Shown here: in pieces, positions 1 through 64,000 of the stretch
Position numbering within the stretch: the stretch's first letter is position 1
Layout of the letters: every line of letters begins with the position of its first letter
From: Bacillota bacterium
Lineage (GTDB): Bacteria; Patescibacteriota; Patescibacteriia; Patescibacteriales; UBA12465
Assembly: GCA_050259635.1 (NCBI GenBank)
Contig: JBLNBA010000004.1
Span: forward strand, 267,005 to 331,004
Direction: 5' to 3'
DNA: 64,000 bases
Made by a program: the position numbers and the translations under genes
Notes under the pieces: model-generated
What the model saw: the letters and a program-made list of their open reading frames with translations, nothing else
Databases searched by the model: none
What the model was told of the DNA's origin: nothing

Positions 1-488
1 CCCATACGGCCACCCATGCGAGTGCCTTTGAAAATGTGGGCCGGGCCTTTAGCGCCTACGGAACCCGGCATACGGAGCTGGTCCTTATTGCCGTGGCTCT
101 TACGTCCACCTTGGAAATGATGGCGCTTGACTACGCCCTGGAAACCGCGACCCTTGGAAGTACCGGTAACATCGATGACATCTCCAGCGGAAAAAGTCGC
201 CACACTGATCTGGTCGCCGACATTAGCACTTGAATCAGATTCGGTGCGGAATTCGCGGACATGCATCGGCGCAACCCCGGCTTTTTTGAAATGCCCGAGC
301 TGGGGCTTCTTGATATTCTTTTCTTTGCGGACGCCAAAAGCGAGCTGCAACGCGGAATATTTATCAGTAGCAACAGTCTTCACCTGGGTGATGACGCAAG
401 GACCGGCCTGAACCGGAGTGACAGCCGAAACCTTATCATTCTCCCAAATCTGGGTCATCGGCAATTTTTTTCCTAAAATGAATTTCAT
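1..488 (-). CDS. rplC: 50S ribosomal protein L3 (N-terminal part; gene runs off the left edge)
   Basis: Not in the ORF track because there is no stop in the window. Reverse complement from the ATG at 488 reads MKFILGKKLPMTQIWENDKVSAVTPVQAGPCVITQVKTVATDK..., an L3 N-terminus. It lies downstream of rpsJ, as in S10 operons. Confidence 0.9.
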   Translation of the reverse strand, partial: MKFILGKKLPMTQIWENDKVSAVTPVQAGPCVITQVKTVATDKYSALQLAFGVRKEKNIKKPQLGHFKKAGVAPMHVREFRTESDSSANVGDQISVATFSAGDVIDVTGTSKGRGFQGVVKRHHFQGGRKSHGNKDQLRMPGSVGAKGPAHIFKGTRMGGRM

Positions 489-494
489 ATGTGT

Positions 495-527
495 TTTAAA
501 ACAAAAAACTGGTAGATATTACCAGCT
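495..527 (-). terminator. Intrinsic-terminator-like hairpin about 20 nt upstream of the rplC start (possible attenuator)
   Basis: On the minus strand: ctggta-atatc-taccag (6-bp stem at 509-525) followed by ttttttgtttt. It lies inside the 213-nt rpsJ-rplC spacer. Confidence 0.5.
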
Positions 528-701
528 TTAAAAACAAAAGCGAAAAATTGCGCACCTATGGCTTCCAATTTTCTAAATTTTGTTTTCTTGCTGCTTTCTC
601 CTTTGCCACCTGCTCACCGATAAGCATTTTCTATACTAACATTAGCATAGAGTTACCTAGCAGTTCCTAAGCGGCCCTTAACCTTGATATTTGATTTTAT
701 A

Positions 702-1040
702 TTACTGCATTTTTATCTCTACGTCAACCCCAGCCGGAAGGTTCAGGTTGGTGAGATCCTCAATAGTCTTGCTGCTCGGATCAATGATATCGATAATGCG
801 CTTATGGATGCGCATTTCATACTGGTCACGAGCATCCTTATGCACGAAAGTAGAGCGGTTAACCGTGTACTTGTGCTTTTCCGTTGGAAGCGGAATCGGA
901 CCGAAAAAACTGGCATCACTGCGTTCAATCGTGTCGACGATAGTCTTCGTTGACTGGTCAATAATCTTGTGATCAAAGGCCTTGATCTTAATACGGATTC
1001 TCTGTTTGTAATCCTTTTCCTCTTTCTTGGGTTCAGACAT
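702..1040 (-). CDS. rpsJ: 30S ribosomal protein S10
   Basis: 112 aa. [23 protein letters not shown]...GPIPLPT...[24 protein letters not shown] is canonical S10. It follows tuf. Confidence 0.97.
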
Positions 1041-1094
1041 AGAAGAATGTACTTTTTATGTTTCTAATTTAGTTTTATATAAATAAACACTATC

Positions 1095-1121
1095 AGCCTG
1101 CCCTGCTAGGCAGAGCAGGCT
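1095..1121 (-). terminator. GC-rich hairpin just after the tuf stop (partial terminator or processing site)
   Basis: agcctgc-c-ctgc-tag-gcag-a-gcaggct: 7+4 bp with one mismatch. There is no strong U-run, so termination efficiency is uncertain. Confidence 0.35.
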
Positions 1122-1132
1122 CAAGTGTCTAT

Positions 1133-2320
1133 TTATTTGATGATCTTAACGACGGTACCGGCACCGACAGTGCGTCCGCCTTCGCGGATAGCAAAGCGTT
1201 GCTTTTCTTCCAAAGCGACCGGAGCGATCAGCTTAACAGTGATCGTAACGGTATCGCCAGGCATAACCATCTCGGTTCCGGCCGGCAATTCAACTTCACC
1301 CGTGACATCAGTCGTACGGATATAGAACTGCGGCTTATAGCCCTTGAAGAAAGGCTTATGGCGTCCGCCTTCTTCCTTCGAAAGCACATAGATCTGAGCT
1401 TCGAATTCAGTATGAGGGGTAACGCTGCCCGGTTTGCAGAGAACCTGTCCGCGTTCAACTTCGTTCTTCTTGGTACCGCGGAGCAAGAGTCCGGCATTGT
1501 CGCCGGCCTGACCCTGGTCAAGAGACTTATTGAACATTTCGACACCGGTGATAGTAGTCTTCTTGGTATCCATCAAACCGACGATTTCAACTTCGTCTCC
1601 AACCTTGATGATACCGCGATCGATGCGGCCGGTAACGACAGTTCCGCGGCCTTCAATGGAAAAGATATCTTCGATCGGCATCAGGAAGGGGTGGTCGGTA
1701 TCGCGCGGCGGTTCCGGGATATATTCATCGAGCTGCTTCATGAGTTCCATGATCGGCTCAGCATCCGGACCATTCGGGTTTTCGAGAGCTTTCAAAGCGC
1801 TGCCGCGGATAATCGGGGTGGTGTCACCCGGGAATTCATACTTCTTGAGCAGATCGCGGATTTCCTCTTCGACAAGGTCGATGAGTTCCTTATCCTCAAC
1901 CATATCGCACTTGTTAAGGAAAACGACGATATAAGGCACACCTACCTGCTTAGCAAGCACGATGTGTTCGCGGGTCTGCGGCATAGGGCCGTCAGTAGCG
2001 GATACCACAAGGATAGCGCCATCCATCTGAGCGGCGCCGGTGATCATGTTCTTAACATAATCGGCGTGACCCGGACAATCAACGTGAGCATAGTGGCGGC
2101 TAGCGGATTCATATTCCACGTGTGCAGTCGCGATGGTAATACCGCGTTCGCGTTCTTCAGGGGCGGCATCGATTTCACTGACGCCTTTCTTCGAGGCGCT
2201 CATGCCATGGGCGCCGAATACCGCGAGCATCGCGGCGGTCAAAGTGGTCTTCCCGTGGTCGACGTGGCCGATGGTGCCGACGTTGACATGGGGCTTGTTG
2301 CGTTCGAATTTTTCTGCCAT
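1133..2320 (-). CDS. tuf: Elongation factor Tu
   Basis: 395 aa. [18 protein letters not shown] and NKCD GTPase motifs, with full-length EF-Tu similarity. Confidence 0.99.
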
Positions 2321-2399
2321 GTTATTGTGCTTACGGCCCCCGAATGGGGTTTCTTTCCTAAGAGGAAACCAGCCGTGAAATTAATTAATATTTAAATTT

Positions 2400-2741
2400 T
2401 TACTTATCGCTTTCCGCTTTTCCCTTTACTTGCGGGGGGATGTTCCAGTTCTTCCGCTGTTTGCTTTCTTCCGCCAAATATTCGGCATTTTCTTCGTTTT
2501 TCCAGGCTGAGATTTCGCGATTTATTTTATCAGCAATATCGCCTTCTGTCAAACTTGGCTTATATACTGCATCTTTTTTATCTAATATCTCATCAGAAAT
2601 CAATTCTTCATAGCGGTCAAGATCAACGATAGCGAACGAGTCTTCGGGAGCCTCAGCATCAAAGAAGATGACGGGGTTATTTGTTTTTCTAGCTAATCTT
2701 AAAGCTTTTTTTAATTGTTCGCGCATAAGGGTTAGCGCCAT
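2400..2741 (-). CDS. Hypothetical small protein; N-terminal half resembles the Phd/YefM antitoxin fold, C-terminal half is a charged tail
   Basis: 113 aa, wedged between fusA and tuf. The pattern ...LARKTNNPVIFFDAEAPEDSFAIVDLDRYEELI resembles YefM/Phd N-domains by eye. No toxin partner is adjacent. Confidence 0.55.
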   Translation of the reverse strand: MALTLMREQLKKALRLARKTNNPVIFFDAEAPEDSFAIVDLDRYEELISDEILDKKDAVYKPSLTEGDIADKINREISAWKNEENAEYLAEESKQRKNWNIPPQVKGKAESDK

Positions 2742-2753
2742 CCTCCGGTGGCC

Positions 2754-4835
2754 TTATTTAGCTCCTTTCTCCTTGATTGTTTCCAGAACATTGCGGGGTA
2801 CTTCACTATAATGGGAAAATTCCATGGTGTAATTTGCCCTGCCCTGAGACATTGAGCGTAGAGAAGTGGCATAGCCGAACATTTCTGCTAAGGGGACTTT
2901 GGCCTTAATGGCCTTGATCTTGTTCGGCCGGTCAATCATTTCCTCGATCTGTCCGCGCTTAGAGTTTAAGTCGCCAATGATATTGCCCATGTAATCTTCA
3001 GGGGTGGTAACCTCCACTTTCATGATCGGCTCAAGCAGGATCGGTTTGGCCTTTTGGCAAGCATCCTTGAAAGCAAAGATACCGGCCATCTTAAAGGCGA
3101 TTTCCGAGGAGTCGACTTCATGGTAAGAACCGTAGAAGACAGCCACTTTGACGTCGACCATCGGGAAACCCGCGACGACGCCGGAAAGCATGCCTTCCTT
3201 AACACCCTTTTCGATCGCCGGAATATATTCCTTCGGGATGACGCCGCCCTTAACTTCGTCAACAAACTCATAGCCCTTACCTTCGCCCGCCGGTTCGACG
3301 CGCAACTGGCAGTGCCCATATTGTCCGCGTCCGCCGGACTGCTTGATATACTTATGCTCGGCTTCGGCGGTCTGAGTAATGGTCTCGCGATATGATACCT
3401 GCGGCTTGCCGACGTTAGCTTCTACTCCGAACTCCCTCTTCATGCGGTCGACGATAATATCAAGGTGCAATTCGCCCATACCGGAGATGAGAACCTGATT
3501 GGTTTCTTCATCGGTCTCGACACGGAAAGTCGGGTCTTCTTCAGCCAAGCGCTGCAAGGCGACACCCATCTTCTCCTGGTCGGCTTTGGTCTTCGGTTCA
3601 ACAGCGATCTTGATCACCGGTTCCGGGAAGACGATCGACTCGAGTAGGACCGGCTTATTCTCATCACAGAGAGTATTGCCGGTAGTAGTATTCTTTAATC
3701 CGATTACCGCAGCAATGTCGCCGGCGTATATCTCTTTAATCTCTTCACGATGATTGGCGTGCATGCGGACCAAGCGGCCGATGCGTTCCTTGTTACCGGT
3801 AGATGCGTTGACGATATATGAACCGGACTGCAGAACGCCCTGATACACGCGGACGAAGCAGAGCTTGCCCACGAAAGGATCGGTTGCGATCTTGAAAGCG
3901 AGGCCAACGAAGGGAGCGTTATCATCTGCCTTGATCGGAGCTTTCTTCTCCGGGTCATTCACATCGGAAGATTCTATTTCCGGAACATCTAAAGGAGAGG
4001 GCAAATAATCATTTACGGCATCAAGGGCGAACTGGACGCCGATATTCTGTAAAGCCGTACCGCAGAGCACGGGATATATCGCATTAGTGATAACTCCTTT
4101 GCGGATCGCATTCTTGAGCTCTTCAACAGAGATTTCCTCGCCACCCAGATATTTCTCCATGGTCGTCTCGTCGCACTCAACCGAGCGCTCTACGAGTTCG
4201 GAGCGGAATTTCTCCACCTTTTCTTTCATATCGGCCGGGATCTCGATTTCAGTAATATTCTCACCAAAGTTACCGGCAAAGGTATAAGCTTTGCGATCAA
4301 GCAGGTCGATGACGCCGCTTAAATTATCTTCGGCGCCGATCGGCAGCTGGACAGCAACCGCTTTCGGGCTAAGGCGCTGCTTGATAGAATCAAGGCTCAT
4401 GAAGAAATCAGCACCCATCTTGTCCATCTTATTCACGAAGCAAAGACGCGGAACGTTATACTTGTCCGCCTGGCGCCAAACGGTCTCAGACTGCGGCTCA
4501 ACGCCGGCCTGTCCGTCGAAAACGGCGATAGCGCCATCAAGGACGCGCAAAGAGCGCTCCACCTCAACGGTGAAGTCAACGTGCCCAGGAGTATCGATGA
4601 TATTGATCTTATTGCCCTTCCAGAAACAAGTCGTAGCCGCAGAAGTGATGGTAATGCCTCTTTCCTTTTCCTGTTCCATCCAATCCATTTCCGCAGCCCC
4701 TTCATGAACTTCCCCAATCTTGTGCTTTTTACCGGTATAAAAAAGGACGCGCTCGGTAAAAGTGGTCTTACCGGCATCGATGTGGGCCATGATACCGATA
4801 TTTCTGATCTTATCTAAAGAATAATCACGGGGCAT
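2754..4835 (-). CDS. fusA: Elongation factor G
   Basis: 693 aa. [17 protein letters not shown] and NKMD motifs, with full EF-G domain order. Confidence 0.99.
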
Positions 4836-4872
4836 AATTCATTGATAAATATAATAAAATTGATATTCCAGC

Positions 4873-5340
4873 TTATCTTGAGAAGTGGGCGAAGGCCTTG
4901 TTGGCTTCGGCCATCTTATGAACGGCTTCCCTCTTCTTGACGGCTGCGCCTTCGCCATTGGAGGCGTCAAGCACTTCCGCAGCGAGCTTCTCCGCCATAG
5001 AGTGTCCGCGGCGGGTATGTGCGGCAGTAATCATCCAGTGGCAACCGAGATAGAAACGGCGTTCGCCACGGACCTGGAACGGAACCTGGTAGTTCGCACC
5101 GCCAACGCGCTTACCGCGAACTTCGACGAGCGGAGAAACCTTTTTCATCGCCTTGTTGAAGACATGGCGAGGATCCTGCTTGGTTTTATCCTTGATGATA
5201 TTGAAAGAGCCATAGACGATACGCTCGGCCGTGCTCTTCTTACCGTCCTGCATCACATAATTGATGAGTTTGGTAATACTTTTGTCGTTGTATTTGCTAT
5301 CCCCGGCAATATCTCTCTTAGGGGCTTGTTTTCCTCTCAT
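4873..5340 (-). CDS. rpsG: 30S ribosomal protein S7
   Basis: 155 aa. Typical S7 sequence (...VEVRGKRVGGANYQVPFQV...) in str-operon position. Confidence 0.98.
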   Translation of the reverse strand: MRGKQAPKRDIAGDSKYNDKSITKLINYVMQDGKKSTAERIVYGSFNIIKDKTKQDPRHVFNKAMKKVSPLVEVRGKRVGGANYQVPFQVRGERRFYLGCHWMITAAHTRRGHSMAEKLAAEVLDASNGEGAAVKKREAVHKMAEANKAFAHFSR

Positions 5341-5421
5341 AAATCTTTATAGGCGGGCCGCCGCCAGCTATAATGGCGTCCGCTTGTTATATATCGGAGG
5401 CTGGCTCCGGAAAATTATATG

Positions 5422-5844
5422 TTATTTGCTTTTCGGTCTCTTAGCGCCGTAGCAGCTGCGGCCCTGACGGCGAGCTTCCACTCCAACCGCATCGTATACG
5501 CCGCGGACAACCTTATAGCGGACACCCGGAAGATCCTTAGTCTTTCCTCCCTTTACCAAGACGATAGAGTGTTCCTGAAGATTGTGGCCCATGCCAGGGA
5601 TATAAGCGGTAACTTCCATGCCGTTAGACAGACGGACGCGGGCGATCTTTCGGAGCGCGGAGTTCGGCTTCTTCGGAGTGGTAGTCGTCACCTTGACGCA
5701 AACACCCTGCTTAAAAGGCGCGCCCTTGGCATTGACGTTCTTCTGGCGATGCAGCGAGTCAAGGCTGGTGTGCAAAGCCAAAGAAGACTGACGCTGGCTC
5801 TTCGATTTTCTGCCCTTGCGGACCAATTGGTTGATAGTCGGCAT
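5422..5844 (-). CDS. rpsL: 30S ribosomal protein S12
   Basis: 140 aa. [12 protein letters not shown]...[10 protein letters not shown]... is canonical S12. Confidence 0.98.
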
Positions 5845-5940
5845 AATGCTTTCACGGTTCGGTTGTAAACCGGATAAAAAAAATTTAGTGCGATGATAAC
5901 AAAATATCCTGACCCATCAGGATAGAGTTATTACCCGATC

Positions 5941-5969
5941 ACTTTATCAAAATCAAAAAAATAAGTCAA
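5941..5969 (-). promoter_or_regulatory. Candidate sigma70-type promoter of the rpsL-rpsG-fusA-tuf operon
   Basis: Minus strand: TTGACT (5969-5964), 17 nt, TAAAGT (5946-5941). A 7-bp hairpin atcctga-ccca-tcaggat (5906-5923) lies in the predicted 5' UTR. Confidence 0.4.
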
Positions 5970-6018
5970 GATAAGCTAATAATCACGGGCCTCAGAATAA
6001 GGCTTGAGAAGGCAATAT

Positions 6019-6618
6019 TCAACCTATCACCACCACGCGGTAGAGAAAATCAATTAACGGGAGCAGATAAGGAAAACCGATCCAAGCGAACAGGATCACG
6101 AAAATGAAGCCGAAACGCTCCAAAGACAGGTATTTTGCCTGCCAAGAGGCCGGAAGAAGCGGTGCCAAGACCTTGGAACCGTCAAGAGGCGGTATTGGCA
6201 GGAGATTAAAAACCATCAAAATCAGGTTAATATAGATTATCAGAGAGATGAGACCGGAAAAGGTCAAACTGATAAACGGTAAAATTCCCAGGAGAATGCC
6301 AAAAATTAGGGCCATCAATAAATTTGCCAAGGGACCGGCCAACGCCACTTTAGCACCGCCGAAACGTGCATCCCTTAAATTATAAGGGTTATAAGGCACG
6401 GGCTTAGCCCAGCCGAAAGCAAAATTCATCCCGGATAGGAGCATCAACCCCGGTAACAAAAAAGACCCGAACCATTCTAGATGAGCCAAGGGGTTCAAAG
6501 TGAGGCGCCCGGCCGCTCTGGCCGTATTATCCCCCAGCCTATCCGCCATCCAGCCATGCATATATTCATGAATGACAGCCGAAAAGATAAGGATGATAAT
6601 TTGGAATAAGGTTAACAT
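6019..6618 (-). CDS. Site-2 protease family (peptidase M50) membrane metalloprotease
   Basis: 199 aa, polytopic. HEYMH (HExxH) and NLLPIPPLDGSKV (NxxPxxxLDG) motifs. Confidence 0.85.
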   Translation of the reverse strand: MLTLFQIIILIFSAVIHEYMHGWMADRLGDNTARAAGRLTLNPLAHLEWFGSFLLPGLMLLSGMNFAFGWAKPVPYNPYNLRDARFGGAKVALAGPLANLLMALIFGILLGILPFISLTFSGLISLIIYINLILMVFNLLPIPPLDGSKVLAPLLPASWQAKYLSLERFGFIFVILFAWIGFPYLLPLIDFLYRVVVIG

Positions 6619-6752
6619 ATATGGCTTTATTTTAGCACAACTTGATTATTTTTAAAAATATGCTAATATTTAGGCATCAATTTTTTATAAACCGACGGCC
6701 GCCGATAAAGCCCGTTTTTTGGTGCATATTACTCGGCTGTTTTTTAGAAAAT

Positions 6753-6929
6753 ATGGCTAAACAATGCGATTTATGCAAACGGGGCGCCACTAAAGGTGCC
6801 AGCCGCTCGCACTCGAAGATCAAGACTTTGAAGCGCCAGGGTATCAATCTCCAATCCAGGAATGTCGGCGGTATCAAGCTTTCTCTCTGTACCAGCTGCC
6901 TGCGCACCATGGCTAAGAACGACCGTTAA
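6753..6929 (+). CDS. rpmB: 50S ribosomal protein L28
   Basis: MAKQCDLCKRGATKGASRSHSKIKTLKRQGINLQ... is L28. I start at the internal ATG 6753 rather than the TTG at 6642, because the upstream 37 codons have no L28 counterpart. Confidence 0.9.
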   Translation: MAKQCDLCKRGATKGASRSHSKIKTLKRQGINLQSRNVGGIKLSLCTSCLRTMAKNDR

Positions 6930-6945
6930 TCTGCATAATAAAAAG

Positions 6946-6975
6946 AACGCCTCCTAAATTAGGGGGCGTTTTTAA
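6946..6975. terminator. Bidirectional intrinsic terminator between rpmB (+) and the 118-aa gene (-)
   Basis: aacgcctcc-taaatta-gggggcgtt (9 bp, one G-U pair), with an A-run upstream and ttttt downstream. Confidence 0.75.
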
Positions 6976-6989
6976 TTCCTATATATCGT

Positions 6990-7346
6990 TTAGATATATA
7001 ACTTCTCGATATACAGATTCTTGGTAAAACGGCCGAGACGATAGTCAATGAGAATGTCCGCGTCGACCAAAGCAGCTTCATGCTGTGATTTCTTCACGTA
7101 AACGCTTCCGATTTCACCTTCCACCTGGATTATCAGGCGGAAACGGGGACTTCGTACTCCTGATAGTATCCCGCCCACAATGTCTAATAGCTCCAACCTG
7201 GAACTAGCATTGGACTTCACGGCTATTTTCGCCGGAATAGATCTTCTCAGGGGTACCCAAACATCTATAATGATAAAAGATGCGAAAGTACAGAGAAAAA
7301 AAAGGAAAAACCCAAAGGTAATTCCCAAACTTACTAATAAAATCAT
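6990..7346 (-). CDS. Hypothetical protein with an N-terminal TM helix
   Basis: 118 aa. Hydrophobic N-terminus (LVSLGITFGFFLFFLCTFASFIIIDVW) followed by a soluble domain. I recognise no family. Confidence 0.5.
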   Translation of the reverse strand: MILLVSLGITFGFFLFFLCTFASFIIIDVWVPLRRSIPAKIAVKSNASSRLELLDIVGGILSGVRSPRFRLIIQVEGEIGSVYVKKSQHEAALVDADILIDYRLGRFTKNLYIEKLYI

Positions 7347-7385
7347 GATTCGAGGGGTTTGTTGGTTAATAAATGAACTGGGACT

Positions 7386-7414
7386 ATGATATCATCTTTA
7401 ATTAATATTGTCAA
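7386..7414 (-). promoter_or_regulatory. Candidate sigma70-type promoter for the 118-aa gene
   Basis: Minus strand: TTGACA (7414-7409), 17 nt, TATCAT (7391-7386), directly after the comEC stop. Confidence 0.5.
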
Positions 7415-7421
7415 TATTATC

Positions 7422-8858
7422 TCATTTCTTCCTAATTATTAAACAAAATATTCCCAAACTGTAATATATAATCGCCATCCAAGGACGGAACCAGTCAGAA
7501 GGAATGAAGGCAAGTGGTAAATGGGCGCAAATCTCCCCTATCTTCAAGAGATAGGCCAATAAAGCATGGCCCGGCAACCAAAAAATGTAGAACGCCCCAC
7601 ATAAGCAACTGGCGACTAAGGCGATCAGCAGCCAAATAACCAAAGGACCGAACACCCAAAAAGCCAAAACATTAGAGAAAGGAGAAATAAGGGAAATACC
7701 GCTTCCCTGCAAAGCCAAGAGCGGCCAGACGGCTAATTGCGCCGCCAGCGACACCCGGAAAGCGGAACGGAGCGTCTTGGCAAAGCGGCCAAAACCGGAT
7801 TCATAGGGATAAATCTTGGACGCCGCCTCCGGTTCAAGCGCGGCCATACCGGCTATGGCCAGGAAAGAAAGCTGAAAACCCAGGTCATAACGCCAAATCA
7901 TCGGCTTCTCGACCAGCATTATAGCAGCGGCTATCAGCATCAAGAGCCAAATTGACCTGGGTTTTCCCTGACGCCAAGACCAGAGAGCCAACGCCCCCAT
8001 TATGAATGACCGCCAGGCAGAAGCCTGCATCCCCGTCATAATGACATATATGAAGGCCCCTAGTATTGCTGGCCACATTGCCCGCCTCTTCCCTATCCTC
8101 AAATAGGCCAAAGCGGCGATCATCAGCTCGAGGAACAAGCTGATATGTCCGCCGGAGATCGCGACGATATGACTCAAACCTGCTCGCTTGAAATCCTCAT
8201 CGGCCTCAGGAACCAAGGTCTTCTTGTATCCCAAGAGCAACGCAGAACCCAGTCCGGCCGCGGGCTCAGGCAAGGCTTCATTAATTATCTCGAGCGCCCA
8301 GCGCTTAAGAGAAAAGAGGCTCCTCATAATTTCCCTCCCTTCTACTCCCTCCTCAACCGAAATTACCAGAGGAAAAGAACACACCGCCCCGATTCCCTGC
8401 GCCGCCAAATATGCAGCGTAATCGAAGCCTTCAAAAGAAGGTGGCCGCTCAAGCCGGCAGTGTAATCGCATGCCGTCGCCATAAGCAACTCGAGGATATA
8501 ATGGCAGCTTGACCGCCGCCTTGCCTTTCTGGCCGCCATCCTTCCCTGTTAAACAAAGTACCGTCGACTGCCCGTCCCAAAGCGGCTCGGGATCGCGGCA
8601 AACCCAAAAGGTCCAGTCACGGCTTTCACCAAGATTATTTCCAAAACGCTTGCTCGGATCCCCCGAAATCCCCGCTCGCCCTAAGCCCAATAGGAATAGC
8701 ATAACTGTAACCGCCAACTTCTTTCTTCGCCTTCCCTTGCTAAAAATTATAACGGCCAAGGACGGGGCCAAAAATGATAAATATGGAATTTCTATGATTG
8801 AGCCAGTAACGACGCCGGCAATGAAAGACCCCAAATATAAATAGAGAGATGTATACAT
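7422..8858 (-). CDS. comEC: ComEC/Rec2-family DNA internalisation channel (short form, no C-terminal metallo-beta-lactamase domain)
   Basis: 478 aa, polytopic. GLSHIVAISGGHISLF matches the ComEC competence-domain signature, and the N-terminal part is DUF4131-like. Confidence 0.85.
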   Translation of the reverse strand: MYTSLYLYLGSFIAGVVTGSIIEIPYLSFLAPSLAVIIFSKGRRRKKLAVTVMLFLLGLGRAGISGDPSKRFGNNLGESRDWTFWVCRDPEPLWDGQSTVLCLTGKDGGQKGKAAVKLPLYPRVAYGDGMRLHCRLERPPSFEGFDYAAYLAAQGIGAVCSFPLVISVEEGVEGREIMRSLFSLKRWALEIINEALPEPAAGLGSALLLGYKKTLVPEADEDFKRAGLSHIVAISGGHISLFLELMIAALAYLRIGKRRAMWPAILGAFIYVIMTGMQASAWRSFIMGALALWSWRQGKPRSIWLLMLIAAAIMLVEKPMIWRYDLGFQLSFLAIAGMAALEPEAASKIYPYESGFGRFAKTLRSAFRVSLAAQLAVWPLLALQGSGISLISPFSNVLAFWVFGPLVIWLLIALVASCLCGAFYIFWLPGHALLAYLLKIGEICAHLPLAFIPSDWFRPWMAIIYYSLGIFCLIIRKK

Positions 8859-8898
8859 CCCTCTATCATATGCTTAGACTGATGAAATCAAATTAAAG

Positions 8899-10014
8899 TC
8901 AGGCCCGATCCCGTTGCCATTTCAGATAAGCAGCAATGAAGCCCTCCAGCGCTCCGTCCATGACGACATCGACGTTAGTATCTTCATGCTCGCTCCGATG
9001 GTCTTTTACCAAGCGGTTACCATAGAACCAATAAGACCGGATCTGCTGACCCCATTCCGCTTTCACGACTCCGCCCTTCAATTTCCGCTCTTCTTCTTCC
9101 TTCTTCTCAAGTTCTAATTGTGCCAGCTTGGAACGCAGGATCGAAAAAGCATTCTCCTTATTCTGGTGCTGGGACCTTTCCGTCTGGGCGCTTACCGTGA
9201 TCCCCGTTGGGATATGCACCAGGCGGACGGCGGAATCGGTCGTATTCACACTCTGCCCTCCCGGTCCGCTGGAGCGGAATACATCCAGGCGTATATCTTC
9301 ATCCTTAATCACGATCTCGGTCGCCTGGATTTCCGGAATTACCTCGACCGAGGCGAAAGAGGTCTGGCGCAAGCCATCCGCATTGAAAGGCGAATTGCGC
9401 AGCAAGCGATGGGCACCATTCTCGCTCTTCAGGTTCCCATAGGCTCTATACCCCGCAATCTTCATCATCACGCTCTTTATGCCCGCTTCATTACCAGGTA
9501 AACGGTCTATAATCTCCGCCTTCCAGTTCTGCCTTTCAGTAAAGCGCAGATACATGCGCTCGAGCATCTGAGCCCAATCCTGGGCATCGATACCGCCCGT
9601 GCCCGCATTGATAGTCAGGATGGCATCATGGTCGTCATATTTCCCGGTAAAAAGCGAAGCGGCCTCCAGATGGTCCAAATCCCTCTCCCATTGCTCCGCC
9701 TTCTTGGATAATTCCTTTGCCATCGCAGCGTCTTCTTCCTCTAAAGCGAGCGGCGCAATATCCAGGGCATCTTTTAGCGCCCTTTCCAAGATTAGCCATT
9801 GCTCCCTTTCCTTCTGCAATCCCTCAAGCCTTCTGCTAACCACTACTGCTTTTTCCTGGTCTGACCAGAAGTCCGGTCTTTCCATCTCTTTGCGCAAGGT
9901 AGCTATCTCTTCGTCATTTGCCCCGATACCCAAATCGGCTGCCAGGCGTGCTCGGCGCGCCTCGAGTTCTTCTAATGACTTCAGTAATGTCTCCTCGTTG
10001 AATCGGCTATCCAT
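8899..10014 (-). CDS. prfB: Peptide chain release factor 2
   Basis: 371 aa. SPF tripeptide (RNSPFNA) and GGQ (SGPGGQSVN) are present. The ORF is continuous, so no +1 frameshift site is needed. Confidence 0.95.
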   Translation of the reverse strand: MDSRFNEETLLKSLEELEARRARLAADLGIGANDEEIATLRKEMERPDFWSDQEKAVVVSRRLEGLQKEREQWLILERALKDALDIAPLALEEEDAAMAKELSKKAEQWERDLDHLEAASLFTGKYDDHDAILTINAGTGGIDAQDWAQMLERMYLRFTERQNWKAEIIDRLPGNEAGIKSVMMKIAGYRAYGNLKSENGAHRLLRNSPFNADGLRQTSFASVEVIPEIQATEIVIKDEDIRLDVFRSSGPGGQSVNTTDSAVRLVHIPTGITVSAQTERSQHQNKENAFSILRSKLAQLELEKKEEEERKLKGGVVKAEWGQQIRSYWFYGNRLVKDHRSEHEDTNVDVVMDGALEGFIAAYLKWQRDRA

Positions 10015-10042
10015 AGATGATTGTTATGATTAAATACTATAA

Positions 10043-10080
10043 TAAAAAAACATCCCCGTAAACAGGGATGTTTTCTTTTT
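10043..10080 (-). terminator. Intrinsic terminator after rpsI (bidirectional shape)
   Basis: acatccc-cgtaaaca-gggatgt (7 bp), flanked by aaaaaaa and ttttcttttt. On the minus strand it is followed by tttttttatt. Confidence 0.75.
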
Positions 10081-10087
10081 GGTAAGA

Positions 10088-10576
10088 TTAACGTTTGCTC
10101 CACTGCGGGCGCTTTCTGGCGCCTTTGAAACCCGGTTTCTTTCTTTCTTTCTTTCTCGGGTCGCGAGTGAGGAAGCCATTTAGCTTTAAAGCTTCTTTAA
10201 GCAGCGGATCCAACTGTAAGAGCCCGCGCGCGATGCCGTGGCGGCAAGCTTCGATCTGTCCGGTCACGCCTCCGCCCTTAACAATGATGGAAAAATTAAA
10301 ATCGCGGACATGGCCGGTCACCTTCAGCGGTTGGCTGACAATATTAATGCCTTCTCCTGGAAAATACAACGTCCCTTTCTTGCCGTTGATCATGATTGCT
10401 CCCTTGCCATCCTGATAAAGACGGACCTGAGCAACAGAAGTCTTACGGCGGCCGACGGATTTGAGATAGGTGCCGTTGAATTCGACGTGATCCGGCATCG
10501 GCGCCTCCTTGGCTTCAAGTTCCGGAGCGACGACAGCCACTTTCTTCTCTTTCACGGTTTTCTGTTTGGTTTCCAT
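10088..10576 (-). CDS. rpsI: 30S ribosomal protein S9 (with an N-terminal extension of about 30 aa)
   Basis: 162 aa. ...GRRKTSVAQVRL...GGGVTGQIEACRHGIARGL...DPRKKERKKPGFKGARKRPQWSKR is canonical S9. Confidence 0.95.
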   Translation of the reverse strand: METKQKTVKEKKVAVVAPELEAKEAPMPDHVEFNGTYLKSVGRRKTSVAQVRLYQDGKGAIMINGKKGTLYFPGEGINIVSQPLKVTGHVRDFNFSIIVKGGGVTGQIEACRHGIARGLLQLDPLLKEALKLNGFLTRDPRKKERKKPGFKGARKRPQWSKR

Positions 10577-10582
10577 ATGTGG

Positions 10583-10939
10583 TTATCTAATGATTAAACG
10601 CTTCATCTGGGCATCGCGAAGCTTGGTCGGTGGCAGCATCTGCTTAACCGCGCGGCGCAAAACTTCTCCCGGATCCTTGGCGAAGACTTCAGACATCCTT
10701 CTAGTCTTTAAACCGCCGACAAAACCGGTAAAGCTGAAATACTTCTTCTGAAGCAGTTTCTTGCCACTGAAAGACATCTTACCGACATTCTCGACTTCAA
10801 CGATGTCGCCATTGTCGATATAAGCTTCGAATTCGGGCTTATTCTTCCCGCGCAACAAGATTGCGATCTGGCTCGCCAAACGTCCAGCAGCCTGGTCCGT
10901 TGCATCGAGCTTATGGATTTTCCTTTGGATAGTGTTCAT
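10583..10939 (-). CDS. rplM: 50S ribosomal protein L13
   Basis: Start moved to ATG 10939 (MNTIQRKIHKLDATDQAAGRLASQIAILLRGK...). The longer track ORF would overlap rplQ by 130 nt. Confidence 0.93.
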   Translation of the reverse strand: MNTIQRKIHKLDATDQAAGRLASQIAILLRGKNKPEFEAYIDNGDIVEVENVGKMSFSGKKLLQKKYFSFTGFVGGLKTRRMSEVFAKDPGEVLRRAVKQMLPPTKLRDAQMKRLIIR

Positions 10940-10958
10940 ATATTCTGTGCGCGTGAAA

Positions 10959-11309
10959 TTATACGAGTTCGATTTGCACCATCTCGGCGCCGTCTCCTTG
11001 GCGCGGACCGAGCTTAGTCGTGCGGGTATAGCCGCCGTTACGGTCCTGATAGCGCTTGCCCAAAACTTCCATCGCCTTCTTGACGGCATTCTTCTGGAGC
11101 AAGACCTTTATCAAGCCACGGCGAGCATTGAGATCTCCGACCTTAGCCGAAGTGATCATCCGCTCGACGAGGGGGCGGACAGCTTGCGCTTTCGCCTTGG
11201 TGGTTTTAACTTTTTCGTAAATCAGGATGCTCGAAGCCAGATTGCGGAGCATCAGCTCGCGCGGCCCTTTCTCCCGGTCTAAGATTTTATTCGCGTTTCT
11301 GTGGCGCAT
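10959..11309 (-). CDS. rplQ: 50S ribosomal protein L17
   Basis: 116 aa. MRHRNANKILDREKGPRELMLRNLASSILIYEKVKTT... is canonical L17. Confidence 0.95.
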   Translation of the reverse strand: MRHRNANKILDREKGPRELMLRNLASSILIYEKVKTTKAKAQAVRPLVERMITSAKVGDLNARRGLIKVLLQKNAVKKAMEVLGKRYQDRNGGYTRTTKLGPRQGDGAEMVQIELV

Positions 11310-11333
11310 ATGTGTTAATTATGAGGAAGCGGC

Positions 11334-12140
11334 TTATTTCTTGCTTTTCTTCTTGGCCGGCTTTTCAACCTCTTCGGCAGGAAGCTCCGCTTCTTCTTCG
11401 GTATTTAAATCCGCTTCATCGGTCTCTTCTTCGGAAGCCGGGGCAGGCTCCTCAGTACGAGGCAGAAGCGCGCTGAACTGGTCAACTAGAATTTGGGCAG
11501 CCTGGTTAAAGGCTTCCATCGGACTAAGCGTACCATCGGTCTTCATGGTGATGAGCAGCTTGTCCCAATTGGTCATCTTACCGACACGGGTATTCTCAAC
11601 ATCCAGCTGGACGGAAAGTACGGGAGAAAAGATAGAATCAATCTCGATATAACCGAGCTCGTTATTTTCCCTCTTTACGCCTTCACTCATGCGGTATCCA
11701 CGTCCGGAATGGGCAGAGATTTCTACTTCGAGGCTAGCCTTTTCTTCGGTCAAGGTGGCAATCACGAGTTCGGGATTCTTAATTTCAACATTGGCATCCT
11801 TAGCGATATCGGCAGCGGTCACAACCTTCTTGCCTTTAACCTTAAGCTCGAGGCGAACCTCTTCATCTCCATGGATTTTCATCCGGATCTGCTTAATGTT
11901 AAGCATTATTTCCAAAACGTCTTCCTGGATGCCAGGCAAAGTCATGAATTCATGGCTCGCGCCCTTGATCTTGGCGCCGACCACGGCCGCGCCAGGCAAA
12001 GAGGAAAGCAGCACGCGACGCAAGGAATTACCAAGAGTCATGCCGTAACCGGGATACAAAGGTTCCACGACCACAACTCCTTCATTGGCGCCCTTACCGG
12101 CGAGGAAATCTACTTTTTTGGGCAAAGCGATATTTTCCAT
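11334..12140 (-). CDS. rpoA: DNA-directed RNA polymerase alpha subunit, N-terminal domain only plus a low-complexity tail
   Basis: 268 aa. The alpha-NTD is recognisable (LGNSLRRVLLSSLPGAAV...). The last ~46 aa are acidic then KKKSKK, with no helix-hairpin-helix CTD motif. Confidence 0.93.
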   Translation of the reverse strand: MENIALPKKVDFLAGKGANEGVVVVEPLYPGYGMTLGNSLRRVLLSSLPGAAVVGAKIKGASHEFMTLPGIQEDVLEIMLNIKQIRMKIHGDEEVRLELKVKGKKVVTAADIAKDANVEIKNPELVIATLTEEKASLEVEISAHSGRGYRMSEGVKRENNELGYIEIDSIFSPVLSVQLDVENTRVGKMTNWDKLLITMKTDGTLSPMEAFNQAAQILVDQFSALLPRTEEPAPASEEETDEADLNTEEEAELPAEEVEKPAKKKSKK

Positions 12141-12190
12141 AAGAGATGAAAGCCTCCGGCTCCCGCCAAAACGGGACGCCGAACGACCGA

Positions 12191-12826
12191 TTATTTAGAA
12201 TAATACTCGATGATCATCTGCACGTTCACGTTCACCGGCAATTCAGTATCAGCCGGCTCATGCAGGACCTTGCCTTTCAAGTTGGCGGCGTCGAGATTCA
12301 ACCAGCCGGGCAATTCGGATTTCTTCTTTAAAGACTCGCTAATCTGCTTGAAATAAGCATTCTTGCGGCTACCGGAGCGAACGGAGATTTCCTGTCCTTC
12401 TTTAACGACAAAGGACGGGATATCGGTCTTTACGCCATTAACATCAAAGTGGCCGTGGTTAATCAACTGTCTAGCCTGAGAACGGGAGGTCGCAAAACCT
12501 AGATGATAGACGGCGCTATCAAGACGCAATTCAAGTAAACGGATAAAGTTCTTTCCGGCATCGCCCTGCTTGGCTGAAGCCTTTTCGAAAGTGAGACGGA
12601 ACTGCTTCTCCATCATCTGATAATATTTCTTCAGCTTCTGCTTCTCAGTGAGCTGGGTTCCGTAATCGCTCAGCTTCCGGCGTCCGCGGCTCGGACCATG
12701 GAAACCCGGAGGAAAATTCCTCTTCACGATTCCGCACTTTGAAGTATTGCAACGCTCACCCTTGAGGAAAAGCTTTTCCCCGGCGCGGCGGCACTGTGTG
12801 CATTTGCTATCTAGATTTCTTCCCAT
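12191..12826 (-). CDS. rpsD: 30S ribosomal protein S4
   Basis: 211 aa. N-terminal Cys cluster (CTQCRR...CNTSKC), a YGTQLTEKQKLK segment and an S4 domain. Confidence 0.96.
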   Translation of the reverse strand: MGRNLDSKCTQCRRAGEKLFLKGERCNTSKCGIVKRNFPPGFHGPSRGRRKLSDYGTQLTEKQKLKKYYQMMEKQFRLTFEKASAKQGDAGKNFIRLLELRLDSAVYHLGFATSRSQARQLINHGHFDVNGVKTDIPSFVVKEGQEISVRSGSRKNAYFKQISESLKKKSELPGWLNLDAANLKGKVLHEPADTELPVNVNVQMIIEYYSK

Positions 12827-12849
12827 ATTGGTTCTTGATCGATTAATTA

Positions 12850-13449
12850 TTACACTCTGCGCGGCTTCTTAGGGCGGCAGCCGTTATGCGGAACGGGAGT
12901 AGTATCCTTGATCGCGGCAACCTCGAGACCATTGGCGTTCAAGGCTCGGATAGCAGCTTCGCGGCCAGTTCCCACACCGGAGACAAACACACTCACTTCT
13001 TGCAAGCCGTATTCTTCCTTGGCCTTCTGCGCAGCAATCTTAGTGATGATCTGAGCGGCATAAGGAGTGGCCTTTTTGGCGCCCTTAAAACCGGCCATAC
13101 CGGCGCTAGCCCAAGAGATAACATCGCCATTGCCGTCAGTAAGGGTCACCATGGTGTTGTTATAAGTGGCGCTGATATAGGCGCGTCCGACCTTTACGGT
13201 CCGGGCAGCGCGCTTCTTGCGCTTCTTCACCAATTTCTTCTTGGCACGAGCCTGCTTATTCTTTTCAAGCTTCTGCTTGATTTCTTCCGGAAGCTCATCG
13301 TCGGCAGCGGAGTCGAGAGAAAACGGCGCATCGCCGGCTTCGTCATCGTCGGCATCTTCAGCCGGAACGGAAGGAGCGGCTTTCGGTTCCTCCACCGCAA
13401 CAGCCTGCTTCTCTTCTTCTTCGGAATTTAAATTCTTTTCATCGGACAT
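12850..13449 (-). CDS. rpsK: 30S ribosomal protein S11 with an acidic/lysine N-terminal extension of about 70 aa
   Basis: 199 aa. The C-terminal ~125 aa are canonical S11 ([18 protein letters not shown]...[14 protein letters not shown]...). The N-terminus is low complexity. Confidence 0.95.
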
Positions 13450-13484
13450 AAATGGAATGAGATAAATTTATGGAAGCAGCCGGA

Positions 13485-13877
13485 TTAGGTCTTCTGAGCG
13501 GACTTAGCGCGCCCGCTGGAAGCGGTCATACGCTTATTGCCACGAACAGTGCGGCTGTTGGTCTTCGTGCGCTGGCCGCGAACCGGCAAATTGCGGCTGT
13601 GGCGCAGGCCGCGATAGCAGCCGATTTCCTTCAAGCGCTTGATATTACTCGCAACTTCGCGGCGCAGATCTCCTTCGACGGTATTCTTCTTCTCGATCTG
13701 TTCGCGGAGGCGGTTAGCTTCTTCCTCTTTAAGGTCTTTGACTTTGGTTTCAGGATTGATCTTCACCTCGGAAAGGATCTTCTTCGCCTTGCTCAACCCG
13801 ATACCGTAGATATAGGTGAGGGATACGTCGACTCTCTTTTCGTTGGGGATGCTCACGCCTGCGATTCTAATAGCCAT
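13485..13877 (-). CDS. rpsM: 30S ribosomal protein S13
   Basis: 130 aa. [27 protein letters not shown]... is canonical S13. Confidence 0.96.
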
Positions 13878-13919
13878 AATGATAAATCAGGCGGCCTTCC
13901 GGCCGTTCCTTACTCTTAA

Positions 13920-14033
13920 TTATCCTTGTCTTTGCTTATGCTTAGGGTTCTTGCAAATCACGTACACGCGGCCTTTGCGGCGGACAGTCTTGCAATCCTT
14001 GCAGATTTTTTTCGCACTCGCTCGTACTTTCAT
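13920..14033 (-). CDS. rpmJ: 50S ribosomal protein L36
   Basis: Too short for the ORF track. The reverse complement reads [37 protein letters not shown] (37 aa), canonical L36, in the expected infA-rpmJ-rpsM position. Confidence 0.9.
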
Positions 14034-14077
14034 AGTGTGGGTGAATATTTATAAAGGGGGTTAAATCCAAATTTAGG

Positions 14078-14335
14078 TCAGAGGCGGAATACGATCCGGC
14101 CTTTGGTCAGATCATAAGGGCTCATCTGTAAGCGAACTCGATCTCCTGGAAGAAGACGGATGCGGTTCATCCTCATCTTCCCGGCAAGATGAGCCAAGAT
14201 CTCATGCCCGCTGTCCAAACGGACGCGGAAAGTCGCGGCAGGCAAAAGCTCCAGGACCTCGCCTTGCATTTCTAAAAAATCTTTGGCATTCAAAGTTTCG
14301 GCGGATTCCTGGGAATTGTTCTTTCCTTTTGACAT
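14078..14335 (-). CDS. infA: Translation initiation factor IF-1
   Basis: S1-like core: ...[64 protein letters not shown]. The start is ambiguous: ATG 14335 is chosen, and the track uses 14365. Confidence 0.85.
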
Positions 14336-14428
14336 TAACACAAAAAAATTTGATAAAGACATCATTGAGCCTTATCAAAATTTTTAGAAATATTCCAGTT
14401 TAATCTTGTTTTCACTCTCAATGGCAAT

Positions 14429-14457
14429 AGTATATAGACAGGCGCTTAAATTGTCAA
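14429..14457 (-). promoter_or_regulatory. Candidate sigma70-type promoter of the infA-rpmJ-rpsM-rpsK-rpsD-rpoA-rplQ operon
   Basis: Minus strand: TTGACA (14457-14452), 17 nt, TATACT (14434-14429), in the alaS-infA spacer. Confidence 0.65.
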
Positions 14458-14467
14458 TAGCTAGCCC

Positions 14468-16345
14468 TTATTCGAGCACCGCCTTAATACGGCGGACGCC
14501 AGAAGAGGAGGCTTCTTCCTTTTGTATCCTAAACTTACCCAACTTTCGTAAATTATCGACATGAGGACCGCCACAGATCTCTCGGGAAAATATATCATCC
14601 CAAAGAGACTGCTTCCCTTCCTTCGCCCGTCCGATCGTATAGACCCTTACCGTATCTCCATATTTGGAATCAAAGACGCCATGGCTGTCTGTCGCCTTAG
14701 CTTCTTCTAAGGAAATCTCTTCATAGCCCACATCAAGACCATCGGCAATGGCTTTATTGATGATTTCTTCAACCGCCTTGATCTGTTCCGGCGTCATCTT
14801 CTCCGGATGTGAGAAATCGAAGCGCAAGCGCTCGGAGGTGATATTACTACCCTTCTGGGTGACGTGTTCACCTAAGACTTTGCGCAAAGCGGCTAATAGC
14901 ATATGGGCCGCCGTATGAAGGCGGGTCGTCTCTTCACTATGATCCGCGAGACCGCCCTTGAATTTCCCGGCCGAGGCAGTGCGGGATAGTTCTTGATGCT
15001 TCCTAAGTTCCTCTTCAAATCCGGGACGATCAACTTTGAGTCCTTTCTCGGCGGCAAGTTCTTCCGTTATTTCCAAGGGGAATCCATAGCTCTGATAAAG
15101 ATTAAAGGCGGCCTGACCGTTGATGTCTCCCTCCAGCTTGTTGAACTCGATCATTCCTTTTTCAAGGGTCCGCCCGAACTTTTCTTCCTCCTTATCGAAC
15201 TCGCCGAAAATGAATTCCTGATTCTTTTCCAGCTCGGGATAGGCATCATGGTAATCCTCAAGATAGATTTTTGCTATTTCCTTCAACCATTTTTCGCCGT
15301 TAATGCCCAACTGGCGTCCATAACGGATGGCTCGCCGTAAAAGACGGCGAACGATATATCCCTGATCAGTATTGGAAGGAGGAACGCCCCGATCGTCCCC
15401 GACGATAAAGGTCGCTGCCTTGAGATGATCGGCGATGACTTCAAAAGCCCGTTTATTTTCTTCGTACTTCTTGTTTGATAGTTCTTCGATACGATTTATC
15501 GCTCGCTTGAAAAGATCAGTCTTGAAAATGCTGTCCTCTCCGCTCACCACCATCAAGATACGCTCTAAACCGCCGCCAAAATCGACATTCTTATTAGCCA
15601 TTTCCTCCCAGCCGTTCTGTCCCTTCTTATATTGCATGAAAACTGAATTCCCGATTTCCAGGAACCGCCCGCAGTCACAATTAGGATGGCAGTAATCTCC
15701 GAAAGCCGGATTATGGGGACGCCCCAGGTCATAGAAGGTTTCGGAATCCGGTCCTCCGAGCTCCCCCACGGCATCGCCTCTTTGCCACCAATTCTTATCT
15801 CGATAGGAAAAAATACGCTGAGCACTGAAATCGATCTCCATACCGGAACCCAAGTCGCCCTTGCCGGTAGTAACCGGCCCCTCGCCAGCGCTTACTCCAT
15901 ACTTAACGAATAAGTCCTTCAAGACCGAGACTGCCTCCTCATCTTTCCCGATCTTTCCATCTTCACTCCCGGCATAAACCGTCTGATAAATCCTGCTCGG
16001 ATCTAATTTCAAATCCTCGATCAGGAACTCAAACCACCAGGATAATTGCTCCTTCTTAAAATAATCTCCCAGAGACCAGTTGCCCAGCATCTCGAAAAAA
16101 GTATTATGCCGGCTATCGCCCACCTCATCTATATCTTCCGTCCTAAATGACTTCTGCGAATCCGCTAAGCGCTTACCCGCGGGATGGGTCTCGCCAGAGA
16201 TATATGGAACCAGAGGAAACATTCCTGAGTTAACAAAAAGGAGAGTGGAGTCGTTTTCCGGAAGCAAAGAAGCGCTCGGGATGATGGCATGCCCTCTCGA
16301 TTTGAAAAAATCCAAATATTTCTGCCTGAGTTCGATAGCTGTCAT
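14468..16345 (-). CDS. alaS: Alanyl-tRNA synthetase, short form (catalytic and editing domains, no C-Ala domain)
   Basis: 625 aa. N-terminal class II AlaRS core (FFKSRGHAIIPSASL...), then editing-domain motifs HTAAH and CGGPH. The protein ends right after the editing domain. Confidence 0.95.
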   Translation of the reverse strand: MTAIELRQKYLDFFKSRGHAIIPSASLLPENDSTLLFVNSGMFPLVPYISGETHPAGKRLADSQKSFRTEDIDEVGDSRHNTFFEMLGNWSLGDYFKKEQLSWWFEFLIEDLKLDPSRIYQTVYAGSEDGKIGKDEEAVSVLKDLFVKYGVSAGEGPVTTGKGDLGSGMEIDFSAQRIFSYRDKNWWQRGDAVGELGGPDSETFYDLGRPHNPAFGDYCHPNCDCGRFLEIGNSVFMQYKKGQNGWEEMANKNVDFGGGLERILMVVSGEDSIFKTDLFKRAINRIEELSNKKYEENKRAFEVIADHLKAATFIVGDDRGVPPSNTDQGYIVRRLLRRAIRYGRQLGINGEKWLKEIAKIYLEDYHDAYPELEKNQEFIFGEFDKEEEKFGRTLEKGMIEFNKLEGDINGQAAFNLYQSYGFPLEITEELAAEKGLKVDRPGFEEELRKHQELSRTASAGKFKGGLADHSEETTRLHTAAHMLLAALRKVLGEHVTQKGSNITSERLRFDFSHPEKMTPEQIKAVEEIINKAIADGLDVGYEEISLEEAKATDSHGVFDSKYGDTVRVYTIGRAKEGKQSLWDDIFSREICGGPHVDNLRKLGKFRIQKEEASSSGVRRIKAVLE

Positions 16346-16346
16346 A

Positions 16347-17375
16347 TTAATTTTCGATGATATTTACTTCCGGCTGGATACTGACGCCGAATTTCTTATA
16401 TACTCCTGCCTGCACCTTCTTCACTAAAGCCAAGGCCTGGCGAGCGCTAGCACCGCCGAAATTCACGAGAATCAAGGCCTGCTTATCATACATTCCGACC
16501 GCGCCGAAACGCTTTCCCTTGAAACCCGCCTGCTCGATTAGCCAGCCGGCCGGCACCTTAACCAATGAAGGCTTCGATGCGGGATAGTTTTTTATTTCCG
16601 GAAACTTCTCCTGGATTCTGAGAAAATCCTTCTTGGCGATTTCCGGATTCTTGAAAAACGAACCGGCATTGGGAAGGATGGCGGGATTAGGGAGCTTGCT
16701 GTCCCTTATCTGTCGGATGATCTCCGCTAGTTCCAAGATGCTAGGTTTCTTTATTCCTTTCTCATCCAGCATCTTTCGTATATCGCCGTAATCCAAACGG
16801 AGCTTCGGACGCTTGCTTAGCTTGAGGGTAACACTGGCGATAAAATACTTTCCCTTATATTTATTTTTGAAAATGCTGTCTCGGTAGCCGAAACGGCATT
16901 CTTCCGCCTTAAATATCTTTTCTTTCCCGGTCTTAAGGTCTATCGCTCTTAGGCTGTAGAAGATATCTTTAAGTTCGACTCCATAAGCACCGATGTTCTG
17001 CATCGGAGCCGCACCCACTGTCCCGGGAACGAAATAGAGGTTTTCCGCTCCGCCCCACCCTCGTTCGACGGCAAAATAAACCAGAGCGCTCCACCATTCC
17101 CCGGACCTGGCCTCTACCCAAGCAGAAGCTCCGCTCTCTTTTACCACCCGCACGCCTTTGAGTTCATTCTTTATCACTAAGCCACGGATGGAACCGGCGA
17201 GAAGCATATTAGAACCGCCTCCCAAAACCATGATTGGCAGATTCTTCCCTTTAGCGAAGAGGATTGCCTCCCGCAAATCATCTTCAGTTCTTATAATAGC
17301 AAAAAAAGACGCATTAGCACCGATTTTTAAGGTCGTAAAGGGACCCAAGTTGATGTTTTTCTGAATATTTAACAT
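16347..17375 (-). CDS. murB: UDP-N-acetylenolpyruvoylglucosamine reductase
   Basis: 342 aa. FAD-binding N-terminus (FTTLKIGANA...VLGGGSNML) and a MurB C-terminal domain. Confidence 0.93.
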   Translation of the reverse strand: MLNIQKNINLGPFTTLKIGANASFFAIIRTEDDLREAILFAKGKNLPIMVLGGGSNMLLAGSIRGLVIKNELKGVRVVKESGASAWVEARSGEWWSALVYFAVERGWGGAENLYFVPGTVGAAPMQNIGAYGVELKDIFYSLRAIDLKTGKEKIFKAEECRFGYRDSIFKNKYKGKYFIASVTLKLSKRPKLRLDYGDIRKMLDEKGIKKPSILELAEIIRQIRDSKLPNPAILPNAGSFFKNPEIAKKDFLRIQEKFPEIKNYPASKPSLVKVPAGWLIEQAGFKGKRFGAVGMYDKQALILVNFGGASARQALALVKKVQAGVYKKFGVSIQPEVNIIEN

Positions 17376-17444
17376 ACGCTCTATTATATCCCAATTTTGC
17401 CTTTTTTCAAGGCTCTACCAAAGATCCGGCAAGCCGGATCAATA

Positions 17445-18836
17445 TTATTTTCTCTTTATCAATCTCTCTCCCACTCGGAAGATATCCCCGGCTCCCATCA
17501 ACAGGAGGACGTCGCCTGGGCGGAGAGCTTTTTCCAACCACGATAAGGCCTGGTCAAAATCCTTAAGATATTTCACCGGCTGCTTGCGACCAGCCTTTTT
17601 TAAGCCCTCAACTATATCGCGGCTAGAGATACCTCCCTGCTTTTCTCTGGCCGAGCCATATATTTCCAAGATGCCCAAGGCATCTGCGTCATCAAAGCTC
17701 TTAAGGAAACCCTTGAATAAAGCTTTCGTCCTGGTAAAAGTATGAGGATGGAATACTGTCACCAATCTCTTCCCCGGGAATGCTTCCTTAAAAGCGCCTA
17801 AAGTCGCCCGCACTTCAGTCGGATGATGCCCGTAATCATCATAGACCGGAATTCCTTTGTATCTCCCCATAAGCTCCGCCCGCCTGGCAGTTCCTTTGAA
17901 AGACCCGAGTGCCCTCCTAATCTTCTCCGGCCCTAAACCAAGGGCATAGCAAGCGGAAATCACCGCCAGAGCGTTCTCGATATTATGATCCCCAAAAAGA
18001 CGGATACTGAAACGGCCAAAGTCGTTCACCGCAAAAGACTGCTTCCCTTCCTTCCGGCGGATATCATGGGCGACGAATGAAACAGGCGTTTTACCTATCT
18101 TCTTATCTAAACCATAGGTGACAACCTCCCCCTTGCTGCCCGAAAGGAGCTTTATAGACTCCGAGTCCCCCGCGTTAGCGACCAAGAAGCCCTTCTTAGG
18201 CAAACGGGAAATAAAGCGTTCAAAAACCGCCGCATAAGCCTTCTTATCTTTAAAAAAATCAGGATGATCATAGTCGACGTTATTTAAAACGATCCCATAA
18301 GGCTGAAAGTGCCTCAGCTTATCCTGATACTCATCCGCCTCCGCCACGAAGATATCGGACTCTCCACGCACGGCGCTGGCCTTAAACTGCGGAACCCTTG
18401 CCCCGACCAGTACATTCGCCTCCACACCGGAATGGCGCAAAACATATCCTAGCCAGGCAGAAACAGTGGTCTTCCCGTGGCTTCCGCAGACTGCAATCCC
18501 TTTATATGAGCTGAAGAGCGCTCCGATAGCTTCCGCATATTCCATCACTGGCTTCTTAAACTTTTTGCGATTTTCCCGGACAAAAGCTACTTCCTCATTG
18601 TTTTCCGGAGTATAGGCGCTGGAATGGATAATAACCGCATCGCGCGGGATTAATTCCTGATTAAAAAGGCGGAAAGAAATACCTTCACTTTCCAATACTT
18701 TGTCTGTCATGAAGGTATCCGCAATATCGGACCCGCTCACTGCTTTTCCCAGGCCATGCAAAAACTGGGCGAGCATTGTCATGCCCACCCCTTTAATGCC
18801 GATGAAATAGAATTTTTCATGCTTGCTAATATCCAT
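17445..18836 (-). CDS. murC: UDP-N-acetylmuramate--L-alanine ligase
   Basis: 463 aa. FIGIKGVGMTMLAQFL...GSD N-terminus and the GSHGKTT P-loop, in dcw context. Confidence 0.9.
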   Translation of the reverse strand: MDISKHEKFYFIGIKGVGMTMLAQFLHGLGKAVSGSDIADTFMTDKVLESEGISFRLFNQELIPRDAVIIHSSAYTPENNEEVAFVRENRKKFKKPVMEYAEAIGALFSSYKGIAVCGSHGKTTVSAWLGYVLRHSGVEANVLVGARVPQFKASAVRGESDIFVAEADEYQDKLRHFQPYGIVLNNVDYDHPDFFKDKKAYAAVFERFISRLPKKGFLVANAGDSESIKLLSGSKGEVVTYGLDKKIGKTPVSFVAHDIRRKEGKQSFAVNDFGRFSIRLFGDHNIENALAVISACYALGLGPEKIRRALGSFKGTARRAELMGRYKGIPVYDDYGHHPTEVRATLGAFKEAFPGKRLVTVFHPHTFTRTKALFKGFLKSFDDADALGILEIYGSAREKQGGISSRDIVEGLKKAGRKQPVKYLKDFDQALSWLEKALRPGDVLLLMGAGDIFRVGERLIKRK

Positions 18837-19926
18837 ACTGCTTGGTTAGCTCGTCCATCATTTCCGCCCCTTTTTCGGCCGCATCGCGCGGCATCAGGGC
18901 GGCAATCTTGGCAGATAATTCCCGCCGAGCCATGGAATCTTCCATTAATCTTATCAACAACCCCGCCAAGGCTGCAGGCTCTTCTCCCTCTTCAACCTTT
19001 TCGGCTGCTCTCTGCGAGACGAAAAAGGCGGCGTTCTCCTCTTGATGCGACCCCGGCATGGGTATGAGGACTGTAGGCCGGGCAAAGAGCGAAAGCTCGG
19101 TCAAAGCTCCAAGCCCGGCTCGACTAATAACCAAGTCGGCACTAGCCAGTAAAGCCGAAAAATCTCCATGAGACAAGTTTTCGATCACTTGATATCCCTC
19201 CCGCCCAGGAGCTCCCAACCCTTTGCCGGTCCCGGTAAGATGTAAAATCTGCCAGCTTCTGGGCAAGTTCGGTAAAGCTTCGAATATCATTTTATTAAGC
19301 CCAAGGGCGCCGCTGCCTCCACCCGTAACCAGAATGAACGGCCGTCCGGAAACGATACTATATTTTTCCCTGGCCGCCCGTTTCTCTTCTTCGCCAATCT
19401 CCGAAGCCTGGCTGGGATTACCGATCAGCCTCGCCTTGGCGCCATAATCTCCCAGGGATTTAGAAAAAGAAACGGAGACCTTATCTGCAAAAGGAGACAT
19501 CAGGCGATTCGCTAACCCCGGGCGCAGATCCTGCTGATGGATCATAACCTTGGCACCGCAGAGCTTTCCCGCCCAGACGACCGGCACGCTCGCGAAGGAT
19601 CCGGCCGAAACGATCAATGCGGGCTGGCGATGACGGAAGACGCGGTAAACTCGGATAAAGGCCGAAAGAATATTGAAAAGATCAGAAAAATTACGGAAAG
19701 AGAAATACCGCCGCCACTTCCCCGCCGGCACAGAAAGATAATCCGCCCGAAGCGCCAAAAGCGTTTCGCCAAACAAGCGCTTCTCCAACACCGGATCATT
19801 GCCCACGAACAGGAAGCTGGCATCCGCCCGCAGGTGACGGAAGGCGGACGCTAAAGCCAGCGGCGCCGTGCTAGGGCCGCCGGTACCGCCTCCGGAAATA
19901 ACGATAAGTGGCCTATCTCCTTTCAT
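18826..19926 (-). CDS. murG: UDP-GlcNAc:lipid I N-acetylglucosaminyltransferase
   Basis: 366 aa. GGGTGG N-terminal motif, GT28 fold pattern, dcw context. Confidence 0.9.
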   Translation of the reverse strand: MKGDRPLIVISGGGTGGPSTAPLALASAFRHLRADASFLFVGNDPVLEKRLFGETLLALRADYLSVPAGKWRRYFSFRNFSDLFNILSAFIRVYRVFRHRQPALIVSAGSFASVPVVWAGKLCGAKVMIHQQDLRPGLANRLMSPFADKVSVSFSKSLGDYGAKARLIGNPSQASEIGEEEKRAAREKYSIVSGRPFILVTGGGSGALGLNKMIFEALPNLPRSWQILHLTGTGKGLGAPGREGYQVIENLSHGDFSALLASADLVISRAGLGALTELSLFARPTVLIPMPGSHQEENAAFFVSQRAAEKVEEGEEPAALAGLLIRLMEDSMARRELSAKIAALMPRDAAEKGAEMMDELTKQYGY

Positions 19927-21061
19927 ACTTCGCGTGTTTGCTTATATTCACGAGAATAGCAACGGCAATCATGGTCGAGAGGATAGATGATCCACCGGCA
20001 GAAACGAAAGGCAGAGGAACGCCCGTCATAGGAATCAGGTTAATCATCCCCCCGATATTTAAAAAAGTCTGCACGAGCAACCAGGCAACGATACCGGTCG
20101 CCAGAGCGGTGCCATATATATCCGGCGATGCTTGCGCCACCTTAAGGCCGCGGACAAAGAAGCTGCCGTAAAGGAAAATGAGCAGGCCGCTAAAGATGAA
20201 ACCGATCTCCTCGGCAATAATGGGAAATATCGAATCGCCCCATACTTCCGGCAAATACATGAACTTCTGGCGGCTCTGGCCTAGGCCCCTCCCTGTCCAA
20301 CCACCCGAGCCGACGGCGATCAGTGATTGGTTAATCTGATAGCATTCCTCTTGGGAGTCATACCCAGGGTCCTGGTAACAGCGGAAACGGTCATTCTGGT
20401 AAGTCGAGCGAGCATAGAATAGCAAAGCCAGGGCGCCCACGCCGATAAGGATCGTCATCAGGATATGACGGAAACGCCCTCCGGCCACAAAGAAGGCGGC
20501 AAAAGCGGAAAATAAAATAATAAACAAGGTTCCGAAATCCGGCTGCGCCAGCATCAATAAGGCAATCGCCGCCAAGCTTAGAAGGAAAGGCACTATGCCG
20601 CTGCCGGCGTCATGGAGCTTATCCCGCTTCGCTTCCAGCCAAGTGGCGAGATATATGAGGAACGTAATCTTTACCAGTTCGGACGGCTGGAAAGACTGCC
20701 CAAAAATTATGATCCAACTGTGGGCCGTACCGTGCTCCGCCTTGAGGCCGGGAACGAAGACGGTTAAAAGCAAAACGATGGATGCTCCCAGCGCCCAGAT
20801 GGCATAACGGCGCCAGATACGATAATCCATCCTGGAGACGATGAAAAAAAAGCCGAGGCCGATAATGGCGCTGATCAATTGATGGAGGAAATAATGGTAA
20901 GTGTTGCCGAATTTAGCATAGGAAACGACTGCCGAAGCACTGGAAAGCATGACCAGGCCGATTATCAACAAAAAGGCGGCGGAAAACAAAAGCCAGCGAT
21001 CAGGCTCATGTTCGTTCGCTCGAGGAGCAAATAACAAACTAATCTTCTTGCGGATATTCAT
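19913..21061 (-). CDS. ftsW: SEDS-family peptidoglycan polymerase (FtsW/RodA)
   Basis: 382 aa, about 10 TM segments. QPSELVK and SAGGSS-type SEDS motifs. It lies between mraY and murG. Confidence 0.85.
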   Translation of the reverse strand: MNIRKKISLLFAPRANEHEPDRWLLFSAAFLLIIGLVMLSSASAVVSYAKFGNTYHYFLHQLISAIIGLGFFFIVSRMDYRIWRRYAIWALGASIVLLLTVFVPGLKAEHGTAHSWIIIFGQSFQPSELVKITFLIYLATWLEAKRDKLHDAGSGIVPFLLSLAAIALLMLAQPDFGTLFIILFSAFAAFFVAGGRFRHILMTILIGVGALALLFYARSTYQNDRFRCYQDPGYDSQEECYQINQSLIAVGSGGWTGRGLGQSRQKFMYLPEVWGDSIFPIIAEEIGFIFSGLLIFLYGSFFVRGLKVAQASPDIYGTALATGIVAWLLVQTFLNIGGMINLIPMTGVPLPFVSAGGSSILSTMIAVAILVNISKHAKYERR

Positions 21062-21065
21062 ATGC

Positions 21066-22118
21066 CTACCATTGCCTGTCGGCGAGGAAGATTAATAACC
21101 CTAAGACGGCGCCGAGAGCCGCGATCACCCAAAAGCGCATGACAATCTTGGATTCGGGCCACCCGATTGCCTGGAAATGATGATGGATAGGAGAAGACTT
21201 GAAGACCTTCTTCCCTCCCCGTAATTTTTTCGAGGTGAGTTGAATAATGACGGATAATGATTCGACCAGGAAGATAATGCCAATAAGCGGTAGGATAAGG
21301 GCATTGTTTGTGAGCATCGCGATAACCCCCAAGGTCACCCCCATGCTCATCGCCCCGGTATCGCCCATATAAAAACGCGCCGGCGGGATATTAAACCAAA
21401 GGAACGCCAGCAGCGACCCGATGATTACCCCGCAAAAAGCCGCTAATTCATAGCGGCCAAGCACGAAGGCAATTATCCCATACGCCGCAAAAGCGATCAT
21501 CAAAGTCCCCCCGGCCAACCCATCCAAGCCATCCGTTTCATTGACGGAAAAAGAAGTGGCCACGATTACAAAGATAAAGACAGGAATGTACCACCAGGAA
21601 ATTTCGAAGTTGCCGAGGAAAGGGATGTGCAAGACGGTCCAGTCGAGCTTAAAATAAAACCAAGCGGCGCCGGCGGCGGCAATCAGAGTATAGATAAGCA
21701 AGCGATGCTTGAGTTTCAAACCGCCACCCCCGAACACTCCCTTGCCGCTCACATCCAGCCAATCATCCAACAGGCCGATGATAGCGCTGGCTACCAATGC
21801 TCCGAGCGGCAATAATGTCTCCGAGCGAGAAAAGAAATTCAAGTAACGAAATATTTCTCCCGGAAAGACATCCGCCATGAAAGAAAACAGCACCATGAAA
21901 ACCAAAACCGTCCCCCAAATCAAGATGCCGCCCATGGTAGGGGTTCCCGCCTTATGGGCATGAAGCTGGCTAAACACGGGCGTTTCACCGCTATTACGGA
22001 TCTGCTTACCAAGCTTATATTTATACAAGAGATTAGTGAGAATCGGCGTGGCGGCGATAGCGAAGATAAAGGCGAGAGCGGATAAAAGAAGAATCTTCAC
22101 GATATAGAAGAGGATCAT
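21066..22118 (-). CDS. mraY: Phospho-N-acetylmuramoyl-pentapeptide transferase
   Basis: 350 aa, polytopic. NETDGLDGLA, MGDTGAMSMG and PIHHHF motifs. Confidence 0.95.
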   Translation of the reverse strand: MILFYIVKILLLSALAFIFAIAATPILTNLLYKYKLGKQIRNSGETPVFSQLHAHKAGTPTMGGILIWGTVLVFMVLFSFMADVFPGEIFRYLNFFSRSETLLPLGALVASAIIGLLDDWLDVSGKGVFGGGGLKLKHRLLIYTLIAAAGAAWFYFKLDWTVLHIPFLGNFEISWWYIPVFIFVIVATSFSVNETDGLDGLAGGTLMIAFAAYGIIAFVLGRYELAAFCGVIIGSLLAFLWFNIPPARFYMGDTGAMSMGVTLGVIAMLTNNALILPLIGIIFLVESLSVIIQLTSKKLRGGKKVFKSSPIHHHFQAIGWPESKIVMRFWVIAALGAVLGLLIFLADRQW

Positions 22119-22121
22119 AAG

Positions 22122-22538
22122 CTAGGCGAGAAAGTTTATGAGATATAAGGACATCAAAGCGAGCCCGCCCAATACCTGCGCCAGGATGGCGGTAAGCCCT
22201 AAAGCGTGGACTAAGAAATGAAAATGTTCATGTTTAGCGGAGATAACGGCAACAATCGAATTCAAAGACAGCACCCCTAATGAGACGAGAGGAATACGGA
22301 AGGCGTCCCGCGGACTCCCGATAGCGTCTATACCGAAATCAACAGTATAATGGTACACAAAAAGGTCGTTACCCAAGGTAGCGAACATGCGATAAGCGAA
22401 AAACCAAAGCAACAGCTGGACCGCCAAGGCAATAATGAGATACCAGCGGTTAGGACGATAGCGCCAATAGGCCGCCATCGCGAAAGCCACGCTCTGCCTC
22501 CAGGCGTACCAACGTCCGTAAAATTGAAAATAGGCCAT
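22122..22538 (-). CDS. Hypothetical membrane protein (about 4 TM) heading the mraY cluster
   Basis: 138 aa, Trp/Tyr/Arg-rich N-terminus followed by TM segments. It ends 3 nt before the mraY start. I recognise no family. Confidence 0.55.
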   Translation of the reverse strand: MAYFQFYGRWYAWRQSVAFAMAAYWRYRPNRWYLIIALAVQLLLWFFAYRMFATLGNDLFVYHYTVDFGIDAIGSPRDAFRIPLVSLGVLSLNSIVAVISAKHEHFHFLVHALGLTAILAQVLGGLALMSLYLINFLA

Positions 22539-22570
22539 AAATGGAATGTAGAAATGCCTGCTCTAGCGAT

Positions 22571-22621
22571 ATTGTATCATAATCTCCGGCATTTTAAAAA
22601 TCAAGGCTATGATGGTATAAT
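22571..22621. promoter_or_regulatory. Back-to-back divergent promoters sharing one palindromic -35 (TTTAAA)
   Basis: Plus: TTTAAA (22593-98), 17 nt, TGgTATAAT (-10 at 22616-21). Minus: TTTAAA, 16 nt, TGaTACAAT (-10 at 22576-71). The plus -10 ends 6 nt before the ATG at 22628. Confidence 0.45.
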
Positions 22622-22627
22622 GATAAT

Positions 22628-23737
22628 ATGTCTGAAAAGATAGCCAAAAGAATCTGCCGATTGGCAAATGAGCGCGGAAACGGATATTTAAGCTTGGAGC
22701 GTGGAGCTGCTGGCTTATCTTGCGCTTGGGGCGAGGGCCAAGCTACCCAGTTCCTTCGCTTAGATGAGAAAACTGAAACCAGTGTTACCGAGACTTTCCG
22801 TCGCTTAGTAGGTGCGGCGGAAAACGATTTCTTTGCCGATAAGCGTTTCAAAATAGCCGATAAGGGTAAAGTCATAAGCGGACGGGCGACTTTGCTCCCA
22901 GCCAAAGAAGGTGAAAAGTTAATAATTTCCTTAAGTTCAGAAAAACCTTCGGAACGCCGGCTTGGCGCCTTAGGTTTGGAAAAAGAACAACTGGCGGCCG
23001 TTAAAAGCTGTATTAATCGTAAAAGAGGCGTCATCCTTATCTCTGCTGAAGAAGAAGACGGGGCTACCAGCACATATTATTCGCTTCTACGCGAAGCTGC
23101 TAAGAACAGGATTACCTATTCGATTGAAGACTTCCCTGCCCAGTCGATAACTGATGTCGCACAGATCTCTCCTCGACGCTACGGTGGCACCGGTGGCGCT
23201 ATTGACCGCTTATTGCGCACGGACTGTGAAGTTATCGGCTGTGACTCCGCCTTGATCGATGAGGACTTCAGGGCGATTTTTCGAGCTGCCTCAACCGGTC
23301 GGTTAATAATCATGACGCTACCCTATAAGAGCGGAGCCTTGGCCCTGTCCCGGCTTAAAAAAAGCGGACTCTCATCCGATGATATTGCCCGCCAGCTTTT
23401 GTTGGTGCTCACGCAGAAACTTTTCCCCCGTCCCTGCGCTCGTTGCCTCAAGCCAGGCAATCCTGATTCGGAGATCAAACAGAAAATTATCAAGCGCTGG
23501 CCGATAGCGGCCAAACAATGGCCGCGCAAGCTCTACCGTAATATCGGGTGCAGCGCTTGCCGCCAGAATGAAGCCGGAAAGAGGACAGCCGCCTTCGAAG
23601 CCATGCGTTTTCTGCCCGACGGGCGTCTTCAGGCCGGCTTCCAACCCCTAATAATATCCGCCCTCCACAAAGCCGCTTTAGGTTTAGTCGATATTGAAGA
23701 TCTCGCCCTCTGGGCGACCAAGGACAAGAAGATATGA
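22628..23737 (+). CDS. PilB/GspE-type secretion ATPase homolog with degenerate catalytic motifs (predicted pseudo-ATPase)
   Basis: 369 aa, collinear with GspE/PilB. The Walker A position reads SAEEEDGAT, Walker B reads DCEVIGCDSALID and the His box reads TGRLIIMTLPYK. The CxxC...CxxC motif (CARC...CSAC) is retained. Confidence 0.75.
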   Translation: MSEKIAKRICRLANERGNGYLSLERGAAGLSCAWGEGQATQFLRLDEKTETSVTETFRRLVGAAENDFFADKRFKIADKGKVISGRATLLPAKEGEKLIISLSSEKPSERRLGALGLEKEQLAAVKSCINRKRGVILISAEEEDGATSTYYSLLREAAKNRITYSIEDFPAQSITDVAQISPRRYGGTGGAIDRLLRTDCEVIGCDSALIDEDFRAIFRAASTGRLIIMTLPYKSGALALSRLKKSGLSSDDIARQLLLVLTQKLFPRPCARCLKPGNPDSEIKQKIIKRWPIAAKQWPRKLYRNIGCSACRQNEAGKRTAAFEAMRFLPDGRLQAGFQPLIISALHKAALGLVDIEDLALWATKDKKI

Positions 23738-24393
23738 AAGTAACCGTAGTAATCCCCGGATACAACGAAGAAAAGCGGATCGGTACCGTCGTCGCTAAAG
23801 TTCTTCCTTTGGTTGATGAGGTTATCGTTATTGATGACGGCTCGAAGGATGCCACCGCTAAAGCGGCGGAAGCAGCCGGCGCTATCGTGCGCCGCCATCC
23901 GGTCAATCGAGGGCAAGGAGCCGCCTTGCAAACCGGCAGCGACCTCGCCTTTAACCTTGGCGCCGATATCATCGTCCATTTTGATGCCGACGACCAATTC
24001 TCTGCTCCGGAAATAAAGGATGTTATCGCCCCGATTCTGAATAATCAAGCAGACGTAGTTTTCGGTTCCCGTTTTCTGGAAAAGCGCTCGGATCTGCCTT
24101 TCATGAAAAAGTACCTTATCTGGCCGCTAGGCAAACTGGTCAACCGTTTCTTCGGCGTAAAGACCAGTGATCCTCAAAGCGGATTCCGTGCCTATACGCG
24201 CGAGGTAAGCGGAAGTTTCCGTATTGAAAACGACCGCATGGCCCATTGTAGCGAGATCCTGATCAAGTTGAGCCGCGGTCGATGGCGAATCACCGAAGTC
24301 CCGATCACCGTCACTTACCATGAATACGGACAGAAGTTTTCCGGAGGGATCCGGATCTTGAAAGATCTGCTAATAGGGTTCATCAGCAAATAA
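23734..24393 (+). CDS. Family 2 glycosyltransferase (DPM1/GtrB-like catalytic domain, no TM)
   Basis: 219 aa. VVIPGYNEE...VIVIDDGSKDAT...NRGQGAALQTG. The ATGA start overlaps the upstream stop. Confidence 0.9.
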   Translation: MKVTVVIPGYNEEKRIGTVVAKVLPLVDEVIVIDDGSKDATAKAAEAAGAIVRRHPVNRGQGAALQTGSDLAFNLGADIIVHFDADDQFSAPEIKDVIAPILNNQADVVFGSRFLEKRSDLPFMKKYLIWPLGKLVNRFFGVKTSDPQSGFRAYTREVSGSFRIENDRMAHCSEILIKLSRGRWRITEVPITVTYHEYGQKFSGGIRILKDLLIGFISK

Positions 24394-24422
24394 AAAAGGA
24401 TGGATATGAAATCCATCCTTAT
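24392..24422. terminator. Convergent (bidirectional) terminator hairpin
   Basis: aggatggat-atgaa-atccatcct (9-bp perfect stem) with an A-run upstream. It lies between the GT2 stop and the stop of the minus-strand 140-aa gene. Confidence 0.65.
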
Positions 24423-24425
24423 GGT

Positions 24426-24848
24426 TTATACTAAATAAGCCTTGCCTAGATAATAGACAGAAACGAACAAGGCGAGAGAGAGGGAGTACACCAATTGCGT
24501 TCCTCTTTGCTCCTCTATCATGGCATGGAACCATAAACCTCCCAGACCCAATACTCCTACCAAAAGGGCTATAAACATCAGCATCGGATCTATCGGGGAG
24601 CAAATCAGCATCAACCAGAAAAAAGTAAGGAATGATGATCCGATTGTTACCTGGAAGCTCGGTCCGATGATAAGATAGGCAAAGGCAAGATATCCCCCCG
24701 CGAAAATTGAGACAAAAAGGAGCCCATTCTGCGATGCTCCCATGAGAAAATAAATCGTAAATAAAACTGTAGGAGCGATAAGGCCCTTAAGGCAGCTGAC
24801 CAGAGGACGCTCCTCTGCTAATAGCGTTTCTTTCTGATTTTCTTCCAT
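24426..24848 (-). CDS. Hypothetical membrane protein (4-5 TM)
   Basis: 140 aa and very hydrophobic. It is the only minus-strand gene inside the plus-strand glycosylation island. Confidence 0.55.
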   Translation of the reverse strand: MEENQKETLLAEERPLVSCLKGLIAPTVLFTIYFLMGASQNGLLFVSIFAGGYLAFAYLIIGPSFQVTIGSSFLTFFWLMLICSPIDPMLMFIALLVGVLGLGGLWFHAMIEEQRGTQLVYSLSLALFVSVYYLGKAYLV

Positions 24849-24927
24849 GACTGTAAAATTATTGTTAGATTGTTAATGTGCTTCCGACCATAATAAAATA
24901 TTTATTTAATTTTGTCAACTACTAAAT

Positions 24928-25245
24928 ATGTTGCAACAAATCATCGCCTTAATCTTCATCGCCTTCTTCATCTGGCGATTGCTAATCCAGAAAAAACGTA
25001 AGCAGGTAGGAAGCAACGAATTCGTCTTCTGGCTGTCCTTCTGGATAGTCGGCGCTTTAGCGATTATCTTTATCCGCGCCCTAGACCGCCTGCTATCGGC
25101 CATCGGCTTCTCCGGTTCTGGCATAAACTTCCTTCTTTACCTCGCTGTCATCACCTTATTCTATTTCGTATTCAAGCTCCGATTGAAACTGAGCAAACTG
25201 GAAACGAGCCTCACTGAGCTCGTACGAACGGTCACTCTCAAATAA
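24928..25245 (+). CDS. Small membrane protein, DUF2304-like (tentative)
   Basis: 105 aa, 3 TM plus a C-terminal coiled-coil-like tail (KLSKLETSLTELVRTV). Its size and GT2 neighbourhood fit DUF2304. Assignment is by recollection only. Confidence 0.45.
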   Translation: MLQQIIALIFIAFFIWRLLIQKKRKQVGSNEFVFWLSFWIVGALAIIFIRALDRLLSAIGFSGSGINFLLYLAVITLFYFVFKLRLKLSKLETSLTELVRTVTLK

Positions 25246-25248
25246 GCT

Positions 25249-26418
25249 ATGAAGATCGCCCAGATAGTTTGCGCCTTTCCGCCCTATGCCGGCGGAATCG
25301 GGCAAAGCGCCTATCGGCTCGGCCAGATCCTGAGCCGCGAACATCAAGTGAGCACCTTCACTTTGGCCCCGGAAGAAGAAAAGATACCGGCGGCCATTTT
25401 AGGAGAGCAGAAAATATTTTATCTCCGCCCCCGCCTGCGTTCGGGACATGGCGCTTTTCCCTTTTCCCTGCTCTTCCGGCTCTTGCCCTATAACGTTGTT
25501 TATCTCCATTATCCCTTTTTCGGAGCGGATGCCATCATCTTCCTCCTTTGCGCCCTGCGCCCTTCTCTACGCCTAATCGTCCATTACCACATGGACACTC
25601 CCGCCTTGCCGGGGATCAAGAAGATCTTGTCGCTTCCCTCCCGCCTCTTCTTCTTCCGCCTGATGAGACGCGCCGAGAAGATTATCGTGAGCAGCCGCGA
25701 TTATGCCGAGCACAGCAAGCTAGCGACTATCGCCAGCCTTTATCCGGAGAAGATCAAGGCCGTCCCTTTTGGCATAGAAACGGATATCTTCCACCCGAAG
25801 AATCGGCCGGAGGGCCAAAGCAAGGCAGCGGAAATCGTGGATTTCGTCACTCGCCGCTTCATAAAGCATGGCGGCCACACGCTTCTATTTGTCGGCGGCT
25901 TAGATAGCGCCCACTATTTTAAGGGCTTGAGCATCCTCATTAAATCGCTTTCTTCCCTGAGACAACCGACCACCCTGCATGTCGTCGGGGACGGAGACCT
26001 CCGTCCGCAATATGAACAGGAAGCCAAGGCGGCAGGAATAGAAAAAAACGTCCGCTTTCTTGGCCGCCTGAACGAAGAGGACCTGATCCGAGAATACCAA
26101 ACAGCCGATCTCTTGGTTCTCCCCTCGATCAATACCCACGAAGCTTTCGGGTTGGTCCTGATCGAAGCCATGGCCTGCGGTCTTCCGGTAATCGCCAGCA
26201 ATCTTCCCGGCGTCCGGAGCGTGTTCAGGGACGGACGAGATGGATATGTGGTTGAACCCGGTGATTCCTCCGACCTGGCAGCGAAGATCGAACTTGCCTT
26301 AGCGGATGATAAGCAGAGGCAGGAAATGTCCCGTTCCGCCAGGAATTATGCGGTTGAGCACTATGGCTGGGAACAGATCGCAGACCGCATTCTCGATGAA
26401 TTCTCTGAAATAGACTGA
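25249..26418 (+). CDS. GT-B glycosyltransferase, family 4/1
   Basis: 389 aa. PPYAGGIG N-terminus and C-terminal EAFGLVLIEAMACGLPVIASNLPG (E-x7-E type motif). Confidence 0.9.
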   Translation: MKIAQIVCAFPPYAGGIGQSAYRLGQILSREHQVSTFTLAPEEEKIPAAILGEQKIFYLRPRLRSGHGAFPFSLLFRLLPYNVVYLHYPFFGADAIIFLLCALRPSLRLIVHYHMDTPALPGIKKILSLPSRLFFFRLMRRAEKIIVSSRDYAEHSKLATIASLYPEKIKAVPFGIETDIFHPKNRPEGQSKAAEIVDFVTRRFIKHGGHTLLFVGGLDSAHYFKGLSILIKSLSSLRQPTTLHVVGDGDLRPQYEQEAKAAGIEKNVRFLGRLNEEDLIREYQTADLLVLPSINTHEAFGLVLIEAMACGLPVIASNLPGVRSVFRDGRDGYVVEPGDSSDLAAKIELALADDKQRQEMSRSARNYAVEHYGWEQIADRILDEFSEID

Positions 26419-26419
26419 T

Positions 26420-27478
26420 ATGGTTATCGGCATCGCTAACAACCTTTTCCCTCCGTATGGACGCGGCAGCGGCGCGGAAGTGATCGCGGCAAAACAAGCC
26501 GCCGAACTCCGAGCCGCCGGGCACGATGTCTTCATCGTGAGCCTTTCTCCGCAGGGAATCTCCGTCCCAGATAGCCCGAACCATTTTTTTCTTCCCTCCT
26601 CATATTCTGGGCTGGGAAAGAAAAAGCCTTATTCCCGCCTAGCTTGGCATCTGCGCGAGCTTCTCTGCTTTCCCCAAAAACGCGCTCTTGCCCGGATCCT
26701 TGAGGAACGCCGGCCGGAATTATTTATCACCCATAATCTTGTAGGAATAGGCTTTGGCCTGCCCGCCCTACTGGCAGAGAAAGGGATTCGTCACGAACAC
26801 GTTCTTCATGACATCCAACTCCTGCATCCCTCTGGCCTAATGTACTGGGGACAGGAAGGGATTATCGATTCTCTGCCGGCGCGATTATACCAAACCATCA
26901 CGAGACATGCTTTCCGGCGGTGTCGGACAGTAATCTCGCCCTCAAAATGGCTATTGTCCGTCCATGAGTCCAAAGGTTTTTTCTCTCAAGCCGAGAAGAT
27001 ACATCGCCCGAACTTTTCCTTAGCCAGAAGAGAACCTAAACCGGCGAACAAGCCTTTCCATTTCGTTTTTAGCGGACAGCTAGAAAAGCATAAAGGCTTA
27101 GAACTGCTCCTATCCGCTTGGCAGAGAGCCGATTTGCTGCCGGAAGAAGCCAGACTTACCATTGCCGGAGGCGGAAGGTTGGAAGATATCGCCAAAGAAG
27201 CGGCCGCTAACCTGGCTAACGTGGAATATGCCGGACTCTTAGACAGGAATGGCATCGACGCTTTGCTGGATTCCGCTGACGCGGTGGTAGTGCCTTCGCT
27301 TGTCTATGAAAATTCTCCGACCAGCCTCTGGGAGGCAGCCGAACATGGTTGCCGTGGCCTAGCCTCAGATATTGGCGGCATTCCGGAACTTTCATCCCAT
27401 TTGGAACTGAAATTATTTCCCCCTGGAAACGCCGACGCCCTCATTGCCGCCTTAAAATCCTATACACATGATAATTAA
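26420..27478 (+). CDS. GT-B glycosyltransferase, family 4/1
   Basis: 352 aa. VVPSLVYENSPTSLWEAAEHGCRGLASDIGGIPE. It starts 1 nt after the previous stop. Confidence 0.85.
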   Translation: MVIGIANNLFPPYGRGSGAEVIAAKQAAELRAAGHDVFIVSLSPQGISVPDSPNHFFLPSSYSGLGKKKPYSRLAWHLRELLCFPQKRALARILEERRPELFITHNLVGIGFGLPALLAEKGIRHEHVLHDIQLLHPSGLMYWGQEGIIDSLPARLYQTITRHAFRRCRTVISPSKWLLSVHESKGFFSQAEKIHRPNFSLARREPKPANKPFHFVFSGQLEKHKGLELLLSAWQRADLLPEEARLTIAGGGRLEDIAKEAAANLANVEYAGLLDRNGIDALLDSADAVVVPSLVYENSPTSLWEAAEHGCRGLASDIGGIPELSSHLELKLFPPGNADALIAALKSYTHDN

Positions 27479-27480
27479 AA

Positions 27481-27511
27481 AAATCAGCCTTTCTCCGGGC
27501 TGATTTTTTTT
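27481..27511. terminator. Bidirectional intrinsic terminator
   Basis: aaatcagcc-tttctccg-ggctgattt followed by 8 T, with an A-run upstream. It lies between the convergent GT4 (+) and UXS-like (-) genes. Confidence 0.8.
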
Positions 27512-27537
27512 ACTTTAAAATGGGCGTTGCCAAATAG

Positions 27538-28554
27538 TTAAAATTCCCTTAATCTCTTCTGGGCCTGCAAGGCGAAGATCGTCTTCTTTAATCCGTTCTC
27601 AAGCGTTACTATCGGCATCCAGGATAATTCTTCCTTTGCCAAACGGATATCCGGCAAAGCCAGTTCGCTCACAAACAAGCGGCTATCCCCATAGACGATC
27701 TTGGATTCTGACCCAAGCTGGCGAATGATCATCATAGCCAAATCAGTGAAGTTCACATCAACATCGGAACCGAGGTTAATCGGACCGGCATGTTTGGAAT
27801 TCATGAATTTCAAGACGCCGTCGATGACATCCTCGACATAGCAGAAAGATGAGGAAAAACGGTCATCCCCGAAGATGACAAGGTCCTTCCCATCGATGGC
27901 ATTCTCGATAAAGTCCGGAATCATCTGGTCATCATTCAGCTCCATCCTCGGCCCGTAGGTACGGAAAAGTCGGACTATTTTCGCATCAATGCCGAATATA
28001 TCTCGATAATTCTTTATCACTGTTTCCGCAAAACGTTTGCCTTCGTCATAGGCGCTACGGGGAGAAAGATGATCTAAGGCCTCGATCTCCGTTTCATCCA
28101 ATTTCCTATCGGGACTTTCCATATCACGGGGCCCATAAACGACGGAAGAGGAAAAATGCATTAATTTAGCCTTGTGCTTGGCGGCTAGGCCCAAGAGATT
28201 GAATATGACCGATGAATTTGCCTGAAGGATCGCCTGGCGATTATCAAGGAAGCTTTTGGGGGACATCGGGCAAGCAAGATTATATATTTCTTGCAGCCCC
28301 TGGAACTCCAGCTTGAACTTTTTCAGTTCCGGCAGCTCCAGCCAATCGACGGGTTTAGACAAGTCTTTATTGATAAAGACGAAATCCGGATTAGAAAGAA
28401 GATGATCGATATTACGCTCATTGCCGGTCAAAAAATTATCCACGCAGATGACCTTACAGGTCTTTACTAATTCATCGCAGAGATGAGAGCCGATAAACCC
28501 GGCGCCGCCGGCGACCAGGACATTTTTCTTGTCGAAAATGACTTGCTTAGGCAT
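27538..28554 (-). CDS. NAD-dependent sugar-nucleotide epimerase/dehydratase, UDP-glucuronate decarboxylase (UXS)-like
   Basis: 338 aa. GGAGFIGSHLCDEL Rossmann motif and the YDEGKRFAE catalytic YxxxK, typical of UXS/ArnA-like SDRs. Confidence 0.8.
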   Translation of the reverse strand: MPKQVIFDKKNVLVAGGAGFIGSHLCDELVKTCKVICVDNFLTGNERNIDHLLSNPDFVFINKDLSKPVDWLELPELKKFKLEFQGLQEIYNLACPMSPKSFLDNRQAILQANSSVIFNLLGLAAKHKAKLMHFSSSVVYGPRDMESPDRKLDETEIEALDHLSPRSAYDEGKRFAETVIKNYRDIFGIDAKIVRLFRTYGPRMELNDDQMIPDFIENAIDGKDLVIFGDDRFSSSFCYVEDVIDGVLKFMNSKHAGPINLGSDVDVNFTDLAMMIIRQLGSESKIVYGDSRLFVSELALPDIRLAKEELSWMPIVTLENGLKKTIFALQAQKRLREF

Positions 28555-28562
28555 ATGTTTCC

Positions 28563-30617
28563 TTAGTTATTTATATCGATTACCCCCACTCTTACCCCGC
28601 CGGCAAACGTGTCTGAATAGGCATAAAAGGATTCAATCAGGCTTCCGTGCCCGTCAAAGACCCGGACATGGGGTGACGCTCCCGCCGATGCCCCTAAAAC
28701 AATATCCGCCTGTCCGTCGTTATCCAGATCACCGGCAGCGATATTGGCTCCGCCCTTCCAGTTACGCCCGAAAGCCAAGAATGATTTCTTTAAAACGGCT
28801 TTATTGCTAAAAACTTTAACCATCGCTTCCTTGCCGTATGCCGGAACGGTTATGATCTCATCCTTATTACGGTCATTGCGGCCATCGATATTGGCTACCG
28901 CCAGGTTTACTCCGCCCTTGAACTCCCGCTCGTAAGCGAAGAATTGTCCTTGCAAGTTGCCGCGGCGATCGAATATTTTCACCTCTGGAGCGCCACCTTG
29001 CCCGCGGACGGCCACGATTTCCGAGACTCCTTTGCCGTCGATATTGCCGGCGGCAACTTTGACGCCTCCTTTGAAAGATGTTTCAAAAGCGAAAAATTGT
29101 CCTTTGAGATTGCCCTTATGGTCAAAGATCCGGATATGCGGACCTCCTCCGGCACCGGCGCCCACAATAATTTCCGCAAGCCCATCATCATTCACATCGG
29201 CAACCGCCAAGCTGAAACCTCCGCGGAAACTGCGAGCAAATACCGGAAAACGGCCGCGCAAGATTCCATTGGGACCATATATGCTCACCAACGGCTCTTG
29301 GCCGGAGGCCGCCGCCGCGACGATCTCTTCTTCGCCATTACCGTCAATATCACCGGAAGCGTATATGCCTCCGCTTGACTCGGGCAAATCCAAACGTTCA
29401 AGAGCGATACCGCTACGATCAGAAAGGATCACAGCCGGAGATGAAGAAGCATCGGGATTTCCGCTCTCCGGATTTATCATCAGCCGCCCGAGGCGGGAAT
29501 ATAAATGTTCTTGGGCAACGGTGATGGAGCGGTCCAAGTTAACCCGGCCGCTTCCTAACTGCCCCAGATAATCCGGATTCAAGCGGCTGATATTATCCGA
29601 CGATTGCAAAAGGATCTTTACGATCTCGGTAGGCTTGAGATGAGGATTTGTTTCAGCAATCAAGGCCAACGAACCGCTAATTACCGGCGCTGCCATCGAA
29701 GTCCCAGACCAGAAACCGTCATAATATTTATCCGGTTCTTCCGGATTGCCGCCATAGGTGATAGCGCTGAAAAAACTCACTCCCGGCGCGGTAACATCCA
29801 CGCAACGGAAACCATAGCTAGAAAAATCCGCTTTCTGGTCCAGCGCATCGGTAGCCGCCACCCCAATCACCATATTCTCTCCATTTTTCCCGTCATAGCA
29901 GGCGGGATAAATTGGATCTTTATCGGTATTATAGCCGCTTCCATCTTCCTGTTCATTGCCGGCAGCCGCCACCACGATAACGCCGGCGTTATACGCCCTT
30001 TGCACCGCGTCATAAAGCGCCTGGCTATAATTAAAGCCGACAAAGCTCAGATTAATGATATCCGCTCCATTATTGACGGCATAATCTATCGCCCGGATAA
30101 CCGAGCCGATGCTGCCTTCTCCTTTATCGTTTAGAGCTCGGAGAGGCATAAGACGGGCCTTCCAAGTGACGCCCGCAATCCCTTCACGATTATTCCCGGA
30201 AGCGGCGATGATGCCGGCCACCATCGTACCGTGTGAGATGCCGGACTCCGTCCAACCGGCATCGAATTTAGGGGAAGGATCAGGAGTATTGGTCACAAAA
30301 TCCCAACCGTTCACGTCATCGATAAATCCGTTGTGATCATCGTCCTTTTTATTGCCGGCTATTTCCTTCTGGTTCACCCAGATATTATCCTTAAGATCGG
30401 GATGATTTATTTGGATACCGGCATCAACGACGGCAATGATTACACTGGGACTACCGCTCACCTTTTCCCAGGCGACCGGCGCCTTAATCCGAGTTAAATA
30501 CCACTGGTTGCTATAGTAAGGATCATTCGGCAAAAAACTGGCTCCCGCGAACGGTACCAGGGCAAAAAGAAATATAAAAAAAGATGCCAATATTCTTTTC
30601 ATAGACATCTTAATCAT
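28563..30617 (-). CDS. Secreted subtilisin-family (S8) serine protease fused to a C-terminal FG-GAP/VCBS-type beta-propeller
   Basis: D/H/S triad contexts VVDAGI, HGTMVAG and GTSMAAPV. The C-terminal ~269 aa hold 5-6 repeats of F.AF...F.GG..vA.GDiDgDG..EIv.G. The start is ambiguous (30617, 30608 or 30602 give signal peptide MKRILASFFIFLFALVPFAGA; the track uses 30671). Confidence 0.9.
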   Translation of the reverse strand: MIKMSMKRILASFFIFLFALVPFAGASFLPNDPYYSNQWYLTRIKAPVAWEKVSGSPSVIIAVVDAGIQINHPDLKDNIWVNQKEIAGNKKDDDHNGFIDDVNGWDFVTNTPDPSPKFDAGWTESGISHGTMVAGIIAASGNNREGIAGVTWKARLMPLRALNDKGEGSIGSVIRAIDYAVNNGADIINLSFVGFNYSQALYDAVQRAYNAGVIVVAAAGNEQEDGSGYNTDKDPIYPACYDGKNGENMVIGVAATDALDQKADFSSYGFRCVDVTAPGVSFFSAITYGGNPEEPDKYYDGFWSGTSMAAPVISGSLALIAETNPHLKPTEIVKILLQSSDNISRLNPDYLGQLGSGRVNLDRSITVAQEHLYSRLGRLMINPESGNPDASSSPAVILSDRSGIALERLDLPESSGGIYASGDIDGNGEEEIVAAAASGQEPLVSIYGPNGILRGRFPVFARSFRGGFSLAVADVNDDGLAEIIVGAGAGGGPHIRIFDHKGNLKGQFFAFETSFKGGVKVAAGNIDGKGVSEIVAVRGQGGAPEVKIFDRRGNLQGQFFAYEREFKGGVNLAVANIDGRNDRNKDEIITVPAYGKEAMVKVFSNKAVLKKSFLAFGRNWKGGANIAAGDLDNDGQADIVLGASAGASPHVRVFDGHGSLIESFYAYSDTFAGGVRVGVIDINN

Positions 30618-30642
30618 ACCATATCTATTGTAAAAGCGAAAT

Positions 30643-31848
30643 TTAGGATTCCAGCACTGCCAAGGTCTCACGGGCAGACTTTTCCCAGCTGAATTCCCTT
30701 GCCCGAGCCAAGCCGAGCTCTCTCAAGCTCTCCCGTAAAGACCCATCTTGAGCGATCCGCGCCAGTGCGGAAGCGATGGAAGCACGATCCCGGGGATCAA
30801 AGAATAATGCGGCCTCACCTGCCACTTCACGCAAAACTGGCAGATCAGACAGGACAGCCGGGACTCCGGAAGCCAGGGCCTGCAAAACAGGAATCCCAAA
30901 CCCCTCATGGAGAGTAGGAAAGACGAAAGCTAAGGAGGCGGCAAAAATTTCAGGCAAATCCTCTTCTGCCACCCACCCGGGGATTATGACGTAACGGGAG
31001 AGATTAAATTCCTCAATGATATACTTCACCTCGTCATAACCGTAACCGGCATTGCCGATCAGGACCAGCTTGATATCTTTTTGCGGGTAGGCCTCGCGGA
31101 AAAGCGCAAAGGCCTCCACCAGCGCCGAGGTATTCTTTTTCTTCTCCAGTCGTCCCACGTAGAGGAAAAAAGGCAATTCCAAACCGTACTTGGCCAAGAC
31201 CTGGCGACGAGTATCGGAATCACGGCGTTCATAATACAGTTCTTCCGGATAACCGTTATGCACTACCGCCACCTTCTCGGCGTACTGGGGATAGATATCG
31301 GCTATCTCCTGGCGGGTAAAGTCGGATACGGCAATGATTCGGCTGGAATGCTTTAAAGAAAAATCTGTTCCCCAGGCCAAATGGTCCAAAGAATTAGACT
31401 TATATTTCCCTCCGGTAAACAGCTTGATGGAAAAGTCTAATAGTCCGCGGCCGGAATCATTTTTCAAGCTGAAGCCTCTTTTCTGGTACACCGCTTTTTC
31501 TCTCATAAAAGCGATATCATGGACGGTATTAACAGTATGGCGAGGGTGGATTAAAGGCAAGGAGTGCGCCGGTACGAAAAGGACGTCCGGCCGATGGATT
31601 AACATTTCCCAAGAAAGGCGGCCGAGCGTCCAAAAATATCGCCAAGGCCATTTAAGGACCTTGAAACGAAAATTAGGATAAGGAGAGATCGCCGCTTTCA
31701 AATCAGCGGCCGGCTCCTTATCGAGATAGAGAATATATCGGTTGTCCCGGTCCAAATCTGCCAGGTTGCTGATGATATAGAAAGAATACCACTCAGTACC
31801 AGTCCTAAGGCTACGATTGGCGCGGGAAGCATCGATGCCGATCAGCAT
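30643..31848 (-). CDS. GT-B glycosyltransferase, family 4/1
   Basis: Start moved to ATG 31848 (MLIGIDASRA...), which abuts the upstream mreB-like stop. C-terminal EGFGIPVLQALASGVPAVLSD motif. Confidence 0.88.
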   Translation of the reverse strand: MLIGIDASRANRSLRTGTEWYSFYIISNLADLDRDNRYILYLDKEPAADLKAAISPYPNFRFKVLKWPWRYFWTLGRLSWEMLIHRPDVLFVPAHSLPLIHPRHTVNTVHDIAFMREKAVYQKRGFSLKNDSGRGLLDFSIKLFTGGKYKSNSLDHLAWGTDFSLKHSSRIIAVSDFTRQEIADIYPQYAEKVAVVHNGYPEELYYERRDSDTRRQVLAKYGLELPFFLYVGRLEKKKNTSALVEAFALFREAYPQKDIKLVLIGNAGYGYDEVKYIIEEFNLSRYVIIPGWVAEEDLPEIFAASLAFVFPTLHEGFGIPVLQALASGVPAVLSDLPVLREVAGEAALFFDPRDRASIASALARIAQDGSLRESLRELGLARAREFSWEKSARETLAVLES

Positions 31849-31849
31849 A

Positions 31850-32884
31850 TTATTTAGTTGCGAGGATGCTACGCTTGTAAGAATCGAGATTGTCCAAAGC
31901 GATACCTGTGCCCTTAGCGACGCAAAGCAAGGCATCATCGGCGATATAAGCAGGTACGCCAGTAGTTCGAGCTACGAGCTGGTCGATATTCCTAAGCAAG
32001 GCGCTTCCGCCGGAAAGGATGATCCCCTTATCCATGATATCAGCCGCGAGCTCGGGAGGGGTCTTCTGTAGAACGCGTTTGGCGGCGGCAATAATAGCCT
32101 CAAGCTCATTCTGGATAGCCTCGGTAACATCATCACTTGAAACCGTGATGCTTCTCGGCAGGCCGGTAACTATGTCTCGCCCGCGGATTTCCATGTAAAG
32201 CTTGTCTTCGACGTATAAAGCCGAGCCGATGTTTATCTTTATCTCCTCAGCTGTGCGCTCGCCGATGGCTAAATTATATTTCTTACGGATATGCTCTAAA
32301 ATAGCGGCATCAAACTTATTGCCCCCGACGCGCACCGAAGTAGAGGCGACGATACCGCCCAAAGAAATCACTGCCATCTCGGCGGTTCCGCCGCCGATAT
32401 CGATTATCATGTGGCCCGTGGCCGAGCCGATCGGGATATCCGCCCCGATGGCAGCGGCTACCGGTTCTTTGATGATATAAGCGGCCTTAGCCCCGGCTGC
32501 GATTGTCGCCTCGATTACCGCGCGGCGCTCAGTAGAGGAAATGCCGGCAGGAACGGCCACCATCACTTCCGGACGGAAAAGGCGGATCCCGCCTAAAGTC
32601 TTATTGATAAAATACCTGATCATCGCTTCAGTCGTCCGGTAGTCTGCGATGACTCCATCCTTAAGGGGACGGGCGGCGACAATGGTGTCCGGAGTGCGTC
32701 CTAGCATATCCTTGGCTTCGTTACCGACCGCCAATATCTTATTGTCATCGAGGGATACGGCAACCACCGAAGGCTCGTTAATCACGATGCCCCGGCGAGG
32801 TAGATAGACTAAAGTATAGGTTGTGCCCAGGTCGATGCCAATGCGTTTTATAAACATAATTTGGCTGAAATCAAATAAAAACAA
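31850..32884 (-). CDS. MreB-family actin-like protein (second paralog)
   Basis: 344 aa. IGIDLGTTYT...NEPSVVA...DIGGGTAE motifs. The true start may be ATG 32857 (MFIKRIGIDLGT). Confidence 0.9.
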   Translation of the reverse strand: MFLFDFSQIMFIKRIGIDLGTTYTLVYLPRRGIVINEPSVVAVSLDDNKILAVGNEAKDMLGRTPDTIVAARPLKDGVIADYRTTEAMIRYFINKTLGGIRLFRPEVMVAVPAGISSTERRAVIEATIAAGAKAAYIIKEPVAAAIGADIPIGSATGHMIIDIGGGTAEMAVISLGGIVASTSVRVGGNKFDAAILEHIRKKYNLAIGERTAEEIKINIGSALYVEDKLYMEIRGRDIVTGLPRSITVSSDDVTEAIQNELEAIIAAAKRVLQKTPPELAADIMDKGIILSGGSALLRNIDQLVARTTGVPAYIADDALLCVAKGTGIALDNLDSYKRSILATK

Positions 32885-32915
32885 CTGAGACTGAATTTTC
32901 TCTTAATGATAGATA

Positions 32916-32944
32916 ATCTTACTCCATGCCCCTAGAGGTGTCAA
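32916..32944 (-). promoter_or_regulatory. Candidate sigma70-type promoter of the mreB paralog-GT4-S8-UXS unit
   Basis: Minus strand: TTGACA (32944-32939), 17 nt, TAAGAT (32921-32916). Confidence 0.5.
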
Positions 32945-32961
32945 ACCGCCCGAAATACGGA

Positions 32962-33390
32962 TTATTCTCCGTAAGTATCCTCGCTGTCTTCTTCTTCCTC
33001 CCGCTTCTGGTTCTCGATAATCTTTTTCACTTTCTCGGCAAACTCGAAGGTATCAAATTCATCCTTGATGAAATAATAATCGGCTCCGAGCTCCAAACTG
33101 CGGTTCTTGCTATCCTCATCGCTAAGGTCGGTGAAGATAAAAATCGGGGTTTCGCCTAAATCCGCGTCTTCTTTGATCCGCTTGATCACATCGAAGCCAT
33201 CGATCTTAGGCATGATTAGGTCGAGGATGATGTAATCCGGCTCAAACGAGCGGATATTGTCCATTAATTCCTCGATCGGCTCTTCTCCTTCGCTCGGTTC
33301 AACGATAAAATCGTCGGAATCGAACTGGGCTTCCAGCCCGTAAAGGATGTTTACGTCATCTTCGAGGATGAAGATCTTTTTCTCTGCCAT
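32962..33390 (-). CDS. Stand-alone response-regulator receiver (CheY-like) with an acidic tail
   Basis: 142 aa. EDD acidic pocket, phospho-acceptor context IILDLIMPKIDG, conserved T (FIFTD) and K (YFIKD). It has no output domain, and there is no kinase in the window. Confidence 0.85.
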   Translation of the reverse strand: MAEKKIFILEDDVNILYGLEAQFDSDDFIVEPSEGEEPIEELMDNIRSFEPDYIILDLIMPKIDGFDVIKRIKEDADLGETPIFIFTDLSDEDSKNRSLELGADYYFIKDEFDTFEFAEKVKKIIENQKREEEEDSEDTYGE

Positions 33391-33411
33391 AGCATTATGT
33401 ATGAATTGATA

Positions 33412-34377
33412 TTATTTCTTTAGCTTACGCCACCAGCCTTCATTTTGCCGGTACCATTCTACCGTCTCTGCCAGGCCGTCGTCAAAATTGGTTTCCGGCC
33501 GCCAGCCGAGCTCTCTTTCCGCTTTGCTGAAATCGATGGCGTAGCGCAAATCATGGCCGGGTCGGTCTGCTACATACTCTATCATCTTATCATCGGCGCC
33601 CATCAGTTCGATGATCTTTTGCGTAATTTGCAAATTGGTCCTTTCGCTTGCTCCGCCGAGGCAATAGGTTTCACCGAGTTTCCCTTTTTCCAGGATCATT
33701 TCTACTCCCCGATTATGATCCCTTACATGAATCCAATCCCGGACATTGCTTCCCTGCCCGTAGACCGGCACTTTTTTCCCGTCGATCAGATTGGTGACGA
33801 AGAGCGGGATAAGCTTTTCGGGAAATTGGTAAGGGCCATAGTTGTTCGAGCAATTGGAAATCGTCACCGGGAGCCCATGTGTGTGGAAATAGGCGCGTAC
33901 CAGATGGTCAGAAGCGGCTTTCGATGCGCTATAAGGGGAACGGGGATCATAAGGAGTAGCTTCGTTGAATTTTCCGTCGCCTAAAGGTAAGGCCCCGAAT
34001 ACCTCGTCGGTTGAGACATGATGGAAGCGGATATTCCCTAACCGTTTGGCCGCATCCAGCAAGACCCTAGTTCCCTCCACATTGGTCCTCACGAAATCGG
34101 CGCTATTTATTATCGAGCGATCGACATGGCTTTCGGCCGCGAAATGGACGACCGCGTCCACTCCGGCCATCGCCGCCTCCACCGCTTCGGGATCGGCAAT
34201 ATCTCCTTTGATAAAATGGTATCGGTTGTCATTTTCCAGGGATATAAGGTTTTCCAAATTACCGGCGTAGGTAAGCGCATCGAAATTGATAATGTCATCC
34301 TCCGGGTGTTTGGAGATCCAGTATAAAATAAAATTGGAGCCGATGAACCCGGCACCTCCCGTTACAAGCAATTTCAT
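33412..34377 (-). CDS. rfbB: dTDP-glucose 4,6-dehydratase
   Basis: Start moved to ATG 34377 (MKLLVTGGAGFIGSNF...). YSASKAASDHL catalytic motif, with full-length RmlB similarity. Confidence 0.93.
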   Translation of the reverse strand: MKLLVTGGAGFIGSNFILYWISKHPEDDIINFDALTYAGNLENLISLENDNRYHFIKGDIADPEAVEAAMAGVDAVVHFAAESHVDRSIINSADFVRTNVEGTRVLLDAAKRLGNIRFHHVSTDEVFGALPLGDGKFNEATPYDPRSPYSASKAASDHLVRAYFHTHGLPVTISNCSNNYGPYQFPEKLIPLFVTNLIDGKKVPVYGQGSNVRDWIHVRDHNRGVEMILEKGKLGETYCLGGASERTNLQITQKIIELMGADDKMIEYVADRPGHDLRYAIDFSKAERELGWRPETNFDDGLAETVEWYRQNEGWWRKLKK

Positions 34378-34379
34378 AT

Positions 34380-34775
34380 TCAAGAAATTAATTTTTTGAC
34401 TATCTCGTCCTGCTCGCCTTCCCGATATTCGCTTTCCGGCCAACGGTTTAATCCGTCATCCGGCAAGCGGGGGATAATGTGGAAATGAAGATGGGGGATT
34501 ATTTGGCCTGCCAGAGGGTCATTATTGACTATAACATTATAACCCTCATAACCCAGTTTTTCCTTGACCTTCGCCCCCAGCTTCTTTACTACAGAAATCA
34601 GTCCGCAGAGGTCAACATCGGAAATTTCTTCCAAATTGGAGATATGGACTTTAGGGATAATCAAAAGGTGGCCAGGATGGACGGGCTTAATGTCGAGGAA
34701 AGAGAGGACAGCATCATCCTCATATACTTTACGTGCCGGAATCTCCCCGGCCACTATCTGGCAGAATACGCACAT
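34380..34775 (-). CDS. HIT-family (Hint-like) nucleotide hydrolase/transferase
   Basis: 131 aa. CVFCQIV...HLHFHIIPR histidine triad. Confidence 0.9.
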   Translation of the reverse strand: MCVFCQIVAGEIPARKVYEDDAVLSFLDIKPVHPGHLLIIPKVHISNLEEISDVDLCGLISVVKKLGAKVKEKLGYEGYNVIVNNDPLAGQIIPHLHFHIIPRLPDDGLNRWPESEYREGEQDEIVKKLIS

Positions 34776-34781
34776 AAGGTT

Positions 34782-35231
34782 TTAGATCTTATAAGGACTT
34801 TCCGGATCCAGCTCCCAGCGGATTTCATCGATCTCGTCTTTCTTCATCACTCCTTTATAAAGCTTATCCGGAAAATTAATGGATAAGGCGGGGACATCGG
34901 AAATACATTGATAGCCATGAACGACACCCGGAGGAACCAGGACGGAACAGGGATTCCCTTCTCCTACTTCCATCTCCATCTTCTCCCCCTTAGTGCTGGA
35001 ACCCTCTCTCCTGTCCCACAAATGGAGACGGAACTTTCCCGGACCGATGAAGATGAAAAAATCGCTCTGGTAGACGTGCTCATGCGGACCGCGGATTACC
35101 TGTGGCAGAGTAAGGCTGGCATAAGACATGGCCGGCGAAGTATCCACTTCATCGCGACGATATATTTCCGTCAACCAGCCGCGCTCGTCTTCATATTTAT
35201 TAAGTTGTCTGACGATTACTCCGTTTATCAT
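34782..35231 (-). CDS. RmlC-like cupin (dTDP-4-dehydrorhamnose 3,5-epimerase family, short form)
   Basis: 149 aa. DERGWLTEIYR, IRGPHEH and PPGVVHGY resemble RmlC strand motifs. It is shorter than the canonical ~185 aa. Confidence 0.7.
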   Translation of the reverse strand: MINGVIVRQLNKYEDERGWLTEIYRRDEVDTSPAMSYASLTLPQVIRGPHEHVYQSDFFIFIGPGKFRLHLWDRREGSSTKGEKMEMEVGEGNPCSVLVPPGVVHGYQCISDVPALSINFPDKLYKGVMKKDEIDEIRWELDPESPYKI

Positions 35232-36214
35232 ATTTTTATTTTTCTTAAATCCAACAAACCGCTCTGAGCTCCGAAAAAAGCGATTTTCGAAGCAGTATTC
35301 TTAGCACCCAAGCGCAAGGCTTTCTTTATGCTTCCTCCGGTTAGCTCCAAGCCGGCGATGACCGAAGAATTGAATACATCTCCCACTCCGGTCACATCCA
35401 CACGCTTCTTTTCCTTCAAGACCGGCTGATGATAATAATAATTGCCGTCATAAGCATCCGCTCCCTTCCGTCCGGAAGTGATGACTACTATTTTCGGACC
35501 GGTTTCCTTAATAATAACAAGCAGGTTGGATACGTCATTGAAGAAGGAACTTTTCTTCTTCGCGTACCGCGGGTCGCTCATGGCAAGTTCGATCGCCTCA
35601 TCCTTATTTACGAAGAAAACATCAGTTCGTTCAAGGAAGGGCCTAAGCTTCTCCAATCCTTCCTGGTATTGGGCCGCCCCTGGATTCCAAGCGATACGAG
35701 GTCCGGTCAATGAAAATATCTGACGGGCAGCCGGCAGCCAATCACCAGACAAGGAAGCGACATACAGCCATTTTCCCAAACCGAGGATAGATAATTCTTT
35801 CCTTCCTACCTGCAAGCCATTATTGGCCCCGCGGCTGGCAAAAATTATCCTTTCCCCGCCGGGAGCGACCAGGATGAAAGACATGCCGCTCGGCTCCTTG
35901 GGATCAACGGCCAAAAGGCGAGTAGAAACACCCAGCCGACTCAGATTAGCGGCAATCTTTTTGCCATTCTCGTCATTGCCAACCTTAGCCAAGCAAGCGG
36001 TTTCAAAGCCTGAATGAGCGAAATTTACCGCCGCATTGGCCGCCCCGCCGCCAAAAAGCTCGACAAAGCGGTCTACCTTGATTTTTGCACCATGTTCGAA
36101 AGCCAGAAGGTTCTGGCGCAAAAGGTCGCGCTTATTATCGATAAGAAGCCCCTCTCCTGTCATGAAGGCGATATCGCGGGTGGCCCCACCGATGGTTATA
36201 ACGTCGTATTTCAT
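35228..36214 (-). CDS. PfkB-family carbohydrate kinase
   Basis: 328 aa. GGGAANAA and C-terminal DVTGVGDVF (DTTGAGD-type) motifs. Confidence 0.85.
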   Translation of the reverse strand: MKYDVITIGGATRDIAFMTGEGLLIDNKRDLLRQNLLAFEHGAKIKVDRFVELFGGGAANAAVNFAHSGFETACLAKVGNDENGKKIAANLSRLGVSTRLLAVDPKEPSGMSFILVAPGGERIIFASRGANNGLQVGRKELSILGLGKWLYVASLSGDWLPAARQIFSLTGPRIAWNPGAAQYQEGLEKLRPFLERTDVFFVNKDEAIELAMSDPRYAKKKSSFFNDVSNLLVIIKETGPKIVVITSGRKGADAYDGNYYYHQPVLKEKKRVDVTGVGDVFNSSVIAGLELTGGSIKKALRLGAKNTASKIAFFGAQSGLLDLRKIKI

Positions 36215-36244
36215 ATTAAAATATGCTGATATGATAGCATAAAA

Positions 36245-36790
36245 TTAGCGCTCTTTCAAAAAGAAGGGCTGTAGGCGCCTACTAACCGCTGCCAATAAAT
36301 TGAAAAGAAGCCCGATCGCCACCAAGCCCAAGAGCAAGCTCCAAGCAAGGCCTTCCCAAAAACCGGCACTCCAGAGAAAAAATCTGCCGCCGGCGCCCTG
36401 CCAATCAAAGACCGCCATCAATGCATTGCTGATCAAAGCCTCAGAGGTGATCCCGATAACCGCCAAAAGCAAGAAGGAATATAAGGAACGGTTGGTAAAA
36501 ACGTTTTCCAGAACTAAGTAGACGATAATCGCACTGCCCAATAAGGCCAAAGTCGAAATGCCAAAAGGATGGAAACTCATCGCATCCAGGAACCAGCCGG
36601 TAGCGCCAGCCAGGAACCAGGCACGATCGCGACTCATTAGCAGGAAGGCGAAGATGAAAGCAATGATCGGAAGATCGAAATTTTGGGCCGGATCGGGCAA
36701 ACCGCTTACGAATGAAAATTGGACCAGAGCTAGAATGCCGGCACAGATGAAGATAAGCGCGTATTGGAAGATTCTCTTAGGCATAATCAA
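36245..36790 (-). CDS. mreD: Rod shape-determining protein MreD (probable)
   Basis: 181 aa, about 5 TM. It overlaps the mreC stop by 4 nt. The G..GW.LD motif region resembles MreD. Confidence 0.6.
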   Translation of the reverse strand: MIMPKRIFQYALIFICAGILALVQFSFVSGLPDPAQNFDLPIIAFIFAFLLMSRDRAWFLAGATGWFLDAMSFHPFGISTLALLGSAIIVYLVLENVFTNRSLYSFLLLAVIGITSEALISNALMAVFDWQGAGGRFFLWSAGFWEGLAWSLLLGLVAIGLLFNLLAAVSRRLQPFFLKER

Positions 36791-37602
36791 GGAAGGACGA
36801 TGGAAACGACCGTGAGATCATGCAAGGAAGCAAGCGGCTCGATCGTCACATCCTGCCAGATTTCGTTGCTCTGCTTATCGACTTGGGAGACCCTCCCGAT
36901 CACCAGGCCTCTGGGGATATTGCCGCCCAGACCGGAAGTAATGACGATATCGCTAACCTTTATATCCTCGATCTGAGGGATATACTCCATTTTTATCGTT
37001 AAGCCCAACTCGCCATCGGAAAGCCCGATCGTCTTGCTGTTGTTGATGATTGTCGCTGCCAACTGGCAGCCAGTATCGGTAGTGAGGCAAGCACGAGAGC
37101 TCCCCTCCTTCACTTCCATGATCTTGCCAATAATGACGCCGGTCTCGTTGATCACGGCCAGGCCTTCTAATACGCCGTCCTTGCTTCCTTTATCAACGAT
37201 GATATCGCGTCCCGATCCCGAGCCGGCAAACAGGTTCTGGCGGGAAACGATACTGGCGCTCATAACCTTGTAGTTATTGCTAGAAACGAAGTTCAGCTGT
37301 TCTCTCAGCTTGTCGTTCTCTTCGCCCAGCTGCAAGAGGCGGGATTGGTCGATGGTCGCCTCCGCTAAACGGCGACGGAGACTATCGATTTCAGAAAGCA
37401 GGTCATCGGTACTTTTATCGGCCTCGGGGCTCTGGCGAGCCGCCACGCCCGCTCCCTGCAGAGCCCGCCCCAAAGGGCTGAACCAGGAGGAAACGGCATT
37501 TTCCAGAGGCTTCGTGAGGCCGGAATAATGCAGTATTAAAACGAGGGCCACGAGAATGGCCCAGCGCCAGGTCTTCTTCTGTTTCTTCCAGGAAAAGGCC
37601 AT
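36787..37602 (-). CDS. mreC: Rod shape-determining protein MreC
   Basis: 271 aa. N-terminal TM, a coiled coil (LRRRLAEATIDQSRLLQLGEENDKLREQL), then DIVITSGLGGNIPRGLVIGRV. Confidence 0.85.
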   Translation of the reverse strand: MAFSWKKQKKTWRWAILVALVLILHYSGLTKPLENAVSSWFSPLGRALQGAGVAARQSPEADKSTDDLLSEIDSLRRRLAEATIDQSRLLQLGEENDKLREQLNFVSSNNYKVMSASIVSRQNLFAGSGSGRDIIVDKGSKDGVLEGLAVINETGVIIGKIMEVKEGSSRACLTTDTGCQLAATIINNSKTIGLSDGELGLTIKMEYIPQIEDIKVSDIVITSGLGGNIPRGLVIGRVSQVDKQSNEIWQDVTIEPLASLHDLTVVSIVLP

Positions 37603-37605
37603 AGA

Positions 37606-38649
37606 TTATTCGGTTGATACATTGCCGAGGGTCACCTTGGCTAAAAGTTCAGGATCGCTAATCAGAATACCGGCTCCCCGAACGACGCAAGTCAAAGGAT
37701 CATCGACAATCTTCACGGGGATCTTCGCCGCCATGGAAATGGCCTGGTTTAACCCGCGTAAAAGCGCGCCGCCGCCGGAAAGATAGATGCCGCGCTCATA
37801 AATATCCGCGACTAATTCCGGTGGCGTTGTCTCAAGGATAGTCTTGATATTCTCGATAATCTTGGCTACTGTCCGGCCGATCGCTTCTCTGATCTGCTTA
37901 TCATTCACCATGATCGCTTTCGGAAGGCCGTTAATCAGGTCGCGTCCGCGAACCTCCATCTCCATCGTCTCTCCGCTCGTAATCGCTGATCCGATACTGA
38001 TCTTTATCTCTTCAGCCAGCTGTTCGCCGATGAGGATATTGAACTCTTCCCTGATGTATTCGATGATATTGCTATCAAATTCGTTACCCGCCAGACGCAA
38101 GGATTTCCAGGTCACTACCCCTCCCAGCGAAATTACTGCGATCTCGGTGCTGCCGCCGCCGATATCGACGATCATGGTGGCCGTCGCTTCCGTAACCGGG
38201 AGGCGCGCTCCTACCGCCGATGCCATCGCTTCTTCAACTAGGTATACTTTTCGCGCACCGGCAGACTTCGCCGCATCCTCCACAGCTTTCTTCTCAACCT
38301 CGGTCAGATCTAAGGGTATGCCAATGACGACCCGAGGACGAGGAATCAAGACGAAATGCTCATGGTGGGCTTTAGTAATGAAATATTTAAGCATCTTCTC
38401 GGTTACTTCGAAATCCGAAATTACGCCGTCCACCAAAGGCTTAATCGTCTCAATATGGGCCGGCGTCTTACCCACCATTTTTTTGGCCGCGGCCCCCACT
38501 TCCAAAATCTCATTAGTGCGCTTATTTATCGCCACCACCGAAGGTTCGTTGATCACAAGTCCCTTTTCGGCCATAACAACCAGGGTATTCTTCGTACCAA
38601 GATCGATTCCAAGGTCGTGGCTAAATCTGCCAAGAAGTTTATTGAACAT
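37606..38649 (-). CDS. mreB: Rod shape-determining protein MreB
   Basis: 347 aa. LGIDLGTKNT...NEPSVVA...DIGGGSTE. It heads mreC and mreD. Confidence 0.95.
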   Translation of the reverse strand: MFNKLLGRFSHDLGIDLGTKNTLVVMAEKGLVINEPSVVAINKRTNEILEVGAAAKKMVGKTPAHIETIKPLVDGVISDFEVTEKMLKYFITKAHHEHFVLIPRPRVVIGIPLDLTEVEKKAVEDAAKSAGARKVYLVEEAMASAVGARLPVTEATATMIVDIGGGSTEIAVISLGGVVTWKSLRLAGNEFDSNIIEYIREEFNILIGEQLAEEIKISIGSAITSGETMEMEVRGRDLINGLPKAIMVNDKQIREAIGRTVAKIIENIKTILETTPPELVADIYERGIYLSGGGALLRGLNQAISMAAKIPVKIVDDPLTCVVRGAGILISDPELLAKVTLGNVSTE

Positions 38650-39865
38650 ATGGGATGAGCTGGTTAATGCTAATTAATTCCGCTTCAGCGGAGTTGCGAC
38701 GCTTGATTTCGACGCTCCCGGCCGACAAAGTTTTTTTGCTGACGACTATCCGATAGGGACAGCCGATGAGATCCGCGTCGGCGAACTTCTCACCCGCGGA
38801 CAGGTCCCGGTCATCATAGAGGACTTCTATCCCCGATGATTCCAGATCCTCATATATCTTCCCCGCCTCTTCATCCGAATTCAAAGAAAGCAAGTGGACG
38901 CGGAAGGGCGCGATATTCCTGGGCCAAATCATCCCTTTATCATCATGGCTGGTCTCGACCACCGTCCCCAGAATACGGCTCAAGCCAAGGCCGAAACAAC
39001 CCATAATAACCGGCTGCTTCTCGCCCTTCTCATCGGTGTAGAAAAGATCGAAAGCGCCGGAATATTTGGTACCGAGCTTGAAAATATTCCCCACTTCCAC
39101 CGCCTTGGCTTCTCTTAATTCTTTGTTACCGCACTGAGGGCAAGTATTTTGTTCCTCGATAATCTCTTTGTTGACCGCCAGATGGCAATGGTCGCAGATA
39201 TAAATCAGATCTTCTCCGGCTTCGGTCAAAGTCTGGTATTCATGGGAATACTTGGCAAAAGTCCCGCCAGAAGCGAAGGTGAGATAGGTATTATCACCCA
39301 AGCCGACGCGATCAAAGATACGAGTATAGGCGCCCATCACCCGTTCGTAATAAGCGTCAAGGTCCTCCTGGTCGCGATGGAAGGAATATAGATCTTTCAT
39401 CAAGAACTCCCGGCCTCGCAAAAGGCCGGCCTTAGCGCGCTTCTCATTACGGAACTTGGTTTGGATCTGAAAGACGGCAAAAGGAAGTTCACGATACGAA
39501 TAGATGAACTTCTTGGCCAAAGGAGTGACCACTTCTTCATGAGTGGCATTTAAGGCATATTCTTTCTTATCCGAGGCGGAAATCTTAAAAAGGACATCGA
39601 GCGATTCCCAGCGGCCGGTGCTCTCCCAGTTCTCTTTCGGCGCGAAAGCCGGCATGCTTATCTCCTGCCCTTCCACTGCTACCATCTCCTCCCTGATAAT
39701 GTTGCGGATCTTATCCAAAACCCTCAAGCCCAGAGGCAGGAAAGAATAGACGCCCGCGGCGACCTTATCGATAAAACCGGCGCGCAATAGCGCCTGGGCA
39801 TTGAAGCTGGTTTCATCTTTTGGCAGCTCCTTGATCGTCCGCGTAAATAACTGGGATTGTCTCAT
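38639..39865 (-). CDS. proS: Prolyl-tRNA synthetase, short bacterial-type form without the INS editing domain
   Basis: 408 aa. Motif 2 FRNEKRAKAGLLRGREFLMKD and motif 3 region GCFGLGLSRILG. A CDHC...CPQC cluster sits where INS would be. Confidence 0.93.
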   Translation of the reverse strand: MRQSQLFTRTIKELPKDETSFNAQALLRAGFIDKVAAGVYSFLPLGLRVLDKIRNIIREEMVAVEGQEISMPAFAPKENWESTGRWESLDVLFKISASDKKEYALNATHEEVVTPLAKKFIYSYRELPFAVFQIQTKFRNEKRAKAGLLRGREFLMKDLYSFHRDQEDLDAYYERVMGAYTRIFDRVGLGDNTYLTFASGGTFAKYSHEYQTLTEAGEDLIYICDHCHLAVNKEIIEEQNTCPQCGNKELREAKAVEVGNIFKLGTKYSGAFDLFYTDEKGEKQPVIMGCFGLGLSRILGTVVETSHDDKGMIWPRNIAPFRVHLLSLNSDEEAGKIYEDLESSGIEVLYDDRDLSAGEKFADADLIGCPYRIVVSKKTLSAGSVEIKRRNSAEAELISINQLIPYVQ

Positions 39866-39878
39866 ATAAATATATAGT

Positions 39879-40463
39879 TCATTTCTTTCTCATCAAACGC
39901 AAAGCCGCCTTGACCCTCTCGGCGCTGCCCTCTACTTCTCGCCCCACTTCTCCCAACGCCACCTTGGCGTCGCCGAGCGAATAACCGAGCGACATCATGG
40001 CATCCAGCTCGTCCCCGTATGAAGATGAAGGCTGTCCCGGCAAGGCAATGCCTCCGGCAGACAAACGGGCGATCTTCCCTTTGAGCTCGAGCACGATCCT
40101 CTCCGCTGTCTTTTTCCCGATTCCGGATACTTTCGTGAGCAATGACGCATCACCCCTCATGACTGCTTCCCGGACATCGTCCGCGGTAGCTAGCGACAAG
40201 ACTCCCAGAGCGGATTTAGGGCCCACGCCCGATACCGAAAGCAAGAGATTGAAGAGCTCCAGGTCATCCAGATTACGAAAGCCGTAAAGATCGGAAGCAT
40301 CCTCCCTCACTTGATGGGAAAGGTATAATTCTATGGTTTCTCCGGATTTACAACTAGATAACAAAGACTCGCCGGCAAAGACCTGATAGCCGACGTTATC
40401 CACTTCTAATATTAAATAATTATTAGCTTTCGCTAAAATCTGGCCGCGCAGGAATGCGAGCAT
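39879..40463 (-). CDS. ruvA: Holliday junction branch migration complex subunit RuvA
   Basis: 194 aa. MLAFLRGQI..., with two HhH motifs (VSGVGPKSA, VSGIGKKTAERI). Confidence 0.93.
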   Translation of the reverse strand: MLAFLRGQILAKANNYLILEVDNVGYQVFAGESLLSSCKSGETIELYLSHQVREDASDLYGFRNLDDLELFNLLLSVSGVGPKSALGVLSLATADDVREAVMRGDASLLTKVSGIGKKTAERIVLELKGKIARLSAGGIALPGQPSSSYGDELDAMMSLGYSLGDAKVALGEVGREVEGSAERVKAALRLMRKK

Positions 40464-40527
40464 ATATCCCTAGTATAGTATATCCTTTAATATATTTGAA
40501 TCTTGACGGAAAGGCCTTCCTTAGGCG

Positions 40528-41445
40528 CTATTTATCTCCCCGCAAACGAGCGATCCTTTCCTCGATCGGAGGATGGGTCATCCACATCTTAGCGAACCAA
40601 GACAGTTCGCCGTGCTTCTCTTTCTCCTTGAAGGGCGTGACGATATACATGTGGGCAGTGGCGCGATTGGCCGCCTCTAATGGTTCCTTATCCGCACTTA
40701 TTTTCTCCAGGGCTCGAGCCAGCCCTTCTGGATGACGCGTCAACAGGGCCGCGTCGGCATCGGCCGCAAATTCCCTCTTCCTGGAAACTGCCAGCTGCAG
40801 AAGCTGGGCGAAGATCGGTGCCAGGATAGAAAAGACGATTGCGAGGATAGCGATGATCGCTCCGAGCTGATTATTGTTGTTATTATCACTGTTACGGCGT
40901 TGTCCGCCAAAGAAAGCCCAGCGGCGAAACCAATCCGCCAAAAGGACGACGATGCCGACAAGCACGGTGGCAATGGTAGAAATGAGAATATCCCGATTAC
41001 CCACGTGTGAGAGTTCATGGGCGATAACTCCTTCCAGCTCCGCCTTTTCTAGTTTAGCTAAAAGGCCGGTGGTGACGGCAATGGCGGCGTGTTCCGGATT
41101 ACGGCCAGTGGCAAAAGCATTAGGGGCGCTATCTTCGATAATATAGATCTTGGGTACCGGCAGGCCGGCAGCAATGCAGAGGTTTTCTACCAGCCGGTAT
41201 AATTCCCGGCCGTTAACATGGTCCACTTCCCTCGCTCTCGACATGGAAAGGACGATCTTGTCGCTATACCAATAGCTGATAAAGCTCATGAGCACGCTGA
41301 AGATAACCGCTGCCGGAAGAATTGCCGGCTGGTCGGTCGCACGCGCGAAAACATAACCGACCAGGATAATGAAGACGAAAAACCCGGTCATTAAAAACCA
41401 GGTTTTCCTTTTATTTTCTGCACTGTAATTATATAGGTTTGCCAT
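40528..41445 (-). CDS. htpX: M48-family membrane protease HtpX
   Basis: 305 aa. HELSHVGNRD (HExxH), TM segments and a C-terminal THPPIEERI. Confidence 0.9.
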   Translation of the reverse strand: MANLYNYSAENKRKTWFLMTGFFVFIILVGYVFARATDQPAILPAAVIFSVLMSFISYWYSDKIVLSMSRAREVDHVNGRELYRLVENLCIAAGLPVPKIYIIEDSAPNAFATGRNPEHAAIAVTTGLLAKLEKAELEGVIAHELSHVGNRDILISTIATVLVGIVVLLADWFRRWAFFGGQRRNSDNNNNNQLGAIIAILAIVFSILAPIFAQLLQLAVSRKREFAADADAALLTRHPEGLARALEKISADKEPLEAANRATAHMYIVTPFKEKEKHGELSWFAKMWMTHPPIEERIARLRGDK

Positions 41446-41448
41446 AGC

Positions 41449-42213
41449 TTATTTATCCGTATTATCCCGCTTCATCTTCTGGGAAAAACCCTCGAAAGCC
41501 TTAAGAACTTCGAGCGGAACCATGAAGACGACAGTATTGGATTGATCAGATGAAATATCATTGACAGACTGCAAGGTACGCAGATGGAGCGCACCGGGAG
41601 TTTCAGCCAGTGTCTTGGCAGCGGCCGAGATATTGGACGAGGCGGCCAGTTCTCCCTCCGAATTAATGATTACCGCCCGCTTCTCGCGTTCAGCCTCTGC
41701 CTGTTTGGCAATCGTTCTCTCCATTGATTCCGGCAAAGAAACGTCTTTAAGTTCAACGTTATTCACTTTAATACCCCATTCATCCGTTTCCTTGTCGACT
41801 ATCTCACGAATACGATCCGCAATCTTATCTCTCTGCCCTAAAAGCTCATCGAGAGTAACTTCCCCGACGATGTTTCTCATCGTTGTCTGAGCATACTGAG
41901 AGATGGCATACATGTAGTTTTCCACTTCGATCACCGCCTTCTCGGCCGCCGAGACTTTGTAATAGATAACGGCATTGACCGTTACCGGCACATTGTCCCT
42001 CGTGATCGCCTTCTGATCCGGCACATCTACCGCCCGCACGCGGACATCCACCTTGCGGAAAGACTGAAAAACAGGAATGAGCAATCTCCAACCCGGCTGC
42101 ATGACGTATGAATAGCGGCCCATGGTAAATACCACGCCCCTTTCATACTGGTTCACCTGCTTCAAGCAGGAGAGAAGGATGACGATTACGCCGCCGATAA
42201 TGAAATAGGTCAT
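41449..42213 (-). CDS. SPFH/band-7 (stomatin-like) protein
   Basis: 254 aa. N-terminal TM, YERGVVFTMGRY...AITRDNVPVTVNAVIYYKV, and a coiled-coil AEAEREKRA. Confidence 0.88.
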   Translation of the reverse strand: MTYFIIGGVIVILLSCLKQVNQYERGVVFTMGRYSYVMQPGWRLLIPVFQSFRKVDVRVRAVDVPDQKAITRDNVPVTVNAVIYYKVSAAEKAVIEVENYMYAISQYAQTTMRNIVGEVTLDELLGQRDKIADRIREIVDKETDEWGIKVNNVELKDVSLPESMERTIAKQAEAEREKRAVIINSEGELAASSNISAAAKTLAETPGALHLRTLQSVNDISSDQSNTVVFMVPLEVLKAFEGFSQKMKRDNTDK

Positions 42214-42218
42214 ATTGT

Positions 42219-42776
42219 TTAAAATTTAACCGCCACCGGCTCTTTCTCAGCCTCAGCGGCCTCAAAGAATGAGTAATCCTTGAAACCTAGCATCCGCCCA
42301 AATATATTGGTCGGGAAAGCCTGGAGCTTGGTGTTGAAATCACGGACGTTAGTGTTATAGAAGCGGCGGGAAGCCATGATCTTATCCTCGGTATCGGTCA
42401 GATCGCGCTGCAGCTCGAGAAAGTTCTGGTTAGCTTTAAGATCCGGGTAGCTTTCCGCCAGAGCGAAAATAGAGCGTAAAGAGGAAGACAAGGCATTTTC
42501 TGCCTGCAAGACCGCTTTGGGATCACCAGTGTTCTGGGCGCTGACCGCGTCATTGCGAGCCAAAATAACCTTTTCCAAAGTTGACTGTTCATGAGCCGCA
42601 TAGCCCTTCACCGTCTCTACCAGATTGGGAATCAGGTCATGACGGCGTTTGAGCTGGACATCAATATCGCTCCAAGCTTCATCGACCCGATTTTTTGAAC
42701 GGATTAAGCCGTTATACATCCCGATCAGGATGAAGGCAAGGACCGCCAGGATGCCTAAAATGATCCAAATTTCCAT
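42219..42776 (-). CDS. lemA: LemA-family protein
   Basis: Start moved to ATG 42776 (MEIWIILGILAVLAFILIGMYNGLIRSKNRVDEAWSDIDVQLKRRHDLIPNLV...), a canonical LemA N-terminus. Confidence 0.88.
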   Translation of the reverse strand: MEIWIILGILAVLAFILIGMYNGLIRSKNRVDEAWSDIDVQLKRRHDLIPNLVETVKGYAAHEQSTLEKVILARNDAVSAQNTGDPKAVLQAENALSSSLRSIFALAESYPDLKANQNFLELQRDLTDTEDKIMASRRFYNTNVRDFNTKLQAFPTNIFGRMLGFKDYSFFEAAEAEKEPVAVKF

Positions 42777-42870
42777 ACCATTCTGGCCGGCGGGCGAAGG
42801 AAAGCTCCGAGCCGGCAATTAAGAATTAATATTGAATTATACCAATAAATCCTCTTTTTGTCCAATGACA

Positions 42871-45771
42871 TCAAATCTTGAGGATGCTTATCGAGAGCTC
42901 GATATCGTCTAATTTCAACTTTTTTTCCGCAAGGCTATCCGCCTGTTTTCCGCTTTCAAGCTTTTCCGCCAAGGTAGCCTTTTTGAGCTCGCCCCCAATC
43001 TCCGCCAGCCAAGCGGGAGTGCTTCCAAAATAGATGTTTATCCGATCAGCCTTGGTTAGGCCGGCCTCCTTGCGCAAAGCATTTACAGTGCGGATCAGTT
43101 CGCGTTTATACCCTTCAAGCCTTAGTTCCGGGGTGATAACCATATCGAGTAACACCTCTAACTTTCCGCCCTTCCCCTCCCACTCTACCGAACGCAAATT
43201 GAGTTCATCGGATATGAGAGCGATATATTCTTGCCCTAAAGGATCTCCGCCTTTGAAAGCTGCTTTCTCCAACATCTGTCGGATCTTGATGCCGGCGCCA
43301 TCCCGAACCGAGAGACCCATTTCAGCCGCTTGGCGTACCATGCTCATGGAAGCAACGACGCCTCCTTCCTCCTTGCTGAGAGTTCCTAAATCGCTCCAGC
43401 CCTGGAGATGCACGGATTCATTTCTATCGGAGAACGCCTTGCCCGTAACCTCTTGCCACAGCCTCTCCGCCACGTACGGCATGAAGGGAGCCATGACCTT
43501 AGCTAGTTCGATCAGGACATAACGGCTCATTGCTAAGGCCGCCTGCTTGTCCTTTTCATCTTCGCTCTTAAAACGATCCCGGCTACGGCGCAGATACCAG
43601 GTAGATAATTCATCAATGAATTCAGTGATTGGGCGCACGGCTTTGGGAAGATTATAATTTTCCATCCCTCTGGTCACTTCCAGTAAAAGCAATTTGAACT
43701 TGGCCAGTATCCAAGCATCTAAAACGTTATCCGTATCCACTTCGCGGTTATCATACTCCGCCGCGAAGGAAGAATAGAAGCGATACACGTTCCAAAGAGT
43801 CATGATATTCTTCCTGAGCGCCTCCTGTACCCCCGACTCCGCAAAATTCAGATTCTCCGCCTGCATCACCGGCGATGACAGGATATATGCCCGTAAGGCA
43901 TCCGCGCCGTATTTCTCCATCAATCCCATGGGGTCCGGATAATTCTGCAGGCGCTTAGACATCTTCTTCCCGTCTTCCGCCAATACGATGCCGTTCACGA
44001 TCACATTCTGATAAGCATGGCTTTGCCGTACCCCACCCGAGATCACATGGAGATAATAGAACCAAGCACGAGTCTGGTCTGCGCCCTCCGCGATGAACTG
44101 CGCCGGAAAGCCTTTCTCAAAGAGCTCCTTATTTTCGAAAGGATAATGCAACTGAGCATAAGGCATGGAACCGGATTCAAACCAGCAATCCAATACATCG
44201 CTGACCCGCCTCATCTCCTCGCCGCACTCCGGACAGGGGAAGAACAATCTATCTACCTTATCCTTATGGATATCAGTTACTTTTTCTCCGGTCCGTTCCT
44301 CTAATTCCTTGACGGAGGAAACGACGTGGCGATGGCCCTCCGGGCACTCCCAAATCGGAATGGCGCTGGCCCAAAAACGCTGCCTGGAGATAGACCAGTC
44401 CCGTGCGCCTTCCAGCCAGTTTCCGAATCTTCCCTCCTTAATATATTCCGGAGACCAGTTTATTTCTTTGGCGCTCCTCAGCAAGCCGTCTTTGATTTTA
44501 GTGACGTTTACAAACCAAGAAGAGGTAGCGTAGTTGATCAGCGGCGTATCGCAACGCCAGCAATGGGGATAGCTGTGTTCATATTTCTCCTTATGGAATA
44601 ACGTTCCCTTCCCGGCCAGATATTTGATGATCTCAACATCGGTCGCCATGTGGTCAGCGGCCGGTTTCACGTGGAGCCCGGCAAAATCCTTTACCTCCGG
44701 CTTGAATGTGCCATCTAAAGCGACGTGCTGAACGAAAGGCAGATTCTCGGACCTACCGAGATTCATGTCGTCCTCCCCGAAAGCCGGCGCAATATGGACG
44801 ACGCCGGTACCATCGGTGGTAGTGACGAAAGGAGCAGCGTATACTTTCCAGCCCCGATCACGGCTTTCGAGCGAAGCATCGCCGGAATAATAATCAAAAA
44901 GCGGTTTATAAGCCTTACCCACCAGCTCAGAGCCGGAGATCTCGGCCACCACCTTATAATCCTTATCTTTAAAGACATCGGCCGCTCTTTCCTCGGCGAC
45001 GATATACTTAAGCCCATCGGCTTCGACTTTAAGATAATCGATATCCGCGCCGACCGCCAAGGCGACATTGCCGACCAATGTCCAAGGGGTGGTGGTCCAG
45101 GCCAGGATGAAGGTGCCGGGCTCTTCTACCAATTCGAATTTAGCGATGGCAGACAGGTCCTTGATGTCCTTATAACCCTCGGTGACTTCCGATTGCGAAA
45201 GAGTCGTCTCACAGCGAGGGCAAATGTGCATGGAACGATAGTCCCGATAGATCAAGCCTTTATCCCAAAGCTGCTTAAAGACCCACCAAATGGTTTCCAT
45301 GTAATCCAAATCCATGGTCTTATAGCCATTGGCAAAATCCACCCAGCGTCCCAGACGCCCGATAACCGTCTCCCATTCTTCCGCATAGGTCATGACCTTG
45401 CTTCGGCAAAGATCATTGAACTTCTCCACGCCAATGACCTCGATTTCTTTCTTCGTCCTGGTTCCCAGCTCCTTCTCCACGATATTCTCAATTGGCAAAC
45501 CATGGCAATCCCAACCCCATTTGCGGGCCACCCTGTACCCGCGCATAGTCTGATAGCGCGGCACCACATCTTTCATCACCGAGGCGACCAGATGGCCATA
45601 GTGCGGCGTGCCGGTAGCGAAAGGCGGGCCATCATAAAAGACATAATCGCCTTTCGGCGCTTCCTTAGTGAGTGATTTATCGAAAGTATGAGCTTCCTTC
45701 CAGAAATCGCCCACCATCTTTTCGGCATCCGGAAAGCTCAAAGCTTCGGTTTTTTTCCCGTTATTATCCAT
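42871..45771 (-). CDS. ileS: Isoleucyl-tRNA synthetase
   Basis: 966 aa. HIGH-type motif (PHYGHL), KMSKR, and the CP1 editing region. Confidence 0.97.
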   Translation of the reverse strand: MDNNGKKTEALSFPDAEKMVGDFWKEAHTFDKSLTKEAPKGDYVFYDGPPFATGTPHYGHLVASVMKDVVPRYQTMRGYRVARKWGWDCHGLPIENIVEKELGTRTKKEIEVIGVEKFNDLCRSKVMTYAEEWETVIGRLGRWVDFANGYKTMDLDYMETIWWVFKQLWDKGLIYRDYRSMHICPRCETTLSQSEVTEGYKDIKDLSAIAKFELVEEPGTFILAWTTTPWTLVGNVALAVGADIDYLKVEADGLKYIVAEERAADVFKDKDYKVVAEISGSELVGKAYKPLFDYYSGDASLESRDRGWKVYAAPFVTTTDGTGVVHIAPAFGEDDMNLGRSENLPFVQHVALDGTFKPEVKDFAGLHVKPAADHMATDVEIIKYLAGKGTLFHKEKYEHSYPHCWRCDTPLINYATSSWFVNVTKIKDGLLRSAKEINWSPEYIKEGRFGNWLEGARDWSISRQRFWASAIPIWECPEGHRHVVSSVKELEERTGEKVTDIHKDKVDRLFFPCPECGEEMRRVSDVLDCWFESGSMPYAQLHYPFENKELFEKGFPAQFIAEGADQTRAWFYYLHVISGGVRQSHAYQNVIVNGIVLAEDGKKMSKRLQNYPDPMGLMEKYGADALRAYILSSPVMQAENLNFAESGVQEALRKNIMTLWNVYRFYSSFAAEYDNREVDTDNVLDAWILAKFKLLLLEVTRGMENYNLPKAVRPITEFIDELSTWYLRRSRDRFKSEDEKDKQAALAMSRYVLIELAKVMAPFMPYVAERLWQEVTGKAFSDRNESVHLQGWSDLGTLSKEEGGVVASMSMVRQAAEMGLSVRDGAGIKIRQMLEKAAFKGGDPLGQEYIALISDELNLRSVEWEGKGGKLEVLLDMVITPELRLEGYKRELIRTVNALRKEAGLTKADRINIYFGSTPAWLAEIGGELKKATLAEKLESGKQADSLAEKKLKLDDIELSISILKI

Positions 45772-45789
45772 ATGTGAATCGTTGCTTAA

Positions 45790-46332
45790 TTAATCGGCTA
45801 AACGGGCGGCGGCATTCTTCCCGTGCTCCAAATCTATCGACCGGGGCTTGATTTTTTTCTCCGCCTTCTTGTGCGGATGGCGCCGGCGAAACATTTCCGC
45901 ATAAGCTTCCGCCCTTTGCCTACCGCTCACCTGGTTTTCTGCTTCTTTGTATTTCAAATATAATCTGGCCCTTCCTTGGTATTCCTCCGCATCATTCAGG
46001 TCCGGCCTCACTAGGATGTAGTAAAGGCGAAGACGCTCCGGTTGTTCCGCCGCCTCCTGATATTCCCGCCTGATCTCCTCCAGCCTCTGAGAATACTCCT
46101 CGATGAGCGGCTTGAACTCCTCAAAATCCTCCGGCTTAGGATCGACGCTTTGGAGAAGAGCGATCATCCTCTCCCTTCTCTCCTGATCCCTCCGTTCCTG
46201 TTCCTGATTGATTTCTATTTTCCTGACAGACTGCCTGTCTCCCTCTTCATCGACAACATCTTCGTCTTCTTTCTTTTCCGGCTCCCTGGGCTGATCGAAG
46301 ACATGCAGGAAATCCAGTTGTTTCTCAGACAT
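45790..46332 (-). CDS. Hypothetical highly charged (E/R/K-rich) protein
   Basis: 180 aa with no TM and no recognisable motif. It is packed tightly between the Nudix gene and ileS. Confidence 0.5.
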   Translation of the reverse strand: MSEKQLDFLHVFDQPREPEKKEDEDVVDEEGDRQSVRKIEINQEQERRDQERRERMIALLQSVDPKPEDFEEFKPLIEEYSQRLEEIRREYQEAAEQPERLRLYYILVRPDLNDAEEYQGRARLYLKYKEAENQVSGRQRAEAYAEMFRRRHPHKKAEKKIKPRSIDLEHGKNAAARLAD

Positions 46333-46347
46333 ATAGTTATGATGGAA

Positions 46348-46815
46348 TTATATACCAGGCTTGATATCTTTAAGGTCGTTATGGAGGTTCTGGAAATCCT
46401 TAACGCCTTGGAGCCACCCGCCGCTGAACTTGGTCTCAGGCTGGAAGCCAGCAAGGGAAACCCATTCGTAATTTTCATGGTTCTCTCCCAGCTTTATCTC
46501 TCCTCCTTCATAACTGGCGTCATATCCGATGGCAAAAATCCGCCGCTTCTCGCGTTCTCCGGTCGGAAGCAACTCGTTGCGCTCATGGCGCATATACACC
46601 CTGGGACTACCGAGAGTATATGCTAGCTCCTCTCCGAGCTCTTCCCTGATCTTCCTCTCAACCACCTGCTCAAGAGGAGTATAAAAATCCTGCTCACGCA
46701 AACGGCCGCCGGGAATATCCCAATCGCCGAACCTATCCTCGGTAATTAAAAAATTACCTTTCCCATCCAGGAGAAAAACTTTCACCGCTACAAAAAATGT
46801 ATCCTTATTTTCCAT
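46348..46815 (-). CDS. Nudix hydrolase
   Basis: Nudix box GGRLREQDFYTPLEQVVERKIREELGEE. Start moved to ATG 46815 (MENKDTFFVAVK...) to limit the overlap with secA to 11 nt. Confidence 0.8.
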   Translation of the reverse strand: MENKDTFFVAVKVFLLDGKGNFLITEDRFGDWDIPGGRLREQDFYTPLEQVVERKIREELGEELAYTLGSPRVYMRHERNELLPTGEREKRRIFAIGYDASYEGGEIKLGENHENYEWVSLAGFQPETKFSGGWLQGVKDFQNLHNDLKDIKPGI

Positions 46816-49546
46816 GGCACTTCTTATATTTCTTCCCACTGCCGCAAGGGCAAGGATCGTTCCTGCCCACAACCTTTCCGCTCTCATCCTTGGCTTTTTC
46901 TCGAACGAGGTCAAAGTTGTCCCGCTTAGCGCTCAGCTTTTCCATTTCTTTCGGCGCGCCCTCCAGTCTGAGATTTTTTGGCTGCTCGCTTTCACCCAAC
47001 TTTAATAAAGCGGAAGGAGCCATTTGCAGGGCATCTCCGGTTTTATAGATGGAATAGGCGAGTTGCTGGCGGATGAGATCCAAGAGTTCGTGGTACATGC
47101 GATACGCCTCTTTCTTGTATTCCACCAAGGGATCATGCTGCCCATAGCCGCGCAAACCGATGCCTCGGCGCATATAATCCATGGTCTCAAGATGCTCAAC
47201 CCAAGTTTGGTCAATCGAACGGAGCAGCATTCCCTTGGCTACTTCACGGAAATCTACGCCGGCTTCCCGGAATTTTCCTTCTAACCGGTCATAGGCGGCA
47301 TTCGCCTGCGATTCCAAGTATGCAACCAAGGTTTTCCTTCCTTCCTCTCCGCCTTCTCCGGCCTTTGCTTTCAAGTTTTCAAGGCTTTCATCCTGGGAAT
47401 ACAAGGATTTCATCGTCTCGGCGATTTCCTGCAGATTCCAATCTTCCGTCTTATCAGCCGCCGTATGGAAAGAGGCGACCTTCGCTATCTCTTCATTAAT
47501 GAGCGCCATCGCCATTACTTTAAGGCGCTCGACAGCGGTTGGTTCTCCCTCCTTCGACTCCGCTTCGGCCGCCTCAAGGATCTCGCGGCGGCGGCGATAG
47601 ATCGACTCGCGATGCTTGTTGATCACGTCATCATATTCCACTAAGTGCTTTCTCAAGTCAAAATTATTCCCTTCCACCTTCTTTTGAGCGGATTCCAGGG
47701 ATTTAGATATGAGGCTGTTTTCGATCGGGACATCCGCCGGTAATTTCAGGGTATTCATCATCTTCTTCATCCTATCTCCTCCAAAAATCCTCATCAGGTC
47801 ATCCTCGGTTGAAACATAGAATTGGGAAGAACCGGGGTCGCCTTGGCGCCCAGCGCGTCCTCTAAGCTGGTTATCTATGCGCCTGGATTCATGGCGCTCG
47901 GTACCGATGACGTGCAAGCCGCCAAGCACACGGACTTTTTCCTGTTCCTCTTTGGCTGCCTTTACCGCTTCGGCATCATCGCCGGAGGGATTGCCGCCAA
48001 GGATGATATCGACGCCGCGTCCGGCCATGTTAGTGGCCAAGGTTATACCGCCCAATTTTCCGGCCTGGGCGATAATCTCCGCTTCTTTCTGATGGTTCTT
48101 GGCATTAAGCATCTGCGGCCTCAGGCCTTCCCTTTCCATCATCCCAGCCAAGATTTCGTTCTTCTCGATGGATATGGTGCCGATGAGGATCGGCTGTCCT
48201 TCTGCGTTCCTAGCCTTCACTTCCTTGATTACCGCCTTGAACTTGTCTTCTTCGGTGCGATAGATAAGGTCATTCAAGTCCTTGCGGATATTGGGTCGGT
48301 TAGTGGGAATAACGACGGTTTCTAACTCGTAAATCTTATGGAACTCTTCCGCCTCGGTAAGGGCAGTACCGGTCATGCCGGCCAGCTTCTTATACATGCG
48401 GAAAAGATTTTGGAAAGTGATGGTGGCCATTGTCTGCGACTCTTTCTGTACTTTCACCCCTTCCTTGGCTTCTATCGCCTGATGCAGACCCTCGCTATAG
48501 CGGCGGCCCTGCATGAGACGTCCGGTAAACTCGTCGACAATGATGATCTCATCGTCTTTGACCACATAGTCTTTATCCCGCTTGAAAAGCACCATCGCCT
48601 TTAAGGCCTGTTCCAAATGATGGACGTCTTTGACGCCGCCGGCGACATAGATATTACCCACCCCCAACCATTCTTCAATCTTGTTGATACCGGCCTCGGT
48701 AAGCGTAGCCGCTTTCATCTTCTCATCGATATTGTAATCTTCATTTTCAGTAAGCCTCTGGACCAGCTGTGAGAACTTCTGATATTTGTCGGTTGATTCC
48801 TCCGCCGGCGCGCTGATAATGAGCGGAGTCCTGGCTTCGTCGATCAAGATCGAGTCTATTTCATCGACAATAGCGTAGTGCAGCTCCCGCTGGACGGTCT
48901 GAGATAAGGAATAAGCCATGTTATCCCTCAAGTAATCGAAGCCGAATTCATTATTAGTACCGTAAGTAATGTCACAACGATAGGCATCGCGCCGCGAAAT
49001 GGGGCGGAAGTGGCGCAAGCGCTCATCATACTGGTTCTCGTCGCTATATGCCGGATCATATTGGAAAGCCGCATCATGGACAATAACGCTAGTAGTGAGG
49101 CCAAGGGCATGATATAAGGGGGCCATCCAGCCGGCACCAACCCGGGCCAGGTAGTCATTTACAGTCACCAGATGAGCCCCTTTGCCTTCCAAAGCGTTGA
49201 GGTATAACGGCAAGGTAGCGACTAAGGTCTTTCCTTCACCGGTCTTCATTTCGGCAATCTGCCCGCGATGCAAGACGATGCCGCCAATGAGCTGGACATC
49301 ATAATGCCTTTGTCCGAGCAATCGGCGAGAAACCTCCCTCATGGTTGCGAAAGCCTCGGGCAGGATGTCATCAATAGCCTCTCCCTTCCCTAATCTTTCC
49401 TTGAAACCAGCGGATTTCGCCTTTAGTTCATCCAAAGATAAGGCCTCGAAAGAAGGCTCTAAGGCATTGATTTCCTCAACTGTTTTTCTGATTTCCTTGA
49501 TGATCTTCTCGTTCGGATCTCCCAAGATTCTTGTAAATAGATTCAT
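46805..49546 (-). CDS. secA: Preprotein translocase ATPase SecA
   Basis: 913 aa. MKTGEGKTL Walker A, DEVD-like box, and the C-terminal zinc motif CPCGSGKKYKKCHG. Confidence 0.98.
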   Translation of the reverse strand: MNLFTRILGDPNEKIIKEIRKTVEEINALEPSFEALSLDELKAKSAGFKERLGKGEAIDDILPEAFATMREVSRRLLGQRHYDVQLIGGIVLHRGQIAEMKTGEGKTLVATLPLYLNALEGKGAHLVTVNDYLARVGAGWMAPLYHALGLTTSVIVHDAAFQYDPAYSDENQYDERLRHFRPISRRDAYRCDITYGTNNEFGFDYLRDNMAYSLSQTVQRELHYAIVDEIDSILIDEARTPLIISAPAEESTDKYQKFSQLVQRLTENEDYNIDEKMKAATLTEAGINKIEEWLGVGNIYVAGGVKDVHHLEQALKAMVLFKRDKDYVVKDDEIIIVDEFTGRLMQGRRYSEGLHQAIEAKEGVKVQKESQTMATITFQNLFRMYKKLAGMTGTALTEAEEFHKIYELETVVIPTNRPNIRKDLNDLIYRTEEDKFKAVIKEVKARNAEGQPILIGTISIEKNEILAGMMEREGLRPQMLNAKNHQKEAEIIAQAGKLGGITLATNMAGRGVDIILGGNPSGDDAEAVKAAKEEQEKVRVLGGLHVIGTERHESRRIDNQLRGRAGRQGDPGSSQFYVSTEDDLMRIFGGDRMKKMMNTLKLPADVPIENSLISKSLESAQKKVEGNNFDLRKHLVEYDDVINKHRESIYRRRREILEAAEAESKEGEPTAVERLKVMAMALINEEIAKVASFHTAADKTEDWNLQEIAETMKSLYSQDESLENLKAKAGEGGEEGRKTLVAYLESQANAAYDRLEGKFREAGVDFREVAKGMLLRSIDQTWVEHLETMDYMRRGIGLRGYGQHDPLVEYKKEAYRMYHELLDLIRQQLAYSIYKTGDALQMAPSALLKLGESEQPKNLRLEGAPKEMEKLSAKRDNFDLVREKAKDESGKVVGRNDPCPCGSGKKYKKCHGK

Positions 49547-49708
49547 ATAATTTAATACGCGCGTAAGTCAAAAAATAACGCTGAAATGCGCTGTTTTCAG
49601 TATAATATGCTTTAGTATTTAAATAAATATTGACTTATAAGACATATCGTGGTAAACAATTTAGGTCGCAAAGTACATTCAAACACAGTATTAACAAATA
49701 TCAAAGAA

Positions 49709-50002
49709 ATGGAAAATTTCCTCAACTCTATTTGGCCCTATGCGTTCATGATCGCTTTTAGCATCCTGGAAGGCTGGGCCTTGGGTTACATATTCGCCAT
49801 ATGGGCAAGGTTTTATAAATGGCTATACGCCTTTGTGTTCTTAATGGCGCAGGTAATCGTTATTGTCGTGCTTCACTCGATCTGGGAGGCAAATCTCTAT
49901 ATCCTATTTACGCTTGGAATCCTTTCCCTGGCAGTCCTATCCGCCTTGGCTTTCAAAAGCATTATAGATGAACTTAAAAGCTTCAGGCCATGGAAATACT
50001 AG
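49709..50002 (+). CDS. Hypothetical small membrane protein (3 TM)
   Basis: 97 aa from ATG 49709 (the track starts at GTG 49649). Three hydrophobic segments and a charged C-terminus (DELKSFRPWKY). Confidence 0.45.
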   Translation: MENFLNSIWPYAFMIAFSILEGWALGYIFAIWARFYKWLYAFVFLMAQVIVIVVLHSIWEANLYILFTLGILSLAVLSALAFKSIIDELKSFRPWKY

Positions 50003-50253
50003 CCTACACCGCCATCGCCATCATTGGCTTCTTTATCGGATTATTCCTATCAAAGCTGGTAATGTCCGATAGGAGGACGAATAAAGCTTTATGGCTGCTT
50101 CTCTGCATAATTGCTCTCTTCGGCAGTATCTATGTGGGTTTCTACCTCCAGGTTATAACCTTAGCCTTCTGGGCCTGTGGAATTATCCCTTTCATGATAG
50201 GACTACTACTTCCAGTTATAAGAAAAGAAGAACAAAGCAAAAGCAAATCGTAA
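49990..50253 (+). CDS. Hypothetical small membrane protein (3 TM, charged C-terminal tail)
   Basis: 87 aa. It overlaps the previous gene by 13 nt. The tail is RKEEQSKSKS, and its stop codon lies inside copy A of the 43-bp repeat. Confidence 0.45.
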   Translation: MEILAYTAIAIIGFFIGLFLSKLVMSDRRTNKALWLLLCIIALFGSIYVGFYLQVITLAFWACGIIPFMIGLLLPVIRKEEQSKSKS

Positions 50254-50291
50254 AAACAAAACCGCCCCGGCTAACCAGGGCGGCTTTTTTA
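50249..50291. repeat. 43-bp direct repeat, copy A (contains a bidirectional intrinsic terminator)
   Basis: cgtaaaaacaaaaccgccccggctaaccagggcggctttttta, identical base for base to 51319-51361. Hairpin ccgccc(c)gg-ctaa-cc(a)gggcgg followed by tttttt. Confidence 0.95.
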
Positions 50292-50305
50292 TCCAGTGAA
50301 TCCTA

Positions 50306-50334
50306 TTGACAAAATTTAATAAAATAGCTATATT
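50306..50334 (+). promoter_or_regulatory. Candidate sigma70-type promoter of the cassette gene
   Basis: TTGACA (50306-11), 17 nt, TATATT (50329-34), 15 nt after repeat copy A. Confidence 0.6.
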
Positions 50335-50363
50335 TATTAGTTATACTTGTTCCTTCACAAAAA

Positions 50364-50420
50364 GATTAAGTTAATGATTAAGCTGACTAATAGCTAGCCA
50401 TCTTAACAGTTAACTTAATC
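50364..50420 (+). promoter_or_regulatory. Long imperfect hairpin in the 5' UTR of the cassette gene
   Basis: gattaagttaa (50364-74) is the perfect reverse complement of ttaacttaatc (50410-20). There is an inner 5-bp ttaag/cttaa helix across a 3x3 internal loop. The structure ends 21 nt before the ATG. Confidence 0.6.
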
Positions 50421-50441
50421 CAAACCCAAAACAATCAAAAA

Positions 50442-51305
50442 ATGAGAGGAATCATCCTTTTGATGTCCCTGTCTTTGAGTATTAATTTGCTTGGACAGGA
50501 CAGCACCATTAAGATCACTAAGAAAGAGATCGGCACGTATATATGTGCGGGTTATCTCCAAGACCGAGGCGGTGACGGCTACTACACATATTCGGAATTG
50601 AGCGGCCGTTTGGTAAAGCAGAACCATCTGATTGGAGCCTTTGTCGGTGTCGCTAATGTAGGTTGTGAATTCAACCGATACGTTTACAAGGACCTAGAGT
50701 TCTTCCTTGGATTCAATTTCACCCGTTGGGGCAAGTTCAATGATGCTTATTCTTATACCTTTTCTATCAGCCCGTCATTCAAGCACTTTTCCGACTACGG
50801 GAAAGATAAGGGCGGAAGCGGAGATGAAGTCTGGCAAAGAGACTGGGGCAACCAAGTTTATGCTTCATTAAACATCTCTGATGCCAAGAACCGCCCTTTC
50901 AGGAACTGCAAGCTGAGCTTGCAATACCAGACAGCATTCTGGTCTGAACGAGAGGGCACGAATATCCAAGAAGGATTCATTACAGACCGGGTTAATGTGA
51001 CAGCGGTAAATAGGAGTTTTTTCAAAACCCAATTAGAAACAGCGGTCAGGAAAGTCAACTTTGGCGACGCCGCCAAGATTGAGCCAAAACTCGTTTTTGG
51101 ATATCTATGGGATATCGGCAGCAGCAAAAGCATGTATGAAACAGGTGCTGGCTTCGGCATCTCTTTCACCAAGGAAGGGCGCTATTATGAAGCCTTCAAC
51201 CTTCAGTACCGGCTAAGAGTGGACAAAGCATTCATGATAAAGAACCACCTCGATGTTATCGAAGTTGGATTAGATCCTCAAAACTTAGTGAAATTGCTTT
51301 TCTAG
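50442..51305 (+). CDS. Secreted beta-strand-rich protein resembling an outer-membrane beta-barrel (function unknown)
   Basis: 287 aa. Signal-peptide-like MRGIILLMSLSLSINLLGQ, about 10 amphipathic alternating stretches (YSYTFSISPSF, KLSLQYQTAF, GAGFGISFT, YEAFNLQYRLRV) and a C-terminal ...LVKLLF. Confidence 0.6.
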   Translation: MRGIILLMSLSLSINLLGQDSTIKITKKEIGTYICAGYLQDRGGDGYYTYSELSGRLVKQNHLIGAFVGVANVGCEFNRYVYKDLEFFLGFNFTRWGKFNDAYSYTFSISPSFKHFSDYGKDKGGSGDEVWQRDWGNQVYASLNISDAKNRPFRNCKLSLQYQTAFWSEREGTNIQEGFITDRVNVTAVNRSFFKTQLETAVRKVNFGDAAKIEPKLVFGYLWDIGSSKSMYETGAGFGISFTKEGRYYEAFNLQYRLRVDKAFMIKNHLDVIEVGLDPQNLVKLLF

Positions 51306-51318
51306 CCAATCGCACCTC

Positions 51319-51361
51319 CGTAAAAACAAAACCGCCCCGGCTAACCAGGGCGGCTTTTTTA
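51319..51361. repeat. 43-bp direct repeat, copy B (bidirectional terminator shared with nrdB)
   Basis: Identical to 50249-50291. It lies 14 nt after the cassette gene stop and 27 nt after the nrdB stop on the other strand. Confidence 0.95.
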
Positions 51362-51388
51362 AACAGAAATATTGTCCTTACCTTCTTG

Positions 51389-52378
51389 TTATTTGTGGGC
51401 GCGGTTATCAACTTCATAGCTGGTATTCTGGGTCTCGAAGAAGTTAACCAGCTGCAAGGTGTCCGTTTCCGTCGCCATCCATTGCGCCGGATTGCTCTCA
51501 TTATAGTGCGGTTTAAAACCGAGCTCCTCTAAGCGGCGGTCGGCGACATAGCGGACATACTTGTTCACATAATCGGCGTTCAAGCCAAGTATACCTCTGG
51601 GGAACATATCGTTATTGTAGGAGACTTCCATTTCCACCGCTTCTACCACCATCTTCTTTATCTCTTCAGCGAAATCCGGAGTAGCCAGCTCAGGATTTTC
51701 TTCAAGAATGGTGAGAATGAGGTTGATGCCGAATTTCAGATGCAGGCTCTCATCCCTCACCACCCAGTCGATCATCGAGGCAAAATTCTTCAATTGAGAT
51801 TTTTGTCGGAATGATAAGGCCACCATGAAGCCGCTATAGAACCAGATGCCTTCCATGACGATGTTGTAGGCGATGAGGTTGCGGACGAAATCCTTCTTCC
51901 CTTCGAAAGAATCAATATCCAGACTTTCGGTCATCCTCTGGGTGTACTTCGTTATGTAATCCTCCTTGGCCCGGATAGATTCCGTGCCGCGATGCCGCTG
52001 GAATATCTCTTCCCTGTCCAGAGGGAAGGTCTCCAGCACGTATTCAAAAGCCGTGGAATGGTTCGCCTCTTCCCACATCTGCTTGGCGAGATATAGGTGG
52101 GCCTCAGGAGCCTTGAGATATGGATATACGCCCAGGGCTAGCGAGCGATTTACAATGAGCTCGGCCGGGTTGAAAAAGCTCATGAGGAAAGAAACGGCAT
52201 GACGCTCGTCTGCGCTCATTTTCTTGAAATCCTCCAAGTCTTCCCCGAGCGCTATCTCGTGCGGAAACCAAGTATTGGCGATTGCCTGGTTGTACAGGTC
52301 GTATGCCCATTGGTACCTGATGGGCCTAAGTTGCATATCTTCGTTCAAAGGTCTTCCTAGTATCATATTATTAATCAA
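51389..52378 (-). CDS. nrdB: Ribonucleotide reductase small subunit R2 with class Ic-type substitutions
   Basis: 329 aa. Metal-ligand contexts PAE73LIVNRS, WEE104ANH107STAF111, MEGIWFYSGF and RDESLH. Phe sits at the radical-Tyr position. Confidence 0.93.
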   Translation of the reverse strand: MINNMILGRPLNEDMQLRPIRYQWAYDLYNQAIANTWFPHEIALGEDLEDFKKMSADERHAVSFLMSFFNPAELIVNRSLALGVYPYLKAPEAHLYLAKQMWEEANHSTAFEYVLETFPLDREEIFQRHRGTESIRAKEDYITKYTQRMTESLDIDSFEGKKDFVRNLIAYNIVMEGIWFYSGFMVALSFRQKSQLKNFASMIDWVVRDESLHLKFGINLILTILEENPELATPDFAEEIKKMVVEAVEMEVSYNNDMFPRGILGLNADYVNKYVRYVADRRLEELGFKPHYNESNPAQWMATETDTLQLVNFFETQNTSYEVDNRAHK

Positions 52379-52389
52379 TAATTTATAAA

Positions 52390-54846
52390 TTACTGGCAGC
52401 TATCGCACATCGCCCGTTCCTGGGGATCTATCGGGCAAGCCGCATAATTCTTCTCAATAATGGCTGGCTCCGCCACCACGATCGGCGTCGCCGATAATGC
52501 CGCTCCAAAACCTTTCTTCCCGATGGAATCCGCCTTATTGATCTTGAGCGTGCTCTGCTCAGCGGAATGGCGAGGTTTCATGTGGAGGTAATAGGTGGTC
52601 TTGAGCCCCTGTCTCCAGGCCCTGATATATATCTCCATGATTTCCTCCGTATCCCTGGTAGCAAGGTACATATTGCGGCTAATCGCCTGATCCACCCATT
52701 TCTGGGCCCGAGCTGCTACTTCGATAAAGGCTTCTGGCCTTACCGAGAATGAATCCTTATATATTTCCTTAAGCGATGCCGGTATCTGCTCAATACCATC
52801 CAGATTCCCATAGGAGCCAAGGATATCATCCTTAACTTCCCCCCAGACTCCCAGCTTTTCTAGCTCCGCTACCAAGTTGGGATTGAGCTCCAAGTATTTC
52901 CCTCCCAAAGTATTGCGGCTGAAGATCTGGGCGAAGCGGGGATCGATGCCGGTCGAAGTCCCGGCAACCAACCCGATGTTGGCGGTCGGGGCGATGGCCA
53001 TCAGGGTGGAATTACGCATTCCCTTCCTTACTTTCTCCCGCAAAGACTCCCAATCAAGGTTGCTCCCCCTTGATACATCCACCTTTTCTCCTCTCTGCTC
53101 ATCCAATGAGGCGATGGAGTCATACGGCACATATCCTTCAGACCAGCGAGAGCCTTGGAAGTTATCATATTCTCCTCTTTCGCTTGCTAAGTCCGCGCTG
53201 GCGGATACGGCGTGATAGGAAACAAACTCCATGATCTCATCGGTCAGGCGATACGCCTCCTCGCTGTCATAAGCCACTCCTCTTTTCTCGAAGATTTCTG
53301 CCAAGCCCATAACCCCCAACCCGATCGCCCGGTTATGGCGATCGAAATTCTCCGCCTCCTCTACCGGGGGTTCATTGATGTCCACCAGATTGTCCAACTG
53401 CCTAATAGCCAGCTTTACGCTACTTGCCAGCTTGTCCCGGTCCAACCCGCCATCGGCCTGGAGATGACGGGCGAGATTCAAGGACATGATGTTGCAAACC
53501 GCTATATTCTTCTCATTGACCGGCAAAGTTATCTCAGTACAAAGATTGGAGCCGGTTATGGTGCCGGTATTGTTATTCAAAGCCCGGACATTGATCGCGT
53601 CCTTCCAGGTAATCCAAGGATGTGAGGTGGCCTGGAGGGAGACGATCATCTGGCGGAACTGGTCGCGTGCTTTCACCTTCTTAAATATCCTCATCTTCCC
53701 CTCCTCTGCTAATCGTTCATATTCGCTATAACGAGCGCTGAAAGCGGCTCCATAGAGCTCGACCAAATCCGGTGTTTCTTTTGGATCAAAAAGATACCAC
53801 CAGGAGTCCGTTTCCACTCTTTTCATGAATTCATCGGAAAGATAGACAGCGGTATCCGCCGTACGGGTACGGCGATAATCATCGCCGGCATTCTGTTTGA
53901 GATCGATATACTCCTGGAAATCCAGGTGCCAGTTCTCCATATAGAAGCAAAGCGCCCCCATCTTCTTCCCGGCCCTAGAAATAGCCCTGATGGCGGAATC
54001 GATGATATGGAGGAAAGGGATAGGGCCGGATGAATGGGTGTTATTGGTGCTTATCGGAGAGCCGCTCGCCCGGAGCTTAGTGACAGATAGCCCGATACCA
54101 CCGGTCGCCTTGGATAGCTTCAGGACATCTGAAACGGTCTTGCCAATATGGTCGACATTATCTTCCATCCCCATGAGGAAACAGTTGGATAAGCGGGGCT
54201 TCACCGCCCCAGCATTGATATTCGTTGATCCCCCGGGTACATACTCCAAGGCAGACATTTTCTTATAGAAACTTATAGCCGTGCCCGTCGGGTCCTTTTC
54301 ATCCCAAGACAGGCCCATCGCCACCCTCATCCAGATATATTGAGGCACTTCCAGGAGTTGCTGAGAAGAAGATCTCAGAGCATATCTACGAAGAAGCGTG
54401 GAAATGCCGGTATAGGTAAATAGCTGGTCATTCTCGGGCAACAGAGCAGCAGACAGGCGGGCAAAGTCGAAACGGCGTAACTTCTCGGACAACAAGCCGT
54501 CTCTTATCCCCCGCTCTATGTACTCGCCGAATCTCTGTCTCATGAGCGAAGAAGCAGACTCGAAATCATCCGCATTCAGTACTTCCCTATAAGCTGAGAG
54601 CAACTGGAGCCGAGCAGCTAAGCGGTCGTATGATATGTCATCCTTTATATGGGCGGCAGCAGAGGAGATAAGGAGCTTATCGATCTCCTCATCCTTGATA
54701 TCCTTATAAAAAGCGAGCGCTGCGTGATAAAGCAATCGCTCGCCGTATTGTTCATAGCCTCCAGCCAAAGCCGGAGCGACCCGCTCGCTCAAGCGGTTAT
54801 CGATTGCCGGCGGAGCGCCGGTGTCTTTGAGTAGGGTTTTATCCAT
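52390..54846 (-). CDS. nrdA: Ribonucleotide reductase large subunit (class I alpha)
   Basis: 818 aa. Active-site NLCTEI, a PRHSAEQ-type region and a C-terminal Cys pair (CDSCQ). Confidence 0.95.
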   Translation of the reverse strand: MDKTLLKDTGAPPAIDNRLSERVAPALAGGYEQYGERLLYHAALAFYKDIKDEEIDKLLISSAAAHIKDDISYDRLAARLQLLSAYREVLNADDFESASSLMRQRFGEYIERGIRDGLLSEKLRRFDFARLSAALLPENDQLFTYTGISTLLRRYALRSSSQQLLEVPQYIWMRVAMGLSWDEKDPTGTAISFYKKMSALEYVPGGSTNINAGAVKPRLSNCFLMGMEDNVDHIGKTVSDVLKLSKATGGIGLSVTKLRASGSPISTNNTHSSGPIPFLHIIDSAIRAISRAGKKMGALCFYMENWHLDFQEYIDLKQNAGDDYRRTRTADTAVYLSDEFMKRVETDSWWYLFDPKETPDLVELYGAAFSARYSEYERLAEEGKMRIFKKVKARDQFRQMIVSLQATSHPWITWKDAINVRALNNNTGTITGSNLCTEITLPVNEKNIAVCNIMSLNLARHLQADGGLDRDKLASSVKLAIRQLDNLVDINEPPVEEAENFDRHNRAIGLGVMGLAEIFEKRGVAYDSEEAYRLTDEIMEFVSYHAVSASADLASERGEYDNFQGSRWSEGYVPYDSIASLDEQRGEKVDVSRGSNLDWESLREKVRKGMRNSTLMAIAPTANIGLVAGTSTGIDPRFAQIFSRNTLGGKYLELNPNLVAELEKLGVWGEVKDDILGSYGNLDGIEQIPASLKEIYKDSFSVRPEAFIEVAARAQKWVDQAISRNMYLATRDTEEIMEIYIRAWRQGLKTTYYLHMKPRHSAEQSTLKINKADSIGKKGFGAALSATPIVVAEPAIIEKNYAACPIDPQERAMCDSCQ

Positions 54847-54875
54847 AATGATTAGGATTTATGATATTGCGTTAT

Positions 54876-54891
54876 ACACAATATATAGTGT
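54876..54891. promoter_or_regulatory. NrdR box 1 (perfect match to the consensus as I recall it)
   Basis: ACACAATATATAGTGT against the published palindrome acaCwAtATaTwGtgt, 16/16. It lies between the predicted -10 and the nrdA ATG. Confidence 0.65.
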
Positions 54892-54905
54892 TTAAGGTAA
54901 TAGTT

Positions 54906-54934
54906 ATTATACCATATATTGATAACTGAAGCAA
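54906..54934 (-). promoter_or_regulatory. nrdAB promoter overlapped by a degenerate NrdR box 2 (54909-54924)
   Basis: Minus strand: TTGCTT (54934-29), 17 nt, TGgTATAAT (-10 at 54911-06). Box 2 ATACCATATATTGATA keeps the C.ATATAT.G core (11/16), 33 bp centre to centre from box 1. Confidence 0.6.
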
Positions 54935-54950
54935 GCCTGCATTGACACAC

Positions 54951-54977
54951 AAAAAAACGGGCGATTCAGCCCGTTTC
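54951..54977 (-). terminator. Intrinsic terminator after hpf
   Basis: Minus strand: aacgggc-tgaatc-gcccgtt followed by ttttttt. Confidence 0.75.
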
Positions 54978-55005
54978 TTATTTTACAAAAAGTTCTTTCG
55001 CTTTT

Positions 55006-55347
55006 TCATCCTCTCATTACCGCTTGTTTCCGACGCCTCATATCTCTGAGCTTTTCCCGCCGGCTGATAATCATTTCTTCCAAATGGTCTTTGACCTTGT
55101 CTATCGCCTTGTATAGATCGGGAGCCGTCTTCTCCACCCTGAGTACTTCCTTGGGAACGCGGAGATTAATTTCCGCTCGAAAGATATCTCCCTTGTTCTG
55201 CCCGCCCACTGATTTTCCGAGTTCGACGTCACAATTTACCACCGTCGTGCGGCCGAGATACTTCTGGAGCATGTCCACTTTCTGCTGGACATAATCTTTG
55301 ATTGCATCGGTCATGGGGATGCGGGTAGCCTTGAGCTTGATATCCAT
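55006..55347 (-). CDS. hpf: Ribosome hibernation promoting factor / RaiA family (short form)
   Basis: 113 aa. MDIKLKATRIPMTDAIKDYVQQKV...FRAEINL...DLYKAIDKV matches the S30AE/HPF family. Confidence 0.9.
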   Translation of the reverse strand: MDIKLKATRIPMTDAIKDYVQQKVDMLQKYLGRTTVVNCDVELGKSVGGQNKGDIFRAEINLRVPKEVLRVEKTAPDLYKAIDKVKDHLEEMIISRREKLRDMRRRKQAVMRG

Positions 55348-55403
55348 ATTGTTAAGGGCAGCCTCCGGATCCCATAATGGGGTCCGTCAGTCTGCGTTAA
55401 TTT

Positions 55404-56546
55404 TCAGAATAAGCGCACGATGTCCTTATAGGTCACGAAGATAATGAGCAGAATGAGGAGCCAGAAGCCGATCGTATGGATCAAGGCTTCTACCGACTGC
55501 CTCACCGGTTTTCCGATAAATCTCTCGATCAGGAGGAAGAATAGTCGCCCGCCGTCGAGAGCAGGAAAGGGCAGGATGTTGATAAGCGCCAGATTTAAAG
55601 ACAACAGAGCCATGAACTGCAGTAAGTAGGCGAAGCCAAGGCTTGCAACCTGTCCGGTTAAAGTGGCAATGCCAACCGGACCAGCAACTTGGCCTCCAGC
55701 CCCCATACCCATGAATAATCCGCGGATGAGCCCCCAGAAGGCAACGATTATCGCCCAGAACATCAGAACAGTCGTCCTAATACCCTGCCAAATGGCCATG
55801 AAGAAAGGATATCTTACCGTTCCCGAAGCATAGACAGAAACGCCTATACCTGGCTTTCCGGTGCTTTCCAAAGTAACGGGCGTAATGGTCGCTTCTCTCT
55901 GCTCTTTACCGCTGATGATAAGGAACTCTGTTTCCTGCCCGCCCCTCTCGGCGACGAGCTCTTGCAAGCGGCTATGGGAATCCACGCTGCTGCCTCCGAC
56001 CGAAGCGATAATATCCCCGGACTTTAACCCGGCTTTATCCGCGGGCGAGTCGGCAACAACGTCGACGATTACCACTTCCGCCTTAGTAATACGGGCGGAA
56101 GGCCCGGCATCTTCCAAGGCCTGGGGCATCCCGATCATATAACCTATGGAAAGCAAAAAGGCAGCCAAAATTATATTCATGGCCACCCCGGCCGAAAGGA
56201 TGATGGCCCGCCTACCCAGGGATTTGGAGGCAAAGCTATCCGGATCCTGCTTACCCTCGCCATTCTCTCCTTTGATCCTCACAAAGCCCCCGATAGGCAG
56301 CCAATTAAGGGAATATACCGTGCCCGCCGGTTCTTGGCCGGCCGGAAGCTCTTCCAAAGGTTTGGAGCCGGTGAAACGGCGCCAGTGGCCGCTTACATCC
56401 TTGTAGAATCCGATCGCCCGGGGAGGAAAGCCGAAACCGAACTCCTCTGCTTTAGCGCCAAGCTTGCGCGCGGTCCAGAAATGGCCGAATTCATGTCCAA
56501 AGACCAGGACGGATAAGACGGCGATGAATATCAAAGCAGTAACCAT
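55404..56546 (-). CDS. rseP: RseP-type site-2 protease (M50) with a PDZ domain
   Basis: 380 aa. HEFGHF, a PDZ-like region (PADKAGLKSGDII) and NILPFPALDGGRL. Confidence 0.9.
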   Translation of the reverse strand: MVTALIFIAVLSVLVFGHEFGHFWTARKLGAKAEEFGFGFPPRAIGFYKDVSGHWRRFTGSKPLEELPAGQEPAGTVYSLNWLPIGGFVRIKGENGEGKQDPDSFASKSLGRRAIILSAGVAMNIILAAFLLSIGYMIGMPQALEDAGPSARITKAEVVIVDVVADSPADKAGLKSGDIIASVGGSSVDSHSRLQELVAERGGQETEFLIISGKEQREATITPVTLESTGKPGIGVSVYASGTVRYPFFMAIWQGIRTTVLMFWAIIVAFWGLIRGLFMGMGAGGQVAGPVGIATLTGQVASLGFAYLLQFMALLSLNLALINILPFPALDGGRLFFLLIERFIGKPVRQSVEALIHTIGFWLLILLIIFVTYKDIVRLF

Positions 56547-56550
56547 ATTA

Positions 56551-57105
56551 TTAGATTTCCATTATATCCTTCTCTTTCTTATCCCTAAGCTCTTTTAGCT
56601 CGTCATTTTTCTTAGCCACGAACTCATCAAGTTCCTTCACGGAGCGGAAGCGGTCATCCTCCGAAATTTCCTTATCAGACAGGGCTCTTTCAATCGCGCC
56701 TTTTACTTCTTCCCTGGCCTGGCGGATGATAATGCGGGACTTCTCCAGCTTCTCATTGAGTTTCTTCACCGTTTCCCGGCGTGTCTCTTCCGTCATCGAA
56801 GGAACGGTGAGACGGATCTTATCGCCGTCATTTACCACTCCCAAACCGAGATCGGCTTCGATAACCGCTTTCTCAATCGCCTTCGATACGCTTTTATCCC
56901 AAGGAGAAACAGTAATACTCCGGGCATCGGCCACGGCGATGTTGGCGACGGCATTAAGCGGGTTCATGACGCCATAGGCTTCAACCTGGATGTTGTCCAG
57001 TACCGCCGGATTGGCCCGGCCAGTGCGCAAAGAAGAAATATCGCGTTTGAAGAAATCGACGGCAGCCTCGAAATCCGCCTTATGGCTTGATAGATAGTCG
57101 TTCAT
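56551..57105 (-). CDS. frr: Ribosome recycling factor
   Basis: 184 aa. ...LRTGRANPAVLDNIQVEAYG...ITVSPWD... is canonical RRF. Confidence 0.96.
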   Translation of the reverse strand: MNDYLSSHKADFEAAVDFFKRDISSLRTGRANPAVLDNIQVEAYGVMNPLNAVANIAVADARSITVSPWDKSVSKAIEKAVIEADLGLGVVNDGDKIRLTVPSMTEETRRETVKKLNEKLEKSRIIIRQAREEVKGAIERALSDKEISEDDRFRSVKELDEFVAKKNDELKELRDKKEKDIMEI

Positions 57106-57135
57106 AGATGTATCGCTTTAATTATCAATAATTTA

Positions 57136-58251
57136 CTAATCAAGTTTTTTCACTCCCAGGTATAAGACTTCGGGCTTGTTGGAATCCACCAAGAGATCGG
57201 AGCCGGCGCGAGAAGTGGGAAGCTTCTTGGTCGTCCAGGTTACACCCCCATCAGAAGAACGGAAGAAAGCGGTATTGGTCACATAAAATATTTCCTTGGA
57301 ATCCTTCGGATTCACCGCCACTGCATTGATCACGGCGTCTTTTTCCGGCTGGAGAAGAGTTATATTCTCCCAGGTTATACCTTGGTCGGGAGAGCGGACG
57401 ATTGCCTTATCAGAAGCAAGGAAGAGCGTGCCGTCAGCCGTACAGGCGACGATATCCCGGAAGGCATTGCCCATCTGGAAGTCTTTCAAGACTATTCCCA
57501 CATCCTGCCAATCAGTCACGGCGAAGTTTTTCTCGATATTTGAGGAATCATTGGGGTCGGTGGCCGTATTGGAATAGAAGCTATAGATATTATTCTTGGA
57601 AGTAGCCACGAAGATCCGCCGGCTATCAAGAGGAGAGACCACTATCCGCAAGATGCCCTGATCCACGCGCTGGATAGCCCGCCAGGAAGTACCATGGTCG
57701 ATGCTCTTAAGCACATCTCCGCGTGACGTCCCTATGTACAGGTTATCGCTGTCGAAATGATCGATAGCTATCGCGGTAACGCTCACCCCCGGATTATTAT
57801 CATAATATACTTCCTGCCACGAACGGCCGCAATCCTGGCTGCGGAATAAACGGTTATCGATAGCGGAAAAGATGGAACACTTATTCTTCGGATCGACACG
57901 GACGTCATTAATCGTCCCTTGCCGCAAGGTAGACATCGAATTCCAGCCGTTATTGACGTTATAGGTATAATAGAGGCCGCGATCGTAAGTTCCTAAATAG
58001 ACCGCCGCGGAATCTTCCGGATCAGCCGATAGCACCTTCACATCGACCCCGCCCAAAGATTGCGGCTTGCCCGTAACGGTCGGGACAAGCGACATCTGCC
58101 TCCAGGTGGCACCTTTATCACCGCTAACCCAGACCCCGCCGTCATTGGCCGGATTGCCCGACCCGCTTCCGCCGGAACCGATAGAAATCGTGCAACCGGA
58201 TAAAAGGATGGCTGCGAGGAATAGGAGGAGTGGAATTCTTGCTTTCTTCAT
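57136..58251 (-). CDS. Lipoprotein with BNR/Asp-box repeats (beta-propeller, Ycf48/sialidase-like fold)
   Basis: 371 aa. Lipobox LLSGC. At least 5 Asp-box motifs S-x-D-x-G-x-(T/S)-W (SGDKGATW, SQDCGRSW, SIDHGTSW, SPDQGITW, SSDGGVTW). Confidence 0.8.
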   Translation of the reverse strand: MKKARIPLLLFLAAILLSGCTISIGSGGSGSGNPANDGGVWVSGDKGATWRQMSLVPTVTGKPQSLGGVDVKVLSADPEDSAAVYLGTYDRGLYYTYNVNNGWNSMSTLRQGTINDVRVDPKNKCSIFSAIDNRLFRSQDCGRSWQEVYYDNNPGVSVTAIAIDHFDSDNLYIGTSRGDVLKSIDHGTSWRAIQRVDQGILRIVVSPLDSRRIFVATSKNNIYSFYSNTATDPNDSSNIEKNFAVTDWQDVGIVLKDFQMGNAFRDIVACTADGTLFLASDKAIVRSPDQGITWENITLLQPEKDAVINAVAVNPKDSKEIFYVTNTAFFRSSDGGVTWTTKKLPTSRAGSDLLVDSNKPEVLYLGVKKLD

Positions 58252-58255
58252 AATT

Positions 58256-59248
58256 TTAAAAATATAAGGCTAGGCTTTCCAAAACGTTCTTAGGAGTAAC
58301 ATTGCCTCGGAGATATTCTCTCGCCCGCTCAAGCTGTTTCAAGGCGGCAAGGGCCCGCAAAGAAGCTTCCGGCTCCTGCCCGCGCTCCGGCGAAACAGAC
58401 GGATATTGCCGGCGGTCATCTTGGCCGACAGCCGTAAGCAGCGAATCCCGCCAAAGGCTCTCAAAGACTTCTATCCAGGAGAAAACCGTCTCAACCGAGA
58501 GACTATTGTCATTACCGGCAGCAGAGACCATTGCCAATCGTTCTTCCAGGGGGCTGTCCAGAAAAGTATCGAGCTTATGCACAAGTTCCATCTGCTCCTT
58601 GAAGTCCTCGGGATTTTCCGCCCAACGCCTGGCCATGAGAGGACGGCCCAAGGAAGCGGCCGCCAAATCCTTAGCCGCGGAACGTTTGAGCTCCAGGGTG
58701 GAGAGGAGATAATCATAGACGCTATCCGGACCGACAGGGTGGAAATACAGGGTCTGAGAACGGGAGACGATGGTCTGCATGAGCAAAGCCGCATCTTCTG
58801 CCAGCAAGATTATTATTACTTTCTCTTTCGGTTCTTCTAGGGTTTTGAGAAGAGCATTTTGTGCTTCAAGGGATAAGGACTCAGCCTCCTTGATAATCCC
58901 TATTTTATAAGAATTGAGAAAGGAGCTAAGGCTGAGGCGGGAAATGAATTCCCGGGCCTGTTCCACGCTGATATTCTTCTTCCCCTCCTCCTTCTCTAAG
59001 ATATACAGATCGGACTCAAAACCGCCTTGCGGACTGGTTCTCCCATCCAGGCGCCAGAGATTGCGAGCGAAAGCCAAAGCCAAAGTGGATTTACCCAAAT
59101 CGCGGGGACCGCTGAATATATAAGTCTGAGCCGGTTGGCCGCCAAGCAAAGTCTTCTCGAGATAAGCTGAGACCTTATCCTGCCCGATCGCCGGCCATTC
59201 GTATTGGTTCTGCTTCGTCTCCATATCAATTACCGACACTGATCGCAT
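58256..59248 (-). CDS. holB: DNA polymerase III delta-prime subunit
   Basis: 330 aa. AAA+-like IFSGPRDLGKSTLALAFARNL and a sensor-region SRSQ motif. Confidence 0.85.
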   Translation of the reverse strand: MRSVSVIDMETKQNQYEWPAIGQDKVSAYLEKTLLGGQPAQTYIFSGPRDLGKSTLALAFARNLWRLDGRTSPQGGFESDLYILEKEEGKKNISVEQAREFISRLSLSSFLNSYKIGIIKEAESLSLEAQNALLKTLEEPKEKVIIILLAEDAALLMQTIVSRSQTLYFHPVGPDSVYDYLLSTLELKRSAAKDLAAASLGRPLMARRWAENPEDFKEQMELVHKLDTFLDSPLEERLAMVSAAGNDNSLSVETVFSWIEVFESLWRDSLLTAVGQDDRRQYPSVSPERGQEPEASLRALAALKQLERAREYLRGNVTPKNVLESLALYF

Positions 59249-61076
59249 TAAGATCGCTATTGGTGATCCCTAAACCTAAATACTTCATAATTTGGAAGGC
59301 CATATTGCCGCTACCGAGATAATATCTCTTGCCATCCGCCGGGTTCACATACCAAGCCTCTCCCTTATGCTCGACTTGGAGGAGGATCTTCCCTTTCTGC
59401 TTATCCGCGAAAGATTGATTGATATTAATCTTTCCCCCGCCCAAGGGATCAAAGCCTGAAAGGAACTCTTCTCCATCGTTAAAACCATCCCCATCGCTAT
59501 CTGCTCGCAGCGGATCCGTACCCACGGCTTCTTCCAAAGGATCCGGTAGGAGATCGCCATCACTGTCTTTCCCGGCGAAACGGCTGTCCACTCCGATGGG
59601 GATCTTACGCAGGTTGGCGTCCGTTATCCCGATTCCCGCACTGCGCATGATACCGAATGCCGCCACTCCATTAGAGAGGTAATAGCGCTTATAATCCTTG
59701 GGGTTAACATACCAGGCTTGGCCTTGAGCCTCTACTTGCAGAAGAATGCGGCCGGATAAACGATTATTCACCGCTCCGCTGCCAACAGATAATCCTCCGC
59801 TTGCAAGACTGATCTTCTCGCCGTTTGTAATCACATGGCCGTTATCAATCTTTACGGCAAAGCGATAGTTTTTTCCTCTTTCAACCCGGAAAGCCACGCC
59901 GTATTCGATTTTTTCCTTACTTGTATTAGAAGCTAAATAATATCCGGGGGCAAGATGCAAATGCAAACTACGATCGGAGGCGGTCTTAAGGGTGGTGATC
60001 CGCTTCCCCTTATAATACCCGCTATCGTCGCCGCTCAGCGGGTATATCTCCAAAGACGAGCCCGCAGCCAGAGCGGTGAGGTCCACCCTCACCGAGCTTA
60101 GAACGATATCCGCCTTGCTTGCTCCCTGCTGGCCCACTTGGATGCCATAATGGACATCGTCTTGTTTCAGGCTGTCTTTTACCACTAAGGCGTATGTTCC
60201 CGAGGCTAAGGGAAGAACGCCGTTTCCTGAGCTATCTGTCTTGATCGTCCCCATTTTCTTCCCTAAAGAGGGAGAAGTGGCGTTTCCGGTCTGTTGGTAG
60301 ATATCTCCGCTAACCGCCGCCGCACGTCCATCCGCATAATGGAGAGAGAGCTTGAGGGCAGTGGTATAGAAATCCACTGAGGTCAGGAAACCGTCTGTTA
60401 TCCGGATATTCGGCAGATCATAGGTCTGGCCGTTACGGCTGAATTCTAGAATATAAAAATCGCCCAAGGAGCCGTCTTTTCCTCGGATACTCCCCTGGGG
60501 GACAAAAAGGCGGGCAGCCCCGCTCTTGCCGGTGTTGAGATCGGCAATAAGGCGGTCCGCTTGTTTCACCGGCCGGCCGTCTGCGTCATATGCCTGGGAA
60601 TATACCCTGAATCTCTGGTCATAAAGAAGGGTACCGTCAAAGTCGCGGAGAATGAAACTGATACCGCTTAAGCGGCGCTGGATCTCCTTTTCATACCCGC
60701 AATGCATAGAAAGGTCGTAATACCAGAAACTGGCTTCCTCCTTGCTCCCCGGCTGAATACGGAGGACGAAGTAATCGTCTCCTTCCTGATCGTCTTCCGG
60801 CACATTCTTCAGGGAAATCCTGGCGATGCCGGTATCTTCATCGGCTTCCGCCGAAGCGACCTTCACTCCTGGACGCTTAAGGCCATTAGCATCATTGATC
60901 TGCCGATAAAGATCCACCTTGATGCCGGGGATATAGGCTCCGGCCGGCTCTCGAGCAATGATCTTGAGGTCGGTCTGGGCATTGCAGGAATAAGCCAGCG
61001 CCTTATCCGGGCTGGATAGAATGAAGGCGGCTGCCAGGAGGCCGATAGATACTGGGATAGCAATTCTTTTAAACAT
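59226..61076 (-). CDS. Secreted multi-domain surface protein with two C-terminal ~55-aa repeats separated by a Ca-binding-like D-rich linker
   Basis: 616 aa. Signal peptide (...AAAFILSSPDKALA). The repeats G(R/K)ILLQVE..G.AWYVNP.D.KRYYL....AF.IM...G.GIT...L..I occur at aa 442-495 and 562-616. The linker is DSDGDLLPD...DSDGDGFNDGEE. Confidence 0.75.
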   Translation of the reverse strand: MFKRIAIPVSIGLLAAAFILSSPDKALAYSCNAQTDLKIIAREPAGAYIPGIKVDLYRQINDANGLKRPGVKVASAEADEDTGIARISLKNVPEDDQEGDDYFVLRIQPGSKEEASFWYYDLSMHCGYEKEIQRRLSGISFILRDFDGTLLYDQRFRVYSQAYDADGRPVKQADRLIADLNTGKSGAARLFVPQGSIRGKDGSLGDFYILEFSRNGQTYDLPNIRITDGFLTSVDFYTTALKLSLHYADGRAAAVSGDIYQQTGNATSPSLGKKMGTIKTDSSGNGVLPLASGTYALVVKDSLKQDDVHYGIQVGQQGASKADIVLSSVRVDLTALAAGSSLEIYPLSGDDSGYYKGKRITTLKTASDRSLHLHLAPGYYLASNTSKEKIEYGVAFRVERGKNYRFAVKIDNGHVITNGEKISLASGGLSVGSGAVNNRLSGRILLQVEAQGQAWYVNPKDYKRYYLSNGVAAFGIMRSAGIGITDANLRKIPIGVDSRFAGKDSDGDLLPDPLEEAVGTDPLRADSDGDGFNDGEEFLSGFDPLGGGKININQSFADKQKGKILLQVEHKGEAWYVNPADGKRYYLGSGNMAFQIMKYLGLGITNSDLNAISVGN

Positions 61077-61096
61077 ATTTGTCTCTTATTTGCTTT

Positions 61097-61125
61097 ATTA
61101 TACCATAGCCAAGCTTCTTTGGTAA
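61097..61125 (-). promoter_or_regulatory. Candidate promoter of the 616-aa surface-protein / holB unit
   Basis: Minus strand: TTACCA (61125-20), 17 nt, TGgTATAAT (-10 at 61102-097). Confidence 0.55.
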
Positions 61126-61163
61126 ACCAATAATAATGTCCCCATTCATTGACATTTATTGGT
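61126..61163. promoter_or_regulatory. Imperfect 13-bp-arm inverted repeat (candidate operator) in the divergent control region
   Basis: accaataa(ta)atgtc - cccattcatt - gacatttattggt. The right arm overlaps the plus-strand -35, and the left arm abuts the minus-strand -35. Confidence 0.5.
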
Positions 61164-61177
61164 AAAAATATTATAGT
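61149..61177 (+). promoter_or_regulatory. Candidate sigma70-type promoter for the sugar-transferase operon leader
   Basis: TTGACA (61149-54), 17 nt, TATAGT (61172-77). Confidence 0.6.
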
Positions 61178-61240
61178 TGGGCAGTTCACTACAGCGAACG
61201 TAAGCGAATATTTCCGACAAATGATTTAATGATAATCCAG

Positions 61241-61262
61241 CCGCTAGTAAAGCGGTTTTTTT
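61241..61262 (+). terminator. Leader terminator hairpin between the promoter and the sugar-transferase ATG
   Basis: ccgct-agtaa-agcgg followed by ttttttt, about 60 nt downstream of the predicted TSS and 54 nt upstream of ATG 61316. Confidence 0.5.
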
Positions 61263-61315
61263 ATACCAATAATTGCATTTCCCTAAGCCTGTGCTATCAT
61301 TTTACCTATAATATT

Positions 61316-62650
61316 ATGCCTAATAAGCTTAAAAAGCTGGTGCTTTTCGGTGGAGACATTATCGTGCTCCATTTTGCCCTGGCTGCCGCTTTATTCATCC
61401 GTTACCGCCTTATATCCGGTACTTCCGGCATCGCTCCCTATTGGAGCGATCATTGGAAATACTTCCTGGCGGTTTTTGCTATCTTCCTTCTGGTCTTCTA
61501 TATAAATAACCTCTATAGCCTGAGGCAAATGGCCACAGCAGGCTCTTTCGCGCGCCGGACGATGGCCAGTGTCATTGCGGCCTCCCTTATTTCGGTCGTC
61601 TATTTCTATGCCTTCCCGGCAGATATCGCCCCCAAGACTAACCTTGCTCTCTTTGCGATCTCCTCTTTAGCCGGTTTCCTGCTCTGGCGAAGGCTGGCAT
61701 ATTGGCTCACCAATGCCGAGGCTTGGCGCAATAATATCGCCATCATCGGTTACGACCAACGCATAGAATCGCTCGTGGAAGATTTGAAGAGTCGTCCCAG
61801 CCTCGGCTACCATACCGCCCTTATCTTCAAGGATCTTGGGGAGTTAGATTCTCTCAAAACGGGCGTCCTGGAAAAAAACATCCGGACAATCATCCTGGCG
61901 GATGATTTCGGCGCCAACGCCCCCTTACGGGAAACGCTCTTCTCTCTGCTCCGCTACAAGGTTTCTTTCATCTCTTATGAGGACTTCTATGAGCAAGTAA
62001 ACCAGAAGGTGCCGGTGGAGTCTATCAACCAAGGATGGTTCCTGGATAATCTTCAGGAAGGAGATAAGAATTATTTCGATTTCGCCAAAAAGATCTCCGA
62101 TTATATCCTGGCTGCCTTAATGCTCATAATCTCCCTGCCCTTCTGGCCCCTTATCGCCTTCTTTGTTGTTATATCCAGCAAGGGGCCGGTATTCTTTTTC
62201 CAGGATAGAGTGGGAAAGGATGGTGAAACCTTTAGGTTATATAAATTCCGCACCATGACAGTATCCGGAAACGACGGCGGAATGACTAAGGAAAATGACA
62301 AGCGCATCACCCCCATTGGAGGCTTTCTCAGGACTACGAGAATAGATGAGATCCCCCAATTGATCAACATCCTAAGAGGAGAGATGAGCTTCATCGGTCC
62401 TAGGCCAGAAAGGCCAGAGTATTCTACGGAACTTGAAAAACAAGTCCCCTTCTATTCCATGCGCCTGCTCGTTAAACCGGGACTCACCGGCTGGGACCAG
62501 ATTTCCGGCGAATACCACTCCCCTTCCATTGAAGACACTTTGAAGAAATTACAAAACGACCTGTACTACATCAAGCACAGGTCTATATACCTAGACTTTT
62601 CCATCATCCTAAAGACGGTGATGACAGTTCTAATGAGGAAAGGAATATGA
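61316..62650 (+). CDS. Polyprenyl-phosphate glycosyl-1-phosphate transferase (bacterial sugar transferase, WbaP/PssY-like)
   Basis: Start moved to ATG 61316 (MPNKLKKLVLFGGD...). C-terminal domain motifs FKFRTM and DEIPQLINILRGEMSFIGPRPERP. Confidence 0.9.
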   Translation: MPNKLKKLVLFGGDIIVLHFALAAALFIRYRLISGTSGIAPYWSDHWKYFLAVFAIFLLVFYINNLYSLRQMATAGSFARRTMASVIAASLISVVYFYAFPADIAPKTNLALFAISSLAGFLLWRRLAYWLTNAEAWRNNIAIIGYDQRIESLVEDLKSRPSLGYHTALIFKDLGELDSLKTGVLEKNIRTIILADDFGANAPLRETLFSLLRYKVSFISYEDFYEQVNQKVPVESINQGWFLDNLQEGDKNYFDFAKKISDYILAALMLIISLPFWPLIAFFVVISSKGPVFFFQDRVGKDGETFRLYKFRTMTVSGNDGGMTKENDKRITPIGGFLRTTRIDEIPQLINILRGEMSFIGPRPERPEYSTELEKQVPFYSMRLLVKPGLTGWDQISGEYHSPSIEDTLKKLQNDLYYIKHRSIYLDFSIILKTVMTVLMRKGI

Positions 62651-63435
62651 ACGCCACCTGCAAAATATGTCATGAACCCGCAAAACATGCATTTACTCAA
62701 AAAGTGTTAAATAAATATGAAGCAGACTACTATCGCTGCCCCCAATGCGGCTTTTTATTTACTTATCCAACCCCTTGGTTAAACGAGGCATACCAAAAAC
62801 CGATTAATATTTCTGATACAGGTTACTTATCACGCAATATAGGCCTTTCTAGGCGAACCTGGTTATTATTCATCTATCTTTTTACTAAGGATAAAAATTT
62901 CCTGGATTTCGGCGGGGGTTATGGTGTATTAACGAGGCTAATGCGGGATTATGGATTAAATTACTTTTGGCAGGACAAATTTACATCCAATTTATTTGCC
63001 CAAGGCTTCGAACGCAACGGAGAACCTATAGCCGCACTTACTTCATTTGAATGCTTCGAGCATTTTGATAACCCGCTGGAAGAAATCGAAAAAATGATCG
63101 CCATTTGTCCTAATATATTCTTTTCTACGGAATTGATAAGCGAATATTCTACCCCAAAAACTTCCTGGGAATACTTCGGTTTCAGCCATGGCCAACATAT
63201 ATCTTTCTATTCCTTGAATACTCTGAAATACCTGGCAGAAAAATATAATCTTAATTTGTATTCTGACGGGACTCTCAATTTTATTACTGAAAAAAAAATA
63301 AATCCTTTAACCTTCAAAATAATAATGAGATTAGGAGTATTGCCCTGGGATATAATAAGCAAACTATTTTATAAAGGTAAGACCATAGAGGACAGCCGCA
63401 TGCTAATACGAACCAACGATAAAGAGGCTATATGA
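62647..63435 (+). CDS. Class I SAM-dependent methyltransferase with an N-terminal CxxC...CxxC zinc ribbon
   Basis: 262 aa. CKIC...CPQC, then LDFGGGYGVLT (motif I) and FECFEHFDNP. Confidence 0.8.
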   Translation: MNATCKICHEPAKHAFTQKVLNKYEADYYRCPQCGFLFTYPTPWLNEAYQKPINISDTGYLSRNIGLSRRTWLLFIYLFTKDKNFLDFGGGYGVLTRLMRDYGLNYFWQDKFTSNLFAQGFERNGEPIAALTSFECFEHFDNPLEEIEKMIAICPNIFFSTELISEYSTPKTSWEYFGFSHGQHISFYSLNTLKYLAEKYNLNLYSDGTLNFITEKKINPLTFKIIMRLGVLPWDIISKLFYKGKTIEDSRMLIRTNDKEAI

Positions 63436-64000
63436 ACTACCGCCAAATCTTTAAATCCACTTACTTAAATATCATTTTTAGCCTCGTTAGTATTTTTTCT
63501 CTTCCCTTTAAAAGAAAAAATAAAAAGAGAAAATTATTAATCGTAAAGCTTGATGCCATTGGGGATTATATTCTTTTCCGTAATTTCATAAAGTTTATTA
63601 AAGAAACTAAAAAGTACAAAGATTACAAGATAACTTTTGTCGGCAATGCCAGCATCAAAACAATTTGTGAATGGCTAGATGGAAATTACATCGATAAATC
63701 TGTTTGGGTTAATAAGAAAAGATTATTTAAAAATCCTTTTTATTTAATCCGAATACTTCTAAGAATTGGCCTAAATTATGACACCGCGCTCCAACCAACC
63801 ATTTCCCGCGAACTTCTTGGTGATCATCTGGTCAAATTTTCTAATGCCAAAAATAGATTAACTTACGAGGGTGATAATAATAACATCAGGTCTAAGGAAA
63901 AAAGCAGAACCGACAAATGGTATTCTAGGCTTATCCATATAAATGAAGACGTAATCTTTGATTTTAATAAGCATAGGGAATTCTTTGAGGCTATTTCCGG
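63432..64000 (+). CDS. GT9-like (heptosyltransferase-family) glycosyltransferase, N-terminal part; runs off the right edge
   Basis: Not in the ORF track because there is no stop in the window. ATG 63432 overlaps the previous TGA. KRKLLIVKLDAIGDYILFRNFIKFIKE...ITFVGN resembles GT9 N-termini. A 100-nt hand count at 63481-63580 gives only ~30% GC. Confidence 0.55.
   Translation, partial: MNYRQIFKSTYLNIIFSLVSIFSLPFKRKNKKRKLLIVKLDAIGDYILFRNFIKFIKETKKYKDYKITFVGNASIKTICEWLDGNYIDKSVWVNKKRLFKNPFYLIRILLRIGLNYDTALQPTISRELLGDHLVKFSNAKNRLTYEGDNNNIRSKEKSRTDKWYSRLIHINEDVIFDFNKHREFFEAIS

Follow-up and report, generated by a model that had tools for sequence, protein, structure and literature searches.

[quoted passage not shown] An rpoA gene that appears to do without this domain raises the question of what, if anything, has taken its place. 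The gene considered here belongs to an ultra-small bacterium of the Patescibacteria/Falkowbacteria type and lies in a 64 kb stretch of DNA, referred to below as the window. A sequence-only reading had described it as encoding a normal alpha N-terminal domain (NTD) followed not by a CTD but by an acidic-then-lysine tail, and had allowed for truncation by an assembly error. Among the checks it had proposed, we carried out a profile search of this protein for the CTD, a survey of rpoA length and domain content among relatives and a structure prediction for the tail.

The rpoA gene and its operon

The gene and its neighbours are as follows.

11334–12140, minus strand: rpoA coding sequence, 268 aa plus a TAA stop; RNA polymerase alpha without the C-terminal domain
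11463–12140, minus strand: alpha N-terminal domain, residues 1–226; dimerisation and beta/beta' assembly platform (Pfam)
10959–11309, minus strand: rplQ (L17), its ATG 24 nt past the rpoA TAA stop
12191–14365, minus strand: infA, (rpmJ), rpsM, rpsK and rpsD; upstream genes in the standard alpha-operon context (ORF translations)
14078–14365, minus strand: infA (ORF list)
13485–13877, minus strand: rpsM (ORF list)
12850–13449, minus strand: rpsK (ORF list)
12191–12826, minus strand: rpsD (ORF list)

Genes on the minus strand of the window run in the order alaS, infA, rpsM, rpsK, rpsD, rpoA, rplQ, then rplM, rpsI and prfB, so that rpoA occupies the alpha-operon slot between rpsD and rplQ. The operon order in related loci (from Pfam labels) and in E. 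coli is identical. Rfam and tRNA scans of the window for structured RNAs gave no matches.

The N-terminal part of the protein is an ordinary alpha-NTD, as had been described: an Rpb3/Rpb11-type dimerisation domain interrupted by the RpoA insert domain. Pfam assigned PF01193 to residues 26–222 (1.8e-20) and PF01000 to residues 57–172 (1.3e-31) and found no other domain, and the score against the bacterial RpoA equivalog model TIGR02027 (264.8 bits) passed the cutoff of 227.8. NCBIfam rpoA models match only over the first ~241–259 of their 298–344 positions, and the NF0035xx sub-models remain below their own cutoffs because the C-terminal third of each is unmatched. Solved alphas match the NTD at 9.5e-62 and 1e-51; the closest structure, B. 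subtilis RNAP alpha (6wvj_A, 9.5e-62), gives an alignment that stops in the inter-domain linker. The NTD holds 51 invariant columns in an alignment of 120 homologue clusters. An AlphaFold2 model from a 120-sequence alignment has the expected order of strands and helices, with NTD pLDDT mostly 76–94 and low confidence at residues 148–163.

Absence of the alpha-CTD

No match to the alpha-CTD family PF03118 was found in the window protein even at E ≤ 10, and the Patescibacteria relative P0135 scored 2.8e-13 in the same test. We also built two alpha-CTD HMMs of our own, one small and one from 90 sequences, and ran them with --max on six-frame translations of the 64 kb window and 80 related loci; the E. 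coli rpoA locus was added as a positive control. This control was recovered at 3e-32 and 2e-22; apart from it, the best match in the six frames of the window and the 80 related loci had E = 0.77. Inside the window the best match was a RuvA-like ORF at 39882–40469 (E 3.5–5.6), which presumably has the helix-hairpin-helix motif in common with the alpha-CTD. Comparison by hhalign of the tail profile and the full-length alignment with the 90-sequence CTD profile gave probabilities of only 0.1–0.4%. The helix-hairpin-helix CTD on a flexible linker that belongs to RpoA is missing from this ORF, and the Pfam, custom HMM and hhalign results together rule out a hidden or degenerate CTD within the tail.

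A split CTD gene directly downstream can likewise be set aside, in agreement with the sequence-only reading, because rplQ begins only 24 nt past the rpoA stop; the corresponding distance in 80 related genomes is 2–61 nt, and none of them has a further gene between rpoA and rplQ. Nor did the six-frame searches of the window and the 80 loci reveal a stand-alone CTD close by.

The charged tail and its conservation in near relatives

What follows the NTD is a tail of 42 residues (227–268), with which the protein ends as ...DQFSALLPRTEEPAPASEEETDEADLNTEEEAELPAEEVEKPAKKKSKK. It contains 15 D/E and 7 K/R and is acidic first and lysine-rich last, as had been read from the sequence, with six lysines among its final nine residues. 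The two parts are as follows.

11364–11459, minus strand: acidic segment of the tail, residues 228–259, RTEEPAPASEEETDEADLNTEEEAELPAEEVE; composition kept, sequence not; pLDDT <50
11337–11363, minus strand: lysine-rich tip, residues 260–268, KPAKKKSKK; positional counterpart of KPAKKKRGRPKK (AT-hook) in sister lineages

Residues 231–268 have pLDDT <50 and no secondary structure in the AlphaFold2 model, and the tail is predicted to be intrinsically disordered. Among ~66 window ORFs, D/E/K-rich termini occur in only three, two besides rpoA being comparably charged. Such termini are thus rare among window proteins, which rules out charged tails as a general habit of this genome. The AT-hook core G-R-P (usually R-G-R-P) flanked by K/R is missing from the tail, and the pattern [KR]G[KR]P[KR] occurs neither in the window rpoA nor in any other window ORF. 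The tail does have the disordered context and the adjacent acidic segment that are typical of AT-hook or HMGA-like proteins.

We surveyed relatives in two ways. The 120 best-scoring protein clusters from a 5.8-billion-cluster database are all 244–286 aa long and carry PF01000 and PF01193 only; those with names are Patescibacteria or Falkowbacteria. A genome scan with one genome per GTDB species yielded 278 relatives, and the best 80 loci, from many unrelated projects, all encode a CTD-less rpoA of 249–297 aa with a tail of the same kind and rplQ 2–61 nt downstream. CTD-less RpoA is therefore present in hundreds of relatives of the window's host. A protein identical to the window rpoA is also present in an independent public (NCBI) record, whose label 'Bacillota bacterium' is probably a mislabel.

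In these relatives the tail is conserved as a design while its sequence drifts. Past the conserved ...DQFSALLP(227), tails are 21–57 aa long (median 46.5). Across the 120 clusters and 80 genomes their composition is kept (median 31% D/E) but the sequence of the acidic stretch is not. The stretch is then followed by a terminal patch of the KPAKKKSKK type: in the 120 clusters the last 12 residues contain a median of 7 K/R and nearly all proteins end in -KK, with K264 and K268 each at least 90% conserved in the alignment.

AT-hook tails in sister lineages

A wider search with HMMER, run against 1.84 billion representatives at 50% identity, gave 8902 matches, of which we classified the best 150. 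Ninety of these have a CTD (about 300–345 aa), ~40 lack it and carry charged low-complexity tails, and the rest are fragments or garbled predictions. The CTD is kept in the named Patescibacteria P0133, P0135 and P0139, and the CTD-less forms among the matches listed bear the labels Patescibacteria or Parcubacteria. Because other members of the phylum retain PF03118, the loss is specific to lineages within Patescibacteria and is secondary. Among 80 metagenome loci grouped by tail class, 38 were CTD-bearing, 32 lysine-rich and CTD-less, and 6 of the AT-hook type. The basic tip is not universal, since a few CTD-less relatives (e.g. P0153 and P0157) have purely acidic tails.

Four CTD-less alphas (P0122, P0134, P0159 and P0170) share only 46–48% identity with one another, yet all end in an invariant KRGRPKK, which is preceded by an acidic, non-conserved linker. 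The family matched by these tips is Pfam AT_hook, a 13-residue model, at scores below its cutoff (E 0.09–0.15). A profile made from the four proteins returned 120 clusters of 244–330 aa, none with a CTD, under labels that include Falkowbacteria and Komeilibacteria as well as Patescibacteria and Parcubacteria. In 116 of the 120 an acidic linker is followed by a [KR]G[RK]P[KR] end; the other four ends are lysine-rich or near-hook (KKRGRSKKK, KPAKKKAKKS, KKGKAKKS and SKKSKK), the first two of them intermediate between a hook and a lysine patch. Neighbouring Patescibacteria (Komeilibacteria, other Falkowbacteria and Parcubacteria-labelled members) thus also lack the CTD, most of them with an AT-hook end, a point newly brought out by this analysis. 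The hook-type genes occupy the identical operon slot, and rplQ follows rpoA in hook loci L082–L085 as well.

Some hook tails read ...DKPAKKKRGRPKK, the window counterpart being ...EKPAKKKSKK, a pairing that fits a replaced RGRP core in the window lineage. We placed the NTDs in a neighbour-joining tree, which is crude and carries no support values. In it the 120 window-type clusters stand together as a single unbroken block next to one of ~100 hook-type clusters, and CTD-bearing Patescibacteria lie further out than the hook block. The hook protein nearest to the window NTD is 63% identical to it and the nearest CTD-bearing protein 50%. Several isolated lysine-rich, CTD-less branches fall among CTD-bearing ones in the same tree; these could be extra losses or noise. 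The window tail has the look of a module of acidic linker and AT-hook that lost its hook and became rich in lysine. Rather than a mere remnant, the tail would then be part of a conserved 'acidic linker plus basic tip' module, a point that the sequence-only reading had missed.

Promoters of the operon

The likely promoter of the cluster, judged by its fit to consensus, lies upstream of infA.

14429–14457, minus strand: promoter-like site TTGACA-17-TATACT upstream of infA, 11 of 12 matches in a consensus scan (consensus match only)

Homologous near-consensus sites recur in related loci. The window and the 80 related loci together gave 76 strong promoter-like sites, 27 of them matching the consensus at 12 of 12 positions. 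The sequence-only reading had linked the missing domain to strong −35/extended −10 promoters. Near-consensus −35 and −10 hexamers are present, but the extended −10 is not supported: TG precedes the −10 hexamer in just 4 of the 76 sites and is missing at the infA site. Nor does the infA site have an evident A/T-rich element upstream.

A/T content just upstream of the 76 window-type sites was 0.626, against 0.605 further upstream (p = 0.14). The A/T profile gave no significant signal in any class, the samples being these 76 sites, 35 other lysine-rich, 2 hook-type and 31 CTD-bearing control sites; as the controls were flat too, the profile lacks the power to inform on upstream A/T contact. Anecdotally, of two infA promoters in the hook lineage, that of L082 has a striking A/T-tract upstream of TTGACA and that of L084 does not.

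A proposed role for the tail

The reading that we favour, at about one chance in two (roughly 0.5), is that the CTD was replaced in an ancestor by a flexible tether whose basic tip keeps a generic or AT-rich contact with upstream DNA, while the activator-docking surface was lost. The protein would be the housekeeping RNA polymerase alpha of a Falkowbacteria-type Patescibacterium, whose NTD presumably assembles the core enzyme as usual. The folded helix-hairpin-helix CTD would have given way to a disordered tail of ~40 residues composed of an acidic spacer and a short basic tip, the latter a canonical AT-hook (KKRGRPKK) in the sister lineage and, with its RGRP core apparently replaced, the lysine patch KPAKKKSKK in the window lineage. 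Each of the two tails might then act as a flexible tether that lets its tip touch DNA upstream of the promoter. With a hook this contact would be in the minor groove and A/T-biased, and in the window version it would be mainly electrostatic, so that the generic 'DNA capture/upstream contact' role of the alpha-CTD might be kept. The likely part of the acidic spacer is to hold the tail in an extended form, and it may also weaken non-specific binding, much as HMGA-type proteins do. Activation through the alpha-CTD could not operate, because the docking surface for class I activators no longer exists, and a different activation logic, as the sequence-only reading had proposed, is plausible; the survey in which full CRP/FNR-type regulators are notably absent from CPR (PMC12531629) fits this as well.

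The missing CTD, its absence throughout the clade, the predicted disorder, the conserved acid-then-basic design and the AT-hook of relatives are what the sequences show; from them we infer that the tip binds DNA, that it does so upstream of the promoter and that class I activation has been lost. Against this reading stand the missing G-R-P core of the window tail, the purely acidic tails of a few relatives, the infA promoter without a visible A/T tract and, within the low power of the A/T profile, an A/T content upstream of the 76 sites that is not clearly raised. Two precedents make a tether with a DNA-contacting tip plausible. CarD of Myxococcus binds RNAP and has a disordered region in which RGRP AT-hooks come after an acidic segment and bind the A/T-rich minor groove upstream of a promoter. 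Flexibly tethered E. coli alpha-CTDs speed the association of RNAP with DNA about 10- to 55-fold, an acceleration that the authors regard as generic to any small DNA-binding module held on a flexible tether (bioRxiv 10.64898/2026.07.21.739884). More tentatively, and with somewhat less than an even chance, a large Patescibacteria clade may have swapped the folded alpha-CTD for an HMGA-like module of acidic spacer and AT-hook in its core enzyme, with later degeneration to a lysine patch in the window's Falkowbacteria lineage.

A simpler alternative is reductive loss, in which the CTD was discarded from a streamlined, activator-poor genome with near-consensus core promoters and the tail is a functionless remnant of the linker. 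Igarashi and Ishihama reportedly found in 1991 that E. coli RNAP with alpha cut after the NTD assembles and carries out factor-independent transcription in vitro. The genome is of the reduced type, the hexamers of the detected promoter sites are commonly near consensus (complete matches in over a third), A/T is not enriched upstream of −35 (although CTD-bearing controls are equally flat) and the acidic part has no conserved sequence. Full CRP/FNR-type regulators, moreover, are reported in a survey to be notably absent from the CPR clade (PMC12531629). Nevertheless, tail length, acid-then-basic order and terminal motif are kept across hundreds of clusters, down to ~45% identity, and the KRGRPKK tip is invariant amid diverged surroundings, whereas under deletion bias a neutral remnant should decay or be trimmed away; the rarity of such tails in neighbouring proteins also speaks against a functionless remnant. 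We therefore consider reductive loss unlikely.

The tail might instead serve mainly as a polyanionic mimic of nucleic acid or an electrostatic regulator, like delta or sigma region 1.1, that limits non-specific binding of DNA and RNA and aids recycling, with the lysine tip folded back on the acidic part. About one third of its residues are D/E, its net charge is negative, its composition is kept, it is predicted to be disordered, and some relatives have purely acidic tails. The strongest conservation, however, is in the basic tip or AT-hook, a DNA-binding motif, and not in the acidic part, and the alpha NTD has its C-terminus on the upstream side of RNAP and not near the main channel. Polyanionic regulation is thus rather unlikely as the main function, but the acidic part may perform it as a second role.

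It is quite improbable that CTD function is provided in trans, whether by a separate alpha-CTD-like protein or by another DNA-binding factor for which the charged tail is a docking peptide. The scan covered the 64 kb window together with about 1.8 Mb of DNA around rpoA in relatives, which leaves some room for such a factor, but no CTD-like ORF appeared in six frames of any scanned sequence, the rpoA–rplQ gap was free of inserted genes in 80 of 80 genomes, and we know of no precedent for a free alpha-CTD.

Finally, truncation of a normal rpoA by a frameshift, premature stop or misassembly has a negligible probability, because the same architecture is kept in the best 120 clusters and in 80 independent species-level genomes from unrelated projects, the identical protein stands in an independent public record, and only 24 nt separate the stop from rplQ.

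Novelty and implications

Full-text searches, confined largely to openly available journals, found no literature on a CTD-less RpoA or an AT-hook RNAP alpha in CPR, Patescibacteria or Parcubacteria, and a recent review of Patescibacteria does not discuss RNA polymerase. What appears to be new is a bona fide RpoA in which an HMGA-like or lysine-rich disordered tail stands in the place of the CTD.

If a Patescibacteria clade did make such a swap, its members would contact upstream DNA by way of a minor-groove hook or an electrostatic tether and would have no class I (alpha-CTD-dependent) activation. They would then represent a natural experiment on what the alpha-CTD is needed for, and natural lineages without the domain offer a direct test of which of its functions are indispensable. 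The same change might help to explain the sparse regulator repertoires of ultra-small bacteria. It could also give practical guidance for the design of promoters and expression tools in Patescibacteria, which are still missing according to reviews. For these genomes, quality filters based on rpoA length or CTD content and annotation models call for caution: a missing CTD is enough to leave several NCBIfam sub-models short of their cutoffs.

Comparison with known systems

The window protein shares with canonical RpoA of B. subtilis (6wvj_A) and E. coli the same NTD, a passing TIGR02027 score and the same position in the rpsM-rpsK-rpsD-rpoA-rplQ order, but where the canonical subunit has the helix-hairpin-helix CTD (PF03118), it has the 42-residue disordered acid-then-lysine tail. 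Among alpha homologues that serve as assembly subunits, archaeal Rpo3/D and eukaryotic Rpb3/AC40 are naturally without an alpha-CTD, and the archaeal subunit D model NF001988 does match the window rpoA weakly (3e-07, 30 bits). The protein is nevertheless clearly bacterial (264.8 bits for TIGR02027 against these 30) and is encoded in a bacterial ribosomal operon.

The delta subunit (RpoE) of Gram-positive RNAP is also attached to the polymerase and has a disordered, strongly acidic tail with a lysine tract. Delta, however, has a HARE-HTH fold, forms a subunit of its own and orders its charged blocks differently; no homology is expected, and the likeness is limited to the charged disordered tail. 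Pfam found no HARE-HTH domain (PF05066) in the window rpoA. Eukaryotic HMGA proteins are also disordered and pair AT-hooks with an acidic stretch; their target is the minor groove of A/T-rich DNA (PMC4482583). Their order is the reverse of that seen here, with three hooks first and the acidic tail last, and they are free architectural factors rather than polymerase subunits.

CarD of Myxococcus xanthus is likewise associated with RNAP and likewise has an unfolded acidic segment followed by a basic AT-hook region. It differs in being an accessory factor that sits on beta through a Tudor-like domain and has four hooks in ~140 residues, whereas the window protein has a single tip on the core alpha subunit, and the two share no sequence homology beyond the motif. 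Lysine-rich tails resembling histone H1 stand in for AT-hooks in other myxobacterial CarD proteins, a functional equivalence known only for CarD (PMC4374960). The window tip is K/A/P/S-rich but has only nine residues when set against those Lys/Ala/Pro-rich tails.

The hook-tailed RpoA proteins of the sister lineages (P0122, P0134, P0159, P0170 and the 116 of 120 profile clusters) share with the window protein the loss of the domain, the acidic linker and the operon, with NTDs up to 63% identical. The motif …EKPAKKK… ahead of the tip is common to sister and window tails, and it is at the tip itself that they diverge, the sister proteins ending in an invariant KRGRPKK and those of the window lineage in KKKSKK without the G-R-P core.

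Charged extension of ribosomal protein S11

Window 12850-13449, minus strand: rpsK, ribosomal protein S11, 199 aa
Window 10088-10576, minus strand: rpsI, ribosomal protein S9, 162 aa
Window 32962-33390, minus strand: receiver-domain-like protein (MAEKKIFILEDD...), 142 aa

Compared with the 129 aa of E. coli S11, the window protein carries approximately 70-85 extra residues at its N-terminus, which are acidic first and lysine/arginine-rich after, as in the RpoA tail. A well-conserved motif of 37 letters was found in this extension in 75 related Falkowbacteria-type loci, among which the median extension length is 81 aa. In the relatives whose CTD-less RpoA ends in an AT-hook (hook-type), S11 of locus L082 is 178 aa long, with a shorter extension than in the window, and that of the Komeilibacteria locus L084 is 133 aa and lacks the extension.

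The N-terminus of S9 also appears to bear a lysine/glutamate-rich extension of about 30 aa (METKQKTVKEKKVAVVAPELEAKEAPMPD...). Only three ORFs in the window have a highly charged terminus, among them the receiver-domain-like protein, whose C-terminal tail (…KREEEEDSED) is strongly acidic and in which no DNA-binding output domain is obvious.

Gene content of the window

Window 1-5900 and 8899-14365, minus strand: unusual gene order
Window 2400-2741, minus strand: unassigned 113 aa ORF, between fusA and tuf
Window 31850-32884, minus strand: MreB/actin-like paralogue 1
Window 37606-38649, minus strand: MreB/actin-like paralogue 2

As named from translations only, the alpha operon (infA...rplQ-rplM-rpsI-prfB) lies upstream of rpsL-rpsG-fusA-(113 aa ORF)-tuf-rpsJ-rplC on the same strand, with membrane-protein ORFs between the two groups; rpoB/rpoC do not stand before rpsL within the window. 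The two MreB/actin-like paralogues, likewise assigned by translation alone, are less than 6 kb apart and share the N-terminal pattern ...GIDLGT...VINEPSV. Neither tRNA nor tmRNA genes were found in the 64 kb scanned (1-64000), and no Rfam family reached the gathering threshold across the same span.

Taxonomic label

The public NCBI record of P0001, the cluster entry identical to the window RpoA, gives its source as 'Bacillota bacterium'. All close relatives, by contrast, carry the label Patescibacteria or Falkowbacteria; the MAG has probably been given the wrong taxonomic name.

Alpha-operon promoter in hook-type relatives

L082 7130-7210: infA/alpha-operon promoter, TTGACA-17-TATAAT

At L082 a long series of A- and T-tracts (agaaaaatttgttaaaaattttgatttatttttgca) precedes the promoter; no such run was found at the infA promoter of L084. 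The L082 run, a single anecdote, resembles an UP element.
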